From positions 142,370 to 206,369 of the forward strand of contig JAXLQJ010000002.1 in NCBI GenBank assembly GCA_046331705.1: a stretch of DNA of 64,000 bases, written 5' to 3'. Shown here one piece after another: positions 1 to 64,000 of the stretch. Position numbers and translations under genes: made by a program. Source of the stretch: a bacterium. GTDB taxonomy: Bacteria > JADJOY01. Position 1 is the stretch's first letter. Every line of letters starts with the position of its first letter. The notes below the pieces were generated by a model. The model did not search any database and was not told where the DNA came from. It was given only the letters and a program-made list of their open reading frames with translations.

Positions 1-64
1 ACGAAACGGCTGAAGAGCCAAGAACCTCGTCGACCTGGACACTTACGCTAGGAGGAGAGAACAC

Positions 65-1780
65 ATGGGATCCAAGGACATTCAGTTTGGGCACGACTCG
101 CGCGCCGCAGTGTTGCGCGGCGTGGCGGTGCTGGCGGAGGCGGTGAAGGCCACGCTGGGGCCGCGCGGTCGCGACGTCGTGATCGAGAAGTCGTGGGGCG
201 CGCCGACGGTGACCAAGGACGGCGTCACGGTCGCGAAGGAAGTCGAGGTCGAGAACAAGTTCGAGAACCTGGGTGCCCAGCTCGTCAAGCAGGTCGCCAG
301 CAAGACCAACGACGACGCCGGTGACGGCACCACCACCGCGACGGTGCTGGCCGAGGCGATCTTCCGCGAAGGCCTGAAGATCATCGCCGCCGGCGCCAAC
401 GCGATGGACGTGAAGCGCGGCATCGACAAGGCCGTGGAGACGGCGGTCGCCGAGCTGCGCAAGATCTCGAAGCCCACCAAGGATCCGAAGGAGATCGCGC
501 AGGTCGGCACCATCTCGGCGAACAACGACCCCGAGATCGGCAAGATGATCTCGCGAGCGATGGAAAAGGTCGGCAAGGAAGGCGTCATCACCGTGGAAGA
601 GGCGAAGGGCCTCGAGACCACGCTGGACGTCGTCGAGGGTATGCAGTTCGACCGCGGCTACCTCTCGTCGTACTTCGTGACCGATCCGGACAGCATGCAG
701 TGCGTGCTCTCGAACGCGTTCATCCTGATTCACGAGAAGAAGATCTCGAACATGAAGGAGTTCCTGCCGCTGCTCGAGCAGATCGCGAAGCTCGGGAAGC
801 CCTTGGTGGTGATCGCCGAGGACGTGGACGGCGAGGCGCTCGCGACGCTGGTGGTCAACAAGATCCGCGGCACGCTGCAGATCGCGGCGGTGAAGGCGCC
901 GGGCTTCGGCGATCGCCGCAAGGCCATGCTCCAGGACATCGCGATCCTCACCGGCGGCAACGTCATCGCCGAAGAGCTCGGGCTCAAGCTCGAGAACGTC
1001 ACCGTGCAGGATCTCGGACGCGCCAAGACCATCAAGATCGACAAGGACAACACCACGATCGTCGGCGGCGCCGGCAGCCGGGACGCCATCGAAGGCCGGC
1101 TCGCCCAGATCCGCATGCAGATCCAGGAGACCACCTCGGACTACGACCGCGAGAAGCTCCAGGAGCGCCTCGCGAAGCTGGTCGGCGGTGTCGCCGTGAT
1201 CCACGTCGGCGCGCCCACCGAGATGGAAATGAAGGAGAAGAAGGCGCGCGTCGAGGACGCCCTCAACGCAACCCGCGCGGCGATCGAAGAAGGCATCGTT
1301 CCGGGCGGCGGCGTCGCCCTGATCCGCTGCATCGCCGCGGTCAAGAAGCTCAAGCTCGATGGCGATCAGCACTACGGCGTGGACATCCTCGCCAAGGCCA
1401 TCGAGGAACCGGCGCGCGCCATCGCGCGCAACGCCGGTGCCGACGCGCCGGTGGTGGTCGAGAACATCAAGAACGAGAAGGGCGGCTACGGCTACAACGC
1501 GCTCAAGGAGAAGTACGAGGACCTCGTCGAAGCCGGCGTGATCGACCCGGCGAAGGTGGTCCGCGCGGCGCTCCAGAACGCCGCGAGCGTGGCCGGATTG
1601 CTGCTCACCACCGAGGTGACGGTCGTCGAGAAGCCGGAACCGGCGAAGGGCGGCGGTCACGCCGGCCATGGTCACGGTCACGGCGGCATGGGCGGTATGG
1701 GTGGCATGGGAGGAATGGGCGGCATGGGAGGAATGGGCGGTATGGGTGGCATGGGCGGAATGGACGACATGGACTTCTGA
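65..1780 (+). CDS. groEL: Chaperonin GroEL (Cpn60)
   Basis: Motifs [46 protein letters not shown] tail; RBS GGAGGA at 51-56. Confidence 0.99.
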
Positions 1781-1804
1781 TCGTCCCGCTTCCCACCGTC
1801 CCAG

Positions 1805-1838
1805 GAACGGGCGCCTGATCTCGGTCAGGCGCCCGTTC
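1805..1838 (+). terminator. Stem-loop downstream of groEL (likely intrinsic terminator)
   Basis: GAACGGGCGCCTGA-6 nt-TCAGGCGCCCGTTC perfect 14-bp inverted repeat 25 bp after the stop; weak U-tract. Confidence 0.65.
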
Positions 1839-1960
1839 TGCCTCCGGCTCCGTCGCCGAGCAACCGCCAGCCCCATCCGTCACACCCACCCGGCGATGCG
1901 AGTAAGCTGATCGCTTCCGCCAAGCTCGCGCCCCCTCCCCGCGCCCCCGACGACCCGCGC

Positions 1961-2659
1961 ATGCGCCTCTACTGGATCCGCCACGGTGAGATGGAGTTCC
2001 CCCCGGTCTCGGTCATCGAGCACGAGATGATCGACCGCTTCTTCAACGCCGAGCACCAGGGCCCGCTCACGGCGCGGGGCCGCGACGAAGCTCGCCGTGT
2101 GGCGAGCCACCTCACCAAGATCGGGGTCGACGCGATCTACGCGAGCCCGCTGGTGCGCGCGCGAGAAACCGCGGACTTCACCGCGAACGCGCTCGCGCTG
2201 CCAGTCCGCGAGAACGAGGACATCGCCGAGATCCGTTGCGGACGGCTCGGCAGCGCATCGCGCGCCGCCCCGTTTCTCAAGGCGGCGCAACGCCTACCCG
2301 TGCCCGAGCGCGCGCGCGCGGCGCTGGTGGGAAGCGTGCTGCTACCCATCTACTGGACGCGCTGGCTGCGCGACGAGACGGAAGGCGGCGAGAGCCCGAT
2401 GAACGTGGTGGAGCGATTGGTGCGGTTCTTGGGCCACCTGCGCGCCAGCCACGGTCCGCGCGACTCGATCGCGATCTTCTCGCACGGCTACCTGATCTAC
2501 TTCTTCGCGAACTTCCTCGCCGATCCGGCGGCGCGCATCCGCAACTCCGTCCGGCGACCGTACATCCGCAACGGCTCGATCACGCAGGTCGAGGTCCACG
2601 CCTCGGGCCGCTACCAGATCATCGATTACGCGGAGCACGCGCACTTGCGCGCGCCGTGA
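1961..2659 (+). CDS. Histidine phosphatase (phosphoglycerate mutase-like) family protein
   Basis: N-terminal RHG, ASPLVRARETA, GGES, FSHG motifs. Confidence 0.9.
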   Translation: MRLYWIRHGEMEFPPVSVIEHEMIDRFFNAEHQGPLTARGRDEARRVASHLTKIGVDAIYASPLVRARETADFTANALALPVRENEDIAEIRCGRLGSASRAAPFLKAAQRLPVPERARAALVGSVLLPIYWTRWLRDETEGGESPMNVVERLVRFLGHLRASHGPRDSIAIFSHGYLIYFFANFLADPAARIRNSVRRPYIRNGSITQVEVHASGRYQIIDYAEHAHLRAP

Positions 2660-2695
2660 GCGCTCGCCTGCGATTTACGCGAGCGCGAGCGCAGC

Positions 2696-3205
2696 TCAGA
2701 GCCTGAACGTCAGCTCGGTCACGTGCGTCGCCGTGAGCGGCGCGTCGAGCGGCGCCGCCGCGAGCGTGGCCAGCTCGACCAGCACGCCGTGAAGTCGCGC
2801 GAAGTCGACCTCGACGGCGGGCGTCTCCTCGAACAGCGCCAGCGCCTCGAGCGCCCGATCGATGGCCTCGCCGAACTGCCTCGCGGCATCGACGCGCGCG
2901 GCGACGATCGCGTGCCCGCCCTGCTCGCTCGCCAGCGCGGCCAGCCGCTCGTCGGCGATCGAGACGCCCAAGCCGTCGTTGAGATCGCGCAACCGGCTGG
3001 TGAGCTCGGCCATGCGTCGCTTGGCGGGCGTCGCGCCGCCGTCCCCGACCAGGTGGAGACCACGCGGACCGACACGCACCACGCCTGCCAACACCACGGC
3101 GTCGCCGTCGATCGCGAACGAGCTCGCGACCTCCGCCCGAAGCTCCTCGCGGCGGCCGTGCAGGTCCACCGTTTCCTCTTGCTCGACGTGCCGGATTGGA
3201 TCCAA
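2696..3205 (-). CDS. Hypothetical protein
   Basis: Protein-like composition, GGAGA RBS upstream, fills the gap between genes. Confidence 0.6.
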   Translation of the reverse strand: MDPIRHVEQEETVDLHGRREELRAEVASSFAIDGDAVVLAGVVRVGPRGLHLVGDGGATPAKRRMAELTSRLRDLNDGLGVSIADERLAALASEQGGHAIVAARVDAARQFGEAIDRALEALALFEETPAVEVDFARLHGVLVELATLAAAPLDAPLTATHVTELTFRL

Positions 3206-3254
3206 CGAGGTCTCTCCTGGGACTACGAGGGGTCGCGCGGAGCTTCGATTCGGT

Positions 3255-3956
3255 TCAGTGCGTGTCGGAGGGCCAGTTCTTCTGGACGCCGCCCGCCTTC
3301 CACGTCATGTGGTCGAGCGCGATGCCGTCGGCGAACGAGACCTTCCCCTGCCCTTCACAGACCTGAACCGACTTCGTGCCCTTCGGCAGCTCGGCGACCG
3401 TGACCACCCGCTGACCGATGTAGACGTTGCTGGTGTAGAGCGCGAACGCGGCGCGCAGATCCGTGAGCGTGCCGTCGCCACGGTTGTCGAGGTCCACGGC
3501 GAGGCAGTCCTTCTCCTTGATCACGTTCCCGGTCACGCCGATCACCACGCGGTCGGCACCCTCGATCGGCAAGAACTGGTCGCCGAGACCGACCTGCACG
3601 GGCTCGGCGGAGCGCAGCAGCGAGGCATCCCAGGCGGCCTTGCTGCCGGCGCCGAAGCCGCGCGAGCGACGCAGCGACCCGTGGGTCTCCACCTTCTTGT
3701 CGGGTGCGGTGCCGATGTAGATCAGCTCGCGGCCGTTGACCACCGGCACGTTGTAGTAGACGCCGCGCTCGTCGACCCACTGGTAATCCTTGGGGGGCGG
3801 CGACGTGCCGACGCTCAGCTTCCCGGCGGCATCCACCCACTTGTACATCTTCGCGTGCGCGACGTTCGCGAGCGCGACGCACGCCACCACGAGCAAGAGA
3901 CTACCGGCGGCGCGCAGAAAACGAGCACCCGCCGTCGACGTTCGCTGATCGGCCAC
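3255..3956 (-). CDS. Secreted protein with DUF4124-like N-terminus
   Basis: Signal peptide ending AHA, then KMYKWVDAAG and a repeated YQWVDERG; GTG start with GGAGGTG RBS. Confidence 0.7.
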   Translation of the reverse strand: MADQRTSTAGARFLRAAGSLLLVVACVALANVAHAKMYKWVDAAGKLSVGTSPPPKDYQWVDERGVYYNVPVVNGRELIYIGTAPDKKVETHGSLRRSRGFGAGSKAAWDASLLRSAEPVQVGLGDQFLPIEGADRVVIGVTGNVIKEKDCLAVDLDNRGDGTLTDLRAAFALYTSNVYIGQRVVTVAELPKGTKSVQVCEGQGKVSFADGIALDHMTWKAGGVQKNWPSDTH

Positions 3957-4041
3957 GCAGCACCTCCGCGGCAACGACGCGGTCGACTCACCATCGGACC
4001 CGTCGGAGCGGCGCGAGCATAGTTGCATCGGTTTCAGGGGG

Positions 4042-4632
4042 TCAACGCGAGGTGGGCGCGTGCGCCGGTCCGCGACGGTGGACGAACACCGTGCCGGGCC
4101 CCCACGAGAAATCGAGCACGTCCATCCATTCGAGCGCGAGGCCACGCACCCGCGGCGGCTGGGTCACGGTGACCACGCGCGCCCCCAGCTCGAGCTCGCC
4201 GCATTTCTCGTCGAAGCGCGCGAGCGTCGCCTCGTCGAAGGTGGTGGTCGCGCAGTACACCACCGCGGCCTCGCGCCACGACACGTCGAAGAAATCCGCC
4301 GCGCGGAACTCGCAGCGCTCGAGCCCGAACCCGCGGGCGATCGCGTTCGCGCGCGTGACGAACGACGGGACGAGCTCGATCCCGATGGCGCGACAGCCCG
4401 TCAGCCGCGCCGCGAACAACGCGAAGCGTCCGGTGCCCGAGCCGAGCTCCACGAACGTGTCCGCCGCCGCGAGGTTCACCCGGGTGAGGATCGTGTGGAT
4501 CGCCGGCCACGGCGTCTCCCCGTAAGCGAGGCTCACGCCGCGGGCACCGCCGCCCGGGCGCTCGGCGAGCGACGTCGTGAACGCCCGCCCCAGCGCCCAG
4601 GAGCGTGCGAGCGCGAGGTCGATCCGCCACAA
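4042..4632 (-). CDS. Class I SAM-dependent methyltransferase (DOT1-like); start uncertain
   Basis: YGETP, FVELGSGTGR and GIEL motifs; TTG start at 4632 is a guess. Confidence 0.75.
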   Translation of the reverse strand: MWRIDLALARSWALGRAFTTSLAERPGGGARGVSLAYGETPWPAIHTILTRVNLAAADTFVELGSGTGRFALFAARLTGCRAIGIELVPSFVTRANAIARGFGLERCEFRAADFFDVSWREAAVVYCATTTFDEATLARFDEKCGELELGARVVTVTQPPRVRGLALEWMDVLDFSWGPGTVFVHRRGPAHAPTSR

Positions 4633-4661
4633 CCCGTGACGCCAGTACAGGGAGCGCGCGC

Positions 4662-5486
4662 TCAGTCCATGCCCTCTTCTGCCGCGGGCTCGGCGGCCGG
4701 CGGCGCAGGCTCGGGTGGCGCGACGGCGGCCGGCGGCGGAGCCGGCTCGGCGGGCTGCGCCGTTGGCGGCGCACCGCCTTTCTTCCCCTTCTTCGCTGGC
4801 GCCTTGGCGGGGGCCGCCGGCTTCGCACCGCCCTTCGCACCGGCGGACGGCGAGCTCGGGGCGCCGCTCGGCGGCGGCGCCGCCGCCGCATCCGCCTTGG
4901 CCCGCCCGGTGTTGCCCACCACCTGCGCGCGCGGCATCAGCGGGAGCGGATCGATCTGCGCGCCACCACGCAAGATCTCGAAGTGCAGGTGGGTCCCCGT
5001 CGAACGCCCGGTGGAGCCGAATCGTCCGATCACGTCGCCTTGCTTCACCTCGGATCCCGCGGAGACGTGGCGCCACACCATGTGCGCGTAGCGCGTCGAG
5101 TAGCCGTTCGGATGCTTGATCTCGATCCACTCGCCGTAGGTCTCGCTGGTCTGGCTCAGCGTCACCACGCCGTCCGCGGCGGCGAACACCGGGCCGATCA
5201 GATACTCGCCCTCGAAGTCGATGCCTTTGTGCATGCGGGTGGTCCCGAGCAACGCGCGCATGCCGAACGTGGACGTGATCCGGCCATTGGCGGGCAGACG
5301 AAAGCCCGCCGACGACACCTCCGGCGGTGCCGACTGGATCGGGATGTAGCGGTTGAGGACCGTGCAGCCCGAGACGGCGCACAGCAGCGCAGCGACCAGC
5401 AGCCCACCCGCGCGATGCCCCCACCGCGCTGACGCTTGGGATTCGCGCCCGATGCGGGGGCCGCCACGACCGGTGCTGGGGATCAT
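4662..5486 (-). CDS. M23 family metallopeptidase, probable lipoprotein, Pro/Ala-rich tail
   Basis: HKGID, YAHM, GSTGRSTGTHLHFE motifs; AVSGC lipobox; start uncertain. Confidence 0.9.
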   Translation of the reverse strand: MIPSTGRGGPRIGRESQASARWGHRAGGLLVAALLCAVSGCTVLNRYIPIQSAPPEVSSAGFRLPANGRITSTFGMRALLGTTRMHKGIDFEGEYLIGPVFAAADGVVTLSQTSETYGEWIEIKHPNGYSTRYAHMVWRHVSAGSEVKQGDVIGRFGSTGRSTGTHLHFEILRGGAQIDPLPLMPRAQVVGNTGRAKADAAAAPPPSGAPSSPSAGAKGGAKPAAPAKAPAKKGKKGGAPPTAQPAEPAPPPAAVAPPEPAPPAAEPAAEEGMD

Positions 5487-5611
5487 CGCTCGATGCGATA
5501 GGATCGCAATCCGCTCGCCGCGGGTACGGCACCTCGTCCCGCAGCGCGGCTCATCATGCAACTTCCACGGCGTAGCCGACAACCTCGAGAGACCGCGAGA
5601 TCATTGCCCGC

Positions 5612-6553
5612 GTGAACGTGCTGCTCATCGGCGGAAGCGGGTTCATCGGCTCGCACCTCAAGGACCAGCTGCTGGCCGCGGGCCACCGCGTGCGTTCGTT
5701 GGACCGGGTGCCGGAGCGGTTCCGCCCCGATCCGCCCGAGGTCGAGCACCTATACGGCGAGGTCGGCAACGAGGCGCTCCTCGACGTCGCGCTCGCGGGG
5801 ATCGACGCCGTCCTTCATCTCGCGTGGTGCACGGTTCCCAAGAGCGCCGAGGACGATCCCACCTTCGACATCCGCTCGAACCTGGAGCTCACCACCGAGA
5901 TCCTGAAAGGCGTGCTGCGGCACCGCGTCCCGCACATGGTGTTCTTCTCCTCGGGCGGCACGGTCTATGGCCCCACCTCGCGGGCGCCGATCCCCGAGTC
6001 CCACCCCACCCAGCCGATCTCCACGTACGGCGTCACCAAGCTCGCCGCCGAGAAATACGTCGCGGTGTTCGCTCGGCGTCACGGCTTTCGCGCGACGATC
6101 CTGCGCAGCTCGAATCCGTACGGTGAGCGCCAGGACCCGCGCGCGGCGCAAGGCGCCATCACGGTCTTCCTCCACCGCGCGGCGATCGGCGAGCCGATTC
6201 GCATCTGGGGGGACGGCGAGGTCGTGCGCGATTACGTCCATGTCCGGGATCTCGCGAGCGGCGTGCTCGGCAGCCTCGAGCCGGACGACCAGCCGGTGCG
6301 CGTGTTCAACCTCGGCGCCGGCGTGGGCGCCAGCCTGAACGAGATCGTCGCTCACGTGCGCGCGGCATCCGGCCGCGACGTGCGCGTCGTCCACGAGCCC
6401 GCGCGGCCGGTCGACGTCCCCTGGAACGTCCTCGACGTCAGCGCCGCCGCCCGCTGCTTCGGCTACGCGCCGCGGGTGTCGCTGGCGCAGGGGATCGAGC
6501 GCACCTGGCGCTGGATCTCGGAGCTCGAGCTGCGCTCGCCCGCGGGCGGATGA
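5612..6553 (+). CDS. NAD-dependent epimerase/dehydratase (GalE-like)
   Basis: GGSGFIG, SSGGTVYG, YGVTK, RDYVHV. Confidence 0.93.
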   Translation: MNVLLIGGSGFIGSHLKDQLLAAGHRVRSLDRVPERFRPDPPEVEHLYGEVGNEALLDVALAGIDAVLHLAWCTVPKSAEDDPTFDIRSNLELTTEILKGVLRHRVPHMVFFSSGGTVYGPTSRAPIPESHPTQPISTYGVTKLAAEKYVAVFARRHGFRATILRSSNPYGERQDPRAAQGAITVFLHRAAIGEPIRIWGDGEVVRDYVHVRDLASGVLGSLEPDDQPVRVFNLGAGVGASLNEIVAHVRAASGRDVRVVHEPARPVDVPWNVLDVSAAARCFGYAPRVSLAQGIERTWRWISELELRSPAGG

Positions 6554-7092
6554 TGCGCGGCCCGGTCTTCCTCGATCGCGACGGCGTCATCAATCGTCGC
6601 CGGGTCGGCGACTGGGTGCGCCGCCCCGAGCAGCTCGAGCCGCTGCCCGGCGCGCTCGCCGCCATCGCGCGGCTCACCGCGCACGGGCTCACGCCCGTGG
6701 TGGTCACCAATCAATCCGGGATCGGGCGCGGCGTGATGAGCTGGGCGGACCTCGAGAGCGTGCACGCGCACCTGCGAGAGCTCGTCGCGCGAGCCGGCGG
6801 CGAGATCCGCGCGATCTACGTCTGCCCGCACGCGCCGAACGAGGGCTGTGCTTGTCGGAAGCCCGGGCTCGCGCTCTTCGAGCGGGCCGCGACCGAGCTG
6901 GGGCTCGACCTGCGTGCCGCCACCATGATCGGCGATGCCGCTTCCGACATCGCGGCGGCGCGGGCCGGCTCGTTCGCGCGCGCCTTGCTGGTGACCGATC
7001 CCGTGGATGGGTATCCGCGCGACGCACCGGCGCCGGATCGCGAGTTCGTGTCGCTCGCCGACGCCGTCGAGTACGTGCTCGCGCTCGACTGA
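6550..7092 (+). CDS. gmhB: D-glycero-D-manno-heptose 1,7-bisphosphate phosphatase (HAD-IIIA)
   Basis: FLDRDGVIN, VTNQSG, CPH...CACRKPG, MIGD; ATGA overlap with upstream gene. Confidence 0.85.
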   Translation: MMRGPVFLDRDGVINRRRVGDWVRRPEQLEPLPGALAAIARLTAHGLTPVVVTNQSGIGRGVMSWADLESVHAHLRELVARAGGEIRAIYVCPHAPNEGCACRKPGLALFERAATELGLDLRAATMIGDAASDIAAARAGSFARALLVTDPVDGYPRDAPAPDREFVSLADAVEYVLALD

Positions 7093-7275
7093 CGCGTTGC
7101 CGCGGGCGATCGTCTCGCCGTCTCATCGCCGAGACACGCATCGGCGGGACACGGCGCCGATGCGTCCACGCACTGAGACGCCGCCCGCGACGAGGGCCGC
7201 GGATCGCGCGCGCCCGAGCTCGCTTTGTGCTTGCGTTGCGGGGAGTTGCAGCATCGCGCCGGGCGCGCGGCGCGC

Positions 7276-7290
7276 TGGCATCCGCGTTGC
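7276..7290 (+). promoter_or_regulatory. Sigma54 (-24/-12) promoter candidate
   Basis: TGGCAT-N5-TTGC, about 40 bp upstream of the ORF at 7333. Confidence 0.6.
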
Positions 7291-7332
7291 CTTGAGAAGG
7301 GGTCACCACCCCGCAGCCAAGGAGGCGACGCC

Positions 7333-7512
7333 ATGTACCAGGTCGAGCTGAAAGACGGTCGGATCCTCTCGATGAACGCCCGCGACGTGAAGACCTTCCG
7401 CCCCCTGATCCGCGCCTTCATGCTCGCTCGACCCACGGCCACCGCGAGCGCCCGCGCCGCCGACCACGCGCCGACTCGCCGTCGCCTCGATTCGCGCCAC
7501 CTCGTTCACTGA
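7333..7512 (+). CDS. Small hypothetical protein (59 aa)
   Basis: Strong AAGGAGG RBS 7 nt before ATG; sigma54 site upstream. Confidence 0.65.
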   Translation: MYQVELKDGRILSMNARDVKTFRPLIRAFMLARPTATASARAADHAPTRRRLDSRHLVH

Positions 7513-7616
7513 CGCAGCGTCACTCTCGCTCGGCGCGAAATCGGTTCGCGTCGAGCGTCTCGAGCTCGAGCCGGGCGTCGCCGCTTCGCGCGCGCCGCTC
7601 CACCGGAGGTAGCCCG

Positions 7617-8135
7617 ATGTCCATCGTTCACTGGTTCAACCGTCCCGTGCTCGCGCCTCTCGCCGCAGCCGGGCTCGCCCTCGGCGCCGCAGGCTGCGGC
7701 GGAGACGACCACGCCGCCGGCAGCCGAGTCCCCGATCTGACGCGCGACTTCGGCAACGTCGCCTACGACTTCGTCACCCAGCAGAGCGACGGCGGCATCA
7801 CCGAGATCGTGCTCCATTCCGACGGCCGCCGCGCGGTGATGCTGATCCTGAAGGACGGCACGATCGATCGAGCGCAATCGGCGCGGATCGTGGGCACGGT
7901 TCGCGACGCGGCGACGCTGCAAGCGGACGACGGCCAGGTGAACGTCGACGGCAACACGACCTTCGCCGACAACGACGTGGTCCCCGCCCACGGCTTCATC
8001 GTCGTGGCGGACGGAGAGATCGCGACGACCGAGCTCGAGATCGGCAGCGTCGCGACCCTCAGCTACAGCTTCCGCGCCGTGCTCAGCGGCACCGAGGACG
8101 CGAGCACGCTCGGATCGCTCCTCGATCCGGGCTGA
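7617..8135 (+). CDS. Putative lipoprotein
   Basis: GGAGGT RBS; hydrophobic signal with AAGC lipobox; beta-rich body. Confidence 0.7.
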   Translation: MSIVHWFNRPVLAPLAAAGLALGAAGCGGDDHAAGSRVPDLTRDFGNVAYDFVTQQSDGGITEIVLHSDGRRAVMLILKDGTIDRAQSARIVGTVRDAATLQADDGQVNVDGNTTFADNDVVPAHGFIVVADGEIATTELEIGSVATLSYSFRAVLSGTEDASTLGSLLDPG

Positions 8136-8220
8136 GCCGCGCACGCGCCGCGCATCGCCCCGCCCCCGCTGGCGTGCGAGCCGCCGCGCCGGCGGCGCCG
8201 GGGCGACCGCGCCGGCGCGG

Positions 8221-8823
8221 CTACCGCCGCGGCGCCTCGAGTGTCGCCTCGTCGGCGATCAACGGGGATCCCGTCCCGCCCAGCACGATTCCCGGCAACG
8301 CGAGCCAGCGTACGTCGTCGGGCACCATCTCCGGCGAGCCTGGACCTCCCGCTAGCGGATAGTCGTCGGAGACGCGCTGATTGCCCAGCCGGTCCTGGAT
8401 GCGCACCCGGATGCTCGCGAACCCGCTGACCGGCGGCAATCGCTCGGAGAACCAGATCTCCGTCCGCGCCCAGTGGAACGGCCACAGGATTCCCTGTCCG
8501 ATCGACTCCTCGATGCGATCCGGCAGCGTGAGATAGCGCCCGTCCTCGGTCACCAGATCGAGCGCGGGTGGACCGACGAGCTGCCCGAATCCGCGCCGAA
8601 ACGGCCCGAACGTGCCGCGCAGCGTGCCGTAGACGACCACGCCCTTGTCGGGAAGCAGCTGCACCGCCTTGACGCTTGCCGAAAGCGGCGGCGGCCTCCC
8701 CGCCGAGGCCACGATGGTCGCCAGCGCCAGCACCACGAATGCCGCGGTCAGCGAGTTCGCGACACGGATCGCGCGGCGCAGCGGGGAGCGGGCGCGACGT
8801 GCGCCAGTCGTCGGCATGGGCAC
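8221..8823 (-). CDS. Hypothetical membrane-anchored/secreted protein
   Basis: N-terminal hydrophobic helix followed by a globular-looking domain. Confidence 0.55.
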   Translation of the reverse strand: MPMPTTGARRARSPLRRAIRVANSLTAAFVVLALATIVASAGRPPPLSASVKAVQLLPDKGVVVYGTLRGTFGPFRRGFGQLVGPPALDLVTEDGRYLTLPDRIEESIGQGILWPFHWARTEIWFSERLPPVSGFASIRVRIQDRLGNQRVSDDYPLAGGPGSPEMVPDDVRWLALPGIVLGGTGSPLIADEATLEAPRR

Positions 8824-8981
8824 ACCTTCGCTCGACGTCGGCGCGCATGGCGAGAGGGCCGGACGCCCGGACGCGTCGCGACGCGGGCGCGCCGGCTCGC
8901 CTCGCGAAAGGGCGGATGTGCGAGAATTCGCCGCGCTACCGGGTTCGGCCCGGGTCGCGCGCGAGGGACGAGGGCGAACAC

Positions 8982-10703
8982 GTGGATCTCGAGGACGTCA
9001 CCGGGTCCATCGCGCCATCGGGAGCCCCCGCGCCCGCCGCCCCGCCGGTTCCGCGTGCGAGCGGAGACGATGGCTCGGCGGCCCCCGACGGAGGGTCCTC
9101 GCCAGCGGTCGCCGCGAGCGCCCACGCCATGACCGGCACCGCCACCGCGCCTCCCGCGGAAGGCAGCGGCGACGCCTCGGTGCCGGCGCGGATCTACCCG
9201 GAATACACCGACTACACCGCCGCCCAGGTCGAGACCGAGGCGGCGCGGCTTCGAAACCGGCTGCGCGCCCTCCAGATTCGCTTCGAATCGTGCGACCGAA
9301 CCCTCGGGCACGTGCTCGCCGCGTCGCACCGAGCCGAGTGCAGCGAAGCGGGTGGCGGCGACGTGCTCGCGAGGATCGCCGCGCTCGAGCTGGAACGCGT
9401 CGAGGGTGCCACCCGTGGGCGGCGCAAGTCCCGGGGGTCGGACGGCCTGCTCGGCGGCTTGCTGGGGAGCAAGCGCGGCGAGACGGGCAAGGCACGCGAG
9501 GCCATCGAGGGTGACCTCAAGGTGCCCGAGCCGATCGATCGCGAGCTGGTCGAGCTGGCGCGGACCGTCTGCAACGACCCACGCATCGCCGCACTGCCGG
9601 ACGAAGCGCTGCGCGCCAGCCTCGCCAAGCGCAGCGAGCTCACCCTCGAGGTCGCGGACATCGAGGGGCGCCTGCGGTTCCTGCGCCGGCGCGTGAATCC
9701 GACCACGCTCGAGCATCCACGCGCCTCCGGCGAGTTCCGCGACCGCTCCGCCGTGGCCATCGAGCCCGCGCGCGCCGGCGCCGCGTCGTCCCGCGATGGA
9801 CGCGAGGCTTCCGGCGACGCCGCTCGCGTTCCCGCCGAGCTGCTCGACGAGCTGGAGCGCCGAATCGACGAGCGGTTTCGGACGTGGGGGGCGCAGCTCG
9901 ACGAGATCCGGCGCGCCGTCGCGACACGCGAGCCGGACGCGGCGAACGCCTCCGACGACGAGGCGCGCGCGCGGCACGCCGCCACCGACGCCCGCATCGA
10001 TCAGCTGGCGCGGGATCTCGCGCACGGCCTGATGGGGCTCGAGCACGGCCAGCGCGAGCTCGCGCGGTCGCTCGAGGAAACGCTCGTCCAGATCGAGGCG
10101 GCGCAGCTGCGGGTGCTGGAACGCGAAGCGGAGCACCGCGCGCAACGCCTGGAGGTCGCCGCCCGCGAGCTCGCCACCGAGACCATGCGCAAGCAAGCGG
10201 CCGAGGCGGAGCTCGAGGTGACGCGGGCGCACCACGCGGCGCGCATCGAGGAAGAAGAGCTGCGCATGCGCGTCGATGCGGCGCGCCACACCCAGACCAT
10301 GCGCGAGCAAGAAGACGCGCACGACAAGGCGCTGGAGCGCGCCGGCGAGGAGGCGCGCCTCAAGCAGCTCGAGCTCACCCGCTCGCGCGAGGCGCGCACC
10401 AACGAGATCGAGCGAATGACGCGCCTGCGCAACCGCGCCGAGAGCGCCGCGTCCGCGCGCCGCATCCGCGAGGCGCGTGAGCGACGCCGCAACACCCTGT
10501 TGTGGGTCTCGGTCGTGTGCGGGATGGGATCGCTGCTGATCGGCTTGCTGTGGTTCTCGGGATTGCTCGGTGCGGCCACGCACTACCTGCGCAACGCGCG
10601 TCCGGCGGTGTCGGCGAGCGCCGCGGAAACGACCGCGCCGCCTCCGTCCGCCGATACCGCCCGGGGCGGTGCCGCACGCAACACGAGCCCCGGTCGCCGA
10701 TGA
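8982..10703 (+). CDS. Long coiled-coil protein with C-terminal transmembrane anchor
   Basis: E/R/A-rich heptad region, hydrophobic helix LLWVSVV...WFSGLL; start estimated. Confidence 0.7.
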   Translation: MDLEDVTGSIAPSGAPAPAAPPVPRASGDDGSAAPDGGSSPAVAASAHAMTGTATAPPAEGSGDASVPARIYPEYTDYTAAQVETEAARLRNRLRALQIRFESCDRTLGHVLAASHRAECSEAGGGDVLARIAALELERVEGATRGRRKSRGSDGLLGGLLGSKRGETGKAREAIEGDLKVPEPIDRELVELARTVCNDPRIAALPDEALRASLAKRSELTLEVADIEGRLRFLRRRVNPTTLEHPRASGEFRDRSAVAIEPARAGAASSRDGREASGDAARVPAELLDELERRIDERFRTWGAQLDEIRRAVATREPDAANASDDEARARHAATDARIDQLARDLAHGLMGLEHGQRELARSLEETLVQIEAAQLRVLEREAEHRAQRLEVAARELATETMRKQAAEAELEVTRAHHAARIEEEELRMRVDAARHTQTMREQEDAHDKALERAGEEARLKQLELTRSREARTNEIERMTRLRNRAESAASARRIREARERRRNTLLWVSVVCGMGSLLIGLLWFSGLLGAATHYLRNARPAVSASAAETTAPPPSADTARGGAARNTSPGRR

Positions 10704-10758
10704 AACGCCACGCGTGCGAGACTCGGAGCGGACGCCGCTCGTCGATCCAGGAGGCCCG

Positions 10759-11724
10759 ATGAAGCTCGAACGCATGCTCGAGATGTGCAAGCGCGATCAG
10801 TGGAAGGTGGGCGATCTCGACTGGAGCAAGCCGCCTCGCAAGCTCTCCCAGTCCGACGAGATCGCGATCGTCCAGCTCTTCACCGACATGGCGGGGATCG
10901 AGCGCATGGCCGGGGCACTCTTCGAAGAACAGCGGCGCAAGACCACCGATCCGGTGCTGCGCGAGATCTTCGCGACGTTCGTGACCGACGAGGTGCGCCA
11001 TGCCCACGCGGCGCAGATGCTCGCCGACTACTACGACGTCCACAAATTCCAGGCGTACCTGCCGAACCCGGCGCTCACGCGCTTCTATCCGCACTTCGTG
11101 AGCACCATCCGTTTCCTGTCGCCCGAGATCGCGACGGTCTACATCACCACCGGCGAGCTGATCCTGGACGTGGCGCTGCTGCGCTCGATCAACGACTACG
11201 TGGCCGACGACATGAGCCAGCAGGCGATGGACCTCATCAACCGCGACGAGTCGCGGCACATCGCCATCGATTTCCACATGACCGAGTACTACGCCTCGAA
11301 GGAATACCTCGCGGACCTCGAGAAGGAGCCCAAGCGCGCGCTCGGCGAGCAACTGCGCGCGTGGGCCGCGTTCGCCGGCCTCTTCTACTACGCGCGCCCT
11401 TTCTTCAAGAGCGTCTTCTTCGAGCCCATGGACCTGGTCGATCCGTCCGGCAAGCGCATCAAGGAAGCCTTCAAGCGCATGCAGCTCCTGTCGCTCAAGG
11501 ACGGCGTCCTCGACCGCCCGTTCCCGCGCTTCCTGGACCGCATGCGGCTCTTGTTCGAGCATCCGGTCGCGGGCCCCATCCTCGGCCCCGCGATCGTGCG
11601 GCTCCTCGGTGTCGATCCACGCTTCATCGCGACGCTCTACGATTCGTCCGATGCGGAGCGCGCCAAGCAGATGAGCTTCGACGACCTCGCGCAAGAGGCG
11701 TTGTCGCTCAAGTACACGAATTGA
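10759..11724 (+). CDS. Ferritin-like diiron domain protein
   Basis: Two ExxH motifs (DEVRH, DESRH); GGAGG RBS. Confidence 0.85.
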   Translation: MKLERMLEMCKRDQWKVGDLDWSKPPRKLSQSDEIAIVQLFTDMAGIERMAGALFEEQRRKTTDPVLREIFATFVTDEVRHAHAAQMLADYYDVHKFQAYLPNPALTRFYPHFVSTIRFLSPEIATVYITTGELILDVALLRSINDYVADDMSQQAMDLINRDESRHIAIDFHMTEYYASKEYLADLEKEPKRALGEQLRAWAAFAGLFYYARPFFKSVFFEPMDLVDPSGKRIKEAFKRMQLLSLKDGVLDRPFPRFLDRMRLLFEHPVAGPILGPAIVRLLGVDPRFIATLYDSSDAERAKQMSFDDLAQEALSLKYTN

Positions 11725-12467
11725 AGCGACGCATCTTCGTCGGCGACATCCAAGGTTGCCGCGACGAGCTCGAGCGCCTGCTCGAGCTCGCGGCGTTCCA
11801 GCCGGGCGTCGACGAGCTCCACCCCGTCGGCGACCTCGTGAATCGCGGCCCCGACTCGCTGGGAGTGCTGAGGCTCCTGGCGAGCGTGGACGCGGGCGGT
11901 GTGCTCGGGAATCACGACGCCCACCTGCTGCGCGTGGCCGCGGGCGAGCGGGCCAGCGGCCCGCGCGACACCTTCCACGACGTGCTCGCCGCGCCGGATC
12001 GAGCGGCGCTGCTCGCTTGGCTCGCGGCGCGACCGGTGGTGCGCGAGTGGAGCGACGTGATCCTGGTGCACGCGGGCCTGCACCCGGCGTGGACGCGTGC
12101 CGGCGCCGAGGGCCGCTCGCTCGCGAGCCACTTCGATCGAGCGCTGCGCGGCGAGGCCGCCGAGCACGCACGCCGCTTCGCGCTGACGGTCCGCTATTGC
12201 GCCGAGGACGGCTCGCGTCCCGCCGCCGATTGGCCACCGCCTGGCGTGCCGTATCGGCCCTGGTTCGAGTTCCTCCCCGGTCATCCGTCCGAGCGGCGCA
12301 CCGTGGTCTTCGGCCACTGGGCGCGGCTCGGCCGGGTGGAGCGCCCACGACTGCGCGGCCTCGATACGGGCTGCGTGTGGGGCAAGACCCTCACCGCGTG
12401 GATCGCCGAGGACGATCGCTGGCTCAGCGTCGACGCACGGCGCGCCTACTCGACCCACCGCGAATGA
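11721..12467 (+). CDS. apaH: Symmetrical bis(5'-nucleosyl)-tetraphosphatase-like metallophosphoesterase
   Basis: GDIQGC, GDLVNRGP, LGNHD, VHAG, FGHW, LDTGCVWG; TTGA overlap. Confidence 0.85.
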   Translation: MKRRIFVGDIQGCRDELERLLELAAFQPGVDELHPVGDLVNRGPDSLGVLRLLASVDAGGVLGNHDAHLLRVAAGERASGPRDTFHDVLAAPDRAALLAWLAARPVVREWSDVILVHAGLHPAWTRAGAEGRSLASHFDRALRGEAAEHARRFALTVRYCAEDGSRPAADWPPPGVPYRPWFEFLPGHPSERRTVVFGHWARLGRVERPRLRGLDTGCVWGKTLTAWIAEDDRWLSVDARRAYSTHRE

Positions 12468-12480
12468 GTCGCGGCAGCGC

Positions 12481-14196
12481 TCAGCCGCGCAGCGCGGCCA
12501 CCGCGATGCCCGGAATCTTCGTGAGCGACGGCTTCGCCTCGTAGGCCGCGAGCTTCTTCCCCAGCTCGGCGCCACCCTTGTGGGTCGCGAACCAGGGCGG
12601 CTTCGGTGCCATCGTGAACGGTCCACGGATCACGGTCTTCTGCGGGCGATGGAACATGAGCGCGTTGTGGACCACGCCGATGCCGCTGCGCACGTCGTCG
12701 AGGGTGTGACCAGGGAAGGCCCCCCACGTCGTCCACACCAAGCCGTAGGCGAGCGCCGCCCATTGATTGATGGCGACGGTGCCGTAGCGCAGCGCGGCGA
12801 CGGACTCCTCGAACGCCGCGCCCACGGCCGGATCGGCGAGGGTCTTGGGGCTCGCCACGATCGAGCACGAGAGGGTTCCCCACAGCGTGTCGTTGGCGAA
12901 GCTCGTCACCTTGCGCAGGAAGTCCACCGGATCGCTCGCGGGCAGCGGCGCTTCGGCGAGGACCGAGCACCACGCCTCGGTGGTGAACGCGGGATCGTCG
13001 CGATTGGCCGGGTCCACCCCCGTCACCAGCGTCCACGGCAGCCGCGCCCCGGCGCCTTGCCCGATCCGCTCCGCCTCGGGATGCGCGGACACGAATCGCT
13101 GGTAGCGCGCTTCCGAGCCGGGATAGTAGGCGAGGCGCGGCGCCAGCGCTCCCAGGACCTGGCGCAGGCGAGCGAGAAACGCCTCGCGCTGGGGCCATCC
13201 CGCGTGGGTGACCAGCACCTTGGCCGCGTTGCAGTTGTGGGAGGCGTTGTTGCTGAGCATGGTCGCCACGTTCTCGGCCTGGAACGAGAGCTCGGCGTCG
13301 CTCCACTCGCCGGGCACCAGGATCACGGGCGTCACGCAACCGAGCTCGCTGGTGAAGCGCTTGGTGACGCGCGGCTTGCCGGCCTTCTTCGCGGCGTCCT
13401 GCTCCGCACCCGGTCGTCCCCACACGATCATGTCGTGGACGCGATCCGAGCCCGTCATGTGGATCTCGTCGACTCCCGGATGGTGAACCAGGAAGTCGCC
13501 CTCGTCCGCATCGCCGTAGACCACCCGCAGATAGCCCTCGTCCACCAGCGGCTGGAAGCCTTGCTCGACGTAGGGTCCGGTGTAGTCGTTCACCGGGTTC
13601 ATCTTGAGCACGCAGACCTGGTTCTCGACGAAGAGCTTGTAGAGCACGTCCATGGGCCCGATGCTCGCGACATTGCCGGCGCCCAGCACCAGCGCGACCT
13701 TGCCGGCATCGGCCACGTCGCCTTGCTGGTACGCCCACGCCATCCCGCCGATCACCTCGTCGCGGGCCGCGCCCGGCTCCATCCAGATCTCGGCCGAGAG
13801 CTTGGGGAAGAGCATCGGGTCGAGCGGCTCGCGCGGAAACACCTTCGCGATCACCTGGCCGTCGGGACGAAGCGAGAGCTGCTTGGCCTCGAGGCGCGGC
13901 CGGCCGTGCTTGCGGATCTCGTCGAGCACCATCGCGAGCAGGCGCAGATTGCGGAGCGTCGTCATCGGGCCGCCGAGCCAGTTCTCGGCTGCGGCGGGGT
14001 CCGTGTCGGCGATCCCCTTCGCCCGGTTGGCGGCCGCCACCAAGCCCGCGGCGCTCTCCGACGTGGCCTTCAGGCAACGCTGCAAGAGGTCGATGCGCGC
14101 GGGCACGCCCAAGCGCGCCCAGCGCCCCTTGCCGTCCTGGAGCACGGAAACCGCGCGGTGCAGCTCGTCTTTGGGCGTCGGCTTCATCGTCGCCAT
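12481..14196 (-). CDS. Aldehyde dehydrogenase family protein
   Basis: GAGN, LKMNP, HMTGS, ELGCVTP and catalytic Cys in HNCNA. Confidence 0.9.
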   Translation of the reverse strand: MATMKPTPKDELHRAVSVLQDGKGRWARLGVPARIDLLQRCLKATSESAAGLVAAANRAKGIADTDPAAAENWLGGPMTTLRNLRLLAMVLDEIRKHGRPRLEAKQLSLRPDGQVIAKVFPREPLDPMLFPKLSAEIWMEPGAARDEVIGGMAWAYQQGDVADAGKVALVLGAGNVASIGPMDVLYKLFVENQVCVLKMNPVNDYTGPYVEQGFQPLVDEGYLRVVYGDADEGDFLVHHPGVDEIHMTGSDRVHDMIVWGRPGAEQDAAKKAGKPRVTKRFTSELGCVTPVILVPGEWSDAELSFQAENVATMLSNNASHNCNAAKVLVTHAGWPQREAFLARLRQVLGALAPRLAYYPGSEARYQRFVSAHPEAERIGQGAGARLPWTLVTGVDPANRDDPAFTTEAWCSVLAEAPLPASDPVDFLRKVTSFANDTLWGTLSCSIVASPKTLADPAVGAAFEESVAALRYGTVAINQWAALAYGLVWTTWGAFPGHTLDDVRSGIGVVHNALMFHRPQKTVIRGPFTMAPKPPWFATHKGGAELGKKLAAYEAKPSLTKIPGIAVAALRG

Positions 14197-14384
14197 GCGT
14201 CTCCTCGTCGTGTCGGCGGCGCGGTGCGCCCGCCGGCTCGCAGCGGCGAGCCATCGCGCGAGTGTAACCCGGCGACTGCGACTCCCCGGCGGCGAGGCGG
14301 ATTCGAGCCCGGCGCGCTTCGCGGACGCGGCGCGCGTCGCTACCCTGCCGCCGACGTCGCCCAGACCGGCCCGACGGAGGAGCC

Positions 14385-14960
14385 ATGACCCGAGGACGTC
14401 TCGAGGCCTTCAGCGACGGGGTGATCGCCATCCTGATCACCATCATGGTGCTCGAGCTCGAGACTCCTCACGGCACCGACTGGCTGGCGCTGCGCGAGAA
14501 GGCGCCGGTCTTCGCCGCCTACGTCGTGAGCTTCGTCTACCTCGGGATCTACTGGAACAATCATCACCACATGTTCCACCTGGTGCAGCGGATCAGCGGC
14601 GGGATCCTGTGGGCGAACCTGCACCTCTTGTTCTGGCTCTCGCTGATCCCGTTCGCCACGGCGTGGGCGGGCGAGCACGACTTCGCGCCGCTGCCCACCG
14701 CGGTCTACGGCGGGGTGCTCTTTCTGTCGGCGCTGGCCTGGCTGATCCTCCAGACCACGATCATCGCCGACCAAGGACCCGGCTCGCGACTGGCCGAAGC
14801 GGTCGGCAACGATGCCAAGGGCAAGGTCTCGGCCTTGCTCTACGCGAGCGCGATCCCGCTCGCGTTCCTGAACGCGTGGATCTCGTGCGGCCTGTACGTG
14901 CTGGTGGCGTTGCTGTGGCTGGTTCCCGATCGCCGCTTCGCGTCGCGCGCCTCCGCATGA
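14385..14960 (+). CDS. TMEM175 family (DUF1211) potassium channel
   Basis: RLEAFSDGVIAILITIMVLE and YWNNHH signatures; GGAGGAG RBS. Confidence 0.93.
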   Translation: MTRGRLEAFSDGVIAILITIMVLELETPHGTDWLALREKAPVFAAYVVSFVYLGIYWNNHHHMFHLVQRISGGILWANLHLLFWLSLIPFATAWAGEHDFAPLPTAVYGGVLFLSALAWLILQTTIIADQGPGSRLAEAVGNDAKGKVSALLYASAIPLAFLNAWISCGLYVLVALLWLVPDRRFASRASA

Positions 14961-14993
14961 GCGCGGCGCGGGTGCGCCACCGCTCGGGCAGCC

Positions 14994-15326
14994 TCAGTGC
15001 GCGACGGTCTTCGAGAACACGTTGAGCACGATCACTCCCGCGACGATCAGCGCGATGCCACCGAGCGCCGCGGCGTCGAGCGTCTGGCCGTAGACGAGCC
15101 AGGACACCAGCGCGATGAGCGCGATCCCCACCCCCGACCACACCGCGTAGGTCACGGCCACGGGGATGGTGCGCAGCGTCAGCGACAGGAAGAAGAACGC
15201 GATCGCGTAGCCGATCACCACCGCGAGCGACGGCGCGAGGCGCGTGAAGCCGTCGCTGGCCTTGAGCGCCGAGGTGCCCACCACCTCGCTGACGATCGCG
15301 ATCACCAGGTAGACCCAAGGGCTCAT
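14994..15326 (-). CDS. SMR family efflux transporter (EmrE/QacE-like)
   Basis: 110 aa, four TM helices, conserved Glu14 (IVSEVVGT), YAVWSG. Confidence 0.93.
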
Positions 15327-15355
15327 CGCACGCCTCCTCGGCACCGCGGGATCGT

Positions 15356-15835
15356 TCACACGCCCAGCCGGTAGCGAAGGTAGCCCGGCACGAGGACGGG
15401 GTGCGCGGCGATGGCACGCACCAGCGCGAGCTGATCGAAGTAGACCGCGCGCTCGATCGCGAGCTCCCCCGCGAGCCGGAACCGGTCCACCGCCGGGATC
15501 GAGATCTCCTCGCGCCCCACCGGCAGCAGCATGCGCCACTCGATGAACACCAGGTCGGCGGCGCCGCACGAACGCTCGATGGCGCCGCGCAGCGCGGGAA
15601 GCCAGCGGAAGAGCCGCCGGAAGTCCTCGAGCGCGCGCTCGCGGCCGCGGATCGGCGGACGGTGTGGCTGCAGCAGCACCACGTCCGGGTGCAGCAGCGC
15701 GCACAGCCCCTCGGGTGTCGGCTCGCTCCACGCAAGCTCGAACGCGCGCGCGAAGGAGGTGGTCACGGTCGGCGCTCGCTCGGCCAGCGGAATCGCTCGG
15801 CGGGAGACGATCCGGAAGCGTCGATTCGCGGTCAC
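15356..15835 (-). CDS. SnoaL/NTF2-like protein
   Basis: [30 protein letters not shown] overlap with upstream gene. Confidence 0.75.
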
Positions 15836-16299
15836 GCCGGGTCGGTCGGCGCGCCGGCACCCGACGCCAGCGATCCCACCTCGAGCACCAGCGCCCGCAA
15901 CGACAGGTTGATGTCGCTCATGAAGAACCCGAGCGAGCCGATCAGCGCCAGCATGCAGCAAACGAAGAGCCCGGCGATCGGCTGCGCCAGCTGGAAGTCG
16001 AACACCGCGCTCACGAAGAGCACGATCACCAACGTCGCCGCCAGCAGCACGCTCAGGCCCGCGAGCGCGATCGCCGCGCGCACCAGCCGCGCCCTGCGCA
16101 TCAGGATCCGGAGCTGAGCGACGACGCTCGCGCGATGGCTCGACTCCGCCACGCGCAGCTGCCGGGTCAGCTCGCGGGCGCGGTCGATGACACGGCCGAA
16201 GCGATTGGTCATCGACAGCAGCAAGAGCCCGACGCCGGAGATCAGGATCACCGGCCCGACCGCGAACTGCAGAATGGGGATCAGGTGGCCGAGCGTCAT
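15832..16299 (-). CDS. DUF2721 family membrane protein
   Basis: [30 protein letters not shown] signature. Confidence 0.85.
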
Positions 16300-16335
16300 G
16301 CTTCCGAGGGTAGCCGCGCGCTCGCGGAATCGGAA

Positions 16336-16650
16336 TCAAGCCGGCCGTTCGGCTTCGCAGTTCCAGCAGCGCGCGAAGTCGGCATCGACGCTCTCGGCGC
16401 AACGGGGGCAGCGCCAGGGCGGCCCACGCGGATCCGGTGACTCGTGGACCACGGCGAGCAAGAGCCGCGCCCGCGCCGCGTCGCTCTCGTCGGCGACCCA
16501 CAGCTCGGGCCACGTCTCCGTCCACGGCAGATCGCCGAGCGCCGCCGTCTTGAACTGGTTGCGGACCTCGCTGGCGATGCCGTACGCCGCGAGGTGGTCC
16601 TGCGCCAGCTTGAGCTCGGCGAGCGTCTTGGCGCTGTGCACGCGGATCAC
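16336..16650 (-). CDS. DUF2007 family protein with C-terminal zinc ribbon
   Basis: L...GI, PELWV and WRCPRC...CWNC. Confidence 0.85.
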   Translation of the reverse strand: MIRVHSAKTLAELKLAQDHLAAYGIASEVRNQFKTAALGDLPWTETWPELWVADESDAARARLLLAVVHESPDPRGPPWRCPRCAESVDADFARCWNCEAERPA

Positions 16651-16662
16651 GGCACGCGCGGA

Positions 16663-17541
16663 CTATCCGACCAGCGACTGGAACGCGCGCATGGCCTGGC
16701 CGAGGTAGTGGTACGGCGGCGTCTTGCTCGCATCGTTCTTCGGCTCGTAGGGACCGGTGAGATACGGCACGTACATCGAGCGGCGCAAGCTCGCGACGCC
16801 GGTCGCCTGCGACTGCGCCACCCGGTGCCAGGTGCGTCCGTCGTGGACGGTCAGGTCGCCCGGCTGGGTCTCGACGCAGATCTCCTGGGGATCGGTGTCG
16901 TGGCTCACGAAGTACAGCTTGCGGAAGCAGGTGTCCCAGAAGCCTTGGGTGTGGCTGCCGGGGATGATGCGCAAGCCGCCGTTGGCCGCGTTGCACGCGT
17001 CCAGGTGCAGCCCCACGTTGAGCATCCGCACCGGCATGCGGCCGTAGAAGACGTCGCGCAGCCCGTCGGTGTGCCAGCCCAGACGCTTGTAGATCGAGCC
17101 GCGCACGTTCAGGTAGCGGTTCACCACCACGCCGTCCTTCTCGCCGTCTCCCACCCGGGCGCTCTCCCCCACCAGCTTGCGGATGGGCTCGAAGCGCGGA
17201 TCGTGGACGAATCGGCGGATCTCCTCGGAGAACATCGACGAGAACGTGAAGCGCTGGATCCAGCGCTCGCCCTTCTCGTTCTTGCCGAAGAAGACCGGGA
17301 TGCCGTTCACCCGCGTGCGCCCCTCGGCGAGCCATTGGCGCTCGATGCGCTCGAGCTCGCGGGTGATCATGCCGACCTCGTCGGCGCTCGCGACCTGATC
17401 GAAGACCAGGAAGCCGTGGGTGTCGAGGAACGCGCGCTGCTCGGGCGTGACCTCGTCGCCCAGGCGAAATCGCGTGGTCACGGGGAGGGTCGAGCGTCCG
17501 TTCGCGGAAGGCGCGGGTGCGCGGTGTTCGAGCTCATTCAT
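16663..17541 (-). CDS. Phytanoyl-CoA dioxygenase (PhyH) family Fe(II)/2OG oxygenase
   Basis: WHTD, NGGLRIIPGSH, PGDLTVH...WH, RR motifs. Confidence 0.9.
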   Translation of the reverse strand: MNELEHRAPAPSANGRSTLPVTTRFRLGDEVTPEQRAFLDTHGFLVFDQVASADEVGMITRELERIERQWLAEGRTRVNGIPVFFGKNEKGERWIQRFTFSSMFSEEIRRFVHDPRFEPIRKLVGESARVGDGEKDGVVVNRYLNVRGSIYKRLGWHTDGLRDVFYGRMPVRMLNVGLHLDACNAANGGLRIIPGSHTQGFWDTCFRKLYFVSHDTDPQEICVETQPGDLTVHDGRTWHRVAQSQATGVASLRRSMYVPYLTGPYEPKNDASKTPPYHYLGQAMRAFQSLVG

Positions 17542-18217
17542 CGGTCGTTCTCCGCGCGTGGGTGCGGCGTGCGGCACCACGCGCCGGTGGGGTCGGTGCG
17601 ACGTCGAGCAGCCGCAAGGCCAGCTCCACGAGGTGATCTTCGACGGCTTCCCGCGCCGCGTCGCGCTTGGTGGGCGAGCCCACCACCAGCGCCAGCTCGC
17701 GCGACGAGGTGAGCCCGTAGCGGATGGCGAGATGGGTGAGGCTCTGGACCGCGAGCCGCATCTCGCTCGCGGGCCGCCCCACCAGACGCTCGAGCAACGT
17801 GGAGGTGCGCTCCAGGAACGGAAGCTGCTTGGCGGCGCGCCAGCGCGGATCGACCTCGCCGGTGTCGATCACGGTGCGCATCATGAGCTGGATCTGCGGA
17901 CGGTGCGCGCACACGAAGCGGTAGCCCGCGCGAACCACGCGATCGATCAGCGCGGCGAGATCGCCGCCGTCGTCGAGCGCCCGATCGAGCTCGCGCTGCA
18001 ACGGATCGAGCTCGGCGTACATCGCCGCGATCGCCGCCTGGTAGAGCGCGTCCTTGTTGCCGAAGTAGTGGTGTACCAGCCCCAAGCTCACACCCGCGTC
18101 GCGCGCCACGTCGCGGATGGAGGTGCCGTCGACACCGTGCTCGGCGAAGAGCACCGACGCCGCCTCCAGCACCTTGCGCCGAGTCGCCTCGGCATCCGCG
18201 TTCACCGGTCGCGCCAT
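17534..18217 (-). CDS. TetR/AcrR family transcriptional regulator
   Basis: RRKVLEAA..LF...G...TSIRDVARDAGVSLGLVHHYFGNKDAL. Confidence 0.93.
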   Translation of the reverse strand: MARPVNADAEATRRKVLEAASVLFAEHGVDGTSIRDVARDAGVSLGLVHHYFGNKDALYQAAIAAMYAELDPLQRELDRALDDGGDLAALIDRVVRAGYRFVCAHRPQIQLMMRTVIDTGEVDPRWRAAKQLPFLERTSTLLERLVGRPASEMRLAVQSLTHLAIRYGLTSSRELALVVGSPTKRDAAREAVEDHLVELALRLLDVAPTPPARGAARRTHARRTTDE

Positions 18218-18245
18218 GCATTCACCCACTCGCTGCGAGCCCTTC

Positions 18246-18276
18246 ATAATTAATTGATCGTTCAATTCATTGTCAA
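18246..18276 (-). promoter_or_regulatory. Sigma70-type promoter with overlapping TetR-type operator
   Basis: Minus-strand TTGACA (18276-18271) with an AT-rich -10 at 17 bp; palindrome AATTGA-TCGT-TCAATT (18252-18267) in the spacer. Confidence 0.7.
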
Positions 18277-18382
18277 CCAATCCGCGCGGTGAGCGAGCCG
18301 ATCGACTCGATTCGCTGCGCCCCGCATTCGGTCCCGGCAACGCGCTTGCGGAACGGAGAACGCACCCCCATCCTGGCGAGCC

Positions 18383-19591
18383 GTGACGAAGAGCGCTCCC
18401 GAGCACCAGCCGGCCGCCGACGCCTTGACCGTCGAGGTCGCGACGTCGCTCGCCGCGGTCGACGCCGCGTCCTGGGACGCGCTCGCCGGCGACGACGATC
18501 CGTTCGTCGAGCACGCGTTTCTCGCGGCGCTCGAGGCGAGCGGCAGCGTCGGCCGCGGAACCGGTTGGGATCCGGTGCACGTGCTGGTGCGCAGCGGCGG
18601 CCGCCTGGTGGGCGCGACCCCCCTCTACGTGAAGAGCAACAGCTACGGCGAGTACATCTTCGACTGGGGCTGGGCTTCGGCGGCACAGCGCGCCGGCATC
18701 CGCTACTACCCGAAGCTGGTGTCCGCGGTACCGTTCACGCCCGCCACGGGCCGGCGGTTCTTGGTCGAGGGTGCGGCCACCGACGGCCCCGTCGTCGACG
18801 CGCTCGTCGACGGCATCCACGCGGTGGCCGACCAGATCCGCGCGTCGTCGGTCCACTGGCTCTTCCTCTCCGCCGCCGAGCACGCGGCGCTGGCCGTCCG
18901 ACCCGATTGCCTCGCACGGCTCACGTATCAATTCCACTGGACCAACGCCGGCTACGCGAGCTTCGACGATTACCTGGGCGCCATGCGTTCCGCGGCGCGC
19001 AAGGAAGTCCGGCGCGAGCGACGCAAGGCGGCCGAGTCCGGCCTCACCCTCGCCACCAAGCGCGGCACCGAGCTCGGCAACGCCGAGTGGTCGGCGCTCT
19101 TTCGCTTCTACACCGACACCACGGCCCGCAAGGGCGCGATCGCCTACCTCACCCAGCGCTTCTTCGACGAGCTGCGCCGCACCATCCCCCATCGCGTGGT
19201 GATCGCGCTCGCGTCGCGCGGCGACGAGCCCGTCGCCGGGGCGCTCGCGTTTCACAAGGGGAAACAGCTCTTCGGTCGCTACTGGGGCGCGCTCGACGAC
19301 TTCGAGGCGCTGCATTTCGAGCTCTGCTACTACCGCCTCATCGACTTCGCGATCGAGCACCGGCTCGAGCGCTTCGAGGCGGGCGCACAAGGCGAGCACA
19401 AGCTCAAGCGCGGGCTCCTGCCCGCGCCCACCTACAGCATCCACTGGATCCGTCATGCCGGGCTCGCCGAGGCCATCGCCGAGTACCTGCCGCGCGAGAC
19501 CCGCTCGATGGAAGCCGAGATGCGCTATTTCGCCGAGCGCTCGCCGTTCAAGCAAGCCGACGACGAGCCGAATCCCGAGTGCTCTCCATGA
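18383..19591 (+). CDS. GNAT-fold FemAB-like protein (DUF482)
   Basis: SYGEYIFDWGWA, YYPKLVSAVPFTP, LFGRYWG, LHFELCYY, EAGAQGEHK. Confidence 0.93.
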   Translation: MTKSAPEHQPAADALTVEVATSLAAVDAASWDALAGDDDPFVEHAFLAALEASGSVGRGTGWDPVHVLVRSGGRLVGATPLYVKSNSYGEYIFDWGWASAAQRAGIRYYPKLVSAVPFTPATGRRFLVEGAATDGPVVDALVDGIHAVADQIRASSVHWLFLSAAEHAALAVRPDCLARLTYQFHWTNAGYASFDDYLGAMRSAARKEVRRERRKAAESGLTLATKRGTELGNAEWSALFRFYTDTTARKGAIAYLTQRFFDELRRTIPHRVVIALASRGDEPVAGALAFHKGKQLFGRYWGALDDFEALHFELCYYRLIDFAIEHRLERFEAGAQGEHKLKRGLLPAPTYSIHWIRHAGLAEAIAEYLPRETRSMEAEMRYFAERSPFKQADDEPNPECSP

Positions 19592-20193
19592 ACGCCAGCG
19601 AGCCCGACGACGACCGATCGACCCCGCACCAGCCAGCGAGTCCCGAGGTGGTGCGCGTCTTGGTCGAGAACCACCGCCAGTTCCTGGCGTTCCTCGAGCG
19701 GCGCGTCGGCTCGCGGGCGATCGCCGAGGACATCCTGCAGGATGCGTTCGTGCGCAGCATCGACAAGGCCGGCACGCTCCGCGACGGCGAGGCGGCGACC
19801 GCCTGGTTCTACCGATTGCTGCGCAACGCGCTCGTCGATCACGTCCGGCGTCGCGACAGCGAGCGGCGCGCGCTCGAGCGAGCGGCCACCGAGCCCGAGC
19901 CCCCCGAGGATCGGGAGCTCTTCGACACCGTGTGCCGGTGCGTGACGAGTCTCGTGGACACCCTCAAGCCCGAGTACGCGGACGCCATCCGCAGCGTCGA
20001 CATCGACGGTCACGGCGTGCGCGATTGGGCGACGGCGAGCGGCATCTCGCCCAACAACGCGAGCGTCCGGCTGCACCGCGCACGCCAAGCGCTCAAGCGC
20101 CAGCTCGAGCGCACCTGTGGAACCTGCGCCACCCACGGTTGCCTCGACTGCCACTGCGACGCGGCGCCGCAGCGCTGTCATCCCTCGACCTGA
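19588..20193 (+). CDS. CorE-like metal-responsive ECF sigma factor with Cys-rich C-terminus
   Basis: Sigma2 (AEDILQDAF, AWFYRLLRN) and sigma4 (VRLHRAR); linker CRC; C-terminal CGTCATHGCLDCHC. Confidence 0.85.
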   Translation: MNASEPDDDRSTPHQPASPEVVRVLVENHRQFLAFLERRVGSRAIAEDILQDAFVRSIDKAGTLRDGEAATAWFYRLLRNALVDHVRRRDSERRALERAATEPEPPEDRELFDTVCRCVTSLVDTLKPEYADAIRSVDIDGHGVRDWATASGISPNNASVRLHRARQALKRQLERTCGTCATHGCLDCHCDAAPQRCHPST

Positions 20194-20319
20194 GTCGCGC
20201 CGCCGCTCGGCCGGGTGTAAGGGGCGAGCGTGTCGTGCGTCAGCAGGGTCGGAGCCCGGCGAGGTCGGCGCCCGAATGGTCGGTCGCGAGAACCATCCAG
20301 CCCCGCTCCGGAGACGCCC

Positions 20320-20496
20320 ATGAACGCCCAAACCACCACCTCACGTTGCCGCTGCGCGTCCTGCCACGGCGAGGATCGCCACTGTGGCGAGACCGCGGCC
20401 TCGTCGCGCCCTTCACGAACCGAAGGCCAGCCCGCGCGCTGCTGCTGCGGCCCGCGCTGTGGCTGCGGCGAGCGGTGCGATTGCGCGCCCGCCTGA
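20320..20496 (+). CDS. Metallothionein-like small Cys-rich protein (58 aa)
   Basis: 11 Cys and 2 His in CxC/CCC clusters; GGAGA RBS; followed by an 11-bp hairpin at 20511-20535. Confidence 0.65.
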   Translation: MNAQTTTSRCRCASCHGEDRHCGETAASSRPSRTEGQPARCCCGPRCGCGERCDCAPA

Positions 20497-20680
20497 GGCC
20501 TCGCCGCGCCCGCGGGCCTCGTCGCGAGGCCCGCGAGCGTGGGTCTTCCCTCACTCGGCGGCGACGCCGTCGTCCCGCCGACGCGTGCCGCGCCAACCGC
20601 GGTGCGCGTTGGCGCCAACGCACGGATGCGATCCGTGCGCGAATTTCACGAAATGTCGCGCGCCACCGTCAACGCGTCGA

Positions 20681-20695
20681 TGGCACTCGCCTTGC
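20681..20695 (+). promoter_or_regulatory. Sigma54 (-24/-12) promoter
   Basis: Consensus TGGCAC-N5-TTGC, 60 bp upstream of the ORF at 20756. Confidence 0.7.
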
Positions 20696-20755
20696 GAAGC
20701 CCCCGTTCCACGCGAACCAGCAGCGCTCGTTCACCACACCAATCAGGGGGGATCG

Positions 20756-21175
20756 ATGGGACGTTCGAAGAACTGGATGAAGAGTCTCGGCGCAGGTTTC
20801 TTGCTCGCGACGGGCCTGGCGGCCTCGCCCGGCGAGTGCCCGCCACCGCTGCCCTACCCGTCGTCGTTCGTCGCTTGCGATTGCCACGGCGACATCTCGG
20901 TCGGCTACACGGGACACAGTCACATCGTCACGCAGACCTACACGTGCAACGGCGGCCCGCGCGACGGCTGGGTCGACCTCTACCGCGTCAACTACGGCGG
21001 CTCGTCGACCCACGTCGGCTACTGCTCGTTTTCCGCACCTGGCTTCGGGGTGCCCGCGCAGCCGTGCAGCATCGAGGATTGGAACTCGGGCGACTACTAC
21101 ACCGCGAGCATCGGCGTTTACTACGACGGCAACGGATGCGGTGGTCTCTACAACGACGCCGCCGACTCGCCCTGA
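20756..21175 (+). CDS. Secreted Cys/Tyr/Gly-rich small protein
   Basis: Signal-like N-terminus, 7 Cys, beta-rich; AGGGGGG RBS. Confidence 0.7.
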   Translation: MGRSKNWMKSLGAGFLLATGLAASPGECPPPLPYPSSFVACDCHGDISVGYTGHSHIVTQTYTCNGGPRDGWVDLYRVNYGGSSTHVGYCSFSAPGFGVPAQPCSIEDWNSGDYYTASIGVYYDGNGCGGLYNDAADSP

Positions 21176-21215
21176 CGCACTCGCTTCTCGCGCCGTCGCC
21201 CTGGTATAGGATGGC

Positions 21216-21397
21216 GGCGCGGCGGCGCTCCCTCGAGCCGGCAGCCTGCGCTTTCGAGCACGAGGCGCCTCCGCGGGGTTACCCCGCGGCATGAATCCCA
21301 CCTGGGCATCCCATCGCGCGATGCCAAGTGCGCGCGGCAAGCCGCACGCACGTCTCATCGCGCACGACGAGTCTCGTCGAGGAAGCGCCGCCGCGCC
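21216..21397 (+). ncRNA. Retron msr-msd-like non-coding RNA
   Basis: 21-bp inverted repeat with 1 mismatch (21216-21236 / 21377-21397); AGC at 21236-21238; hairpins at 21244-21266 and 21271-21289; long imperfect hairpin at 21316-21363; lies just upstream of a retron-type RT. Confidence 0.8.
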
Positions 21398-21436
21398 TCT
21401 CGCGCACCCCGGGCGACGCGCCCGCGCACCCGCCGC

Positions 21437-22798
21437 ATGAACGGCGCCGACCACGCGGCGAAGGCGCTCGCGGACGCGCTGCTCGCCGGGGAGTGGACGC
21501 TGCTCGCCTTGCGCGCTCGCGCCAGCGAGCTCTTCGATCGGCGGGTCCGCTGGCTCGATCCGGTGCTTCGCGCGGTGCTCCGGACGTATCCCGCGGCGCC
21601 CCGCGATGCGCGCGACTCGCTCGCGCGTTTCCTGGCACCCGGCTTGGAGCGCATCCGGGCACGGCTCGATCCGCCGCGGCTACCGGCGATTCGCCATCGG
21701 CTGATCGACGAGCCCGCCATGGCCGAGGCGAGGCGCTGGCCGGTTCCGACGATCGCGACCTCGAGCGCGCTGGCGGCGTGGCTCGGCGTCACGCCGGCCG
21801 AGCTCGACTGGTTCGCCGATCGACGCGGCACGGCGGCGCGCTCGTCGAGCCCCGGCTTGCGCCACTATCGTTACCGCTGGCTCGCCAAACGCTCGGGTGG
21901 TTGGCGCTTGCTGGAGATTCCGCGACCGCGGCTGCGCGCCATCCAGCGACGAATCCTCGCCGAGATCCTGAATCACATCCCACCCCACGTCGCCGCGCAC
22001 GGCTTTCGCCGCGGGCACTCGGCGCTCGGCCACGCGTCGCTGCACGCCGGCCGCGCGGTGGTGATCCGCGTCGACGTGGAGGACTTCTTCCCTTCGATCG
22101 CCGCAGGTCGCGTCCACGGCGTGTTTCGCGCGGCCGGCTATCCGGAGGAGGTGGCCCGCGTGCTCACCGCCCTCACCACCCATCGCGCGCCGCCGGGGCT
22201 CGCGCGCGAGGCAAGCGCACGCCACGCCGCCGCACACCCGTGCGATGGCACCCACCCGCTTCGACAGCGTGAGGGCTGGCGGGCCGCGCGTCGGCTCGCG
22301 AGCGCCCATCTCCCTCAGGGCGCGCCCACGTCCGCGGCGCTCGCGAACCTCTGCGCGTTCGGGATGGACGTGCGGCTCTCGGCCCTGGCGAGTGAATGCC
22401 GTGGCCGCTACTCGCGCTATGCCGACGACCTGGCGTTCTCGGGCGACTCCGAGCTCGCGCGCGGCGCCGCGCGGCTGCTGCCGCGGATCGCCGCGATCAT
22501 CGCGGACGAGGGATTCCGTCCCAATCTGCGCAAGACCCGCGTTCTGCGCTCCAGCGCGCGCCAGCGCTTGGTGGGGCTCACGATCAACGCGCGCCCGAAC
22601 GTCGCACGCCACGAACGCGACCGCCTCGAGGCGATCCTCACCAACTGCGTCCGGCACGGCCCGGCGACGCAGAATCGGGCGAATCACCCGGACTTTCGCG
22701 CGCACCTCGAAGGCCGCGTCGCCTGGGTGGGCTCGGTGAACCCACGCCACGAAGCACGCCTGCGCGCACTCCTGGACGCCGTCGACTGGAGCTGCTGA
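21437..22798 (+). CDS. Retron-type reverse transcriptase
   Basis: KRSGGWRLLEIP, AHGF, HASLH (NAxxH-like), DVEDFFPSI, LPQGAPTS, YSRYADD, QRLVGL (VTG-like). Confidence 0.93.
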   Translation: MNGADHAAKALADALLAGEWTLLALRARASELFDRRVRWLDPVLRAVLRTYPAAPRDARDSLARFLAPGLERIRARLDPPRLPAIRHRLIDEPAMAEARRWPVPTIATSSALAAWLGVTPAELDWFADRRGTAARSSSPGLRHYRYRWLAKRSGGWRLLEIPRPRLRAIQRRILAEILNHIPPHVAAHGFRRGHSALGHASLHAGRAVVIRVDVEDFFPSIAAGRVHGVFRAAGYPEEVARVLTALTTHRAPPGLAREASARHAAAHPCDGTHPLRQREGWRAARRLASAHLPQGAPTSAALANLCAFGMDVRLSALASECRGRYSRYADDLAFSGDSELARGAARLLPRIAAIIADEGFRPNLRKTRVLRSSARQRLVGLTINARPNVARHERDRLEAILTNCVRHGPATQNRANHPDFRAHLEGRVAWVGSVNPRHEARLRALLDAVDWSC

Positions 22799-22855
22799 GC
22801 GCCGCGCTCCGGCGCCCCTGGCTCTCCCACGAAGGGGCTCCACCCGGAACGAGCT

Positions 22856-25198
<2,343 letters not shown>

Positions 25199-25202
25199 GG
25201 CT

Positions 25203-25529
25203 TCACTCCGCCTCCATGGTGAGCAGGAGCGGCATGCCCGCTTCCCGTGCCAGCTTGGTCGCGACCTCGAGCTTGGTCTCGGCGATGTCGCGGATGTAGA
25301 CGCCCGCGACACCGACTCCCTTGGTGTGCACGTGCAGCATGATCGCGGTCGCCTCCGTGAAGTCCTTGCGGAAGACCTCCATCAAGAGGTGCACCACGAA
25401 TTCCTGGGTGGTGTAGTCGTCGTTGTGCAGCAGCACCTTGTAGAGGCGCGGCTTCTGGGTCTTGGCGCGTTCGCGCAGCGCGAGCTCTTCGTCGCGCTCG
25501 ATCTCGGGCGGGCGTTGGTTTTCACTCAT
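25203..25529 (-). CDS. clpS: Clp protease adaptor ClpS
   Basis: YKVLLHNDDYTTQEFVV, MLHVHTKG. Confidence 0.97.
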   Translation of the reverse strand: MSENQRPPEIERDEELALRERAKTQKPRLYKVLLHNDDYTTQEFVVHLLMEVFRKDFTEATAIMLHVHTKGVGVAGVYIRDIAETKLEVATKLAREAGMPLLLTMEAE

Positions 25530-25659
25530 GATGAATGCGTGTGGCGGGAATCCGGAGCGTGCGTTCGAGCACGCTTTTCTTCGCTGGAGCCATGGTACCG
25601 CCCGCGTTCGCGGGGTGCCAAGGGACTCACGCGGGGCTCACGCGAGCCTCGCGCGTTGC

Positions 25660-26661
25660 TCACGCGCGCGGCGACGCATCGAGCGACTCCATCTCGAGCG
25701 CCTCGCCCGTCGCCGCGGTGCGCGCGAACGTGGCCGCGAAGAACCGACCCACGAACGGCGCTCCCAGCAGCACCAGCAGCACGGGGCCGACGAACGAGAG
25801 CACCAACCCGGCGGCGGCGAGCGTCTCGGCACGTCCGTAGGGAGCGAAGAGCAGCAGCATCCCGAGCTCCCGCGTGCCGATGCCGGAGAGCGTGACGGGC
25901 AGGTTCGCGAGCAGAATCACGAGCGGCGTGCGCACCAGCGCGTCGACGAGCGGCACCGACGCTCCCAGCGCGTGAAGACAGAGCGCGAACGAGACCCCCT
26001 CGGCGAGCGCTTGGAGCGCGGAGACGCCGAGGAAGCCGAGCCGCACCCCGACCGAGAGCCGCGACACCGCGCCGACGAGATCGCGCACGAATCGCCCGAG
26101 CCTGCCCGGAATCCGCTCGAGCGCCCGCGCCAGCCAGGCAGGTGCGGCCCGCGCCAGCAACAACGGCCCGAGCGCGAGCAGCACCACGATCGCGACGCTC
26201 GCTCGTCCACCGAGCGGCGCCCACAGCAAGCCGGCGGCGCCGAGCGTCACCAGCGCCACGATGTTGGCGAGCTTGTCGAAGAGCACCGCCCACGCGCCAA
26301 CGGCCGGAGGCACGCCGTGCACGCGCTCGAGATAGACCACCTTGAAGATCTCGCCCGACTTGAGCGGCAACGTGAAGCGCAGCGGCTGGCACCCGAGCCA
26401 GATCACCAGCGTGTCGCGAAGCGAGAGCTCGAAGCCCAGGTGGCGCAGGATGCGGCGCCACTTCTCCGCCGGCACGAGCGCGTGGAGGATCGCGTTCCAC
26501 GCCACCAGCAGCGTGGCGGCCGCGGGGTCCACGAGGGCAAGCGCTTCTCCCAGGCGACGCACGCCCACGCGCGACGCGACGAACCCGAGCATCGCCGCGG
26601 TCGCCACCGCCGAGATCGCCACGCGGGCGACGCGACGGCGGCGCTCGAGCGCTTGCGTCAA
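25660..26661 (-). CDS. Lysylphosphatidylglycerol synthase TM-domain (flippase-like, UPF0104) protein
   Basis: KWRRIL, LPLKSGE, LPVTLSGIGTRE; multiple TM helices; TTGA overlap. Confidence 0.8.
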   Translation of the reverse strand: MTQALERRRRVARVAISAVATAAMLGFVASRVGVRRLGEALALVDPAAATLLVAWNAILHALVPAEKWRRILRHLGFELSLRDTLVIWLGCQPLRFTLPLKSGEIFKVVYLERVHGVPPAVGAWAVLFDKLANIVALVTLGAAGLLWAPLGGRASVAIVVLLALGPLLLARAAPAWLARALERIPGRLGRFVRDLVGAVSRLSVGVRLGFLGVSALQALAEGVSFALCLHALGASVPLVDALVRTPLVILLANLPVTLSGIGTRELGMLLLFAPYGRAETLAAAGLVLSFVGPVLLVLLGAPFVGRFFAATFARTAATGEALEMESLDASPRA

Positions 26662-28781
26662 CGGCGCGCCATGCGCCGCCGTGGACCGATCGCGAGCAGC
26701 AGCGCTGCACCGGCGAACGTGCACGCGGCGGCTGCCCGCGACTCGCGCGGCTCGCTCGCGATCGCGCAACCGCCGCCGTGTCTCGCGCGCGGCGCCGCCA
26801 CCGTCACCTCGCGAGTGGCGGGGCTCGGGTCGGCGGCCCCGAGGCCGTCGCTGCAGAGCAGCCGCACCACGAAGGCGCCGACGTGATCGAACCTCACGTT
26901 GCCGGGGTTCGCGGCGGTGCTGGGGGCGATCGCGGGATCGCCGAAATCCCACTGGAACGCGAGCCCGTCGAGCCCCTCGGGATCGTTGCAGCTGCCCGCG
27001 AAGGAGACCGCGCTCCCGACCTCGACGGTGACGTCGCTCGCCGGAGTCTCGATCACGGCGTTCGGCGGCACGTTGAGCCGGGTCGCCGCAGCGAGCGCAT
27101 CCACGCGCCCGAACCCGTAGGTCGCGTCGAAGCCGGTGTCGCCGAGATCGACGCTGCTCGCGCGCAGCGCGGCGCCGACCTCGCTCGGCGTGTGGAGGCC
27201 GCCGATCACGAGCGCCGCCACTCCCGCCACGTGCGGCGCCGCCGCCGAGGTGCCGTAGAACGGCGTCGGGAAGCCGCCCGCCCCCGTCACCGCGACGCCG
27301 TCCACCGCGACCACGTCCGGCTTGGGCCGCGAGTCCTGCGCGGGGAAATAGATCAGCGACGGACCGCGCGAGCTGAACGACTCGATGTCGTCGTTGCCCG
27401 GGTCGCCTGCCGCGATCGCGCCGGCGGCGAGAACGCCCGCGACCGCCGGATGACCGACGACGCTCCCGTCGGCGACGTTGTGCTCGTGGGAGGCCAGGTC
27501 GCCGGAGAGGAAGAGCTCCAGCCGGCGCGCTTCACCGGCGAACCTCACCACCGCGAGCTTGACCGTGAGGGCGCGGCCGAGCGGGTTCGTGAACGCCAGC
27601 GCCTCGAACGGGTCGGAGCGCCCCGTCTGACGCGCCTGACTGGCGAACAGGATGCGGTCCTCGTCCGCGTTGAGAAGGACCAGATCGTAATCGTTGGCCG
27701 AGCCGCCGAACGGATCGTTCCACTCCAGGAAGGCGTTGAAGGTGCCGCCCGCGGGGACGGTCACGTCCAGCGTGGTGTCGCTGGCGCCTCCCAGCGACGC
27801 ACCGAAATCCTGCTCCGCGAGCGGCACGCCGGCGTCGTCCACGAAGTGGTCCGTCGCGCCCACGAACTCGGCCTCGTAATGATCGAGCGCTTCGTTGCCC
27901 GCGGCGGACACGTAGACCACGCCCGCAGCGACCGCCTCCCGCACCGCCGTCGCGACGGCGCCGTCCTCGAAATAGGGCTCGCCGAAGAAGCCCAGATCGT
28001 CGACGATCACGTTGGCGCCGAACCGCTCGCGCAACTCCGCGACGCAATCGACGAACGCGAGCGTCGTGAGGCCGCTGCAGAAGGCGAGGCGCGCGTCCGG
28101 CGCGAGGTCGTGGACGATCTCGAGCATCGCCGTGCCCTCGTTGCAGGTCGACTGGCTGACGGCGGGATCGCACTCGCTCAGCACCGTCACGTCGTCCGGC
28201 AGGTCACCGCTCGCGATCGCCGCAGCGCGCGCGTTGGCGCCGTCGGAGATCACGCCCACCCGCGCGCCGGCGCCGCTCGCCCCGAGCGCCCGCAGCTCCT
28301 CGGCGCGCAACACCCCGTCGCCCGCCGTGCTCACGCTCCCGGCGCGCACCGTCGCGTAGCTCGGCGGCGCGAGGCTCTCGACGTCGGCGAGCGCGGCGAG
28401 CTCCGCCAATCGGCTCGCGGGGACGCGCGCCTGGACCAAGCCGGCGCGCGGATTCCGGTGCTCGACGGTGGCGCCGACGGCGACGAGCGTGGCGGCGAGC
28501 GCATCCACCGAGCCCGCGGCGCGAACGTAGACCTGCACGCGATCGGCCGCATCGAAGCGCGCCGCGCCAGCTCCCCGCGCGCTACCCCGCCCGGCCAGCG
28601 CCGCCCGCAGCCGCTCGTCGATCTTTCCCGCGGCGCCGCTCGCGCGCCTTCCCTCGCCGAGCACACGGCTGAGCTCCGCGCGCACCCCGGGGTCCGCGGC
28701 GTGCGCGAGGCTGCTGGCGGCGACGGCCGCCAGCAGCACGATCGAGCCAATACGTGACGGACGCGACCGTCCCAGCTCCAC
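26658..28781 (-). CDS. S8 (subtilisin-like) serine peptidase with PKD domain and C-terminal sorting-like tail
   Basis: VGVISDG, EGTAMLEIVHD, SAAGN, GTSAAAPH; WDFGD PKD; GGGC + hydrophobic + Arg-rich end. Confidence 0.9.
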   Translation of the reverse strand: MELGRSRPSRIGSIVLLAAVAASSLAHAADPGVRAELSRVLGEGRRASGAAGKIDERLRAALAGRGSARGAGAARFDAADRVQVYVRAAGSVDALAATLVAVGATVEHRNPRAGLVQARVPASRLAELAALADVESLAPPSYATVRAGSVSTAGDGVLRAEELRALGASGAGARVGVISDGANARAAAIASGDLPDDVTVLSECDPAVSQSTCNEGTAMLEIVHDLAPDARLAFCSGLTTLAFVDCVAELRERFGANVIVDDLGFFGEPYFEDGAVATAVREAVAAGVVYVSAAGNEALDHYEAEFVGATDHFVDDAGVPLAEQDFGASLGGASDTTLDVTVPAGGTFNAFLEWNDPFGGSANDYDLVLLNADEDRILFASQARQTGRSDPFEALAFTNPLGRALTVKLAVVRFAGEARRLELFLSGDLASHEHNVADGSVVGHPAVAGVLAAGAIAAGDPGNDDIESFSSRGPSLIYFPAQDSRPKPDVVAVDGVAVTGAGGFPTPFYGTSAAAPHVAGVAALVIGGLHTPSEVGAALRASSVDLGDTGFDATYGFGRVDALAAATRLNVPPNAVIETPASDVTVEVGSAVSFAGSCNDPEGLDGLAFQWDFGDPAIAPSTAANPGNVRFDHVGAFVVRLLCSDGLGAADPSPATREVTVAAPRARHGGGCAIASEPRESRAAAACTFAGAALLLAIGPRRRMARR

Positions 28782-28782
28782 G

Positions 28783-29409
28783 TCAGCCCGCCGTCACCTG
28801 AGTCGCACCCGACCACGCCGGCAGCGCCGCGAGCTTCGCGTACCAGCGACGCACCTCGGCATAGGGCTCGAGCGGGAGCTCGGCGGCGGTGGCGTAGATG
28901 AAGCAGGAGCCCACGGCGAAGTCGGCCAGGGTCACGTCCTTGCCCACGATCCACTCGCGCCCGCGCAGATGCCCGTCGAGAACCGCGGCGAAGCGCTGAT
29001 AGCGCTCGAGCGCCGGCTTCACCAAGGCGTCGTCGGCGGGTCCGCCGCCCACCATCCCCTTCACCATGCGCTCGTACTGCACCGTCCCCACCGCCGCGCC
29101 GAGATGCGCGAGCTGCCAGAACATCCACCGGTTGATGTCGGCCTGCACCTTCGGATCCGCCGGGTAGAGCGTGTTCCCCGGCTTCTTCGAGCACAGGTAC
29201 TGCATGATCGCGTTCGACTCCCACAGCACGAAGTCCCCGTCCTCGAGCGTGGGGATCATGTGGTTGGGGTTCTTCTGCACGAACGACGGGGCGAGCTGAG
29301 CGCCCTTCGACAGGTCGATGAACTCGGAGTCCGAGCTCAGTCCCAGCTGGTTCATGACGGCGACGACCTTCATGGCGTTGTTCGACATCGGGAACGTGTA
29401 GAGCTTCAT
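28783..29409 (-). CDS. Glutathione S-transferase family protein
   Basis: NPNHMIPTLED, LWESNAI, TLADF. Confidence 0.92.
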   Translation of the reverse strand: MKLYTFPMSNNAMKVVAVMNQLGLSSDSEFIDLSKGAQLAPSFVQKNPNHMIPTLEDGDFVLWESNAIMQYLCSKKPGNTLYPADPKVQADINRWMFWQLAHLGAAVGTVQYERMVKGMVGGGPADDALVKPALERYQRFAAVLDGHLRGREWIVGKDVTLADFAVGSCFIYATAAELPLEPYAEVRRWYAKLAALPAWSGATQVTAG

Positions 29410-29843
29410 GCGCGATCTCTCCTGGCGGGCTCGGGCCCGGCTGCGTCGAGGGGAGGACGGCAGAGGGTAACAGCGCGCCCCTCGGGAGTCTCGCCGCAGG
29501 CGTGCCCCGCGGCGACTGCGCCCGCGCGCGCCCGGGCCCGCCGCTCGATCCGCCGGAATCACCCGAGCCGAAACGCGGCGCAGCGCCTCGTTCGCGGCAT
29601 TTCCGGCGCGTCCGCGGCGCGAGTCGAATTGTCACGAACGGAATCTCGTTTACACCGATCGCGATACGGCGATACGATCGTTCGTGCGTTGATTATCACG
29701 ACAAGTCGCCCACCCCACCCGAGCCGCGCGCGGCAGGCATCCGCGCGCTTCTCGATGCGCGCGCGTCCGGTGCGAGTCGGGAAGGCTCGCGCGAGCGCGC
29801 CGCCGCCGGGAGGCGACGTGTCGAACCCCCGACTGGAGCCACC

Positions 29844-31640
29844 ATGAGCAGCCTCGTCGTCCATCTCGATCCCAGTCGCCCCAGCGATTCGCCCGGACTC
29901 GTGCCCGCGCTTCCGGATCCCGCCGAAGGTGGCGCGACCCGCCCGCTCGGCCAGATCCTGCTCGAGCACGGGCTCATCGATGCCGCCGGGCTCATGGCCG
30001 GGTTGCAGCGCAAGGCCTCGAGCTTCGGCCGCCTCGGCGAGAACCTGGTCGAGCTGGGATTGATCACCGAGGAGGCGGTGCTCGAATGCCTCGCCGAGCA
30101 GCTCCCCGCCGCCGCCGGCGGCGAGGCGCAGTCGGACAAGCCCAAGGCGAGCGCCCTGCTCGACGTCGACATCTCGGCGGAAGCGCGCGCCGCGGTCCCG
30201 ATCGCGCTGCTCCTCAAGCACCGCGCCATGCCGCTCTTGCTCAACGCGGAGAAGAAGGAGCTCACGCTCGCCATGGCCGACGTGCACGACCACCCGGCGA
30301 TCAAGGAGCTCGAGTTCGCCACCACCCGCCGGATCCGAGCCGTGGCCGCGGACTACGGGATCATCCTCGCGCTCTGGGAGAAGCACTACGGTCTGTCGCG
30401 CGAGGAGATCCGCAAACGGCACCTGAGCTTCGTCCGCGACCTCAAGTTCCCCATCAACGCGATGATGAACGAGCAGTCGGTGGCGAAGCTGGTGGAGAAC
30501 CTGCTCACCAAGGCCGTCGCCGTGGGCGCCACCGACATCCACTTCGACCATTTCGAGGACGAGGTGGTGGTGCGCTTCCGCCTCGACGGCCTGCTCTACA
30601 CCGTGCTGAGCCTGCCCACCGACGTCTACCCGCGCGTTCTCTCGCGCATCAAGATCCTCGCCAACCTCGACATCGCCGAGCACCGGCTCACGCAGGACGG
30701 GCACATCACCATCACCGGGCTCAAGGATCAGCCCATCGAGCTACGGGTCGCGGTCTTCCCCGTGTACGGCGGCGAGCGGGTCGCGATTCGCGTCCAGGAT
30801 CACTGCCGCTTCGATTTCTCGCTCGACCACCTGGGGATCCTCCGCGACGATCAGACTCGCTTCCGCCGCGAGCTGAGCCGCCCCAACGGGCTGGCGCTCT
30901 TCACCGGCCCGATGGGCTCGGGCAAGACCACGACGCTCTACTCGGTGCTTCACGAGAGCCGCGACGCGAGCCGCAACGTGATGACCATCGAGGATCCCAT
31001 CGAGTTCAAGTTCAAGTGGATCGCCCAATCGCAGGTCTCCGAGAAGACCGGCTTCACCTTCGCGTCGGCGCTGCGCGCGATGCTGCGCCAGGACGCCAAC
31101 GTGATGATGGTGGGCGAGATCCGCGACGAGGAGACCGCCGAGATCGCCGTGCGCGCCGCGCTCACGGGCCATCTGGTGATCGCGACCGTGCACACCAACG
31201 ACGCCGTCACGGCCATCGCGCGCCTTCGCGACATGGGCATCAAGCCCTTCTTGATCGCCTCGGGGCTCAACCTGGCGGTGGCACAGCGCCTGGTGCGCAA
31301 GGTCTGCCCGCGTTGCCGCGTCCCCGACCAGCCCAATCCCCGCACGCTGCTCCGGCTCGGCTTCACCCCGAGCGAGATCGAGAAGGCCACCTTCGTCCGC
31401 GGGACCGGCTGCACGTCGTGCAACTTCACCGGCTATCACGGGCGCGTCGGCATCTTCGAGGTGCTCACCGTCTCCGAGAAGCTGCGCGAGATGATCGCCA
31501 ACGGCGCCACCACCGCCGAGCTTCGCAAGCGCGCGCGCAAGGACGGCATGGTGCCGCTCGGCATCGCGGGCCTCGAGCAAGCCCGCGCCGGCGTGACGAC
31601 CGTCGAGGAAGTGATCCGTCACACGGCGCTCGGGGAGTAG
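29844..31640 (+). CDS. GspE/PilB family secretion ATPase with N-terminal MshEN domain
   Basis: Tandem MshEN motifs, Walker A GPMGSGKT, TIEDPIE, GEIRD, tetra-Cys (CPRC...CTSC). Confidence 0.93.
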   Translation: MSSLVVHLDPSRPSDSPGLVPALPDPAEGGATRPLGQILLEHGLIDAAGLMAGLQRKASSFGRLGENLVELGLITEEAVLECLAEQLPAAAGGEAQSDKPKASALLDVDISAEARAAVPIALLLKHRAMPLLLNAEKKELTLAMADVHDHPAIKELEFATTRRIRAVAADYGIILALWEKHYGLSREEIRKRHLSFVRDLKFPINAMMNEQSVAKLVENLLTKAVAVGATDIHFDHFEDEVVVRFRLDGLLYTVLSLPTDVYPRVLSRIKILANLDIAEHRLTQDGHITITGLKDQPIELRVAVFPVYGGERVAIRVQDHCRFDFSLDHLGILRDDQTRFRRELSRPNGLALFTGPMGSGKTTTLYSVLHESRDASRNVMTIEDPIEFKFKWIAQSQVSEKTGFTFASALRAMLRQDANVMMVGEIRDEETAEIAVRAALTGHLVIATVHTNDAVTAIARLRDMGIKPFLIASGLNLAVAQRLVRKVCPRCRVPDQPNPRTLLRLGFTPSEIEKATFVRGTGCTSCNFTGYHGRVGIFEVLTVSEKLREMIANGATTAELRKRARKDGMVPLGIAGLEQARAGVTTVEEVIRHTALGE

Positions 31641-31641
31641 C

Positions 31642-32772
31642 TTGAGCGCGCGACTGCCGGGACAAGGCGGTACGGTTCGTTTCGAGGGGATCCACGCCGG
31701 GGCGCCACCGACGCCCCGGCCGCGCGGTGCCGCGCTGCGGGCGATCGGCGTGCGTGCCGCCCAGGTCGCCGCGACGATCCTCTGCATGCTGGCGCTCGTG
31801 GAGGTCGGGTTGCGCGCGGCGCGCGTCGACGACCCGCACCCGCCCGACGTCGACCCGAAGCTCGTGACGCTCTTCGAGGCCGCCTCCAACTCGCGGCTGG
31901 GCTGGCGCCTCGCGCCCGGAGCGCGGGTGGACCTGCCGTCCAACGTCTCGATCTCCATCAACGAGGCGGGCTACCGAGGCCCGTTCCACTCCCGCGAGAG
32001 CTCGACGGCGGTGAGGCGAGTGGCGGTGCTGGGCGACGAGCAGGCGTTCGGCCAGGACCTGCCCTACGAGTCCACGTTCGCGGGGATGCTCGAGCAAGAG
32101 CTGCGCGCCCGGGCGGGCGGACCGTGGCAGGTGCTGAGCTTCGCCGTCCCGGGTTACGACCTCGTGCGCGAGTCCGAGCTGTGGCGCGCCAAGGTGCGCG
32201 AGTACCGGCCCAACGTGGTGGTGCTCTGCTACGCGGCGGACGATCTCGTCCCCACCCGGACGTTGGCGCCGCGCGGCTGGTCCGATCGGCTGGCGCTGGT
32301 GCGCGGTCTGCGTCAGGCGCGGGCGCGGCGCGAGCTGCCCGATTGGAACGCGACGGGAACGGCGCTCGCGAGCAGCGTGGAGCGAGCGTTCTCGGCGGGC
32401 TCGCCGCTGTGGCGCGCGAACCGCGAGGCGCTGCTCGGCCTCGCCGGCGAGATCTGCCGGCAACAGTCGCGGCTGGTGATCGTGGTGATGCCGCTGCTCG
32501 TGGGCGTCGGCACGCGCGAGGAGCTCGAGCACACGCCCTTCGCGCGCTACTACGCGGCGCTGGGCACGCTCGCCGACGACGGCATCCCGGTGGTGGATCC
32601 GTTCGCGCCGCTGGTCGCCCTCGGAGGTCGTCCCGCGGCGCTCTCGGCCGACCCCGGCGGACGCCGTCAGAGCGCGCTCGCGAACCAGCGCATCGTCGCG
32701 GCGGTGATCGAGTCCGGAGCGCTCGAGCCCCAACAGGACCTCGTTCCCTGCCCCAACCGCGCCAGCGACTGA
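31642..32772 (+). CDS. SGNH/GDSL-like membrane-anchored protein, apparently catalytically degenerate
   Basis: TM anchor, INEAGYRG, VLGDEQAFG (Ser replaced), AVPGY; no C-terminal DxxH; start uncertain. Confidence 0.7.
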   Translation: MSARLPGQGGTVRFEGIHAGAPPTPRPRGAALRAIGVRAAQVAATILCMLALVEVGLRAARVDDPHPPDVDPKLVTLFEAASNSRLGWRLAPGARVDLPSNVSISINEAGYRGPFHSRESSTAVRRVAVLGDEQAFGQDLPYESTFAGMLEQELRARAGGPWQVLSFAVPGYDLVRESELWRAKVREYRPNVVVLCYAADDLVPTRTLAPRGWSDRLALVRGLRQARARRELPDWNATGTALASSVERAFSAGSPLWRANREALLGLAGEICRQQSRLVIVVMPLLVGVGTREELEHTPFARYYAALGTLADDGIPVVDPFAPLVALGGRPAALSADPGGRRQSALANQRIVAAVIESGALEPQQDLVPCPNRASD

Positions 32773-32941
32773 GCGCGCGACGCCGCTGCCCCGCGGCGGT
32801 CGCGCGAGCGGCCCCTCGACGCCCGTCGCCGCACGCATCCGCGAGTTGACTTACCGGGCGCTTTGGGCCACTTCGTGGCTCGCAAGTGAAACACGTTCTA
32901 CTCACCGTCGGTTGGTCGTGGATCGACGTGGGAGGTGCCGC

Positions 32942-33934
32942 GTGAAGCTCGGCTTGATGCTCGGTTACTGGCAGTCTGGCCCCGAGGACCCGATCGATCT
33001 CGTGCGCCACGCCGAGGACGTCGGCTACGACTCGGTGTGGACCGCCGAGGCCTACGGTTCCGACTGCTTCTCGCCGCTTTGCTGGATCGGCGCGCGCACC
33101 ACCAGGATCAAGCTCGGCACCGGGATCATGCACATCTCGGCGCGCACGCCGGCGTGCGTCGCCATGACCGCAGCCACCATCGATCACCTCTCGGGCGGCC
33201 GCCTCATCCTCGGTGTCGGCGTCTCCGGCCCGCAGGTGGTGGAGGGCTGGTACGGTCAACCGTTTCCGAAGCCGATCGGCCGCACCCGCGAGTTCGTGTC
33301 GCTGGTTCGCCAGATCCTGCGCCGCGAGGCGCCCGTCACGTTCAAGGGCGAGCACTATCAGCTCCCGCTCGAGGGAGGTTCCGGGCTCGGCAAGCCGCTC
33401 AAGCTGATCGTCCACCCGCTCCGGCGCGAGATCCCGATCTACATCGGCGCCGAAGGGCCGAAGAACGTGGAGATGGCCTGCGAGGTCGGCGACGGCTGGC
33501 TGCCGGTCTTCTACTCGCCGTATCGAAAGATCTATCCGGACGTGATGGCCAAGCTGCGTCCGGGCTTCGACATCGCCTGCCCGGTGACGGTGGTGATGAA
33601 GGACGACCTCGAGGAAGCGCTCACCTACATGAAGTGGTACCTGGCGTTCTACCTGGGCGGCATGGGAGCCAAGAGCCAGAACTTCCACCTCAACTGGGTC
33701 GGGCGGCTCGGCTTCGCGGAGGCCGGCGAGAAGGTGCAGGAGCTCTTCCTCGCGGGAAAGCGCGAGGAAGCCGTCGCGGCGGTGCCCAACGAGCTCGCCG
33801 ACGAGATTGCGCTGCTGGGACCCGCCGACCGGATTCGCGACCGGCTGCAGGCGTGGCGCGAGAGCCCCGTCACCACGATGCTGGTGGGCACGCGCGACCC
33901 CGAGGCGTTGCGCGTGATCGCCGAAGCGATGTGA
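32942..33934 (+). CDS. LLM-class (F420-dependent-type) oxidoreductase
   Basis: GYDSVWTAEAYG, LSGGRLILGVGVSGPQVVEGW, GAEGPKN, DGWLP; GGAGGT RBS. Confidence 0.9.
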   Translation: MKLGLMLGYWQSGPEDPIDLVRHAEDVGYDSVWTAEAYGSDCFSPLCWIGARTTRIKLGTGIMHISARTPACVAMTAATIDHLSGGRLILGVGVSGPQVVEGWYGQPFPKPIGRTREFVSLVRQILRREAPVTFKGEHYQLPLEGGSGLGKPLKLIVHPLRREIPIYIGAEGPKNVEMACEVGDGWLPVFYSPYRKIYPDVMAKLRPGFDIACPVTVVMKDDLEEALTYMKWYLAFYLGGMGAKSQNFHLNWVGRLGFAEAGEKVQELFLAGKREEAVAAVPNELADEIALLGPADRIRDRLQAWRESPVTTMLVGTRDPEALRVIAEAM

Positions 33935-33994
33935 AACGCGGCGCGCGCGGCGCCGGCGCGCGCGATCGGCGGCCGACTCGACCACCGCTCGCCG

Positions 33995-34861
33995 TCAGAA
34001 GCCGTTGGTGTAGAGGAATCGGGCGATTCGCTCGTAGAAGGCCAGGTGGTCGAACTCGGTCGCACCGGGCGGCTGACCGACCTCGTCGAAGTGATCGGCG
34101 TCGAGCGTTCCCAGGTACGTCCCCCATTGCGCGGACGACACGCCGATCATGCCGTCGTTCGTCCCCTGATACTCGAGCGTCTTCGCGTACGAGTACACGA
34201 GCTTCCAGTTGAGGATGTAGAGCCCGTTCCCGCCGTACGAGTAGTAGGCCACGCCCGGCATGTCGGGAGTCGTCGGATTGAACGTCTCCTCGACGTATTC
34301 GGTGGTGGTCTCGATGACCGCGTCCCAGTCGAGCCCCCAGAAGTTCAGGATCCAGTCGATGATCTCCTGGGTGGCGCCCGGGATGTTGCCGACGCCCATG
34401 TCCGACATGACGCAGCCGTGGTGCGGCGTGGCGATGGTCGTGAGCGAGGCCACGTGATCGGCCATGCCCAGATGCGTGATCATGTGACGCGCGTCGAGGC
34501 CACCCATGCTGTGGGCGACGAGGTTCACCTTGCCGGTCGGGAACTCGGCGAGGATGGCGTCCTTGAGCTGCTGCGCGCGCACGTCGATGCCGTTCACCGG
34601 TGAGACCGCCGGCGCGAACACCGTGTAGCCGAGGGATTCGAGGTGCTCCTCGACGCCGTAGAAATACGTGTAGCCGCCGATGTCGCTCCATCCCGCGAAG
34701 CCGTGGGCGAGCACGATGGGGTAGCGGGTGGGAATGTCGACGTGCGTGCAGGTGTCTCCCATGGACACGAGCGCGATCCCCGCGAGGGCGAATGCCGACG
34801 CGATCCGGCGCGCGAAGCTCGGCCGTTGCTTCGATCGCCCGTGGAAGAGCGTGGATCCCAT
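33995..34861 (-). CDS. Triacylglycerol lipase (alpha/beta hydrolase)
   Basis: PIVLAHG, AHSMGG, TIATPHHG, NDGMI, ADH; start uncertain. Confidence 0.9.
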   Translation of the reverse strand: MGSTLFHGRSKQRPSFARRIASAFALAGIALVSMGDTCTHVDIPTRYPIVLAHGFAGWSDIGGYTYFYGVEEHLESLGYTVFAPAVSPVNGIDVRAQQLKDAILAEFPTGKVNLVAHSMGGLDARHMITHLGMADHVASLTTIATPHHGCVMSDMGVGNIPGATQEIIDWILNFWGLDWDAVIETTTEYVEETFNPTTPDMPGVAYYSYGGNGLYILNWKLVYSYAKTLEYQGTNDGMIGVSSAQWGTYLGTLDADHFDEVGQPPGATEFDHLAFYERIARFLYTNGF

Positions 34862-34949
34862 GACCGCCCGCGCAGCGACGGCGCGTCCCATCGGCGCCAC
34901 GTCCGGATGCTAGCGCAAGCCCGCGACCCGCGCATGGCTGGCACCAACG

Positions 34950-35500
34950 CGAGCGAAGCGAGGCGACTTGGGGGTGGGGATCCGACCCAGAGATCGTCTG
35001 GGCCGTCGAGGGACCGACGGCCCTCCAATCGAGCGACGAGCGCCCCGGTCTCCACGCGCGCCGTCCATCTCTCCGCGAGCCGGCAGGCGAGCCGACGAGC
35101 GAAGCGAGGCGACTTGGGGAATTAGGACGACGCGGCTTCGCCGCGACGGCGAAAACGAAGAGCCCCGGCGAAGCCGGCAAGCACCCGGCAAGCGCCCCGG
35201 TCTCCACGCGCGCCATCATCTCTCCGCGAGCCGGCAGGCGAGCATGACAACGAAGCGAGGCGGCTTAAAGTGAGACCCGACGGCCTTCGCCACCCCGGCG
35301 GGCGAAGGCGAAAAGCCCCCGCTGACCGACGAACTCCGGCCGAGCGCCCCGGTCTCCACGCGCGCCGTCCATCTCTCCGCGAGCCGGCAGGCGAGCCGAC
35401 GAGCGAAGCGAGGCGACTTGGGGGTGGGACCCGACGCGGCTTCGCCGCGGCGAGCTGAGAGCGAAAAAGCCCCGCAGCAACATCGCTACCCCGGGCAAGC
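34950..35500. repeat. Tandem array of ~152-bp structured intergenic repeats (three full cores plus partial)
   Basis: ~80-bp core AGCGCCCCGGTCTCCACGCGCGCC...GCGAGCCGGCAGGCGAGC...CGAAGCGAGGCGACTT starts at 35039, 35191 and 35343; partial 3' copy at 34951. Confidence 0.92.
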
Positions 35501-35558
35501 GCTTCGCGCGCTTGCTTCGAGGGTAGCGGCGCTCTCGACTGGGACGCGGGTGAACGCC

Positions 35559-36425
35559 ATGGAAACGATGCACGGCAAAGTCTGTCTCGTCACCGGCGCC
35601 AACGCAGGCATCGGCCGCGAGACCGCCATCGGCCTCGCCAAGCTGGGCGCCCACGTCGTCATGGTGTGCCGCGACCGGACCAAGGGCGAGCTTGCGCGCG
35701 AGGACGTGCTGCAGCTCGGCGGCAAGGGCAACGTCGAGCTGATCGTCGCGGACCTGTCCTCGCAGGCCGCGGTGCGCGGCGCCGCCGCCGAGTTCCTGCG
35801 CCACCACGACCGTCTCGACGTGCTCGTCAACAACGCCGGCGCCTACCTCAAGCGTCGCCAGCTCACGGTGGACGGTCTCGAGATGCAGCTCGCGGTGAAT
35901 CACCTGGCGCCGTTCCTGCTCACGACGCTGCTGCGCGGCGCGCTCGAGAAGAGCGCGCCGGCGCGGGTGGTGAACGTCGCGTCCGAGGGCCATCGCTTCG
36001 CTTGGCTGCGCTTCGACAACTTGCAGGGCGAGCGCCTCTGGAACGGGTGGCTGCAGTACTGCAACACCAAGCTCATGAACGTGCTCTTCACCCGCGAGCT
36101 GGCACGCAAGCTCGCGGGCACCGGGGTCACGGCGAACTGCCTGCACCCGGGAGTCGTGCGTTCGAACTTCGCGCGGAACGACGTTCCGGGCTGGGCGATG
36201 GACGTCGCCGGCTTCTTCATGATCCCGCCGACGGAAGGCGCGCGCACCTCGGTCTTCCTGGCCTCGGCTCCCGAAGGCGAGAAGAACACCGGTCTCTACT
36301 GGGTGCGACGCAAGAGAGCCGCGCCGTCGGGCAAGGCGCTCGACGACGAGCTCGCGCGCAGCCTGTGGAGCGTGAGCGCGGTGCTGGTCGGGCTCGAGGG
36401 AACGCGCAAGGTCGTGACGCGATGA
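35559..36425 (+). CDS. SDR family oxidoreductase (retinol dehydrogenase-like)
   Basis: TGANAGIG, LVNNAG, YCNTK, HPGVV. Confidence 0.93.
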   Translation: METMHGKVCLVTGANAGIGRETAIGLAKLGAHVVMVCRDRTKGELAREDVLQLGGKGNVELIVADLSSQAAVRGAAAEFLRHHDRLDVLVNNAGAYLKRRQLTVDGLEMQLAVNHLAPFLLTTLLRGALEKSAPARVVNVASEGHRFAWLRFDNLQGERLWNGWLQYCNTKLMNVLFTRELARKLAGTGVTANCLHPGVVRSNFARNDVPGWAMDVAGFFMIPPTEGARTSVFLASAPEGEKNTGLYWVRRKRAAPSGKALDDELARSLWSVSAVLVGLEGTRKVVTR

Positions 36426-37171
36426 GCGGCGAAGGCGAGTCCCAGAAGGGCACGCCCGCGAGCGAGCGCGACTGGAGCATCCACCCGCACGGCGCGATCC
36501 GCGCGCTCGAGTCGAATCTGTGGATGGTGGGCGGCGAGATCCCCGGCATGCCCATCCCGCTGAGGCGAACGATGACGGTGGTGCGCCTCTCCGACGGACG
36601 GCTGGTGCTGCACAGCGTGATCGCGCTCGCGCCCACGGCGATGGCGCAGCTCGAAGCGTGGGGCGAGCCTGCGTTCGTGGTGGTGCCGAACCGCTGCCAC
36701 CGCATCGACGCGCCCGCGTACAAGAAGCGCTACCCCCACGCGAAGGTGGTGTGCCCGCCGAAGGCACGCATTCACGTCGAGCGACGCGTGGCCGTGGACG
36801 GCGGCTACGAGCTGCTGCCGCGTGACCCGGCGCTCGAGGCGGCGTTGCTCGAAGGCAGCCAGGAAGGCGTGCTGATCGCGAAGAGCGGGCCCGAGCACAC
36901 GCGCGCCACCCTCGTCTTCAACGACCTGTTCTTCAACCAGGCGCCGCTCGGCGGCCTCGCCGGACGCGTCTACGGCCTGCTGGGCTCCACCGGAGGCCCG
37001 AAGGTCCCGCCGGTGGCGCGCTGGTTCCTGGTCGACGATCGCAAGGCGCTGCGCGCGCACCTCGAGAGCTTGGCTCGGCGCGAGGACCTGGCGCGGATCA
37101 TCCCGGGTCACGGCGAGCCCATCGAGGTCTGGCCCGGGAAGGCGCTCGCGCGGGCCGCGAGCGCGCTGTGA
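36422..37171 (+). CDS. DUF4336 / metallo-beta-lactamase-fold protein
   Basis: MTVVRLSDG.L.LHS, PNRCH, IIPGHG. Confidence 0.75.
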   Translation: MSGEGESQKGTPASERDWSIHPHGAIRALESNLWMVGGEIPGMPIPLRRTMTVVRLSDGRLVLHSVIALAPTAMAQLEAWGEPAFVVVPNRCHRIDAPAYKKRYPHAKVVCPPKARIHVERRVAVDGGYELLPRDPALEAALLEGSQEGVLIAKSGPEHTRATLVFNDLFFNQAPLGGLAGRVYGLLGSTGGPKVPPVARWFLVDDRKALRAHLESLARREDLARIIPGHGEPIEVWPGKALARAASAL

Positions 37172-37202
37172 GCGAGCATCCGCGCGGGAGTCGCCTCGCG
37201 AC

Positions 37203-38189
37203 ATGAGCTGGCTTCGCGACGTGAAGCGGCGCGCCGCGGCGGCGCAAGCGCTGGTGCTCGTGGCCGTCATCGGCGCGGGCGCGCTGCTCGCGCACCAGGC
37301 GCACGTGAACCTCGCGCAGCGCGGCATCGCCACCGGCTTCGGCTTCCTGTCGCGGGAGGCGTCCTTCGACATCGGCGAAAGCCCGATTCGTTACGACCCC
37401 AGCGACTCGTACGCGCGCGCGCTCGCCGTCGGGCTCGCCAACACCGCGAAGGCGGCGGCGATCGGCCTGATCGGCGCGACCGTGCTCGGCGTGGCCGTGG
37501 GGCTGGCTCGACTGTCGCGCAACGCGCTCGCGGCGCGGCTCGCGAGCGCGTGGGTGGAGACGCTGCGCAACGTGCCGCTCTTGCTCCAGCTCTTCGTGTG
37601 GTACGGCGCGATCACCGAGCTGCTGCCCGGGCCGCGCGCGGCGCTGACGCCGCTCTCGGGCGTTTACCTCTGCAATCGAGGCGTCTTCTTTCCGCTGCCC
37701 ACGTGGGATGCGAGCGGCGGGCTCGCGCTCGCGCGCCCCGCGCTGACGGGCTTCAACTTCGAGGGCGGCGCCAGCATCTCGCCCGAGCTCGTGGCGCTCA
37801 TCCTGGGGTTGGTCACGTACACGTCCGCGTTCATCGCGGAGATCGTGCGGGCGGGTGTGCTGGCCGTGCCGCGCGGGCAGATCGAGGCCGCGCGGGCGCT
37901 CGGCCTCGCGCGCGGCACCACGCTGCGGCGGGTGGTCCTTCCGCAGGCGCTCAGGCTCATCGTGCCGCCGCTCACGAGCCAGTACCTGAACCTGGTCAAG
38001 AACAGCTCGCTGGGCGTGGCGGTCGGTTACCCGGAGCTGGTCTCGATCGCCAACACCACCATCAATCAGACCGGGCAGGCGGTCGAGGGCATCGCCATCG
38101 TGATGGCGACGTATCTCGCGGTGAGCCTGGCGCTCTCCGCTCTCGCCAACGGCTGGGAACGCTCGCGGCCCTGGGTGGTGGCGCGATGA
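37203..38189 (+). CDS. aapQ: General L-amino acid ABC transporter permease (AapQ-like)
   Basis: [22 protein letters not shown] loop, KNSSL. Confidence 0.85.
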
Positions 38190-39240
38190 ACGTCCCGGCG
38201 AGCGATCCGCTCCCGGCCACCCGCCGCCTTGCGCGGCGGCGCTGGGGCGACCTCGCGCTCACGGCGCTGCTCGCGACATGGCTCGGCTGGCTCGCCTACC
38301 GCCTGGTGCGCTGGGGCGTTCTCGACGCGACGTGGACGGCGGACGACATCACGGGTTGCCAGGCCCGCGACGGAGCCTGCTGGGCATTCGTGCGCGACAA
38401 GGCCCGGCTCATCTTCTTCGGGCTCTATCCCTACGAGCAGCAATGGCGCGCCGCGCTCGCCACCGCACTCGTGATCGTGCTCTTCGCCGCCACCGCGATC
38501 CCGCGACTGCGCCGCCCGGCGCTCGCCTACGCATGGCTCGCGAGCGCGGCGCTCGCGACCGCGCTGCTGCGCGGCGGGTTCGCGGGCCTCGCACCGGTCG
38601 AGACCGATCGCTGGGGCGGGCTGCCGCTCACCTTGCTGCTCGCGACCGTCGGCCTGGCGCTCGCGTTCCCGCTTGGCGTGATCCTCGCGCTGGCGCGGAC
38701 CTCCGAGCTACCGGTGCCGCGCGTGCTGGCGACGGCCTACGTCGAGCTGGTGCGCGGAGTGCCGCTGGTGACCGTGCTCTTCATGGCTTCGGTGATGGTG
38801 CCGCTCTTCCTGCCGCCGGGCTGGAACCTGGACAAGCTGGTGCGCGCGCAGATCGGCATCGTGCTCTTCGCCGCGGCCTATCTCGCGGAGGTCGTGCGCG
38901 GGGGGCTCAACACCGTGCCGCGCGGACAGCTCGAGGCGGCGCGCGCGATGGGCTTCGGCTACCTCGGCACGATGCGCTTCGTGGTGATGCCGCAGGCGCT
39001 GCGGGCCGTGGTGCCGCCGCTCGTCAACACCGCCATCGGGCTCTTCAAGGACACGTCGCTGGTGGTGGTGATCGGGCTGCTCGATCTCACCAACGCCGCC
39101 AAGTCGGCGATGAGCGACCCGCGCTGGCTCGGCGCGGTGCTGGAGGGCTACGTGGTCGTCGGCGCCGTCTACTTCGCGTTCTGCTTCGCGCTCTCGAAGC
39201 TGAGTCGGACCCTCGAGATCTCGCCGCGAGACGCCGCGTC

Positions 39241-39244
<4 letters not shown>
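38186..39244 (+). CDS. aapM: General L-amino acid ABC transporter permease (AapM-like)
   Basis: GACW, WGGLPLT, RGVPL, EAA loop, FKDTSL. Confidence 0.85.
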
Positions 39245-39984
<740 letters not shown>

Positions 39985-40085
39985 GCGCGTCGCTGCCGAG
40001 GTGTGGCGGGATTCGATGGTACGCTCGTGACGCTGCATCCACGGCGCGAGCCGCTCACGATCCCACGCCGCTTCTCGAATCGAAC

Positions 40086-40946
40086 GTGACCGCTCGCGTT
40101 CTCCGGCCCGAAGCAACCGCCAGCGAGGTCCAGGCCCCGCGTGTCGCGCGGCTGGATCGGGACGAAGCGCGCATCGACACGGTCTTCACCGTGATCACGC
40201 CCGAGGGCGTGCCTCTCGAGCTGCGCCTCGCCGGACCCGCCGCGCGGTCGATCGCGTACTTCGTCGACGGGATGATCCGCCTCGTGGTGCTGGTGGTGCT
40301 CATGATCCCGCTCGAGCTCCTGCGTGGCTACGGAGTCGGGATGCTGCTGGTGGTGATGTTCCTGCTCGAGTACTTCTACTTCGTCACCTGCGAGGTGCTG
40401 CTCGACGGACAATCGCCAGGCAAGCGCGTGTGCTCGCTGCGGGTGATCTCGGCGAACGGCACGCCGCTCTCGTGGCAGCAGAGCCTGCTGCGCAACCTGC
40501 TCCGGCCCGCCGATCAAATGCCGTTCGCCTACGGCGTGGGAGGCGTGCTCATGCTGGCGGGGCGCCACTTCCAGCGGCTCGGCGACGTCGCCGCGGGGAC
40601 CATCGTGATCCGCGAGGACACGACTCCCCCGCCGCCGCCCTTGCCGTATTCCCTCGACGAGCTCAAGCCGCTGCTCAAGTGGATTCCGAACGAGGTCAAG
40701 GCGCTGCGCGAGGTCCAGCAGGCCGTCGACCTCTACGTGCGGCGACGCGACCGGCTCACGCCGGCGTTGCGGCGGACGCTCGTCGAGCCGCTGGTCGCGC
40801 TGATCGCCGAGCGCTCGGGGTGGAAGCGCGACGCCGATCCGGATCTGCTGGTGGCGGCGCTGCACCATTCGATCTGGGGCGCGCCCGCAGCTGCCACGGA
40901 TGCGGCGGGCACCGCGAAGCGGCAGCGCGGCAGGCGGGAGCGATGA
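40086..40946 (+). CDS. RDD family membrane protein
   Basis: TPEGV, R..A..VD, GQSPGKR, QRLGD; start estimated. Confidence 0.88.
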   Translation: MTARVLRPEATASEVQAPRVARLDRDEARIDTVFTVITPEGVPLELRLAGPAARSIAYFVDGMIRLVVLVVLMIPLELLRGYGVGMLLVVMFLLEYFYFVTCEVLLDGQSPGKRVCSLRVISANGTPLSWQQSLLRNLLRPADQMPFAYGVGGVLMLAGRHFQRLGDVAAGTIVIREDTTPPPPPLPYSLDELKPLLKWIPNEVKALREVQQAVDLYVRRRDRLTPALRRTLVEPLVALIAERSGWKRDADPDLLVAALHHSIWGAPAAATDAAGTAKRQRGRRER

Positions 40947-41962
40947 CCCGCCCGCTCGCCACCCGACCCAGCGCGCCCGCCAGCGCAGGTGACTCGAGCG
41001 CGTTGGGCGACGGCGCGCCGTCGTGGCGCCGGCTGGAACGCCTCGTCGCCGATCTCGGCACGCGCCGCGCGCGTCGCGCTCGTGGTCAGGAGGTCACCGA
41101 GCTCTGCCGGCTGCACCGCGCCACCTCGCGCGATCTCTCGCAAGCGATCGCCGAAGGCAAACCGCAGACCACCGTCCGCTACCTGCACGGGCTGGTGAGC
41201 CGAACCCACGCGCTGCTCTATCGCTTCGAGACCGTCGATTGGCAGCGCTGGCGCGAGGCATTCTTCGTCACGGTGCCCGCCAAGCTGCGCCGGGATCCGC
41301 ACCTGCGCGTGGCGTTCGCGGTCTTCTTCGGCGTGGCACTGCTCTCGTACGCGCTGGCGACGGTGTCGCCGGCCTGGCTGGATCTGGTCCTGGACGAGGA
41401 CTCGCGCGCCAGCCTGGATGCGATGTACTCGAACCTCGGCGAGGTCCGGAGCCTCGACGAGAGCTTCTCGATGTCCGGCTTCTACGTGCGCAACAACATG
41501 ACCGTGGCGCTGCGCTGCTTCGCCTATGGCGCGTTCTTCGGCGTCGGCAGCGTGGCGGCGCTGCTCTCGAACGCGATCACCATCGGCGCCGCGTTCGGCT
41601 ACATGCTGGCCGGTGCCTACCGCGAGAACTTCTTGTCCTTCGTGATCGGACACGCGCCATTCGAGCTCACGGCCGTGACGTTCGCCGGCGCAGCCGGGCT
41701 CAAGCTCGGCTTGTCGCTGGTGCGGACCCAGGGTTGGTCGCGTGCCGCGTCGTTCCGTCGCGCGGCCCTCGACTCGGTGGCGCTCGTGACCTCGGCGTGC
41801 GTGCTGCTCCTCGGCGCGGCGTTGATCGAGGCGTTCTTCTCGCCGCTTCCGTTCTCGATCGCCTTCAAGCTGCCGATGTTCCTGGTCACGCTCACCTTGC
41901 TGGTGACCTACGTGGCGGTGCTCGGCGGGCGCGGCGGGCGCACCGAGCGGGGCGATCGATGA
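40943..41962 (+). CDS. Stage II sporulation protein M (DUF95) family membrane protein
   Basis: RNN, HAPFEL, AALIEAF. Confidence 0.88.
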   Translation: MTRPLATRPSAPASAGDSSALGDGAPSWRRLERLVADLGTRRARRARGQEVTELCRLHRATSRDLSQAIAEGKPQTTVRYLHGLVSRTHALLYRFETVDWQRWREAFFVTVPAKLRRDPHLRVAFAVFFGVALLSYALATVSPAWLDLVLDEDSRASLDAMYSNLGEVRSLDESFSMSGFYVRNNMTVALRCFAYGAFFGVGSVAALLSNAITIGAAFGYMLAGAYRENFLSFVIGHAPFELTAVTFAGAAGLKLGLSLVRTQGWSRAASFRRAALDSVALVTSACVLLLGAALIEAFFSPLPFSIAFKLPMFLVTLTLLVTYVAVLGGRGGRTERGDR

Positions 41963-42816
41963 ACGTCCGGCACGCGCGGGTGCGCATCCGCGAGCGAGCG
42001 CCCACCGAGGTGCTGGACCTGGCGCTGCTGTTCATCAAGCGCAACGCGCGCTCGTTCGCGATCCTCGGCGCGGTCCTCGTGATCCCCGCCACCGCGCTGG
42101 TGTGGGCGCTGGTCAAGACCCTCGACGTGGTCCCCCTCTACGCGACCTTCGTCGGGTGCACGATCGCCGCCACCGCCATCCGCGCGCCGGTGGTGGTGCT
42201 CTGCGGCCACGCGATGTTCGCCGAGCGCGTGCCGCTGACGTGGGTGTGGAGCGACACGCGCCGCTACCTGCCGGCCATCGCGCGGCTGGTGGCGCGACGG
42301 GCGCTGCTCGCCCTCACGATCGTGGGCGTTCTCTGGGATTGGGTGACGCGTTACCACGTGGACGAGGTGCTGCTGCTCGAACGACTCGACGGCGCGGCGG
42401 CCACCACGCGGCTCGCGCACCTGCGCCGTCGCTTCGGCGCCGCTTGCCAGGAGCAGCTCGTGCACCACCTGTTCCTCGGGGCGGCCGCGGTGGCGAGCAT
42501 CGTCAGCGTATGGGTCTTCCTCCGGCTCATCTTCGAGAGCGAACCGGTGGTGTGGTGGCCCCTGGGCGGGGGAATCGCGCCAGCCGTCGCGTCGATCCTG
42601 CTCACGCAGGTCTACCTGGCCACCGCCAAGTTCCTCTTCTACTTGAACCTGCGCACGGTGAACGAGGGCTGGGACCTCTTCCTCGAAACACGCGCGATCG
42701 AGGCGCTGCTCGCGCCGCGGCGTTCGGCGAGCGATGCACCTCGGCTCGGCGACGAGCCGCCGCTGGGCGATCCGCGCGGGGTGGACGCTGCCACCGCCGA
42801 AGGGGCGGCTCCATGA
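41959..42816 (+). CDS. Membrane protein of MoxR-associated operon
   Basis: Multiple TM helices; FYLNLR...EGWD. Confidence 0.8.
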   Translation: MNVRHARVRIRERAPTEVLDLALLFIKRNARSFAILGAVLVIPATALVWALVKTLDVVPLYATFVGCTIAATAIRAPVVVLCGHAMFAERVPLTWVWSDTRRYLPAIARLVARRALLALTIVGVLWDWVTRYHVDEVLLLERLDGAAATTRLAHLRRRFGAACQEQLVHHLFLGAAAVASIVSVWVFLRLIFESEPVVWWPLGGGIAPAVASILLTQVYLATAKFLFYLNLRTVNEGWDLFLETRAIEALLAPRRSASDAPRLGDEPPLGDPRGVDAATAEGAAP

Positions 42817-43550
42817 GGTTCACGGTCCGTGTCATCGCCCTGGCGCTGGCGTGCGCCGCGGTGCTGACGGCGAGCGCCGGCGGCGGCGTCCCGTCCAGCG
42901 CGCGCGCCGCCGAGTCGACGGCACCCGACCGCGGCCAGCTCGAGGTCCGCCGCGCGCTCCGCGAGCACGACTACGACTGGTACGACGCCGCCAGCGACGG
43001 ACCCAGCTTCGAGCGCCTTCGCCACGAGCTCGACGAGCCGGACGCCGGCGCTCGGAAGTGGAGCTGGCTGGTGTGGGTGCTCGACTTCATCGCGTTCGCC
43101 ACGCTGCTCGCGATCCTCGCTCACGTGATCCGCTCTGCGCGGCGTGCGCGGCGCGAGCGCGCCCCCGCGGCCGAGACCGAGCCGCCGCGGCCGCTCGAGG
43201 CGTTGCCCTTCGTCGACCCCGCGCTGGGCATCGAGCCCAACGCATGGCTCGCGGCCGCCGAGGACGCCGCCGCGCGCGGCGACTTCACGCGCGCCACCGT
43301 CTGCCTCTTCAACGGCCAGCTCCTGATCCTCGATCGCGCCCACGCGATCCGACTCGCGCCCGGTCGCACCAACCGCCACCATCTCGGCGAGCTCTCCGGC
43401 GCCGAGCCCGCGCGGCGGAGCTTCTCGGGCTCGATCCGCGAGTTCGAGCGCGTCTTCTACGGCGGTCGCGCCGCGAGCCGGGAGTCGTTCGAGCGCTTTC
43501 GCGAAGACCATCGCCAGCTCGTGGCGGCGGTGCCGGGCGCGTCGCCGTGA
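42813..43550 (+). CDS. DUF4129 domain protein
   Basis: A..GDF..A, RTN, FERVFYG. Confidence 0.8.
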   Translation: MRFTVRVIALALACAAVLTASAGGGVPSSARAAESTAPDRGQLEVRRALREHDYDWYDAASDGPSFERLRHELDEPDAGARKWSWLVWVLDFIAFATLLAILAHVIRSARRARRERAPAAETEPPRPLEALPFVDPALGIEPNAWLAAAEDAAARGDFTRATVCLFNGQLLILDRAHAIRLAPGRTNRHHLGELSGAEPARRSFSGSIREFERVFYGGRAASRESFERFREDHRQLVAAVPGASP

Positions 43551-44815
43551 GTCGCCGGCTCGCACGGATCCGCGCGGCGCTCGCGCTGGTGCTGCTGCTC
43601 GCCGCGGCGTGCGCGACTCCCAAGCTCGATCGCCGCTACGGCAAGAGCACCGACGCGAGCATCAACGGCACACGGGTCTTCTTCGATCTGCTCGCCGAGC
43701 GCGGCCACGTCGTGAAACGCGTCGGCAGCTTCCGGCAACGCTTCCTCGACGACGCCAACGTCGTCGTCTGGTTCGAGCGCGACCCCGACGGAGTCCCCTG
43801 GACCACCGCCGAGGAGGCCGCCGAGTGGCTGGGCGCGCGCTCCGATCGGCAGATCGTCTACGTCGCCAACGACTTCGACTCCGACCTCCAGCTGTGGGAC
43901 GACCTGGCGGAGCACTTCCGCACCACCCAGGAGACCGAGCGCGCGGAGAGATCGCGCACGCTCCGCGACGAGGTAGCGACCCACGTCGCCGAGTACGCGA
44001 GCGCGAGGAGCTCGGAAAGCTGGGCGCCGTATCCGTTCGCGGCCGTCGGGCGAGCCGAGACGCCGACGCTCGCCGCTCCGCTCGACGCCGAGACGCCGCT
44101 CGCCGCGGCGCTGCCCGGCGCGGCGCGCGTCTACCTGAGCCGGCATCCGTCCGCGATCGAGCCCGCGCCGAGCCACGAGAGCGACGCGCGCGTGGACGAG
44201 CCGAGCGACGAGCCGGCCGAGGACGGCGACGCTCCGGCGCCCGCGCCGGAATCCCCCGGCGCCAAGAGCCTGCGCGCGCTGCGCGAGCGGATCACGCCCC
44301 AGGCCGACGCCGTGTGGCTCGGCTCGGCCGAGCGTCCGCTGGTGCTGGCGCGCCGCTTCCCCGCTGGCGACGGCGGCACGAGCGAGATCGTGCTCGTGCA
44401 CAACGGCTCGTTCCTGCTCAACTACGCGCTGCTCGGCGCCCCCCATCGCACCCTCGCCACGCGGCTCGCGGATCGCTTGGGGGACAAGCGGCGCATCGCG
44501 TTCTACGAGCCGAGCCAGAGCTCGCGCTCGGCCCGCGCCTGGTTCTGGGGCGATCGTCCGCCCGCCGGGTTGAGCCCTCTCGACCTCCTGTTCCGGCCGC
44601 CGCTCGGCTGGGTCTTCCTCCACTTCCTGATCGCCGCGCTGCTCTACCTCGCCAGTCAGGCGCCGATCTTCGGCAGGCCGCGCGGCGACACCGAGGATCC
44701 CGGCGCCCCGTTCACCCAGCACGTGCGCGCCTACGGCAAGCTGCTCGAGCGCACGGGCGATCGCCGCTACGTCGAACACTTGCTCGCCGAGCACGCCCGC
44801 CGCGCTCGCTCTTGA
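43547..44815 (+). CDS. DUF4350-like protein
   Basis: N-terminal signal, NGT...F..L, FLLN..L, C-terminal TM and FGRP...HV. Confidence 0.75.
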   Translation: MSRRLARIRAALALVLLLAAACATPKLDRRYGKSTDASINGTRVFFDLLAERGHVVKRVGSFRQRFLDDANVVVWFERDPDGVPWTTAEEAAEWLGARSDRQIVYVANDFDSDLQLWDDLAEHFRTTQETERAERSRTLRDEVATHVAEYASARSSESWAPYPFAAVGRAETPTLAAPLDAETPLAAALPGAARVYLSRHPSAIEPAPSHESDARVDEPSDEPAEDGDAPAPAPESPGAKSLRALRERITPQADAVWLGSAERPLVLARRFPAGDGGTSEIVLVHNGSFLLNYALLGAPHRTLATRLADRLGDKRRIAFYEPSQSSRSARAWFWGDRPPAGLSPLDLLFRPPLGWVFLHFLIAALLYLASQAPIFGRPRGDTEDPGAPFTQHVRAYGKLLERTGDRRYVEHLLAEHARRARS

Positions 44816-44828
44816 GATCGGACTCCCG

Positions 44829-45806
44829 ATGGAAACGCAGCCACTCACGATTCAAGACTTCGCCGATCGCATCCACACCTTCGAGCGCGAGCTGGCGCGG
44901 GTGGTGGTCGGCCAGGAAGAAGCCGTCCGAGGCGTGCTGGCGGCGCTGCTCGCCGACGGCCACGTGCTCATCGAGGGCGTTCCCGGCCTCGGCAAGACGC
45001 TCCTGGCCAAGGCGGTGAGCAAGCTCATCGACGCGCGCTTCAGCCGCATCCAGTTCACGCCCGACCTCATGCCGTCGGACGTCACCGGCGGCCACGTCTT
45101 CAACATGAAGTCGCGGGAGTTCGACTTCCACCCGGGGCCGATCTTCACCAACGTGCTGCTCGCGGACGAGATCAACCGAGCGCCCGCCAAGACCCACGCC
45201 GCGCTGCTCGAGGTGATGCAGGAGCGCCGCGTCACCGTCGACCGCAGCACGTTCAAGCTCGACTGGCCGTTCTTCACCCTCGCCACCCAGAACCCCATCG
45301 AATCCGAGGGCACGTACGCGTTGCCTGCGGCCCAGCTCGACCGCTTCATGTTCAAGCTCATCGTCGGCTACCTGCCACCCGAACGAGAGCAGAAGGTGCT
45401 GGAACGCGCGATCGCGCCGGGGAGCGCCCCCGAGGACGAGTTGGAGCAGCTCACGGCGATCTTCGACGCCGCAGCGTTGGCCGCGCTGCGCGACCTCGCC
45501 GGGCGCGTCACCGTCGAAGCACCCCTCGTCCAGTACGCGAGCGAGCTGGTGCGCGCCACGCGCACCTGGCCGGACCTGATCCAGGGTGCCTCGACGCGCG
45601 CCGGGATCGCGCTGCTCAAGGGTGCTCGGGTGCTCGCGCTCCTCGACGCCCGCGACTACGTCGTGCCCGACGACATCCAGGCGCTGCTGCTGCCGGCGCT
45701 GCGCCATCGCGTGATCCTCGCGCCGGAAGCCGAGGTGGAGGGCCGCGACGTCGACGCGGTGCTGGTGCAGGTGCGGGACTCGGTCGAGGTGCCGCGCGCG
45801 CGATGA
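44829..45806 (+). CDS. MoxR family AAA+ ATPase
   Basis: GVPGLGKT, RIQFTPDLMPSD, DEINRAP, ATQNPIE, QLDRF. Confidence 0.96.
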   Translation: METQPLTIQDFADRIHTFERELARVVVGQEEAVRGVLAALLADGHVLIEGVPGLGKTLLAKAVSKLIDARFSRIQFTPDLMPSDVTGGHVFNMKSREFDFHPGPIFTNVLLADEINRAPAKTHAALLEVMQERRVTVDRSTFKLDWPFFTLATQNPIESEGTYALPAAQLDRFMFKLIVGYLPPEREQKVLERAIAPGSAPEDELEQLTAIFDAAALAALRDLAGRVTVEAPLVQYASELVRATRTWPDLIQGASTRAGIALLKGARVLALLDARDYVVPDDIQALLLPALRHRVILAPEAEVEGRDVDAVLVQVRDSVEVPRAR

Positions 45807-47113
45807 GCCCGAGCCGCCTCACCGTCCGCATCGCGCTCGCGCCGGCGATCCTCTCGATCGCGGTGCTCTTCGTGCCCGAGACCAAGGTCGCGGTGCTGGT
45901 TCTCGACGGCGTCCTGGGCGCGCTCCTGCTCTTCGACTGGCTCTCGCTGCCACGCCCCGCGGACGTCACGGCGGAGCGCGGCGTGGCGCACGTCGTCTCG
46001 GTGCGCCGGTTCCACCCCGTCACGCTCACGCTCACCAACCGGCTGGCGCGCCCGCTCGTCGTCGACGTGAACGACGACCGCCCCGACGCGAGCAGCGTCC
46101 GGGAGCTGCCCAAGCGCCTCGAGCTGCCGGCGCGCTCGCGCACCTCGCTCACCTACGAGCTCGAGCTCCGCGAGCGCGGCGAAGCCGTGCTCGGCACGGT
46201 GTTCGTGCGCGCGACCAGCAACCTCGGCCTCTGGCACCGGATCCTGCGCATCGGCTGCGAGAGCCGCGTGCGCGTCTATCCCGACCTTCGCGCCCTCACC
46301 GAATACCGGCTGCTGGCGCGGCGCAATCTGGTGAGCCTGCTCGGCATCCACCGCGTGCAACGCCCCGGCGGCGACACCGAGTTCGAGCGGCTGCGCGAGT
46401 ACCAGCCCGACGACGAGCTCAAGCACGTCGCCTGGAAGGCCACCGCCAAGCGCGATCGGCTCATCTCCAAGACCTTCCAGCAAACCCAGAACCAGTCGGT
46501 CGTGTTCCTCCTCGATTGCGGCCGGATGATGCGCGCGGGTGCCGGCGAGCCTTCGCACCTCGATCACGCGCTCCAGGCGAGCCTGATGCTCGCGCAGATC
46601 GCGCTCACGTCGAGCGACGCCGTGGGCATGCTGGTCTTCTCCGATCGCCTCGACGGTTACCTGCCGCCTCGCGCCGGCGCGGACCAGCTCAATCGCCTGA
46701 TCCACCTCGCCCACGACAAGTTCCCGCGGGTAGTGGCCTCCAACTACGAGGCGGCGTTCCAGTTCCTGGAGCGCCGGCTGCGCAAACGCAGCTTGCTCAT
46801 CCTCGCCAGCCACGTCGTGGACGACGCGAGCCTGGGCGCCATCCAGCGCTATCTCCGACCCATGCGCGGTCGCCATCTGCCGCTGGTGGTCTTCCTCCGC
46901 GATCCCGCGCTCGAGGCGCTCGCCCACGGCCACGAGCCTGGCGACGAAGCGCTCTACCAACGCGCCGCCGCCACCGAGATCCTCGAATGGCGGCGACGCA
47001 ACATCGACCAAGTTCGCGCGAGCGGCGTGCTCTGCCTCGACGTCCCCTCCAGCGAGCTCGACGCCAAGCTCATCAACGAGTACCTGCGCATCAAGGCGGC
47101 GCATTTGTTGTAG
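45803..47113 (+). CDS. DUF58 domain protein
   Basis: EFERLREYQPDD..WKATA, LDCGRMM. Confidence 0.93.
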   Translation: MSPSRLTVRIALAPAILSIAVLFVPETKVAVLVLDGVLGALLLFDWLSLPRPADVTAERGVAHVVSVRRFHPVTLTLTNRLARPLVVDVNDDRPDASSVRELPKRLELPARSRTSLTYELELRERGEAVLGTVFVRATSNLGLWHRILRIGCESRVRVYPDLRALTEYRLLARRNLVSLLGIHRVQRPGGDTEFERLREYQPDDELKHVAWKATAKRDRLISKTFQQTQNQSVVFLLDCGRMMRAGAGEPSHLDHALQASLMLAQIALTSSDAVGMLVFSDRLDGYLPPRAGADQLNRLIHLAHDKFPRVVASNYEAAFQFLERRLRKRSLLILASHVVDDASLGAIQRYLRPMRGRHLPLVVFLRDPALEALAHGHEPGDEALYQRAAATEILEWRRRNIDQVRASGVLCLDVPSSELDAKLINEYLRIKAAHLL

Positions 47114-47269
47114 CGGGGGGCTGGGCCAGCCCCCCGCCCGACGCGGCAAAGCCGCGGCGGGTCCCACCCCCAAGGCGCCTCGCTTCGCTCGCGGCTCGCC
47201 TGCCGGCTCGCGGAGAGATCGACGGCGAGCGTGGAGACCGAGGCGCTGGTCGCCCGATTGGAGAGCCGT
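47113..47269 (-). repeat. Dispersed inverted copy of the ~152-bp repeat, ending in a GC hairpin
   Basis: Reverse complement aligns with about 35017-35145; hairpin GCGGGGGGCTGG/CCAGCCCCCCGC at 47113-47137. Confidence 0.88.
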
Positions 47270-47538
47270 AGGCGCGTCGCTGCGCTCAGCGGGTTGCCGA
47301 TGGTCAGCTGCCGGCAACGCCGTGCGGTCAACGGCGATGGTCCAATCCGACCTACCCGCGGCAAGCGCGGACACAGCGCCGCGGGCTCTCGCGAGAAACG
47401 CCATGATCTTGCGCACCTCGACGGACGCTGGCGCGGGCTCGGGGAAGACGGGCGGCTGGCGCGCGACTTGCTCTGATCCGGCACGCACTCGCTTCGTCGC
47501 TCCAGTCACGACCTCGCGGGCACACGGAGACAGCCCTG

Positions 47539-49608
47539 GTGCGGCTTTCGGCCTCGACGCGTGGGCGCACGGCTTCGTCGGCTGCGCGACAGCCGTGGCC
47601 GTTCGCCGTCGCGCTGGCGTTGGCTCTCGCATGCTCCACGCTGGCTCGGGGCGAGGCGGGCTTCGACGAGGCAGCGCCGAGCTCCACCCGCTACGCCGAG
47701 CAACTCTTCCTCGAAGCCATCCCGGAGGTCTACGCCGCCTCCAAGCGACCGGAGCCGACCACGGACGCTCCTTCCGCGGTCACGATCATCACGGCCGAAG
47801 AGATCCGTCGCCACGGCTATCGAACGCTGGGACAGATCCTGCGTAGCGTTCCGGGCTTCTTCACCTCGTACGACCGCGTCTACACGCACGTCGGCGTGAG
47901 GGGCTTCTTGCCCCCCGGTGACTACACCAGCCGACTTCTCTTCCTGGTGGACGGCCACCGGATCAACGACGGCGTCTGGGGCGCTGCACCAGTCGGCGAC
48001 GAGTTCCCCGTCGACGTGCACCAGATCGACCGCGTGGAAGTCGTGCCGGGCCCGAGCGCGTCGCTCTATGGAACCAACGCCTTCTTCGGCGTCGTGAACG
48101 TGATCACGCGGCGAGGGCGCGACGTCCAGGGGATCTCCGCCGGAGGCGGGATCGGCAGCCAGTCGACTTACGACGCGCGCGCCACCGCTGGCGCTCGCTG
48201 GGCGGGCGGAGCCGAGCTGCTCGCCACCGGCGCCTACGCGTCGAGCGCGGGCGATCCGCACCTCTTCGTTCCCGACCTCGTCGGCTACCAGTCGAGCGAT
48301 GGAGTCGCTCGCGACGCCGACGACGGCCGCGCGCTCGACCTCTTCGGCAAAGGCAGCTTCGCCGGGATCCAGGCGATGGCGGGCCACGGAACCCGCACCA
48401 AGACCGTCCCGACCGCGCCGTTCGGAAGTGCTTTCCCCTCCGACCGGACCACCACGGAGGACGCCTTCACCTGGGCCGATGTGTCGATGACCCCGGAGCT
48501 CTCCCCCGCCTGGCAGCTCTCCGCTCGCGTCTTCTTCGACCAATTCGACCACACCGCGGACGGTTGGCTGGGGATCGAGTGGCCGTTCACGGGGCGCACC
48601 TACCACGTCACGAACCGAAACTGGGCGCGCGCGCAGAGCCTGGGATCGGAGGTGGCGGTCGAGACGACCGCGCTCGATCGAAACCGCATCATGCTCGGCG
48701 CGACCACCACCTGGTATCTGGACCAGCGGACTCGCGACTCGCTCGTCGAGATCCATCGCGAGCTTCAGGATTCCGACCGCGAGCCGTGGATTTGGAGCGC
48801 ATACGCTCAGGACAAGCTCGCGATCCTGCCCACGCTCGCGCTCCACGCCTCGCTTCGTTACGACTCGGACGACACGGTCTCCGGGCGGCTGAGCCCGCGC
48901 GCCGCGCTGGTCTTCACCCCGCTCGAGGAGACCACCCTCAAGGCCATCTACGGTCAGGCGTTTCGCGCGCCCAGCGCGTTCGAGATCGCGGCGCCGCGTG
49001 CCCCGGGAAGCCGCGCGCTCGCGGCGGAGACCATCGACTCCTACGAGCTGGTCGTGGAGCAATCGATCGGCTCGGCGCTGCGCCTCGTCGGCTCGGGCTA
49101 CTACTACCAGCTCCACGACCTGATCACGCTGCAGCCGCCCAAGAGCTTCGGCCCGCCCACGTTCGCGAACAGCGCCGACAGCGATGCGATGGGTGCGTCG
49201 CTGGCCATCGACGGCCGCTGGCCGGGTGGATGGCGCGTGCGCGGCAGCTACTCGATCCAGCGGATCGAGGACGAGGCGACCCACGATTCGCCGCCGAATT
49301 CCCCGACACACCTGGGCAAGGTCCTCGCCGGCGCGCCCCTCGTCGACGAGCGCTTGACGTTGAACGGCGAGCTCGAGGTCGTCTCGTCGCGCAAGACGCT
49401 CGCCGGCGCCACCACGGACACCCTCGCTCTCTTCGATCTCACGCTCCGCGCCGAGGATCTCGTGCCCGAGCTGGGCGTGGGCTTCACCGTGCGCAACGTC
49501 TTCGATCAGCGCTACGCGGAGCCGGCCGGCGTCGAGCTTCCCGAGGACTCGGTGCCGCAAGACGGCCGCACCTACTGGCTCGAGCTCGATTACACGCTCG
49601 GCCTCTGA
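47539..49608 (+). CDS. TonB-dependent receptor
   Basis: Plug motifs APSAVTIITAEEI, GVRG, IDRVEVVPGPSASLYG; C-terminal NVFD...GRTY. Confidence 0.93.
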   Translation: MRLSASTRGRTASSAARQPWPFAVALALALACSTLARGEAGFDEAAPSSTRYAEQLFLEAIPEVYAASKRPEPTTDAPSAVTIITAEEIRRHGYRTLGQILRSVPGFFTSYDRVYTHVGVRGFLPPGDYTSRLLFLVDGHRINDGVWGAAPVGDEFPVDVHQIDRVEVVPGPSASLYGTNAFFGVVNVITRRGRDVQGISAGGGIGSQSTYDARATAGARWAGGAELLATGAYASSAGDPHLFVPDLVGYQSSDGVARDADDGRALDLFGKGSFAGIQAMAGHGTRTKTVPTAPFGSAFPSDRTTTEDAFTWADVSMTPELSPAWQLSARVFFDQFDHTADGWLGIEWPFTGRTYHVTNRNWARAQSLGSEVAVETTALDRNRIMLGATTTWYLDQRTRDSLVEIHRELQDSDREPWIWSAYAQDKLAILPTLALHASLRYDSDDTVSGRLSPRAALVFTPLEETTLKAIYGQAFRAPSAFEIAAPRAPGSRALAAETIDSYELVVEQSIGSALRLVGSGYYYQLHDLITLQPPKSFGPPTFANSADSDAMGASLAIDGRWPGGWRVRGSYSIQRIEDEATHDSPPNSPTHLGKVLAGAPLVDERLTLNGELEVVSSRKTLAGATTDTLALFDLTLRAEDLVPELGVGFTVRNVFDQRYAEPAGVELPEDSVPQDGRTYWLELDYTLGL

Positions 49609-50326
49609 GCGAGACACGCGCGGGTGGTGCGGACGGTGTCGCGCCAGCGACCGGGCGGGTGGGTGCGACGGCCCGTCGCCGCGGGCACGCTCGCCGCGAG
49701 CCTGGCGTCGATCGAGCGCGCCATGACGGCGCCGGCAGCGTCGGGGCGAATCCTCGTTCTCGGATCCGACGGCAGCAGCACCGAGACTGACGTGAGCGAC
49801 GGAATCCGCGACGGCCTCGATCCGGCCCGCGCCAACGCCCTCGACGTTCGCGAGCCACCGCGCGGCGACGCGGACACCGCAACCCTGCTCGAGACGGCCC
49901 TCGGCGATCCGCCGCTTGCCCTCGCGAGAGACGGCGAAGGCGCTCCGGGTCTTCTCGCACGAGCGTCGGATCCCGTTCGTCGGCCTCTCCGAGGCCTGGG
50001 TGTAGTCGGGCGCGCTCGACGCTCTCGAGCGTGATTTCCGCGACACCGGGCGCCAATGCGCCGGATCCTGAACCGAGTCGCGGCGGGCGCGTCCCCGGGG
50101 CCGATTCCCGTCGCAGCGCCCCGCACCAGCACGCGGCAACCGTCGTCCGAGTCCGTGCAACGACACCTCCGCTCGCCTCGCCAGCCCCCGGCGAACGGTG
50201 CCCGCGGCCGACCGTAGCGGCCACGACCGCATCGAGATGCCAGACTGAGGCCACGCAGCGAGCACACGCTCGGCGCGCTCGCCCGTCTCGCGCGGCGTCC
50301 ATCCCGGCCACTCGGAGCCGCCCATC

Positions 50327-51394
50327 GTGAACGCAGCGTCGCCTTCCCCCGAACCGGCGCGAACCGGATACCTGCGAAGCGATGGCGTCGGACGGAGCGC
50401 CACCGACGCTGCCACTCGGGAGCTCGAGCACTCGCTCCGCGACCGCTGCGCCATCGCCGCTGCGGACGCCGCCTTCAGCTTCCTCGCGTGGTGGCTGCGG
50501 CTGGGCGGCGAGCCGCTGCGACGCTTGCTCTGTCGAGTCTGCGGTTGGATCGGCTATCGCACGTTTCGCGACAAGCGCCGAATCGCACGCGTGAACTTGG
50601 ATCTGGTTTACGGCGACACGATGAGCGCGCCCGAGAAAGAGCGAATCATCCGCGCGATGTTCGTCCACTTCGTGACGCTCGGGCTCGATTTCATCTTCGA
50701 TAGCGTCTACTGGCCGCCTGCGAAGCTCGCCCAGCGAGTCCGCGTCGTCGGCATCGAGAAGCTACCCGCCGCACTGGCGCTGGGACGCGGCCTCTTGTGC
50801 GTGTCCGGGCACCTCGGGAACTGGGAGATCATGTGCGCCAGCGCCGCCGCCCACGGCTACGACTTCGTGGGCGTGTTCAAGCCGCCCAAGGGCGTGGTCG
50901 CCGATCACTTCATCGCGCGCAAACGACTACGCTACGGCATGAGCCTGCTCGAAACCCCGGAGGTCCGCGGTGAGCGGGTGGACGGAGTGAACACCCCGAC
51001 CACCCAGCGCAGCCTGCGCGAGGACATCGAGGCGATCTGGAGATCCGGCCGCGCCGTGGCCTATCTCTGCGACCAGCGGCCGCGCAAACGCGTGATGCGC
51101 GCCCGCTTCCTGGGTGTGGAGAACACCGCGACCGCCGGCGGCCTGGTGCGCTACGCGGTCGCCAACCGCGTACCGCTCACCTTCCACCACTGCGTCTACG
51201 AGCCCGACGGCAACCTGGTCTGGACCATCGAAGGTCCCATGCAGATCGAGGACCACGGCGGCGACGAAGCCACCACCGCGTACTACGTCCAGCTCATCAA
51301 CGACTGGCTGTCCGAGCGGATCAAAGAGCACCCCGAGCAGTGGACCTGGGGCCATCGACGCTTCGAGCGCGACCGCTACGCGCGGCGGCGCTGA
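50327..51394 (+). CDS. Lipid A/lysophospholipid acyltransferase (LpxL/HtrB family)
   Basis: GHLGNWE, DQ, PEQWTWGHRRF; start uncertain. Confidence 0.88.
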   Translation: MNAASPSPEPARTGYLRSDGVGRSATDAATRELEHSLRDRCAIAAADAAFSFLAWWLRLGGEPLRRLLCRVCGWIGYRTFRDKRRIARVNLDLVYGDTMSAPEKERIIRAMFVHFVTLGLDFIFDSVYWPPAKLAQRVRVVGIEKLPAALALGRGLLCVSGHLGNWEIMCASAAAHGYDFVGVFKPPKGVVADHFIARKRLRYGMSLLETPEVRGERVDGVNTPTTQRSLREDIEAIWRSGRAVAYLCDQRPRKRVMRARFLGVENTATAGGLVRYAVANRVPLTFHHCVYEPDGNLVWTIEGPMQIEDHGGDEATTAYYVQLINDWLSERIKEHPEQWTWGHRRFERDRYARRR

Positions 51395-51415
51395 CCGAGC
51401 GCGGCGGAGCCGAGA

Positions 51416-51943
51416 TCAGCCCGCCGACGCAGCGGCGTGGGCACGGACGCGGGCGATGTAACCGCCGAGGGCTGCCGACGCGATCGTGAGCGGCGTGGCA
51501 AGCGCGACCATCGCCGCCTCGGCGCCGTTCGTGGGCAGCCCCCCGTCGGGGCCAGACATGAGCTTGCCGAGGATCACCGAGAGCACACCCGCGCCGAGGC
51601 CGTGGAGCACCTCGTTGCGACGCGCGATCAGCCCCGCCACGTAGCCGCCCAGCACGCTCATCGCGCCGCCGGCCACGTAGAGCGTGAGCTGGTGCGGCAG
51701 CATCTTGAGCGTCTCCGCGATCTCGTGCTCGCTGCCGCTGGATCCGCCCAATCGGAAGAGCATCACCATCACGTACAGGAACTGGAACGACATCGTGGCC
51801 ATGGTGTCGACCACCGAGCCCACGACCATCGCCCGCGGGCGAAACGGCGCGCCATCGTCGACGGGCGGCACCCCGGGCTGGCGCGACTCGGGCGAGGACG
51901 CGCCCGGCAAGGTTTGGTACGGGTTCGGCGGCGAGCTCTGCAT
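51416..51943 (-). CDS. Four-TM membrane protein (NPY-motif paralog 3)
   Basis: NPYQ, FR..A..VG..D, GGYVAG.IA...HG. Confidence 0.75.
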   Translation of the reverse strand: MQSSPPNPYQTLPGASSPESRQPGVPPVDDGAPFRPRAMVVGSVVDTMATMSFQFLYVMVMLFRLGGSSGSEHEIAETLKMLPHQLTLYVAGGAMSVLGGYVAGLIARRNEVLHGLGAGVLSVILGKLMSGPDGGLPTNGAEAAMVALATPLTIASAALGGYIARVRAHAAASAG

Positions 51944-52041
51944 CGGGGGTCCGCGCACACGGAACGAACGCGAGCGGAAAGCGGCAGCCAACCCGATTCG
52001 CATTCCCGAGGCAACTGCGCCCCGCGCCGCGAGCGCCCGGC

Positions 52042-52563
52042 TCAGCGCAGTCGCGAACGCTTGCGCATCACGCCCGCGTGACAGCCGACCACGGCGAGCG
52101 GCACCCGCGCCAAGAGCTCGACCACGTTGAGCCAGTCGGGAATCGGCGAGGCCGGCGCATCCTCCGCCCCCAGCGACAGCAACGTCGTCACGGCGGTGAA
52201 CCCGATGGCGACCGCGAGGCCGTGCCAGCCCGCCCTGCCGCCCGCGATCCAACCGGCCGCGAACCCGCCGCCCACGTGAGCGAGAAAGAGCCCGGCGAAG
52301 AGCATCACGAGAACCGGGGGCCGCGCGAACGCCTCGACGAACGCCACCGTGGGATCGGCGCCGAGCGCCGCCGGTTCCACCACGGTGAGCGCCACGATCA
52401 GCACCACCAGGAAGAACACGCCGATGTCGAGCGCCAGCCCCACCACCACGGCGACCAGCCGGAATCCAACCGCAGCGTCCGCGCCGCTGTCGCTGGGGTG
52501 CGGCGCCGCCGTGAGCGCGTGGGGGTGCGCGGCGTACGGATTCTCGTCGCCCGGCTCGGTCAC
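52042..52563 (-). CDS. Four-TM membrane protein (NPY-motif paralog 2)
   Basis: NPYA, FRLVAVVVG..D, GGFAAGWIA...HG; GTGA overlap. Confidence 0.75.
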   Translation of the reverse strand: MTEPGDENPYAAHPHALTAAPHPSDSGADAAVGFRLVAVVVGLALDIGVFFLVVLIVALTVVEPAALGADPTVAFVEAFARPPVLVMLFAGLFLAHVGGGFAAGWIAGGRAGWHGLAVAIGFTAVTTLLSLGAEDAPASPIPDWLNVVELLARVPLAVVGCHAGVMRKRSRLR

Positions 52564-53120
52564 CGCCCGCCTCGCTCGCGCCGCGAGCGGCGCTGCCGCG
52601 CGAGCCAGGCCCCGCCCACGGTGGCGGCGGAGACCGCCGGGATGGTGAGCCCGTAGTACCAGCTCGGCAGACCGGGGCCGTTCGACGTCCACACCTGCAA
52701 CACGAAGATCGCGAAGCCCAGCACGAGCTGCACGACACCGTGCTCGAGCTCCGCACCCTTCGCCAGCATCCCGCAGACGAAGCCACCGACCACGCTGCTC
52801 GCCGATCCGAGCAGCGACAGCACCAACAAGCTCGCGCGTTCGCTGGGCGGCGACAGGAGGCCGCTGGCGACGCGCTCGGCGACGTACATCCACCAGATCC
52901 GATCGAGGGCCTCGGTCAAGAGGTAGTCGGAACCGTAGCCGACCATCACCGCGAGCCAGCGAAAGCGGCCCGCGGCGGGGACCTCGGCCTCTGCACCGAG
53001 CCGATCGAGCGCCGGGTCGCGAGCCGCGGGCGCGGCGCTCCCCGCGGCCGTCTCGTCCGCGAACGACTGATACGGATTCGCCCGTTCGTCGTCCGGCGCG
53101 TGGCCGGGAACGGTGGTCAT
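52560..53120 (-). CDS. Four-TM membrane protein (NPY-motif paralog 1)
   Basis: NPYQ, FRWLAVMVG..D, GGFVCGMLA...HG; ATGA overlap. Confidence 0.75.
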   Translation of the reverse strand: MTTVPGHAPDDERANPYQSFADETAAGSAAPAARDPALDRLGAEAEVPAAGRFRWLAVMVGYGSDYLLTEALDRIWWMYVAERVASGLLSPPSERASLLVLSLLGSASSVVGGFVCGMLAKGAELEHGVVQLVLGFAIFVLQVWTSNGPGLPSWYYGLTIPAVSAATVGGAWLARQRRSRRERGGR

Positions 53121-53713
53121 GGGGACGCGATGCCCACGACGTCGCCCAGGCGAACGGTGCCGCCGTGAACGACGCGACACGTGACTCCTGCGCGCCAGTC
53201 GGGAGTGAGCGCGCTCGTGAGCCCGGGAACCTGCGCGTCCATCCGCGAGCACGGCGTGGTCTCGCCGGTGATCTCGAGCACCACCTCGCCGATGACGAGC
53301 CGCGCCCCCACGCGCCGCGCCACGGCGATCCCCTCGATCCAGAGGTTCGCGCGGCGCGTTCCCCAGCCGACCTCGCGTCCCAGCTCGCGGCACGCCGCGT
53401 CCCACCCTTCGCGGGTCAGCACCGTCACCTGGCGGCGTCCGGGGCGACCATTCGCGTTCCCCACCAGGCCGCTCTCGGTGGTGATCTCGGCGCGATCGAG
53501 CATCTCCATCGGCCCCCGATGACGCGGCTTGCGGGCGATGCCGATCACCCGCCCGGTGGCGATCGCCGCCTGCGCGCTCGCCTCGTTCGCGCCGCGATCG
53601 GCGGTGGCCAGCGCCAGCGAATCCCTCACCAGGGCGCCAACGGCGCGCTTCGCGTCGCGCGCGAACGCCAACGGACGGGGCGCTTGGCGGCGGGTGTCCT
53701 CGGGATCGCGCAT
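53117..53713 (-). CDS. MOSC domain protein
   Basis: RQVTVL, RRANL, PCSRM, G.VRLGD; start uncertain. Confidence 0.85.
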   Translation of the reverse strand: MRDPEDTRRQAPRPLAFARDAKRAVGALVRDSLALATADRGANEASAQAAIATGRVIGIARKPRHRGPMEMLDRAEITTESGLVGNANGRPGRRQVTVLTREGWDAACRELGREVGWGTRRANLWIEGIAVARRVGARLVIGEVVLEITGETTPCSRMDAQVPGLTSALTPDWRAGVTCRVVHGGTVRLGDVVGIASP

Positions 53714-53800
53714 GACGGTCGCTCGGCGCGTTCGAAGGTAACACTCGCCGGCGCGGGATGCGCCGGCGCCCGTCACGCGAGGCGCGCGGGTGAGCCCGCC

Positions 53801-56377
53801 TCAGACGCCGATGCGAACCAGCGTGATCAACGGCCGATCCAGCGCCACGTCGCCCGTGAGATCGATCTCGCCGTGGATGGCCCAGAGGTTGTCGTCCGCC
53901 GGGTCGAGAAGCGTCTGCTGGATCGACCACGACTGCGGCCCGGTGCGCGCGAGCGCGGTGAACTCCGAGAGCCGGGCACGGTGATCGAAGACGATCTTCG
54001 CGTGCTCCGCGAAGAACGGCGCGAGGGCGTCCTCGAAGCGCTTCTCGTCCCAGAGGTCCTCGCCGTCACGCGGCGGGCGCACGCAACGCGCAGCCTCGGC
54101 CCAATCGCGCGCGGAGAGCGCGGCCACCAGCCGGAAGATCTCCACCCGCAGCCGGGCCGCGAGCGCCTTGCCGGCGGGCAGCGCTGGCGCCGCAGTCGCC
54201 GCATCGGGCTCGGCGACGGCCGCCGGCGCCGACTCGGGCTCGAGGAGGTTCTGCCACTCGGCGAGCAGGCTCGAATCCACCCGCGCCAGCATGATCCGGA
54301 AGAACGCCGTCGCCTCGTGGACGGCATCGGTCTTCCGTTCCATGGGCACGGTCTGGGTGAGCGTGTTGTGGACCTGGTTGAGGTAGCGCAGCAACAGTCC
54401 CTCGCTGCGGGCGAGCTCCAGGTTGCGGACGTAATCGTCGAAGCCGGTGAACGTCTCGAACATCTCGCGGGCGATCGATTTGGGGCGAATGTTCTCCTGA
54501 CGAACCCACGGATGCTTCTCGGAGAACGCGTTGAAGGTCGCGTAGACCAGGTCCTCGTTGGGCTTCGGATAGCTCACGTCCTCGAGCTCGCGCATCCGGT
54601 CCTCGTAGGGGACTCCCTCGGCCTTGAGCCGCGCCACCAGCTCGCCCTTGGCGCGATCGATCTGCCGCTCCAGCACCGGTCGCGGGTTCTCCAGGATCGA
54701 TTCCACGAAGGTGAGCACGTCGACGGCGTAGGTCGGCGACGCGGGATCGAGAACGGCGATGACCTCGGCGAGGTAGAGCGAGAGCGTCGAATGCAGCGAG
54801 AAGTCGGGCTGCAGCCGCTCGCTGATGCGCACCGCTCGCCCGCGGCCAGAGCTCCGCGGCTCGAGCTCGACAATCGAGGCGCGGCGAAGCGAGCGGAACA
54901 CCACGGCCGCGTCGCGCCGGAGGCGCTGTTTCACGCGCTCGCTCTCGTGGCAGCGCGACACCAGCGCGAGCACGGCGCCGTAGCCGCCAGGCAAGTCGGG
55001 GTCGCCCGGGTCGCGCTGGAGCACGCTCAGCATCATCCCGTGGGTGACGGAGAACCGGGATTGGAGCGGCTCGGGCGCGCTGGTGCGCAGCTTCGTGAGC
55101 GTCTCCCCGTTCCACGGCACGAAGCCGCGGGTGGGCGGCTTCTTCTTGACGATCTTCTTGCCCGCCGCCGCCTTGAGCTCGAGGCGCCGATTCTCGACCA
55201 CGTGCTCGGGCGCGAGCGCCACCACCCAGCCGCGCTCGTCGAAGCCCTTGCGACCCGCGCGTCCCGCGATCTGCTTGAAGTCGCGGACGCTCAAGAGCGC
55301 CGTCTTCTGTCCGTCGAACTTGCAGAGCTGCGAGAAGAGCACCGTGCGGATCGGGATGTTCACGCCCACGCCGAGCGTGTCGGTACCCGAGATCACGCGC
55401 AGCAAGCCGCGCTGCGCGAGCTGCTCGACCAGCAGCCGGTACTTGGGCAGGAGCCCGGCGTGGTGGATGCCGATGCCGTTCGAGACGAAGCGCCGCACGT
55501 CGCCGCCGTACGGAGAATCGAAGCGAAAGCCCGCGAGCGCCTCACCGATGGCCCGCTTCTGTTCCTTGCCGCACACCTTGGCGCTGGTGAGCGCCTGCGC
55601 CCGCTCGGCGGTCTCCCGCTGCGTGAAGCTCACCACGTAGACCGGCGCACGATCGGCTTCCAGCAACGATTCGACGGTCTCGTGGAGCAGCTCCTCGCGA
55701 TACTCGAAATCGAGCGGCACGGGACGCTGCTCGGAGACCACCCGCGCGACGTCGCGGCCGGTGAGACGCGTCAGGCTCTGCTCGATGGCGGTGGTGTCGC
55801 CGAGCGTCGCCGACATGAGCAGGAACGTGGTGCGCGGCAGCGTGAGCAGCGGAACCTGCCACGCGACACCACGATCGCGGTCGGCGTAGTAGTGGAACTC
55901 GTCGATCACCACGTACGGGAACGCCAGGTCCGTGGCCTGCCGGAGCGACAAGTTCGAGAGCACCTCGGCGGTGCAGCAGATGATCGGCGCCTCACGGTTG
56001 ATGCTCGCGTCACCGGTCATCATGCCGACGTTGGCGGCGCCGAAATCCTCGCAGAGCGCGAAGAACTTCTCGCTGGCGAGCGCCTTGATCGGGCTGGTGT
56101 AGCAAGAGCGTTGACCTTCCGCGAGCGCCTTGAAGTGGAGCGCCTCGGCGACCAGCGATTTCCCCGAGCCGGTGGGCGTGCCGAGCACCACGTGCTTGCC
56201 CGACATGATCTCGAGGATCGCTTCCTCCTGCGCCGGGTAGAGCTCGAGCCCGCGCTTGGCGACCCAGCCCAAGAATCGGTCGAGGATCTCGTCCGAGCCC
56301 GCCGTCCCGAGCGGCGGCACCAGGTCGCCCAGGCTCGCCCGGGGCGGTCGCGACGGGGCGGTGGCGGACACGCTCAC
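53801..56377 (-). CDS. DEAD/DEAH box helicase (Ski2/HelY-like, DUF3516)
   Basis: PTGSGKS, PIKAL, DEFH, SAT, HHAG, QIAGRAGR. Confidence 0.93.
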   Translation of the reverse strand: MSVSATAPSRPPRASLGDLVPPLGTAGSDEILDRFLGWVAKRGLELYPAQEEAILEIMSGKHVVLGTPTGSGKSLVAEALHFKALAEGQRSCYTSPIKALASEKFFALCEDFGAANVGMMTGDASINREAPIICCTAEVLSNLSLRQATDLAFPYVVIDEFHYYADRDRGVAWQVPLLTLPRTTFLLMSATLGDTTAIEQSLTRLTGRDVARVVSEQRPVPLDFEYREELLHETVESLLEADRAPVYVVSFTQRETAERAQALTSAKVCGKEQKRAIGEALAGFRFDSPYGGDVRRFVSNGIGIHHAGLLPKYRLLVEQLAQRGLLRVISGTDTLGVGVNIPIRTVLFSQLCKFDGQKTALLSVRDFKQIAGRAGRKGFDERGWVVALAPEHVVENRRLELKAAAGKKIVKKKPPTRGFVPWNGETLTKLRTSAPEPLQSRFSVTHGMMLSVLQRDPGDPDLPGGYGAVLALVSRCHESERVKQRLRRDAAVVFRSLRRASIVELEPRSSGRGRAVRISERLQPDFSLHSTLSLYLAEVIAVLDPASPTYAVDVLTFVESILENPRPVLERQIDRAKGELVARLKAEGVPYEDRMRELEDVSYPKPNEDLVYATFNAFSEKHPWVRQENIRPKSIAREMFETFTGFDDYVRNLELARSEGLLLRYLNQVHNTLTQTVPMERKTDAVHEATAFFRIMLARVDSSLLAEWQNLLEPESAPAAVAEPDAATAAPALPAGKALAARLRVEIFRLVAALSARDWAEAARCVRPPRDGEDLWDEKRFEDALAPFFAEHAKIVFDHRARLSEFTALARTGPQSWSIQQTLLDPADDNLWAIHGEIDLTGDVALDRPLITLVRIGV

Positions 56378-57705
56378 GCGTCCGTCCCGGCGAGGCGGTC
56401 GGGCGGGGGCCGCGGCGTGGGCGCGGGGCGGGTCACGCGCACCATCCTCACCACCTTGCTGTTCGACTCGAGCACCTCGATCTCGTAGCCGTTGGCGGTG
56501 CGCACGCACGCGCCCGGCTCCGGGATGCGGCCGGCGAGCGAGATGGTGAGCCCGGCGATGGTGGTCCAGTCGTCGCTCTCGGGTAGCTCCAGGTCGAGAT
56601 CGCGATTCAGCTCGCGCACCGACGCGTCGCCGCGCAGCACGAGCTTGCCCTCCTCGACGCGCTCGACGAGCGAGGTCGAGGGCTCGTCCTCGCTGAACAT
56701 CTCGCCCACCAGCTCCTCGACCAGATCCTCGAACGTGACCAAGCCGGAGAGGCCGCCGTGCTCGTCGACCACCATCGCCAGCGGGATCCGGCGGCTCTGC
56801 AGATCCTGCAGCACCCGCACCACCGGCGTGGCCTCGGCGACGAAGAACGGCGGACGGATCAGGTCCTCGAGGACGATCAGGTCGCCTTCCCACGCCACGT
56901 AGAGCAGATCCTTGGTGGTGATGTACCCGATCACGTTGTCGACGTCGTTCTCGTAGATCGGCAGGCGCGAATGATGGGTCTCGAGCAGCGCGCGCCGGAT
57001 CTCGTCCTGCGACGCCTCACGCGGCAGCGCGTGGATGCGGTTGCGCGGCACCATCACGTCGATGGCCGTGAGATCGCCGAAATGAAGCGCTTGCGCCGCG
57101 ATCTCGCCGGCCCGCTGGTCCACCGAGCCGACGGTGGTGGCCTCGACCACCAGCTGCTCGAGCTCGTCGCGCGAGAGCCGCGCTTCCGTGAAGCTGGTGG
57201 TGTCGCCGAACGGCTTGAGCACCAGGTCCGAGCTCGCGGTGAGGAAACGCACCAGTGGGCGCGCGAGCCACGAGATCGCTCGCATCGGCCTGCCGATGAG
57301 CAGCGCGTAGCGCTCGCCGGCGCGCAGGGCCAAGCTCTTCGGCACCAGCTCGCCCAGCACCAGCGACAGGTACGAGATCCCCGCCACCACGATCGCGAAG
57401 CCCAGCGGCTCCGCGTGCGGCGCGAGCCGCGGGAACCGTGCGAGCCACGCGGCGACGTGGTTCTCGATCGATGCGCCGCCGAGCGTGGCCGCCGCCGCAC
57501 CGACCACCGTGATGCCGATCTGGACCGTGGCCAGGAACCGCTCCGGCTGCTCGCGCAGGCGCAGCACCGAGCGCGCCGCGTGGTGGCCGCCCTCGACGAG
57601 CTGCTTGAGGCGGGTCTTGCGGACCGACAGCACGGCGATCTCCGCCCCCGCGAAGACCGCGTTCGCGAGGATCAACGTCAGGACGATGAGCAACTCGACG
57701 ATCAT
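56374..57705 (-). CDS. Hemolysin/CNNM family protein (DUF21-CBS-CorC)
   Basis: E.A, GELVPK, HSRLP, VDEHG, TIAG. Confidence 0.93.
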   Translation of the reverse strand: MIVELLIVLTLILANAVFAGAEIAVLSVRKTRLKQLVEGGHHAARSVLRLREQPERFLATVQIGITVVGAAAATLGGASIENHVAAWLARFPRLAPHAEPLGFAIVVAGISYLSLVLGELVPKSLALRAGERYALLIGRPMRAISWLARPLVRFLTASSDLVLKPFGDTTSFTEARLSRDELEQLVVEATTVGSVDQRAGEIAAQALHFGDLTAIDVMVPRNRIHALPREASQDEIRRALLETHHSRLPIYENDVDNVIGYITTKDLLYVAWEGDLIVLEDLIRPPFFVAEATPVVRVLQDLQSRRIPLAMVVDEHGGLSGLVTFEDLVEELVGEMFSEDEPSTSLVERVEEGKLVLRGDASVRELNRDLDLELPESDDWTTIAGLTISLAGRIPEPGACVRTANGYEIEVLESNSKVVRMVRVTRPAPTPRPPPDRLAGTDA

Positions 57706-57921
57706 TCGCGAACCTCGTCAACGCCGGGCGCGACCGAGGCGCGCCGAGCGATCGATCGGGCTACCGTAATCCGCCTTCCCGCGGAAAGCCCGTAGCGCCC
57801 TCGGGCGTTCGCGCTCGCGGCGAGGACGCACGCGAGCCGAGCGCGGGCGAGAACGCGTCGTTTCCTTGCTCAGCTTCGCGAGCGAGAAGTACCCTCAGCG
57901 ACGATCGCCGTCCCCTTCGCC

Positions 57922-59466
57922 ATGCGCATCCAGCTCGTCCACCCGCCGGTCTACGTCAACGTGCGCGCGCTGACCGCGCTGCGGCCGGGCTTGCCGCTCG
58001 GGCTCGCGTACGTCGCGGCGACGCTCGAGCGCGCCGGACACGTGGTCTCGGTGCTGGACGCGGTGGGCTCGGCGCCCGATCGTGTCACCGCCGACGGCGC
58101 GATGCACCGACTCGGGCTCACGCCCGAGGAGATCGTGGCTCGGATCGATCCCGGCGCCGACGCCATCGGGATCACCAACATGTGGTCGTTCTCGTGGCCG
58201 CTGGTGCGCGAGATCATCCGTCGCATCCACGACGCCCATCCCACGAAGCCGATCGTCGCCGGCGGCGAGCACTTCACCGGGCTCACTCGCGAGTCGATGC
58301 TCGAAGCACCCATCGACTACATCGTGCGCGGCGAGGGCGAGGAAACCGCCCTCGAGCTCTTCGGTGCGCTGGCGGGCGGGCCGTTCGATCCATCCGCCAT
58401 CGCGGGCTTGGCATGGCGTGGCCGGGACGGCATCGCGATCAACGAGCCCCGCGAGCGCACCCGCGACGTCGACCAGATTCCGTGGCCCGCGTGGCACCTC
58501 TTCGACGTGCGCGGCTACTACGCGCACTCGCTCATCACCGGCATCGACGCCGGCCTCACGATCCCGATCCTCGCCACACGCGGTTGTCCGTACTCGTGTA
58601 CGTATTGCTCGTCGCCGCGCATGTGGACCACACGCTGGGTGCCGCGCGATCCGGTCGACGTGGCGAGCGAGATCGAGCGCTACGTCCGCGACTACGGCGC
58701 GCGGAACTTCCCGTTCCAGGACCTCACCGCCATCGTCCGCAAGGACTGGATCGTGCGCTTCTGCCGTGAGCTGCTCGCCCGCGGGCTGGACGTGACCTGG
58801 CAGTTCCCGTCGGGGACGCGCTGCGAGGTGATCGACGACGAGGTCGCGGAGCTGCTGCGCCGAAGCGGCGGGCGCTCGCTCGCGTTCGCGCCGGAGTCCG
58901 GCTCCGCCGTCACGCGGCAGAAGATCAAGAAGCGGATGAGCGAGGACGGCCTGCTCGACGCCGTGCGCGCCTCGGTTCGTCACGGGCTCAACCTGACCGT
59001 GTTCGTGGTGATCGGCTTTCCCCACGACACCGCGGAGGATCTGGCCGAGACGCGGCGCCTGGCCAAGCTCCTCGCGAAGCTGGGCGTCGACGACCTCGCG
59101 ATCGGCTTCTTCTTCCCGATCCCCTCGACCGAGCTCTTCGACGAGTTGGTGGGCTCGGGCCGCATCCGGCTCTGCGACGAGTTCCTGAAGACCCCGCTCT
59201 TCGCCAACGAGAAGGCGCTCGACGCCGCCCACAACTATTGCGAGCACCTCACGGCGAGCGAGCTCACGCGCTGGAAATACCGCATCCACCTGACGTTCTA
59301 CGCGTGGTCCGCCGTCCATCACCCCGGGAAGCTCGTGCGGCTCGCATGGAATCTGGCGCGCGGCCGCGAGACCCGGAAGATGGAAACCGTGCTCCGCGAG
59401 CTGGCACGCAACACGTTGCGGCGGCTCGTGTTCTGGCGCCGCGCGCCGTCGCCCGGCGCCGCGTGA
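57922..59466 (+). CDS. Cobalamin-binding radical SAM protein
   Basis: N-terminal PLGLAYVAA, GGEH, VRGEGE; TRGCPYSCTYC; PESG. Confidence 0.93.
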   Translation: MRIQLVHPPVYVNVRALTALRPGLPLGLAYVAATLERAGHVVSVLDAVGSAPDRVTADGAMHRLGLTPEEIVARIDPGADAIGITNMWSFSWPLVREIIRRIHDAHPTKPIVAGGEHFTGLTRESMLEAPIDYIVRGEGEETALELFGALAGGPFDPSAIAGLAWRGRDGIAINEPRERTRDVDQIPWPAWHLFDVRGYYAHSLITGIDAGLTIPILATRGCPYSCTYCSSPRMWTTRWVPRDPVDVASEIERYVRDYGARNFPFQDLTAIVRKDWIVRFCRELLARGLDVTWQFPSGTRCEVIDDEVAELLRRSGGRSLAFAPESGSAVTRQKIKKRMSEDGLLDAVRASVRHGLNLTVFVVIGFPHDTAEDLAETRRLAKLLAKLGVDDLAIGFFFPIPSTELFDELVGSGRIRLCDEFLKTPLFANEKALDAAHNYCEHLTASELTRWKYRIHLTFYAWSAVHHPGKLVRLAWNLARGRETRKMETVLRELARNTLRRLVFWRRAPSPGAA

Positions 59467-59488
59467 GCTCGGGCGTGCCGCGCTTGCC

Positions 59489-59818
59489 ATGACCGCGGGC
59501 CTCGCCGTTCGCCGCTTCCTGGGCGCGGCGCTCGATCTGGCGACGGTGACCGCGGCGTTCGTGTCCGGCTACGCCTTCGGAGCACGCTTCGGCGTGCCGC
59601 CGGGCGTCGCCGCGGGAGCGATCGTGGTGCCGCTCGTCGCACGCATGGCGCTCGCCCTCGCGTCACCCGCCGCGGGGCCAACGCGCGGGCGGCCCGGCGG
59701 CGCGGTGCGCGACATCCTCGCCAGGCGGCTGCTCGCGGGGGCGCTCGCGTGCGCCTTCGGGCATTGGCTCGGTCGGATCAACGGCCGCGATCCGATGCCC
59801 TTCATGTACGGCAACTGA
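59489..59818 (+). CDS. Small membrane protein
   Basis: Three hydrophobic segments; directly follows the radical SAM gene. Confidence 0.55.
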   Translation: MTAGLAVRRFLGAALDLATVTAAFVSGYAFGARFGVPPGVAAGAIVVPLVARMALALASPAAGPTRGRPGGAVRDILARRLLAGALACAFGHWLGRINGRDPMPFMYGN

Positions 59819-59847
59819 GCCGTTGCCGGCGGGATCGGCGGGCCGCC

Positions 59848-60969
59848 TCAGGGCGGCGTGGCGTCAGGCACCAGCGTCGCCACGCGCTCCGCGATGTTGC
59901 GCGCTTGGATCCGCTTGACGGCCGGTAGCGCGTGGACGTAGTCGCAGAAGCACTCGCGCGCCGTTCGGCGATCCATCGCCGGTTCCTCGAAGGCGGTCGC
60001 ATTGTCGACCAACGGGATGTCGAGCGCGCGCGCACGCTGCTCGAAGGTCCCGTTCACCGCGACGTGCAAGTCGTAGAGCGCCGCGCGTGTCTGCTCCTGC
60101 GCGTCCCGGAGGTAGGCGGGGATCACCGTGACCGGCAGCTCGGGTCGCATCGGCAGGACTCCCAGGACCAACGTGAAGCCGTATTCCCGGGACGCCGCGT
60201 CCAGGTCGTCGATCGCCGCCTCGATCGAGCGAAACCGCACGCGGTCTCGATAGCGGCTCGGATGGTCGGCGCCGAACTCCGCGCGCATCCGGCGCGCGGC
60301 ACGCTCGGCGTCGATCGCTTCCGCCCACTTGGTGAGCCGCAGCAGCCCCGACACCAGCGGGTCGTGGAGCCACCAGCCGCGCGGCGGTCGCGCCTCCAGC
60401 TCGCGCAGCCGCTCGAGCGGGTACACGACGTCGTGTCCCTGGTTGATGGAGTTGATCGGCTCCTGGACGTAGACCACCTGCGAAGGATGCGTCTCGGCCA
60501 GGTAGCGCACCGCCCACCGGGTCTCGAACACCGAGCGCCCCACGACGGACGCGTTGCGCACCTCGAAGCGACGGTGGCGATAACGCGCGCCGAGCTCGTC
60601 CTCGAGCGCCACCCGCAGCTCGTCGCGATCCTCGCCATCGCAATAGGGGAAGCTGGTGGAACCGCCGAAGATCGTGAGCACCGTGGCCTCGGCGCGGGCG
60701 GCGAAATCCGGCCCGAGATAGCCCTGGGCGTTGAGCGGATGGCCGCTCGGCGCACGACCGCGGACCCGCGCCACCAGCCGCTCGACGGCGCTCGAGCCTG
60801 CGATAGCATTCTTGCGGAAGCAGTGGGTGATCTCGCGCGGCTCGCAATCGGCCGTCATCGGGAAGCGTCGCGTGGCCTCGAAGACCGCACCGCCCAGCAC
60901 GCTCACGAGCTCGAGCGCGAGCCATGCGCCCAGGAATCGGACCACACCCGATCGCGATCGCGCGCTCAC
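59848..60969 (-). CDS. SGNH/GDSL hydrolase-like membrane-anchored protein
   Basis: LNAQGY, IFGGST, NASVVG, PIN, FCDYVH. Confidence 0.75.
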   Translation of the reverse strand: MSARSRSGVVRFLGAWLALELVSVLGGAVFEATRRFPMTADCEPREITHCFRKNAIAGSSAVERLVARVRGRAPSGHPLNAQGYLGPDFAARAEATVLTIFGGSTSFPYCDGEDRDELRVALEDELGARYRHRRFEVRNASVVGRSVFETRWAVRYLAETHPSQVVYVQEPINSINQGHDVVYPLERLRELEARPPRGWWLHDPLVSGLLRLTKWAEAIDAERAARRMRAEFGADHPSRYRDRVRFRSIEAAIDDLDAASREYGFTLVLGVLPMRPELPVTVIPAYLRDAQEQTRAALYDLHVAVNGTFEQRARALDIPLVDNATAFEEPAMDRRTARECFCDYVHALPAVKRIQARNIAERVATLVPDATPP

Positions 60970-61004
60970 CTCAGCACCGCTCGCCGCGTCCGCCGGAGCC
61001 GGTC

Positions 61005-62429
61005 GTGGCGCCTGACGCCGCGCCGTCGACGCTCCCCAGCCGCCGACAATGGCTGCGGCGCGGGCTCGGGATGGCGATCGGCACCGGCTTGCTCGAGGCG
61101 CTCAACCGCTTGGTCTTCCGCATCCGAGGAGCGCCGCGCAGCCGGATGCTCGCCGACTGCCCGAAGCCGTACGTTCGATCGTGCATGGTGCCCCACGATC
61201 GCGGGCTCACCAACGCGCTCGGGTACTGGGAGCGCGAATACGTGCGCGAGCCGGGTAGCCGCACGGTCGTGGTGGTCGGCGCGTCGGCCACGCTGCTCCC
61301 CCGGGATCCGGAAGGCGCCCGCAACGATTTTCCGTACCTCGCCGATCTCATCCTCGACCCCAGGGCCGATCCGACGGCGCTCGCCGAACGGTGCGATCCA
61401 CGGGCGTTGCCCGAGCGCTTGCGGGTCGGCGGCGGGCCGCCCATCCGACTCTACAATTTCTCGGTCAACGGCTGGTCGCTCCACGAGATCGCCGCGATGG
61501 TCGAGAACGAGCTGGCCGCGCTCGCGCCCGACGTGCTCGTGGTCTCGGAGCCCACCAACACGGTCACCGAGAGGAGCTACCGCAACCCCCAGGGTCTCGA
61601 GCGCTACGTTTCGTGGCTGCCGGGCTACGAGCTGCTCACCTTCGTCGGAGTGGTTCCGTCGGGGATGCTGCGCGCCCTCGAGCTCCGGCGCACACCGCTC
61701 GATCGGCGCGAATACACGGGCGAGCGCGCCCCGGACGAGGAGTTCGAGGCCGAACGCCGGCTGCTGGAGGCGATCCTCGGCGCGGCGGAGCGAGCGGGTG
61801 CCTTGCTGGTGCTCGGCAACCACCCCGACGCGCTGCGCCCGCCGCCACCCGGCGGCACCGAGATCGGTCATGCGATCGCGGAGCGTTTCGTGGTTCTCGG
61901 CGACCGGCCCTGGGCGAGCTACTGGCGTCTCAAGCGCGGCTTCACCCACATGACGGCGGGCTTCGTGCGCGATGCCGCGGCGCACGGGCGCCGCGTCGCG
62001 CTCGTCGACTGGGAGCAGAAGCTCGACGGTTACGCCTTCTTCGACGACATGCACACCTACGCGGACGAGACCGGTGCCTTGCGGCTGATCCTGGGCCGTC
62101 CGCCAGCGACGTTCGCAGTGGATGCGAGCGGCTGCCTCACACGCGACGGCCTGCGCTTGCGGCGAATCGCCGGGCACGGGTCGAATCCGCTCACGGGGCG
62201 AAGCTACGTGCCCGACCGGGTGGAAACGGAGGCCGGCGACCTCGTCGCGAGCATCGAGTTCGAGGACGTGGAGACGGGACTGCCGCTACTCGCCAGCGAG
62301 CGCAACGGCACCAAGCAACGGCTCTTCCACGACCCGTACCACCCGAACGAGACCGGTGCGTTGATCCTGGCCATCCTCACCGCGCAAGCGCTGCGGGACC
62401 TCGAGGCCCACGGGAAGATCCCAGGCTGA
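61005..62429 (+). CDS. SGNH/GDSL hydrolase-like protein with twin-Arg-like N-terminus
   Basis: SRRQWL, TNALGY, VVGAS, NFSVNG, PTN, FFDDMH and FHDPYHPN; start estimated. Confidence 0.72.
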   Translation: MAPDAAPSTLPSRRQWLRRGLGMAIGTGLLEALNRLVFRIRGAPRSRMLADCPKPYVRSCMVPHDRGLTNALGYWEREYVREPGSRTVVVVGASATLLPRDPEGARNDFPYLADLILDPRADPTALAERCDPRALPERLRVGGGPPIRLYNFSVNGWSLHEIAAMVENELAALAPDVLVVSEPTNTVTERSYRNPQGLERYVSWLPGYELLTFVGVVPSGMLRALELRRTPLDRREYTGERAPDEEFEAERRLLEAILGAAERAGALLVLGNHPDALRPPPPGGTEIGHAIAERFVVLGDRPWASYWRLKRGFTHMTAGFVRDAAAHGRRVALVDWEQKLDGYAFFDDMHTYADETGALRLILGRPPATFAVDASGCLTRDGLRLRRIAGHGSNPLTGRSYVPDRVETEAGDLVASIEFEDVETGLPLLASERNGTKQRLFHDPYHPNETGALILAILTAQALRDLEAHGKIPG

Positions 62430-62452
62430 GCACCGCGACACTCGCGACCCGC

Positions 62453-62758
62453 TCACCCGCCGCCGAGCGGCGCGCGCGGCGCTCTCCCGCCTCTTCGACG
62501 ACCGCGTCGCGCGACGGCGACCGCGACGCCCACGATCGCGAAGCCGATGCGATCGAGGCTGGCGAGGGTCACCTGCTTCCAGCTCACGTCCTTGGGCCAC
62601 TCGATCATCCGCGCGTACGCCTTCGCCGTCCCCGTCAGCTCGCGCACCAGCGTGCGCAACGCATCCGCGATGGAGACGGGCACCACGTCCTTCGCGAGGC
62701 GACCCGGTACGGGATCGATCGGCTGTGTGGGCGCGTCGCGAGGTTGCGGCGAGATCAT
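62453..62758 (-). CDS. Hypothetical small protein
   Basis: Fills a gap; plausible composition with one hydrophobic stretch. Confidence 0.35.
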   Translation of the reverse strand: MISPQPRDAPTQPIDPVPGRLAKDVVPVSIADALRTLVRELTGTAKAYARMIEWPKDVSWKQVTLASLDRIGFAIVGVAVAVARRGRRRGGRAPRAPLGGG

Positions 62759-62941
62759 GGCGACTCCCATCTTACCGGCGCCGGCCGAGTACGCCAGCGA
62801 GCGCCCGTCGCCGAGCGCGCGCGGCACACCGCGGCGACCGTTCGAGCCGGCCATTCGGTTGCCCGTGCGCGAGGGGCTCCGCTACAGTCCGCGGCAATCG
62901 CAACCGAGTTGCGCTTCGTCGTCGCCGTCGCGGTTCCTTCC

Positions 62942-63691
62942 ATGGCCGGCATCTGGTTCGCCACCCTCGTCAGCGTCACGCTGGTCAGCCTGATCTCCCT
63001 CGTCGGCGTGGTCTTCATCGCCGTGAGCGAGGTCAAGCTCAAGGCGATCGTGTTCCTGCTGGTGAGCACCGCCGTGGGCGCGCTGTTCGGCGACACGTTC
63101 ATCCACCTCCTGCCCGAAGCGTTCGCGAGCGAGGCGAACGCGCGCCGCGCGTCGCTGCTGGTGCTCGCCGGAATCCTGGCTTTCTTCATGCTGGAGAAGT
63201 TCCTGCGCTGGCACCACCACCACACCGTCGAGGACGAGCACCAGATCCACCCGATGGGGTACATGAACCTGGTGGCGGACGCCGTACACAACGGAATCGA
63301 CGGCTTGCTGATCGGCGCGTCCTTCCTCACCAGCACGGAGCTCGGCATCGCCACGACCGTGGCCGTCGTGCTCCACGAGATCCCGAGCGAGATCTGCCGC
63401 TTCGGCGTCCTGGTCCACGCCGGGTTCTCGAAGTCGCGCGCGCTCTGGCTCAACTTGCTATCGGGCATGGTCTCGATCGCCGGAGCGGTCGTGGCGCTGC
63501 TGCTCGGCACGCGCTCGCACGGCTTCGTGGAGATGATGCAGCCGCTCACCGCGGGCGGATTCATCTACGTCGCCGGCACGGACCTCTTGCCCGAGCTCTC
63601 CCACGACCTCGAGCCCCGCAAGTCCGCGCTGCAGATCCTCTGCATGTCCGCGGGCGTGGGGCTCATGTACGCGCTCACCCTCGTCGAGTGA
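62942..63691 (+). CDS. ZIP family metal (Zn/Fe) transporter
   Basis: HLLPE, His-rich loop WHHHH, HNGIDG, HEIP, GGFIY. Confidence 0.93.
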   Translation: MAGIWFATLVSVTLVSLISLVGVVFIAVSEVKLKAIVFLLVSTAVGALFGDTFIHLLPEAFASEANARRASLLVLAGILAFFMLEKFLRWHHHHTVEDEHQIHPMGYMNLVADAVHNGIDGLLIGASFLTSTELGIATTVAVVLHEIPSEICRFGVLVHAGFSKSRALWLNLLSGMVSIAGAVVALLLGTRSHGFVEMMQPLTAGGFIYVAGTDLLPELSHDLEPRKSALQILCMSAGVGLMYALTLVE

Positions 63692-63746
63692 GGCGGGTGC
63701 GCGCGCCGCGCCCCGCCGCGGCCGGGGCTGGCTATTGCCGAGGCCG

Positions 63747-63769
63747 GAATGTTAACGTCTTTAACATTC
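63747..63769. promoter_or_regulatory. Palindromic transcription-factor operator candidate
   Basis: GAATGTTAA-5 nt-TTAACATTC perfect AT-rich 9-bp inverted repeat upstream of the ORF at 63802. Confidence 0.6.
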
Positions 63770-63801
63770 ACCTGCTCCATCCACCCAGCCCGGAGTCACC
63801 C

Positions 63802-64000
63802 ATGAAACACCGTGCTCGATCCATGTCCTTCGTTCGCCCGTCGACCGTGCTCGTGCTCGCGGCGGCGGTCTTCCTCGCGTCGTGTCAGCCGCCGCGCCCC
63901 ACCACCGGGCCCGGGTCGACCGCGAGCTACATCGCCACCTCCGCGCAGGTCTCGACCTCCGGTGCCGCGAGCCCCACCGACAACACCAAGGTCACCTGGT
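63802..64000 (+). CDS. Lipoprotein, truncated at the window edge
   Basis: GGAG RBS; hydrophobic signal with LASC lipobox; open to the end of the window. Confidence 0.6.
   Translation, partial: MKHRARSMSFVRPSTVLVLAAAVFLASCQPPRPTTGPGSTASYIATSAQVSTSGAASPTDNTKVTW

Follow-up and report, generated by a model that had tools for sequence, protein, structure and literature searches.

Effector-less retrons are what retron biology leaves unexplained. In 2020 Mestre et al. reported stand-alone (msr-msd)-RT cassettes from reverse transcriptase (RT) clade 11, a clade that in their account is ‘essentially restricted to Actinobacteria’ (PMC7736814), and a 2026 SPIRE survey includes clade11-A/B without an accessory gene, together with the ncRNA models OutgroupA and OutgroupB (PMC13712802). 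According to the available text of the former, genomes carrying orphan retrons are mostly devoid of homologues of the known retron partners, and a choice was left between partners acting in trans and another function (PMC7736814). An experimental retron census, which sampled each RT clade and notes ‘intermediate production from the rest’, does not name clade 11 in the portions available (PMC10849725), and no report of msDNA for a named member of the lineage was found in the accessible parts of the literature.

The locus described here lies in a window of 64,000 nt, by which is meant the whole stretch of bacterial DNA that was analysed, and consists of a 186-nt structured RNA gene (21214–21399) and an intact 453-aa retron-type RT (21437–22798), both on the plus strand. 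With a probability of roughly 85%, it is a complete, self-promoted, two-part retron, formed from an msr-msd ncRNA and an RT, and a member of the widespread effector-less clade 11 or ‘outgroup’ lineage; the names of the best PADLOC models and the taxon range fit this placement. The proposed features are as follows.

21202–21212, plus strand: putative promoter-like −10 element, TG-extended, whose hexamer (21207–21212) ends 2 nt before the start of the RNA model.
21214–21399, plus strand: predicted retron ncRNA gene, msr-msd with a1/a2, a full match to covariance model R1.
21216–21236, plus strand: a1, the 5′ arm of the inverted repeat that closes the RNA, from the inverted-repeat scan and covariation.
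21237, plus strand: candidate branching G (2′-OH primer) within an AGC motif, from conservation.
21240–21269, plus strand: msr hairpin 1, from the MFE fold, differing in sequence and length between lineages.
21270–21290, plus strand: msr hairpin 2, a near-invariant GGGG-loop-CCCC, from covariation and conservation.
21316–21363, plus strand: msd hairpin, template for the predicted msDNA stem-loop, from inverted repeat I2 and covariation.
21376, plus strand: invariant G facing the branching G and predicted first template base, from conservation.
21377–21397, plus strand: a2, the 3′ arm of the closing inverted repeat, from the inverted-repeat scan and covariation.
21437–22798, plus strand: ret, the retron-type RT (453 aa), with an N-terminal helical bundle (residues 1–76), a linker, then RT fingers, palm and thumb.

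The preliminary description, made from the DNA letters, had reported an RT with YADD and LPQGAPTS motifs about 40 bp past a structured region, and this is what the reading frame holds: it starts 39 nt past the end of a2 and encodes LPQGAPTS and RYADD (residues 327–331), with Y328, D330 and D331 invariant across 30 family members. The protein matches Pfam RVT_1 at 63.9 bits and the PADLOC retron RT models at 140–522 bits, the best being RT_other (522) and RT_outgroup (495), both near full length, and then RT_XIII (289). Its 14 nearest PDB sequences are all retron RTs, with Ec86 at E 2e-50 by profile, and the top 17 Foldseek rows for its AlphaFold model (mean pLDDT 91.5) are likewise all retron RTs, including 7v9x_A at E 9.7e-17. 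By sequence and by fold, the enzyme belongs to the retron class. In the relevant parts of Mestre et al. (PMC7736814), region X is given as NAxxH, in which conservation is highest at H, and region Y as VTG, in which it is highest at G; both are present here in variant form, as HASLH (199–203), which aligns with Ec86 NATPH and has an invariant H203, and LVG (378–380), which aligns with Ec86 VTG and has G380 conserved at 90% or above.

Upstream of the RT, the structures proposed in the preliminary description can all be traced. The 21-bp inverted repeat with one mismatch corresponds to two 21-nt arms that are 95% complementary and spaced 140 nt apart; a1 ends on its inner side in an AGC motif whose G is 21237. 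The two msr-like hairpins appear in the MFE fold (21240–21269 and 21271–21289), the second being a 9-bp helix of full complementarity, and the 48-nt msd-like hairpin at 21316–21363, containing a 4x4 internal loop, is recovered by both the repeat scan and the fold. A 188-nt RNA spanning the region folds at −115 kcal/mol, compared with −89.1 ± 4.5 for 200 shuffles (z = −5.8; none as low). The minus strand reaches a lower energy still (z = −7.8), so energy alone cannot set the strand, which is instead set by the RT gene and the covariance model. The DNA complement of the msd hairpin has a predicted energy of −24.9 kcal/mol (z = −2.9).

Comparison across relatives carries the case for the RNA. Covariance model R1, trained on 34 upstream regions and 182 positions long, matches its own locus from position 1 to 182 at 114.6 bits (cmsearch, E 1.4e-16), this being the only match listed in the 8.17-Mb genome, where 150 of 19,389 first-look candidates were scored. 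Exactly one copy was found in 82 of 84 sources (1,006,908 bases, six phyla), 48 of them outside the training set, and in 80 of the 82 it lies directly ahead of the RT gene; of the other two, L036 has its match on the opposite strand and L074 some 650 nt upstream of the RT. Of the two sources without a match, one offers only 166 nt of upstream sequence (L067) and the other has a divergent 3′ half (L002). An ungapped inverted-repeat scan had caught only 39 of 81 loci, a method effect, as almost every locus was subsequently shown by the covariance model to have the RNA; the R1 alignment shows a single conserved structure.

RNAalifold placed 29 pairs on the 34 training sequences, 21 of them with compensatory changes. 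In the 82-row alignment 97.0% of pair cells are paired, against 37–53% when the partners are slid, and compensatory changes occur in 25 of the 29 pairs, values that none of 500 shuffles reached. Covariation of a1/a2 in homologues, which had been put forward beforehand as a check, is found in 10 of 10 modelled pairs (81 distinct sequences). Helices 4 and 5 of the msd are 95.8% and 99.0% paired, with compensatory changes in 9 of their 10 pairs, and msr hairpin 2 has nine modelled pairs with 96.5% of cells paired and compensatory changes in six. Such structure-preserving covariation shows the predicted RNA to be under selection across phyla. Core G and C columns of msr hairpin 2 are kept in 81–82 of the 82 copies, and this hairpin is likely the element by which the RT recognises its RNA; msr hairpin 1 is missing from the consensus structure because it is too variable to align, though each relative has a hairpin at that place. 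Among the 82 aligned copies, 78 have G at position 21237, in line with the proposed branching G, 77 keep the A before it, and all have G at position 21376. The legend to Fig. 2 of Mestre et al. gives the retron paradigm ‘two opposing G residues’ (PMC7736814), and by analogy G21376 would be the first template base.

These observations bear on the reading that the locus is not a working retron at all, being either a decaying remnant or a group II intron or DGR RT with a chance structure upstream. In its favour, the NCBIfam retron models score under their cut-off (159.7 against 235), a search of Rfam yielded no retron family and only chance-level matches on the minus strand (tfoR, E 0.94; TLS-PK4, E 9.1), and an in-frame stop or frameshift occurs in some relatives (L008, G045, G047 and G003, in the last near codon 423). 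However, the reading frame here is intact with all catalytic residues present, the cross-phylum covariation points to selection on the RNA, and in both sequence and structure comparisons the best relatives are retron RTs, with the RTs of group II introns and DGRs far behind. A DGR was rejected in addition for want of a second genomic copy of the RNA region that might serve as target, the only other match covering 50 nt at 78% identity (E 0.0013). Either form of this reading is highly improbable.

The promoter-like element that had been noted just upstream of the RNA gains credence from comparison: of 78 related loci, 49 have a −10-like hexamer ending 1–14 nt ahead of the RNA, compared with 2 of 78 for a control window 50 nt further upstream. 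A putative promoter at 21202–21212 is therefore supported across loci, whereas a generic sigma-70 and terminator scan of the region found nothing. Metatranscriptome contigs from four runs in three studies match 21127–21390, 21903–22135 and 22425–22760 at 100% identity, and two of them start upstream of the proposed promoter; they are not proof of transcription, given their low depth and because RNA libraries may contain DNA, and no meaning attaches to the stretches that they leave uncovered.

By analogy with the retron paradigm, a single transcript would start a few nt ahead of a1, and pairing of a1 with a2 would bring G21237 beside G21376. The RT, presumed to bind the near-invariant msr hairpin at 21270–21290, would then prime DNA synthesis from the 2′-OH of G21237 and copy the msd from 21376 towards the left, passing the hairpin at 21316–21363 and giving a branched msDNA of about 60–80 nt with a stem-loop. 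The element would be accessory rather than a core gene, and its RT-msDNA particle may act alone or with an unlinked, conserved host partner.

The surroundings of the locus agree with the account given in the preliminary description. The RT ends 57 nt from the stop of a convergent clpA (22856–25312, minus strand), whose product scores 1059 bits against TIGR02639 (cut-off 993). The genes around the locus encode SnoaL-like, TetR, ECF sigma, ClpA, ClpS-like, LPG synthase and S8 protease proteins; no mobile or defence genes flank it, the only PADLOC matches there being the generic AAA+ matches of ClpA. Upstream, an exact TGGCAC-N5-TTGC at 20681–20695 precedes a 139-aa ORF (20756–21175), in keeping with the sigma54 promoter proposed for that gene; the N-terminus of the encoded protein, judged by eye, resembles a signal peptide.

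A survey of homologue neighbourhoods, also proposed in advance, found no consistently co-located effector gene, as expected for a retron without a linked effector. Within 6 kb on either side of 82 loci, no families are widely shared apart from the RT and its shadow frames; a family of PAS/GGDEF signalling proteins comes next, in 14 of 82 loci at scattered positions, and the remainder are ABC, SDR, MFS and pirin families. When ORFs of at least 30 aa within 1.2 kb were considered, the largest family covered 5 of 82 loci. Only four longer proteins matched at E ≤ 1e-40, and across the 82 loci, the PADLOC models and this longer-form search no effector gene adjoining or fused to the RT was detected. 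As no neighbour family, large or small, is shared and the RT hardly ever occurs in a fused form, the element is rightly read as an orphan; the a1/a2 covariation and the lack of a co-located gene both leave it standing.

Three neighbouring genes were considered as partners and rejected. The 139-aa ORF is present in one relative (G003) and absent from another that bears the retron (G001), and has no PADLOC or NCBIfam match. A 403-aa gene lying between the RT and clpA in L005 has a weak rhombosortase-like match, at 28 bits against a cut-off of 84, and is absent from the window. ClpA itself adjoins the RT only in the host phylum (its cluster covers 7 of 82 loci), with PADLOC matches of the generic AAA+ kind.

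The suggestion that an effector is fused to the RT found no support. In its wider form, the retron would be self-contained, with the N-terminal domain (residues 1–76) or an insertion of about 40 residues (about 249–290) serving as effector or output module. The N-terminal domain is characteristic of the family and is confidently modelled as a helical bundle (pLDDT means of 83–97 for 10-residue blocks over residues 1–90); it lies inside the RT_other and RT_outgroup models and outside RT_XIII and the other retron models of PADLOC. Ec86 lacks the insertion, which falls between residues 248 and 292. However, the domain is a 76-residue four-helix bundle without a catalytic signature and has no Pfam match, an Atlas search with the N-terminal 100 residues was uninformative (nothing above chance bar the own family; best non-self TM 0.46), and the insertion varies in both length and sequence within the family, making an output module in either segment improbable.

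The host belongs to an uncultured GTDB phylum with only six species genomes, four of which carry the RT, in each case at a position fixed between the ECF-sigma region and clpA. In a sister species of the same genus (G002) the retron has been deleted cleanly, leaving the last ~17 RT codons, and in Bryobacteraceae 8 of 61 genomes carry the RT, a count that includes the centre genome, chosen as a carrier. Among host relatives the RT is 64–67% identical, against 90–92% for the adjoining ClpA. Such accessory-gene distribution, loss by deletion and sequence divergence would suit an anti-phage or stress sensor, in which an unlinked effector, encoded in trans or a host protein, would be restrained by the RT-msDNA particle. 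Retrons of known function all act in defence via an effector, going by the available literature, and the Discussion of Mestre et al. raises this option (PMC7736814). Yet no candidate partner was found and no defence genes lie near the locus, homologues of known partners are missing from most orphan-retron genomes in the same account (PMC7736814), and the family is nearly absent from phages (one distant match, at 34% identity, in 50,697 records) and rare on plasmids (15 of 72,556 records, five at 43% identity or above, four of these five being Burkholderia replicons of 0.88–1.44 Mb). A defence role is possible, and is put forward tentatively.

An RT tree of 80 loci, a biased sample because these are the best-scoring of at least 590 in a collection of species genomes, clusters by phylum with 7 label changes (minimum 5), compared with a shuffled mean of 43.9 (0 of 200 as low). 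This would be expected of a domesticated, mainly vertically inherited retron with a non-defence role, its msDNA or RNP acting as regulator or cofactor, and Mestre et al. suggest, in the passages available, that vertically inherited retrons may be domesticated (PMC7736814). The fixed chromosomal position in the four host-phylum genomes, the predicted promoter, conserved and belonging to the element itself, and the conservation in sequence of the msr hairpin and msd stem base across phyla point the same way. Besides the sampling bias, transfer within phyla could also produce clustering by phylum, and the patchy occurrence and clean loss in G002 speak against an important housekeeping role; domestication is somewhat doubtful on balance. 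A more specific proposal is a toxin-free retron whose RT-msDNA particle would be ligand or cofactor of a conserved host component, as an old, mostly vertical and dispensable module. It is rather unlikely, and if true would make this the first retron with a non-defence function. This proposal draws on the hairpin of the predicted msDNA and the msr hairpin, both conserved in sequence across phyla.

To the question of trans partner versus other function the locus adds facts. The predicted RNA structure and promoter and the candidate branching and template G residues are conserved across six phyla; no linked gene exists at any of the 82 loci, even with ORFs as short as 30 aa counted, and phage records hardly contain the family; and the RT tree follows phyla, yet the element is dispensable, as the sister-species deletion and its presence in only 8 of the 61 Bryobacteraceae genomes indicate. 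What is new is local, namely the synteny in the host phylum, the deletion in the sister species, the phylum-tracking RT tree and the patchy occurrence. The existence of cultured carriers, including Pseudoduganella violaceinigra DSM 15887, Nocardioides pinisoli, Myxococcus qinghaiensis, Corallococcus exercitus, Anatilimnocola sp. and Sulfuriferula sp., makes the question of role testable; in M. qinghaiensis the family RT (655 bits) is accompanied by further RTs of retron type, at 272 and 242 bits. Being compact and predicted to yield an msDNA of ~60–80 nt, the cassette is also a possible further source of RT-DNA for editing tools, a use of modest value.

Among known systems, Retron-Eco1 (Ec86) is the best solved relative, sharing the fold of the RT (TM by target 0.67, Foldseek E 9.7e-17), alignable NAxxH and VTG regions, and a1/a2 arms with a branching G. 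It differs in that it is a defence system of three parts, one of them a linked effector (the 7v9x title reads ‘in complex with its effector’), and its 320-aa RT shares 24% sequence identity and has neither the N-terminal bundle nor the ~40-aa insertion. Type XIII retrons (Mx162, Mx65, Sa163 and Ne144; clade 10) resemble the locus in their high-GC, soil-type hosts, including Myxococcota, in signs of vertical inheritance, and in that RT_XIII (289 bits) is the next PADLOC model after RT_other and RT_outgroup. That model, however, misses the N-terminal domain, and the SWIM zinc-finger and HEAT/ARM genes linked to type XIII in Table 1 of Mestre et al. (PMC7736814) are absent from the neighbours in the window, with no such family common to the 82 loci.

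Retron-Eco5 (Ec107) and the stand-alone retrons of clade 2 are likewise two-part and effector-less and occupy a non-prophage chromosomal site, as far as the available account goes (PMC7736814). Their RT is of another clade (the locus reaches 173 bits with RT_Ec107-like and 522 with RT_other), the RT described here has an additional N-terminal domain, and the hosts of the Ec107 branch are given in the parts consulted as mostly Gammaproteobacteria (PMC7736814, clade 2) or Bacillota (PMC13712802, clade2_Ec107like). With clade 11 the likeness comprises a retron-type RT, an msr-msd RNA upstream of it and the lack of any effector, whether associated or fused, and extends to taxa, with Bryobacterales, Actinomycetota, Planctomycetota and Pseudomonadota found both here and in the available part of the SPIRE survey. 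There is no difference in kind, and as stand-alone clade 11 cassettes have been in print since 2020 (PMC7736814, PMC13712802) the locus is not new as a kind; it differs in that its host comes from a six-genome GTDB phylum, and the family to which it belongs is far wider in taxa than the clade 11 that Mestre et al. describe in the text available.

The retron of the window belongs to a published lineage of effector-less retrons, here in a rarely sampled host phylum (JADJOY01). The preliminary description had read it as an orphan retron; this reading is correct, and the observation behind it, which covers the reverse transcriptase (RT), the structured RNA, both promoter elements and the convergent clpA, is correct and complete.

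Features of the retron and its flanks (window positions)
Upstream of the retron: ECF sigma factor gene
20320-20496, + strand: Cys-rich open reading frame (ORF) of 58 aa, directly 3' of the ECF sigma factor gene
20681-20695: sigma-54-type promoter consensus, exact TGGCAC-N5-TTGC (-24/-12), 60 nt 5' of the 139-aa ORF
Ends at 21175, + strand: ORF of 139 aa, N-terminus signal-peptide-like as judged by eye
21207-21212: promoter-like (-10-like) hexamer
21216-21236 / 21377-21397: closing inverted repeat (arms a1/a2), 21 nt, 95% complementary, AGC at the inner end
21240-21269 and 21271-21289: two msr-like hairpins
21316-21363: msd-like hairpin of 48 nt with a 4x4 internal loop
21437-22798, + strand: ret, encoding a 453-aa RT with LPQGAPTS and YADD
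57 nt 3' of ret, convergent: gene for a true ClpA by TIGR02639 (1059 bits; cut-off 993), with a ClpS-like gene next after it

Pfam finds only RVT_1 on the RT. Its best PADLOC models are RT_other, at 522 bits over residues 4-452, and RT_outgroup, at 495 bits over the whole model; RT_XIII, at 289 bits, and the models of the other retron types all lie far behind. With the NCBIfam retron models it falls under the cut-offs. The nearest solved proteins are retron RTs both by profile (Ec86, E 2e-50, then Ec67 and Ec78) and by fold (7v9x_A, E 9.7e-17). In the confident AlphaFold model (mean pLDDT 91.5) residues 1-76 form a four-helix bundle, which a flexible linker joins to the RT; neither Pfam nor a search with the N-terminal part gave an informative relative of the bundle. 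A self-contained role, exerted via the RT's own extra domain, is improbable. Among proteins longer than the RT, four match at E ≤ 1e-40, with no added domain in common.

Folding of the 188-nt RNA gives z = -5.8, with none of 200 shuffles as good; the complementary strand does better again, at z = -7.8, so folding energy does not decide the strand of the RNA. When 34 upstream regions are aligned with MAFFT, the a1/a2 arms differ in sequence from lineage to lineage, the first hairpin is variable, the GGGG-loop-CCCC hairpin is almost invariant, the msd hairpin has two tiers and a conserved run precedes a2. From these 34 sequences RNAalifold derives 29 pairs, 21 with compensatory changes. The covariance model made from this alignment, run over 1,006,908 bases on both strands, matches a single time in each of 82 of 84 sources; since L003 and L005 are one and the same contig, these amount to 81 of 83 distinct loci, and 48 matches lie outside the training set. 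No match came from locus L067, where the upstream DNA is only 166 nt long, or from L002, whose 3' half has diverged. Eighty matches lie directly upstream of the RT on its strand; elsewhere, the match in locus L036 (5754-5934) and its RT are on different strands, and the match in L074 (5142-5315) is ~650 nt upstream of the RT.

In the model-fitted alignment, which is biased towards the model, 97.0% of cells are paired compared with 37–53% with slid partners, and compensatory changes occur in 25 of the 29 pairs, values reached in 0 of 500 shuffles; the independent MAFFT and RNAalifold result agrees. The candidate branching G (G21237) is a G in 78 of 82 copies and the A preceding it is kept in 77, while G21376, immediately 5' of a2, is a G in all 82. 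These are the putative 'two opposing G residues' that retron transcripts carry, as worded in one figure legend (Fig. 2, PMC7736814). The mechanism of msDNA synthesis is predicted from strong comparative signals. In 49 of 78 loci a -10-like hexamer ends 1–14 nt 5' of the RNA, and a control window has one in just 2 of the 78, so the cassette is predicted to have its own promoter; the window's hexamer, initially noted as promoter-like, is backed by this comparison.

Stop-to-stop ORFs of ≥70 aa within 6 kb on either side of the RT were clustered across 82 loci. Only the RT (82 loci) and frames overlapping it are widely shared, and the lack of an effector first noted in the window extends to these loci, with no co-located effector family. 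The next family, PAS/GGDEF/histidine-kinase proteins, is present in 14 loci, on either strand and with varying spacing; other recurrent neighbours are ABC ATPases, short-chain dehydrogenases, MFS transporters and pirins. Among small ORFs (≥30 aa) within 1.2 kb of the RT in these 82 loci, the largest family covers only five. Flanking genes in the window match defence models by generic AAA+ similarity only. The 58-aa ORF has no PADLOC or NCBIfam match and may encode a zinc-binding anti-sigma or metallothionein-like protein. A defence or stress role with an unlinked partner is the likeliest of the roles considered, at clearly less than even odds.

The host phylum comprises only six species genomes (5.5–8.4 Mb), four of which have the RT; the host genome itself has a single RT copy and a single reported copy of the RNA. 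Three relatives share its gene order (SnoaL-like, TetR, ECF sigma, ncRNA, RT, ClpA, ClpS, LPG synthase, S8 protease), with identities of 64–67% for the RT versus 90–92% for ClpA. In G002, a sister species of the same genus whose genome is 90% complete, the two flanks meet directly and ~2.2 kb is missing (window ~20568-22744; locus L088, G002:C3, about 4634-4746), removing the 139-aa ORF, the ncRNA and all but the last ~17 codons of the RT; the C-terminal end of the 58-aa ORF is kept. Because the flanks are joined and these codons remain, the retron is ancestral here and has been lost from G002 by deletion. A domesticated, non-defence role has somewhat lower odds than the defence or stress role, and the remaining odds fall to other explanations or to none.

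The 139-aa ORF is found in G003 (77% identity), with no match in G001, both of the host phylum. The G003 RT changes frame near codon 423 (L086, G003:C23, about 8898-8900), as tblastn matches it in two pieces that differ in frame; the assembly may be wrong at this point, or the gene may be starting to decay. G001 has, between RT and clpA, a gene absent from the window (L005, 5717-6928, - strand) for a 403-aa membrane protein whose N-terminal part is zinc-ribbon-like; its rhombosortase-like match is weak (28 bits, under cut-off). The DNA sequencing runs in which the stretch occurs are metagenomes labelled as activated sludge, wastewater, sludge and anaerobic digester.

Beyond this phylum the family is extensive. 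A word-index search gave at least 6928 proteins at E ≤ 0.001 among 8000 candidates scored, the 120 listed having 336–545 aa and 46–72% identity. The species-genome collection contains at least 590 confirmed stretches, the best 80 of which were kept as loci and come from Acidobacteriota, Pseudomonadota, Planctomycetota, Actinomycetota, Myxococcota and Dormiibacterota. The RT tree (83 rows, a biased sample of best-scoring loci) groups by phylum, with 7 label changes (minimum 5) against a shuffled mean of 43.9. In Bryobacteraceae the family occurs in 8 of 61 genomes sampled, including the centre genome picked for carrying it, with at most 28 candidates scored per genome. Matches occur in 15 of 72,556 plasmid records, five at ≥43% identity, four of these being Burkholderia replicons of 0.88–1.44 Mb, and one distant match occurs in 50,697 phage records. 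Several contigs of Myxococcus qinghaiensis (G044) carry the RT family (655 bits) and retron-type RT matches (272, 242 and a split 180/126 bits); the lineage therefore coexists with other retron RT genes in one myxobacterial genome. Single in-frame stops in otherwise full-length members (L008, codon unspecified; G045:C1:2585538-2586845, TGA; G047:C58:7177-8487, TAA) may be sequencing errors or pseudogenes.

Mestre et al. (2020, PMC7736814) place stand-alone (msr-msd)-RT cassettes in a clade 2 branch and in clade 11, and write that whether orphan retrons have unknown effectors in trans or another function 'remains to be determined'. The 2026 SPIRE survey (PMC13712802) divides clade 11 by two ncRNA models, OutgroupA and OutgroupB, lists no accessory gene for it, reports enrichment in Bryobacterales, Micrococcales, Mycobacteriales and Planctomycetota, and grades it as low novelty. 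Literature searches on retron clade 11 and, from 2020 onwards, on retrons described as stand-alone, orphan or effector-less turned up no functional study of the lineage. Compared with Ec86 (retron-Eco1), NAxxH aligns to HASLH, with H203 invariant, and VTG to LVG, with G380 at least 90% conserved; the window RT has ~40 extra residues between positions 248 and 292.
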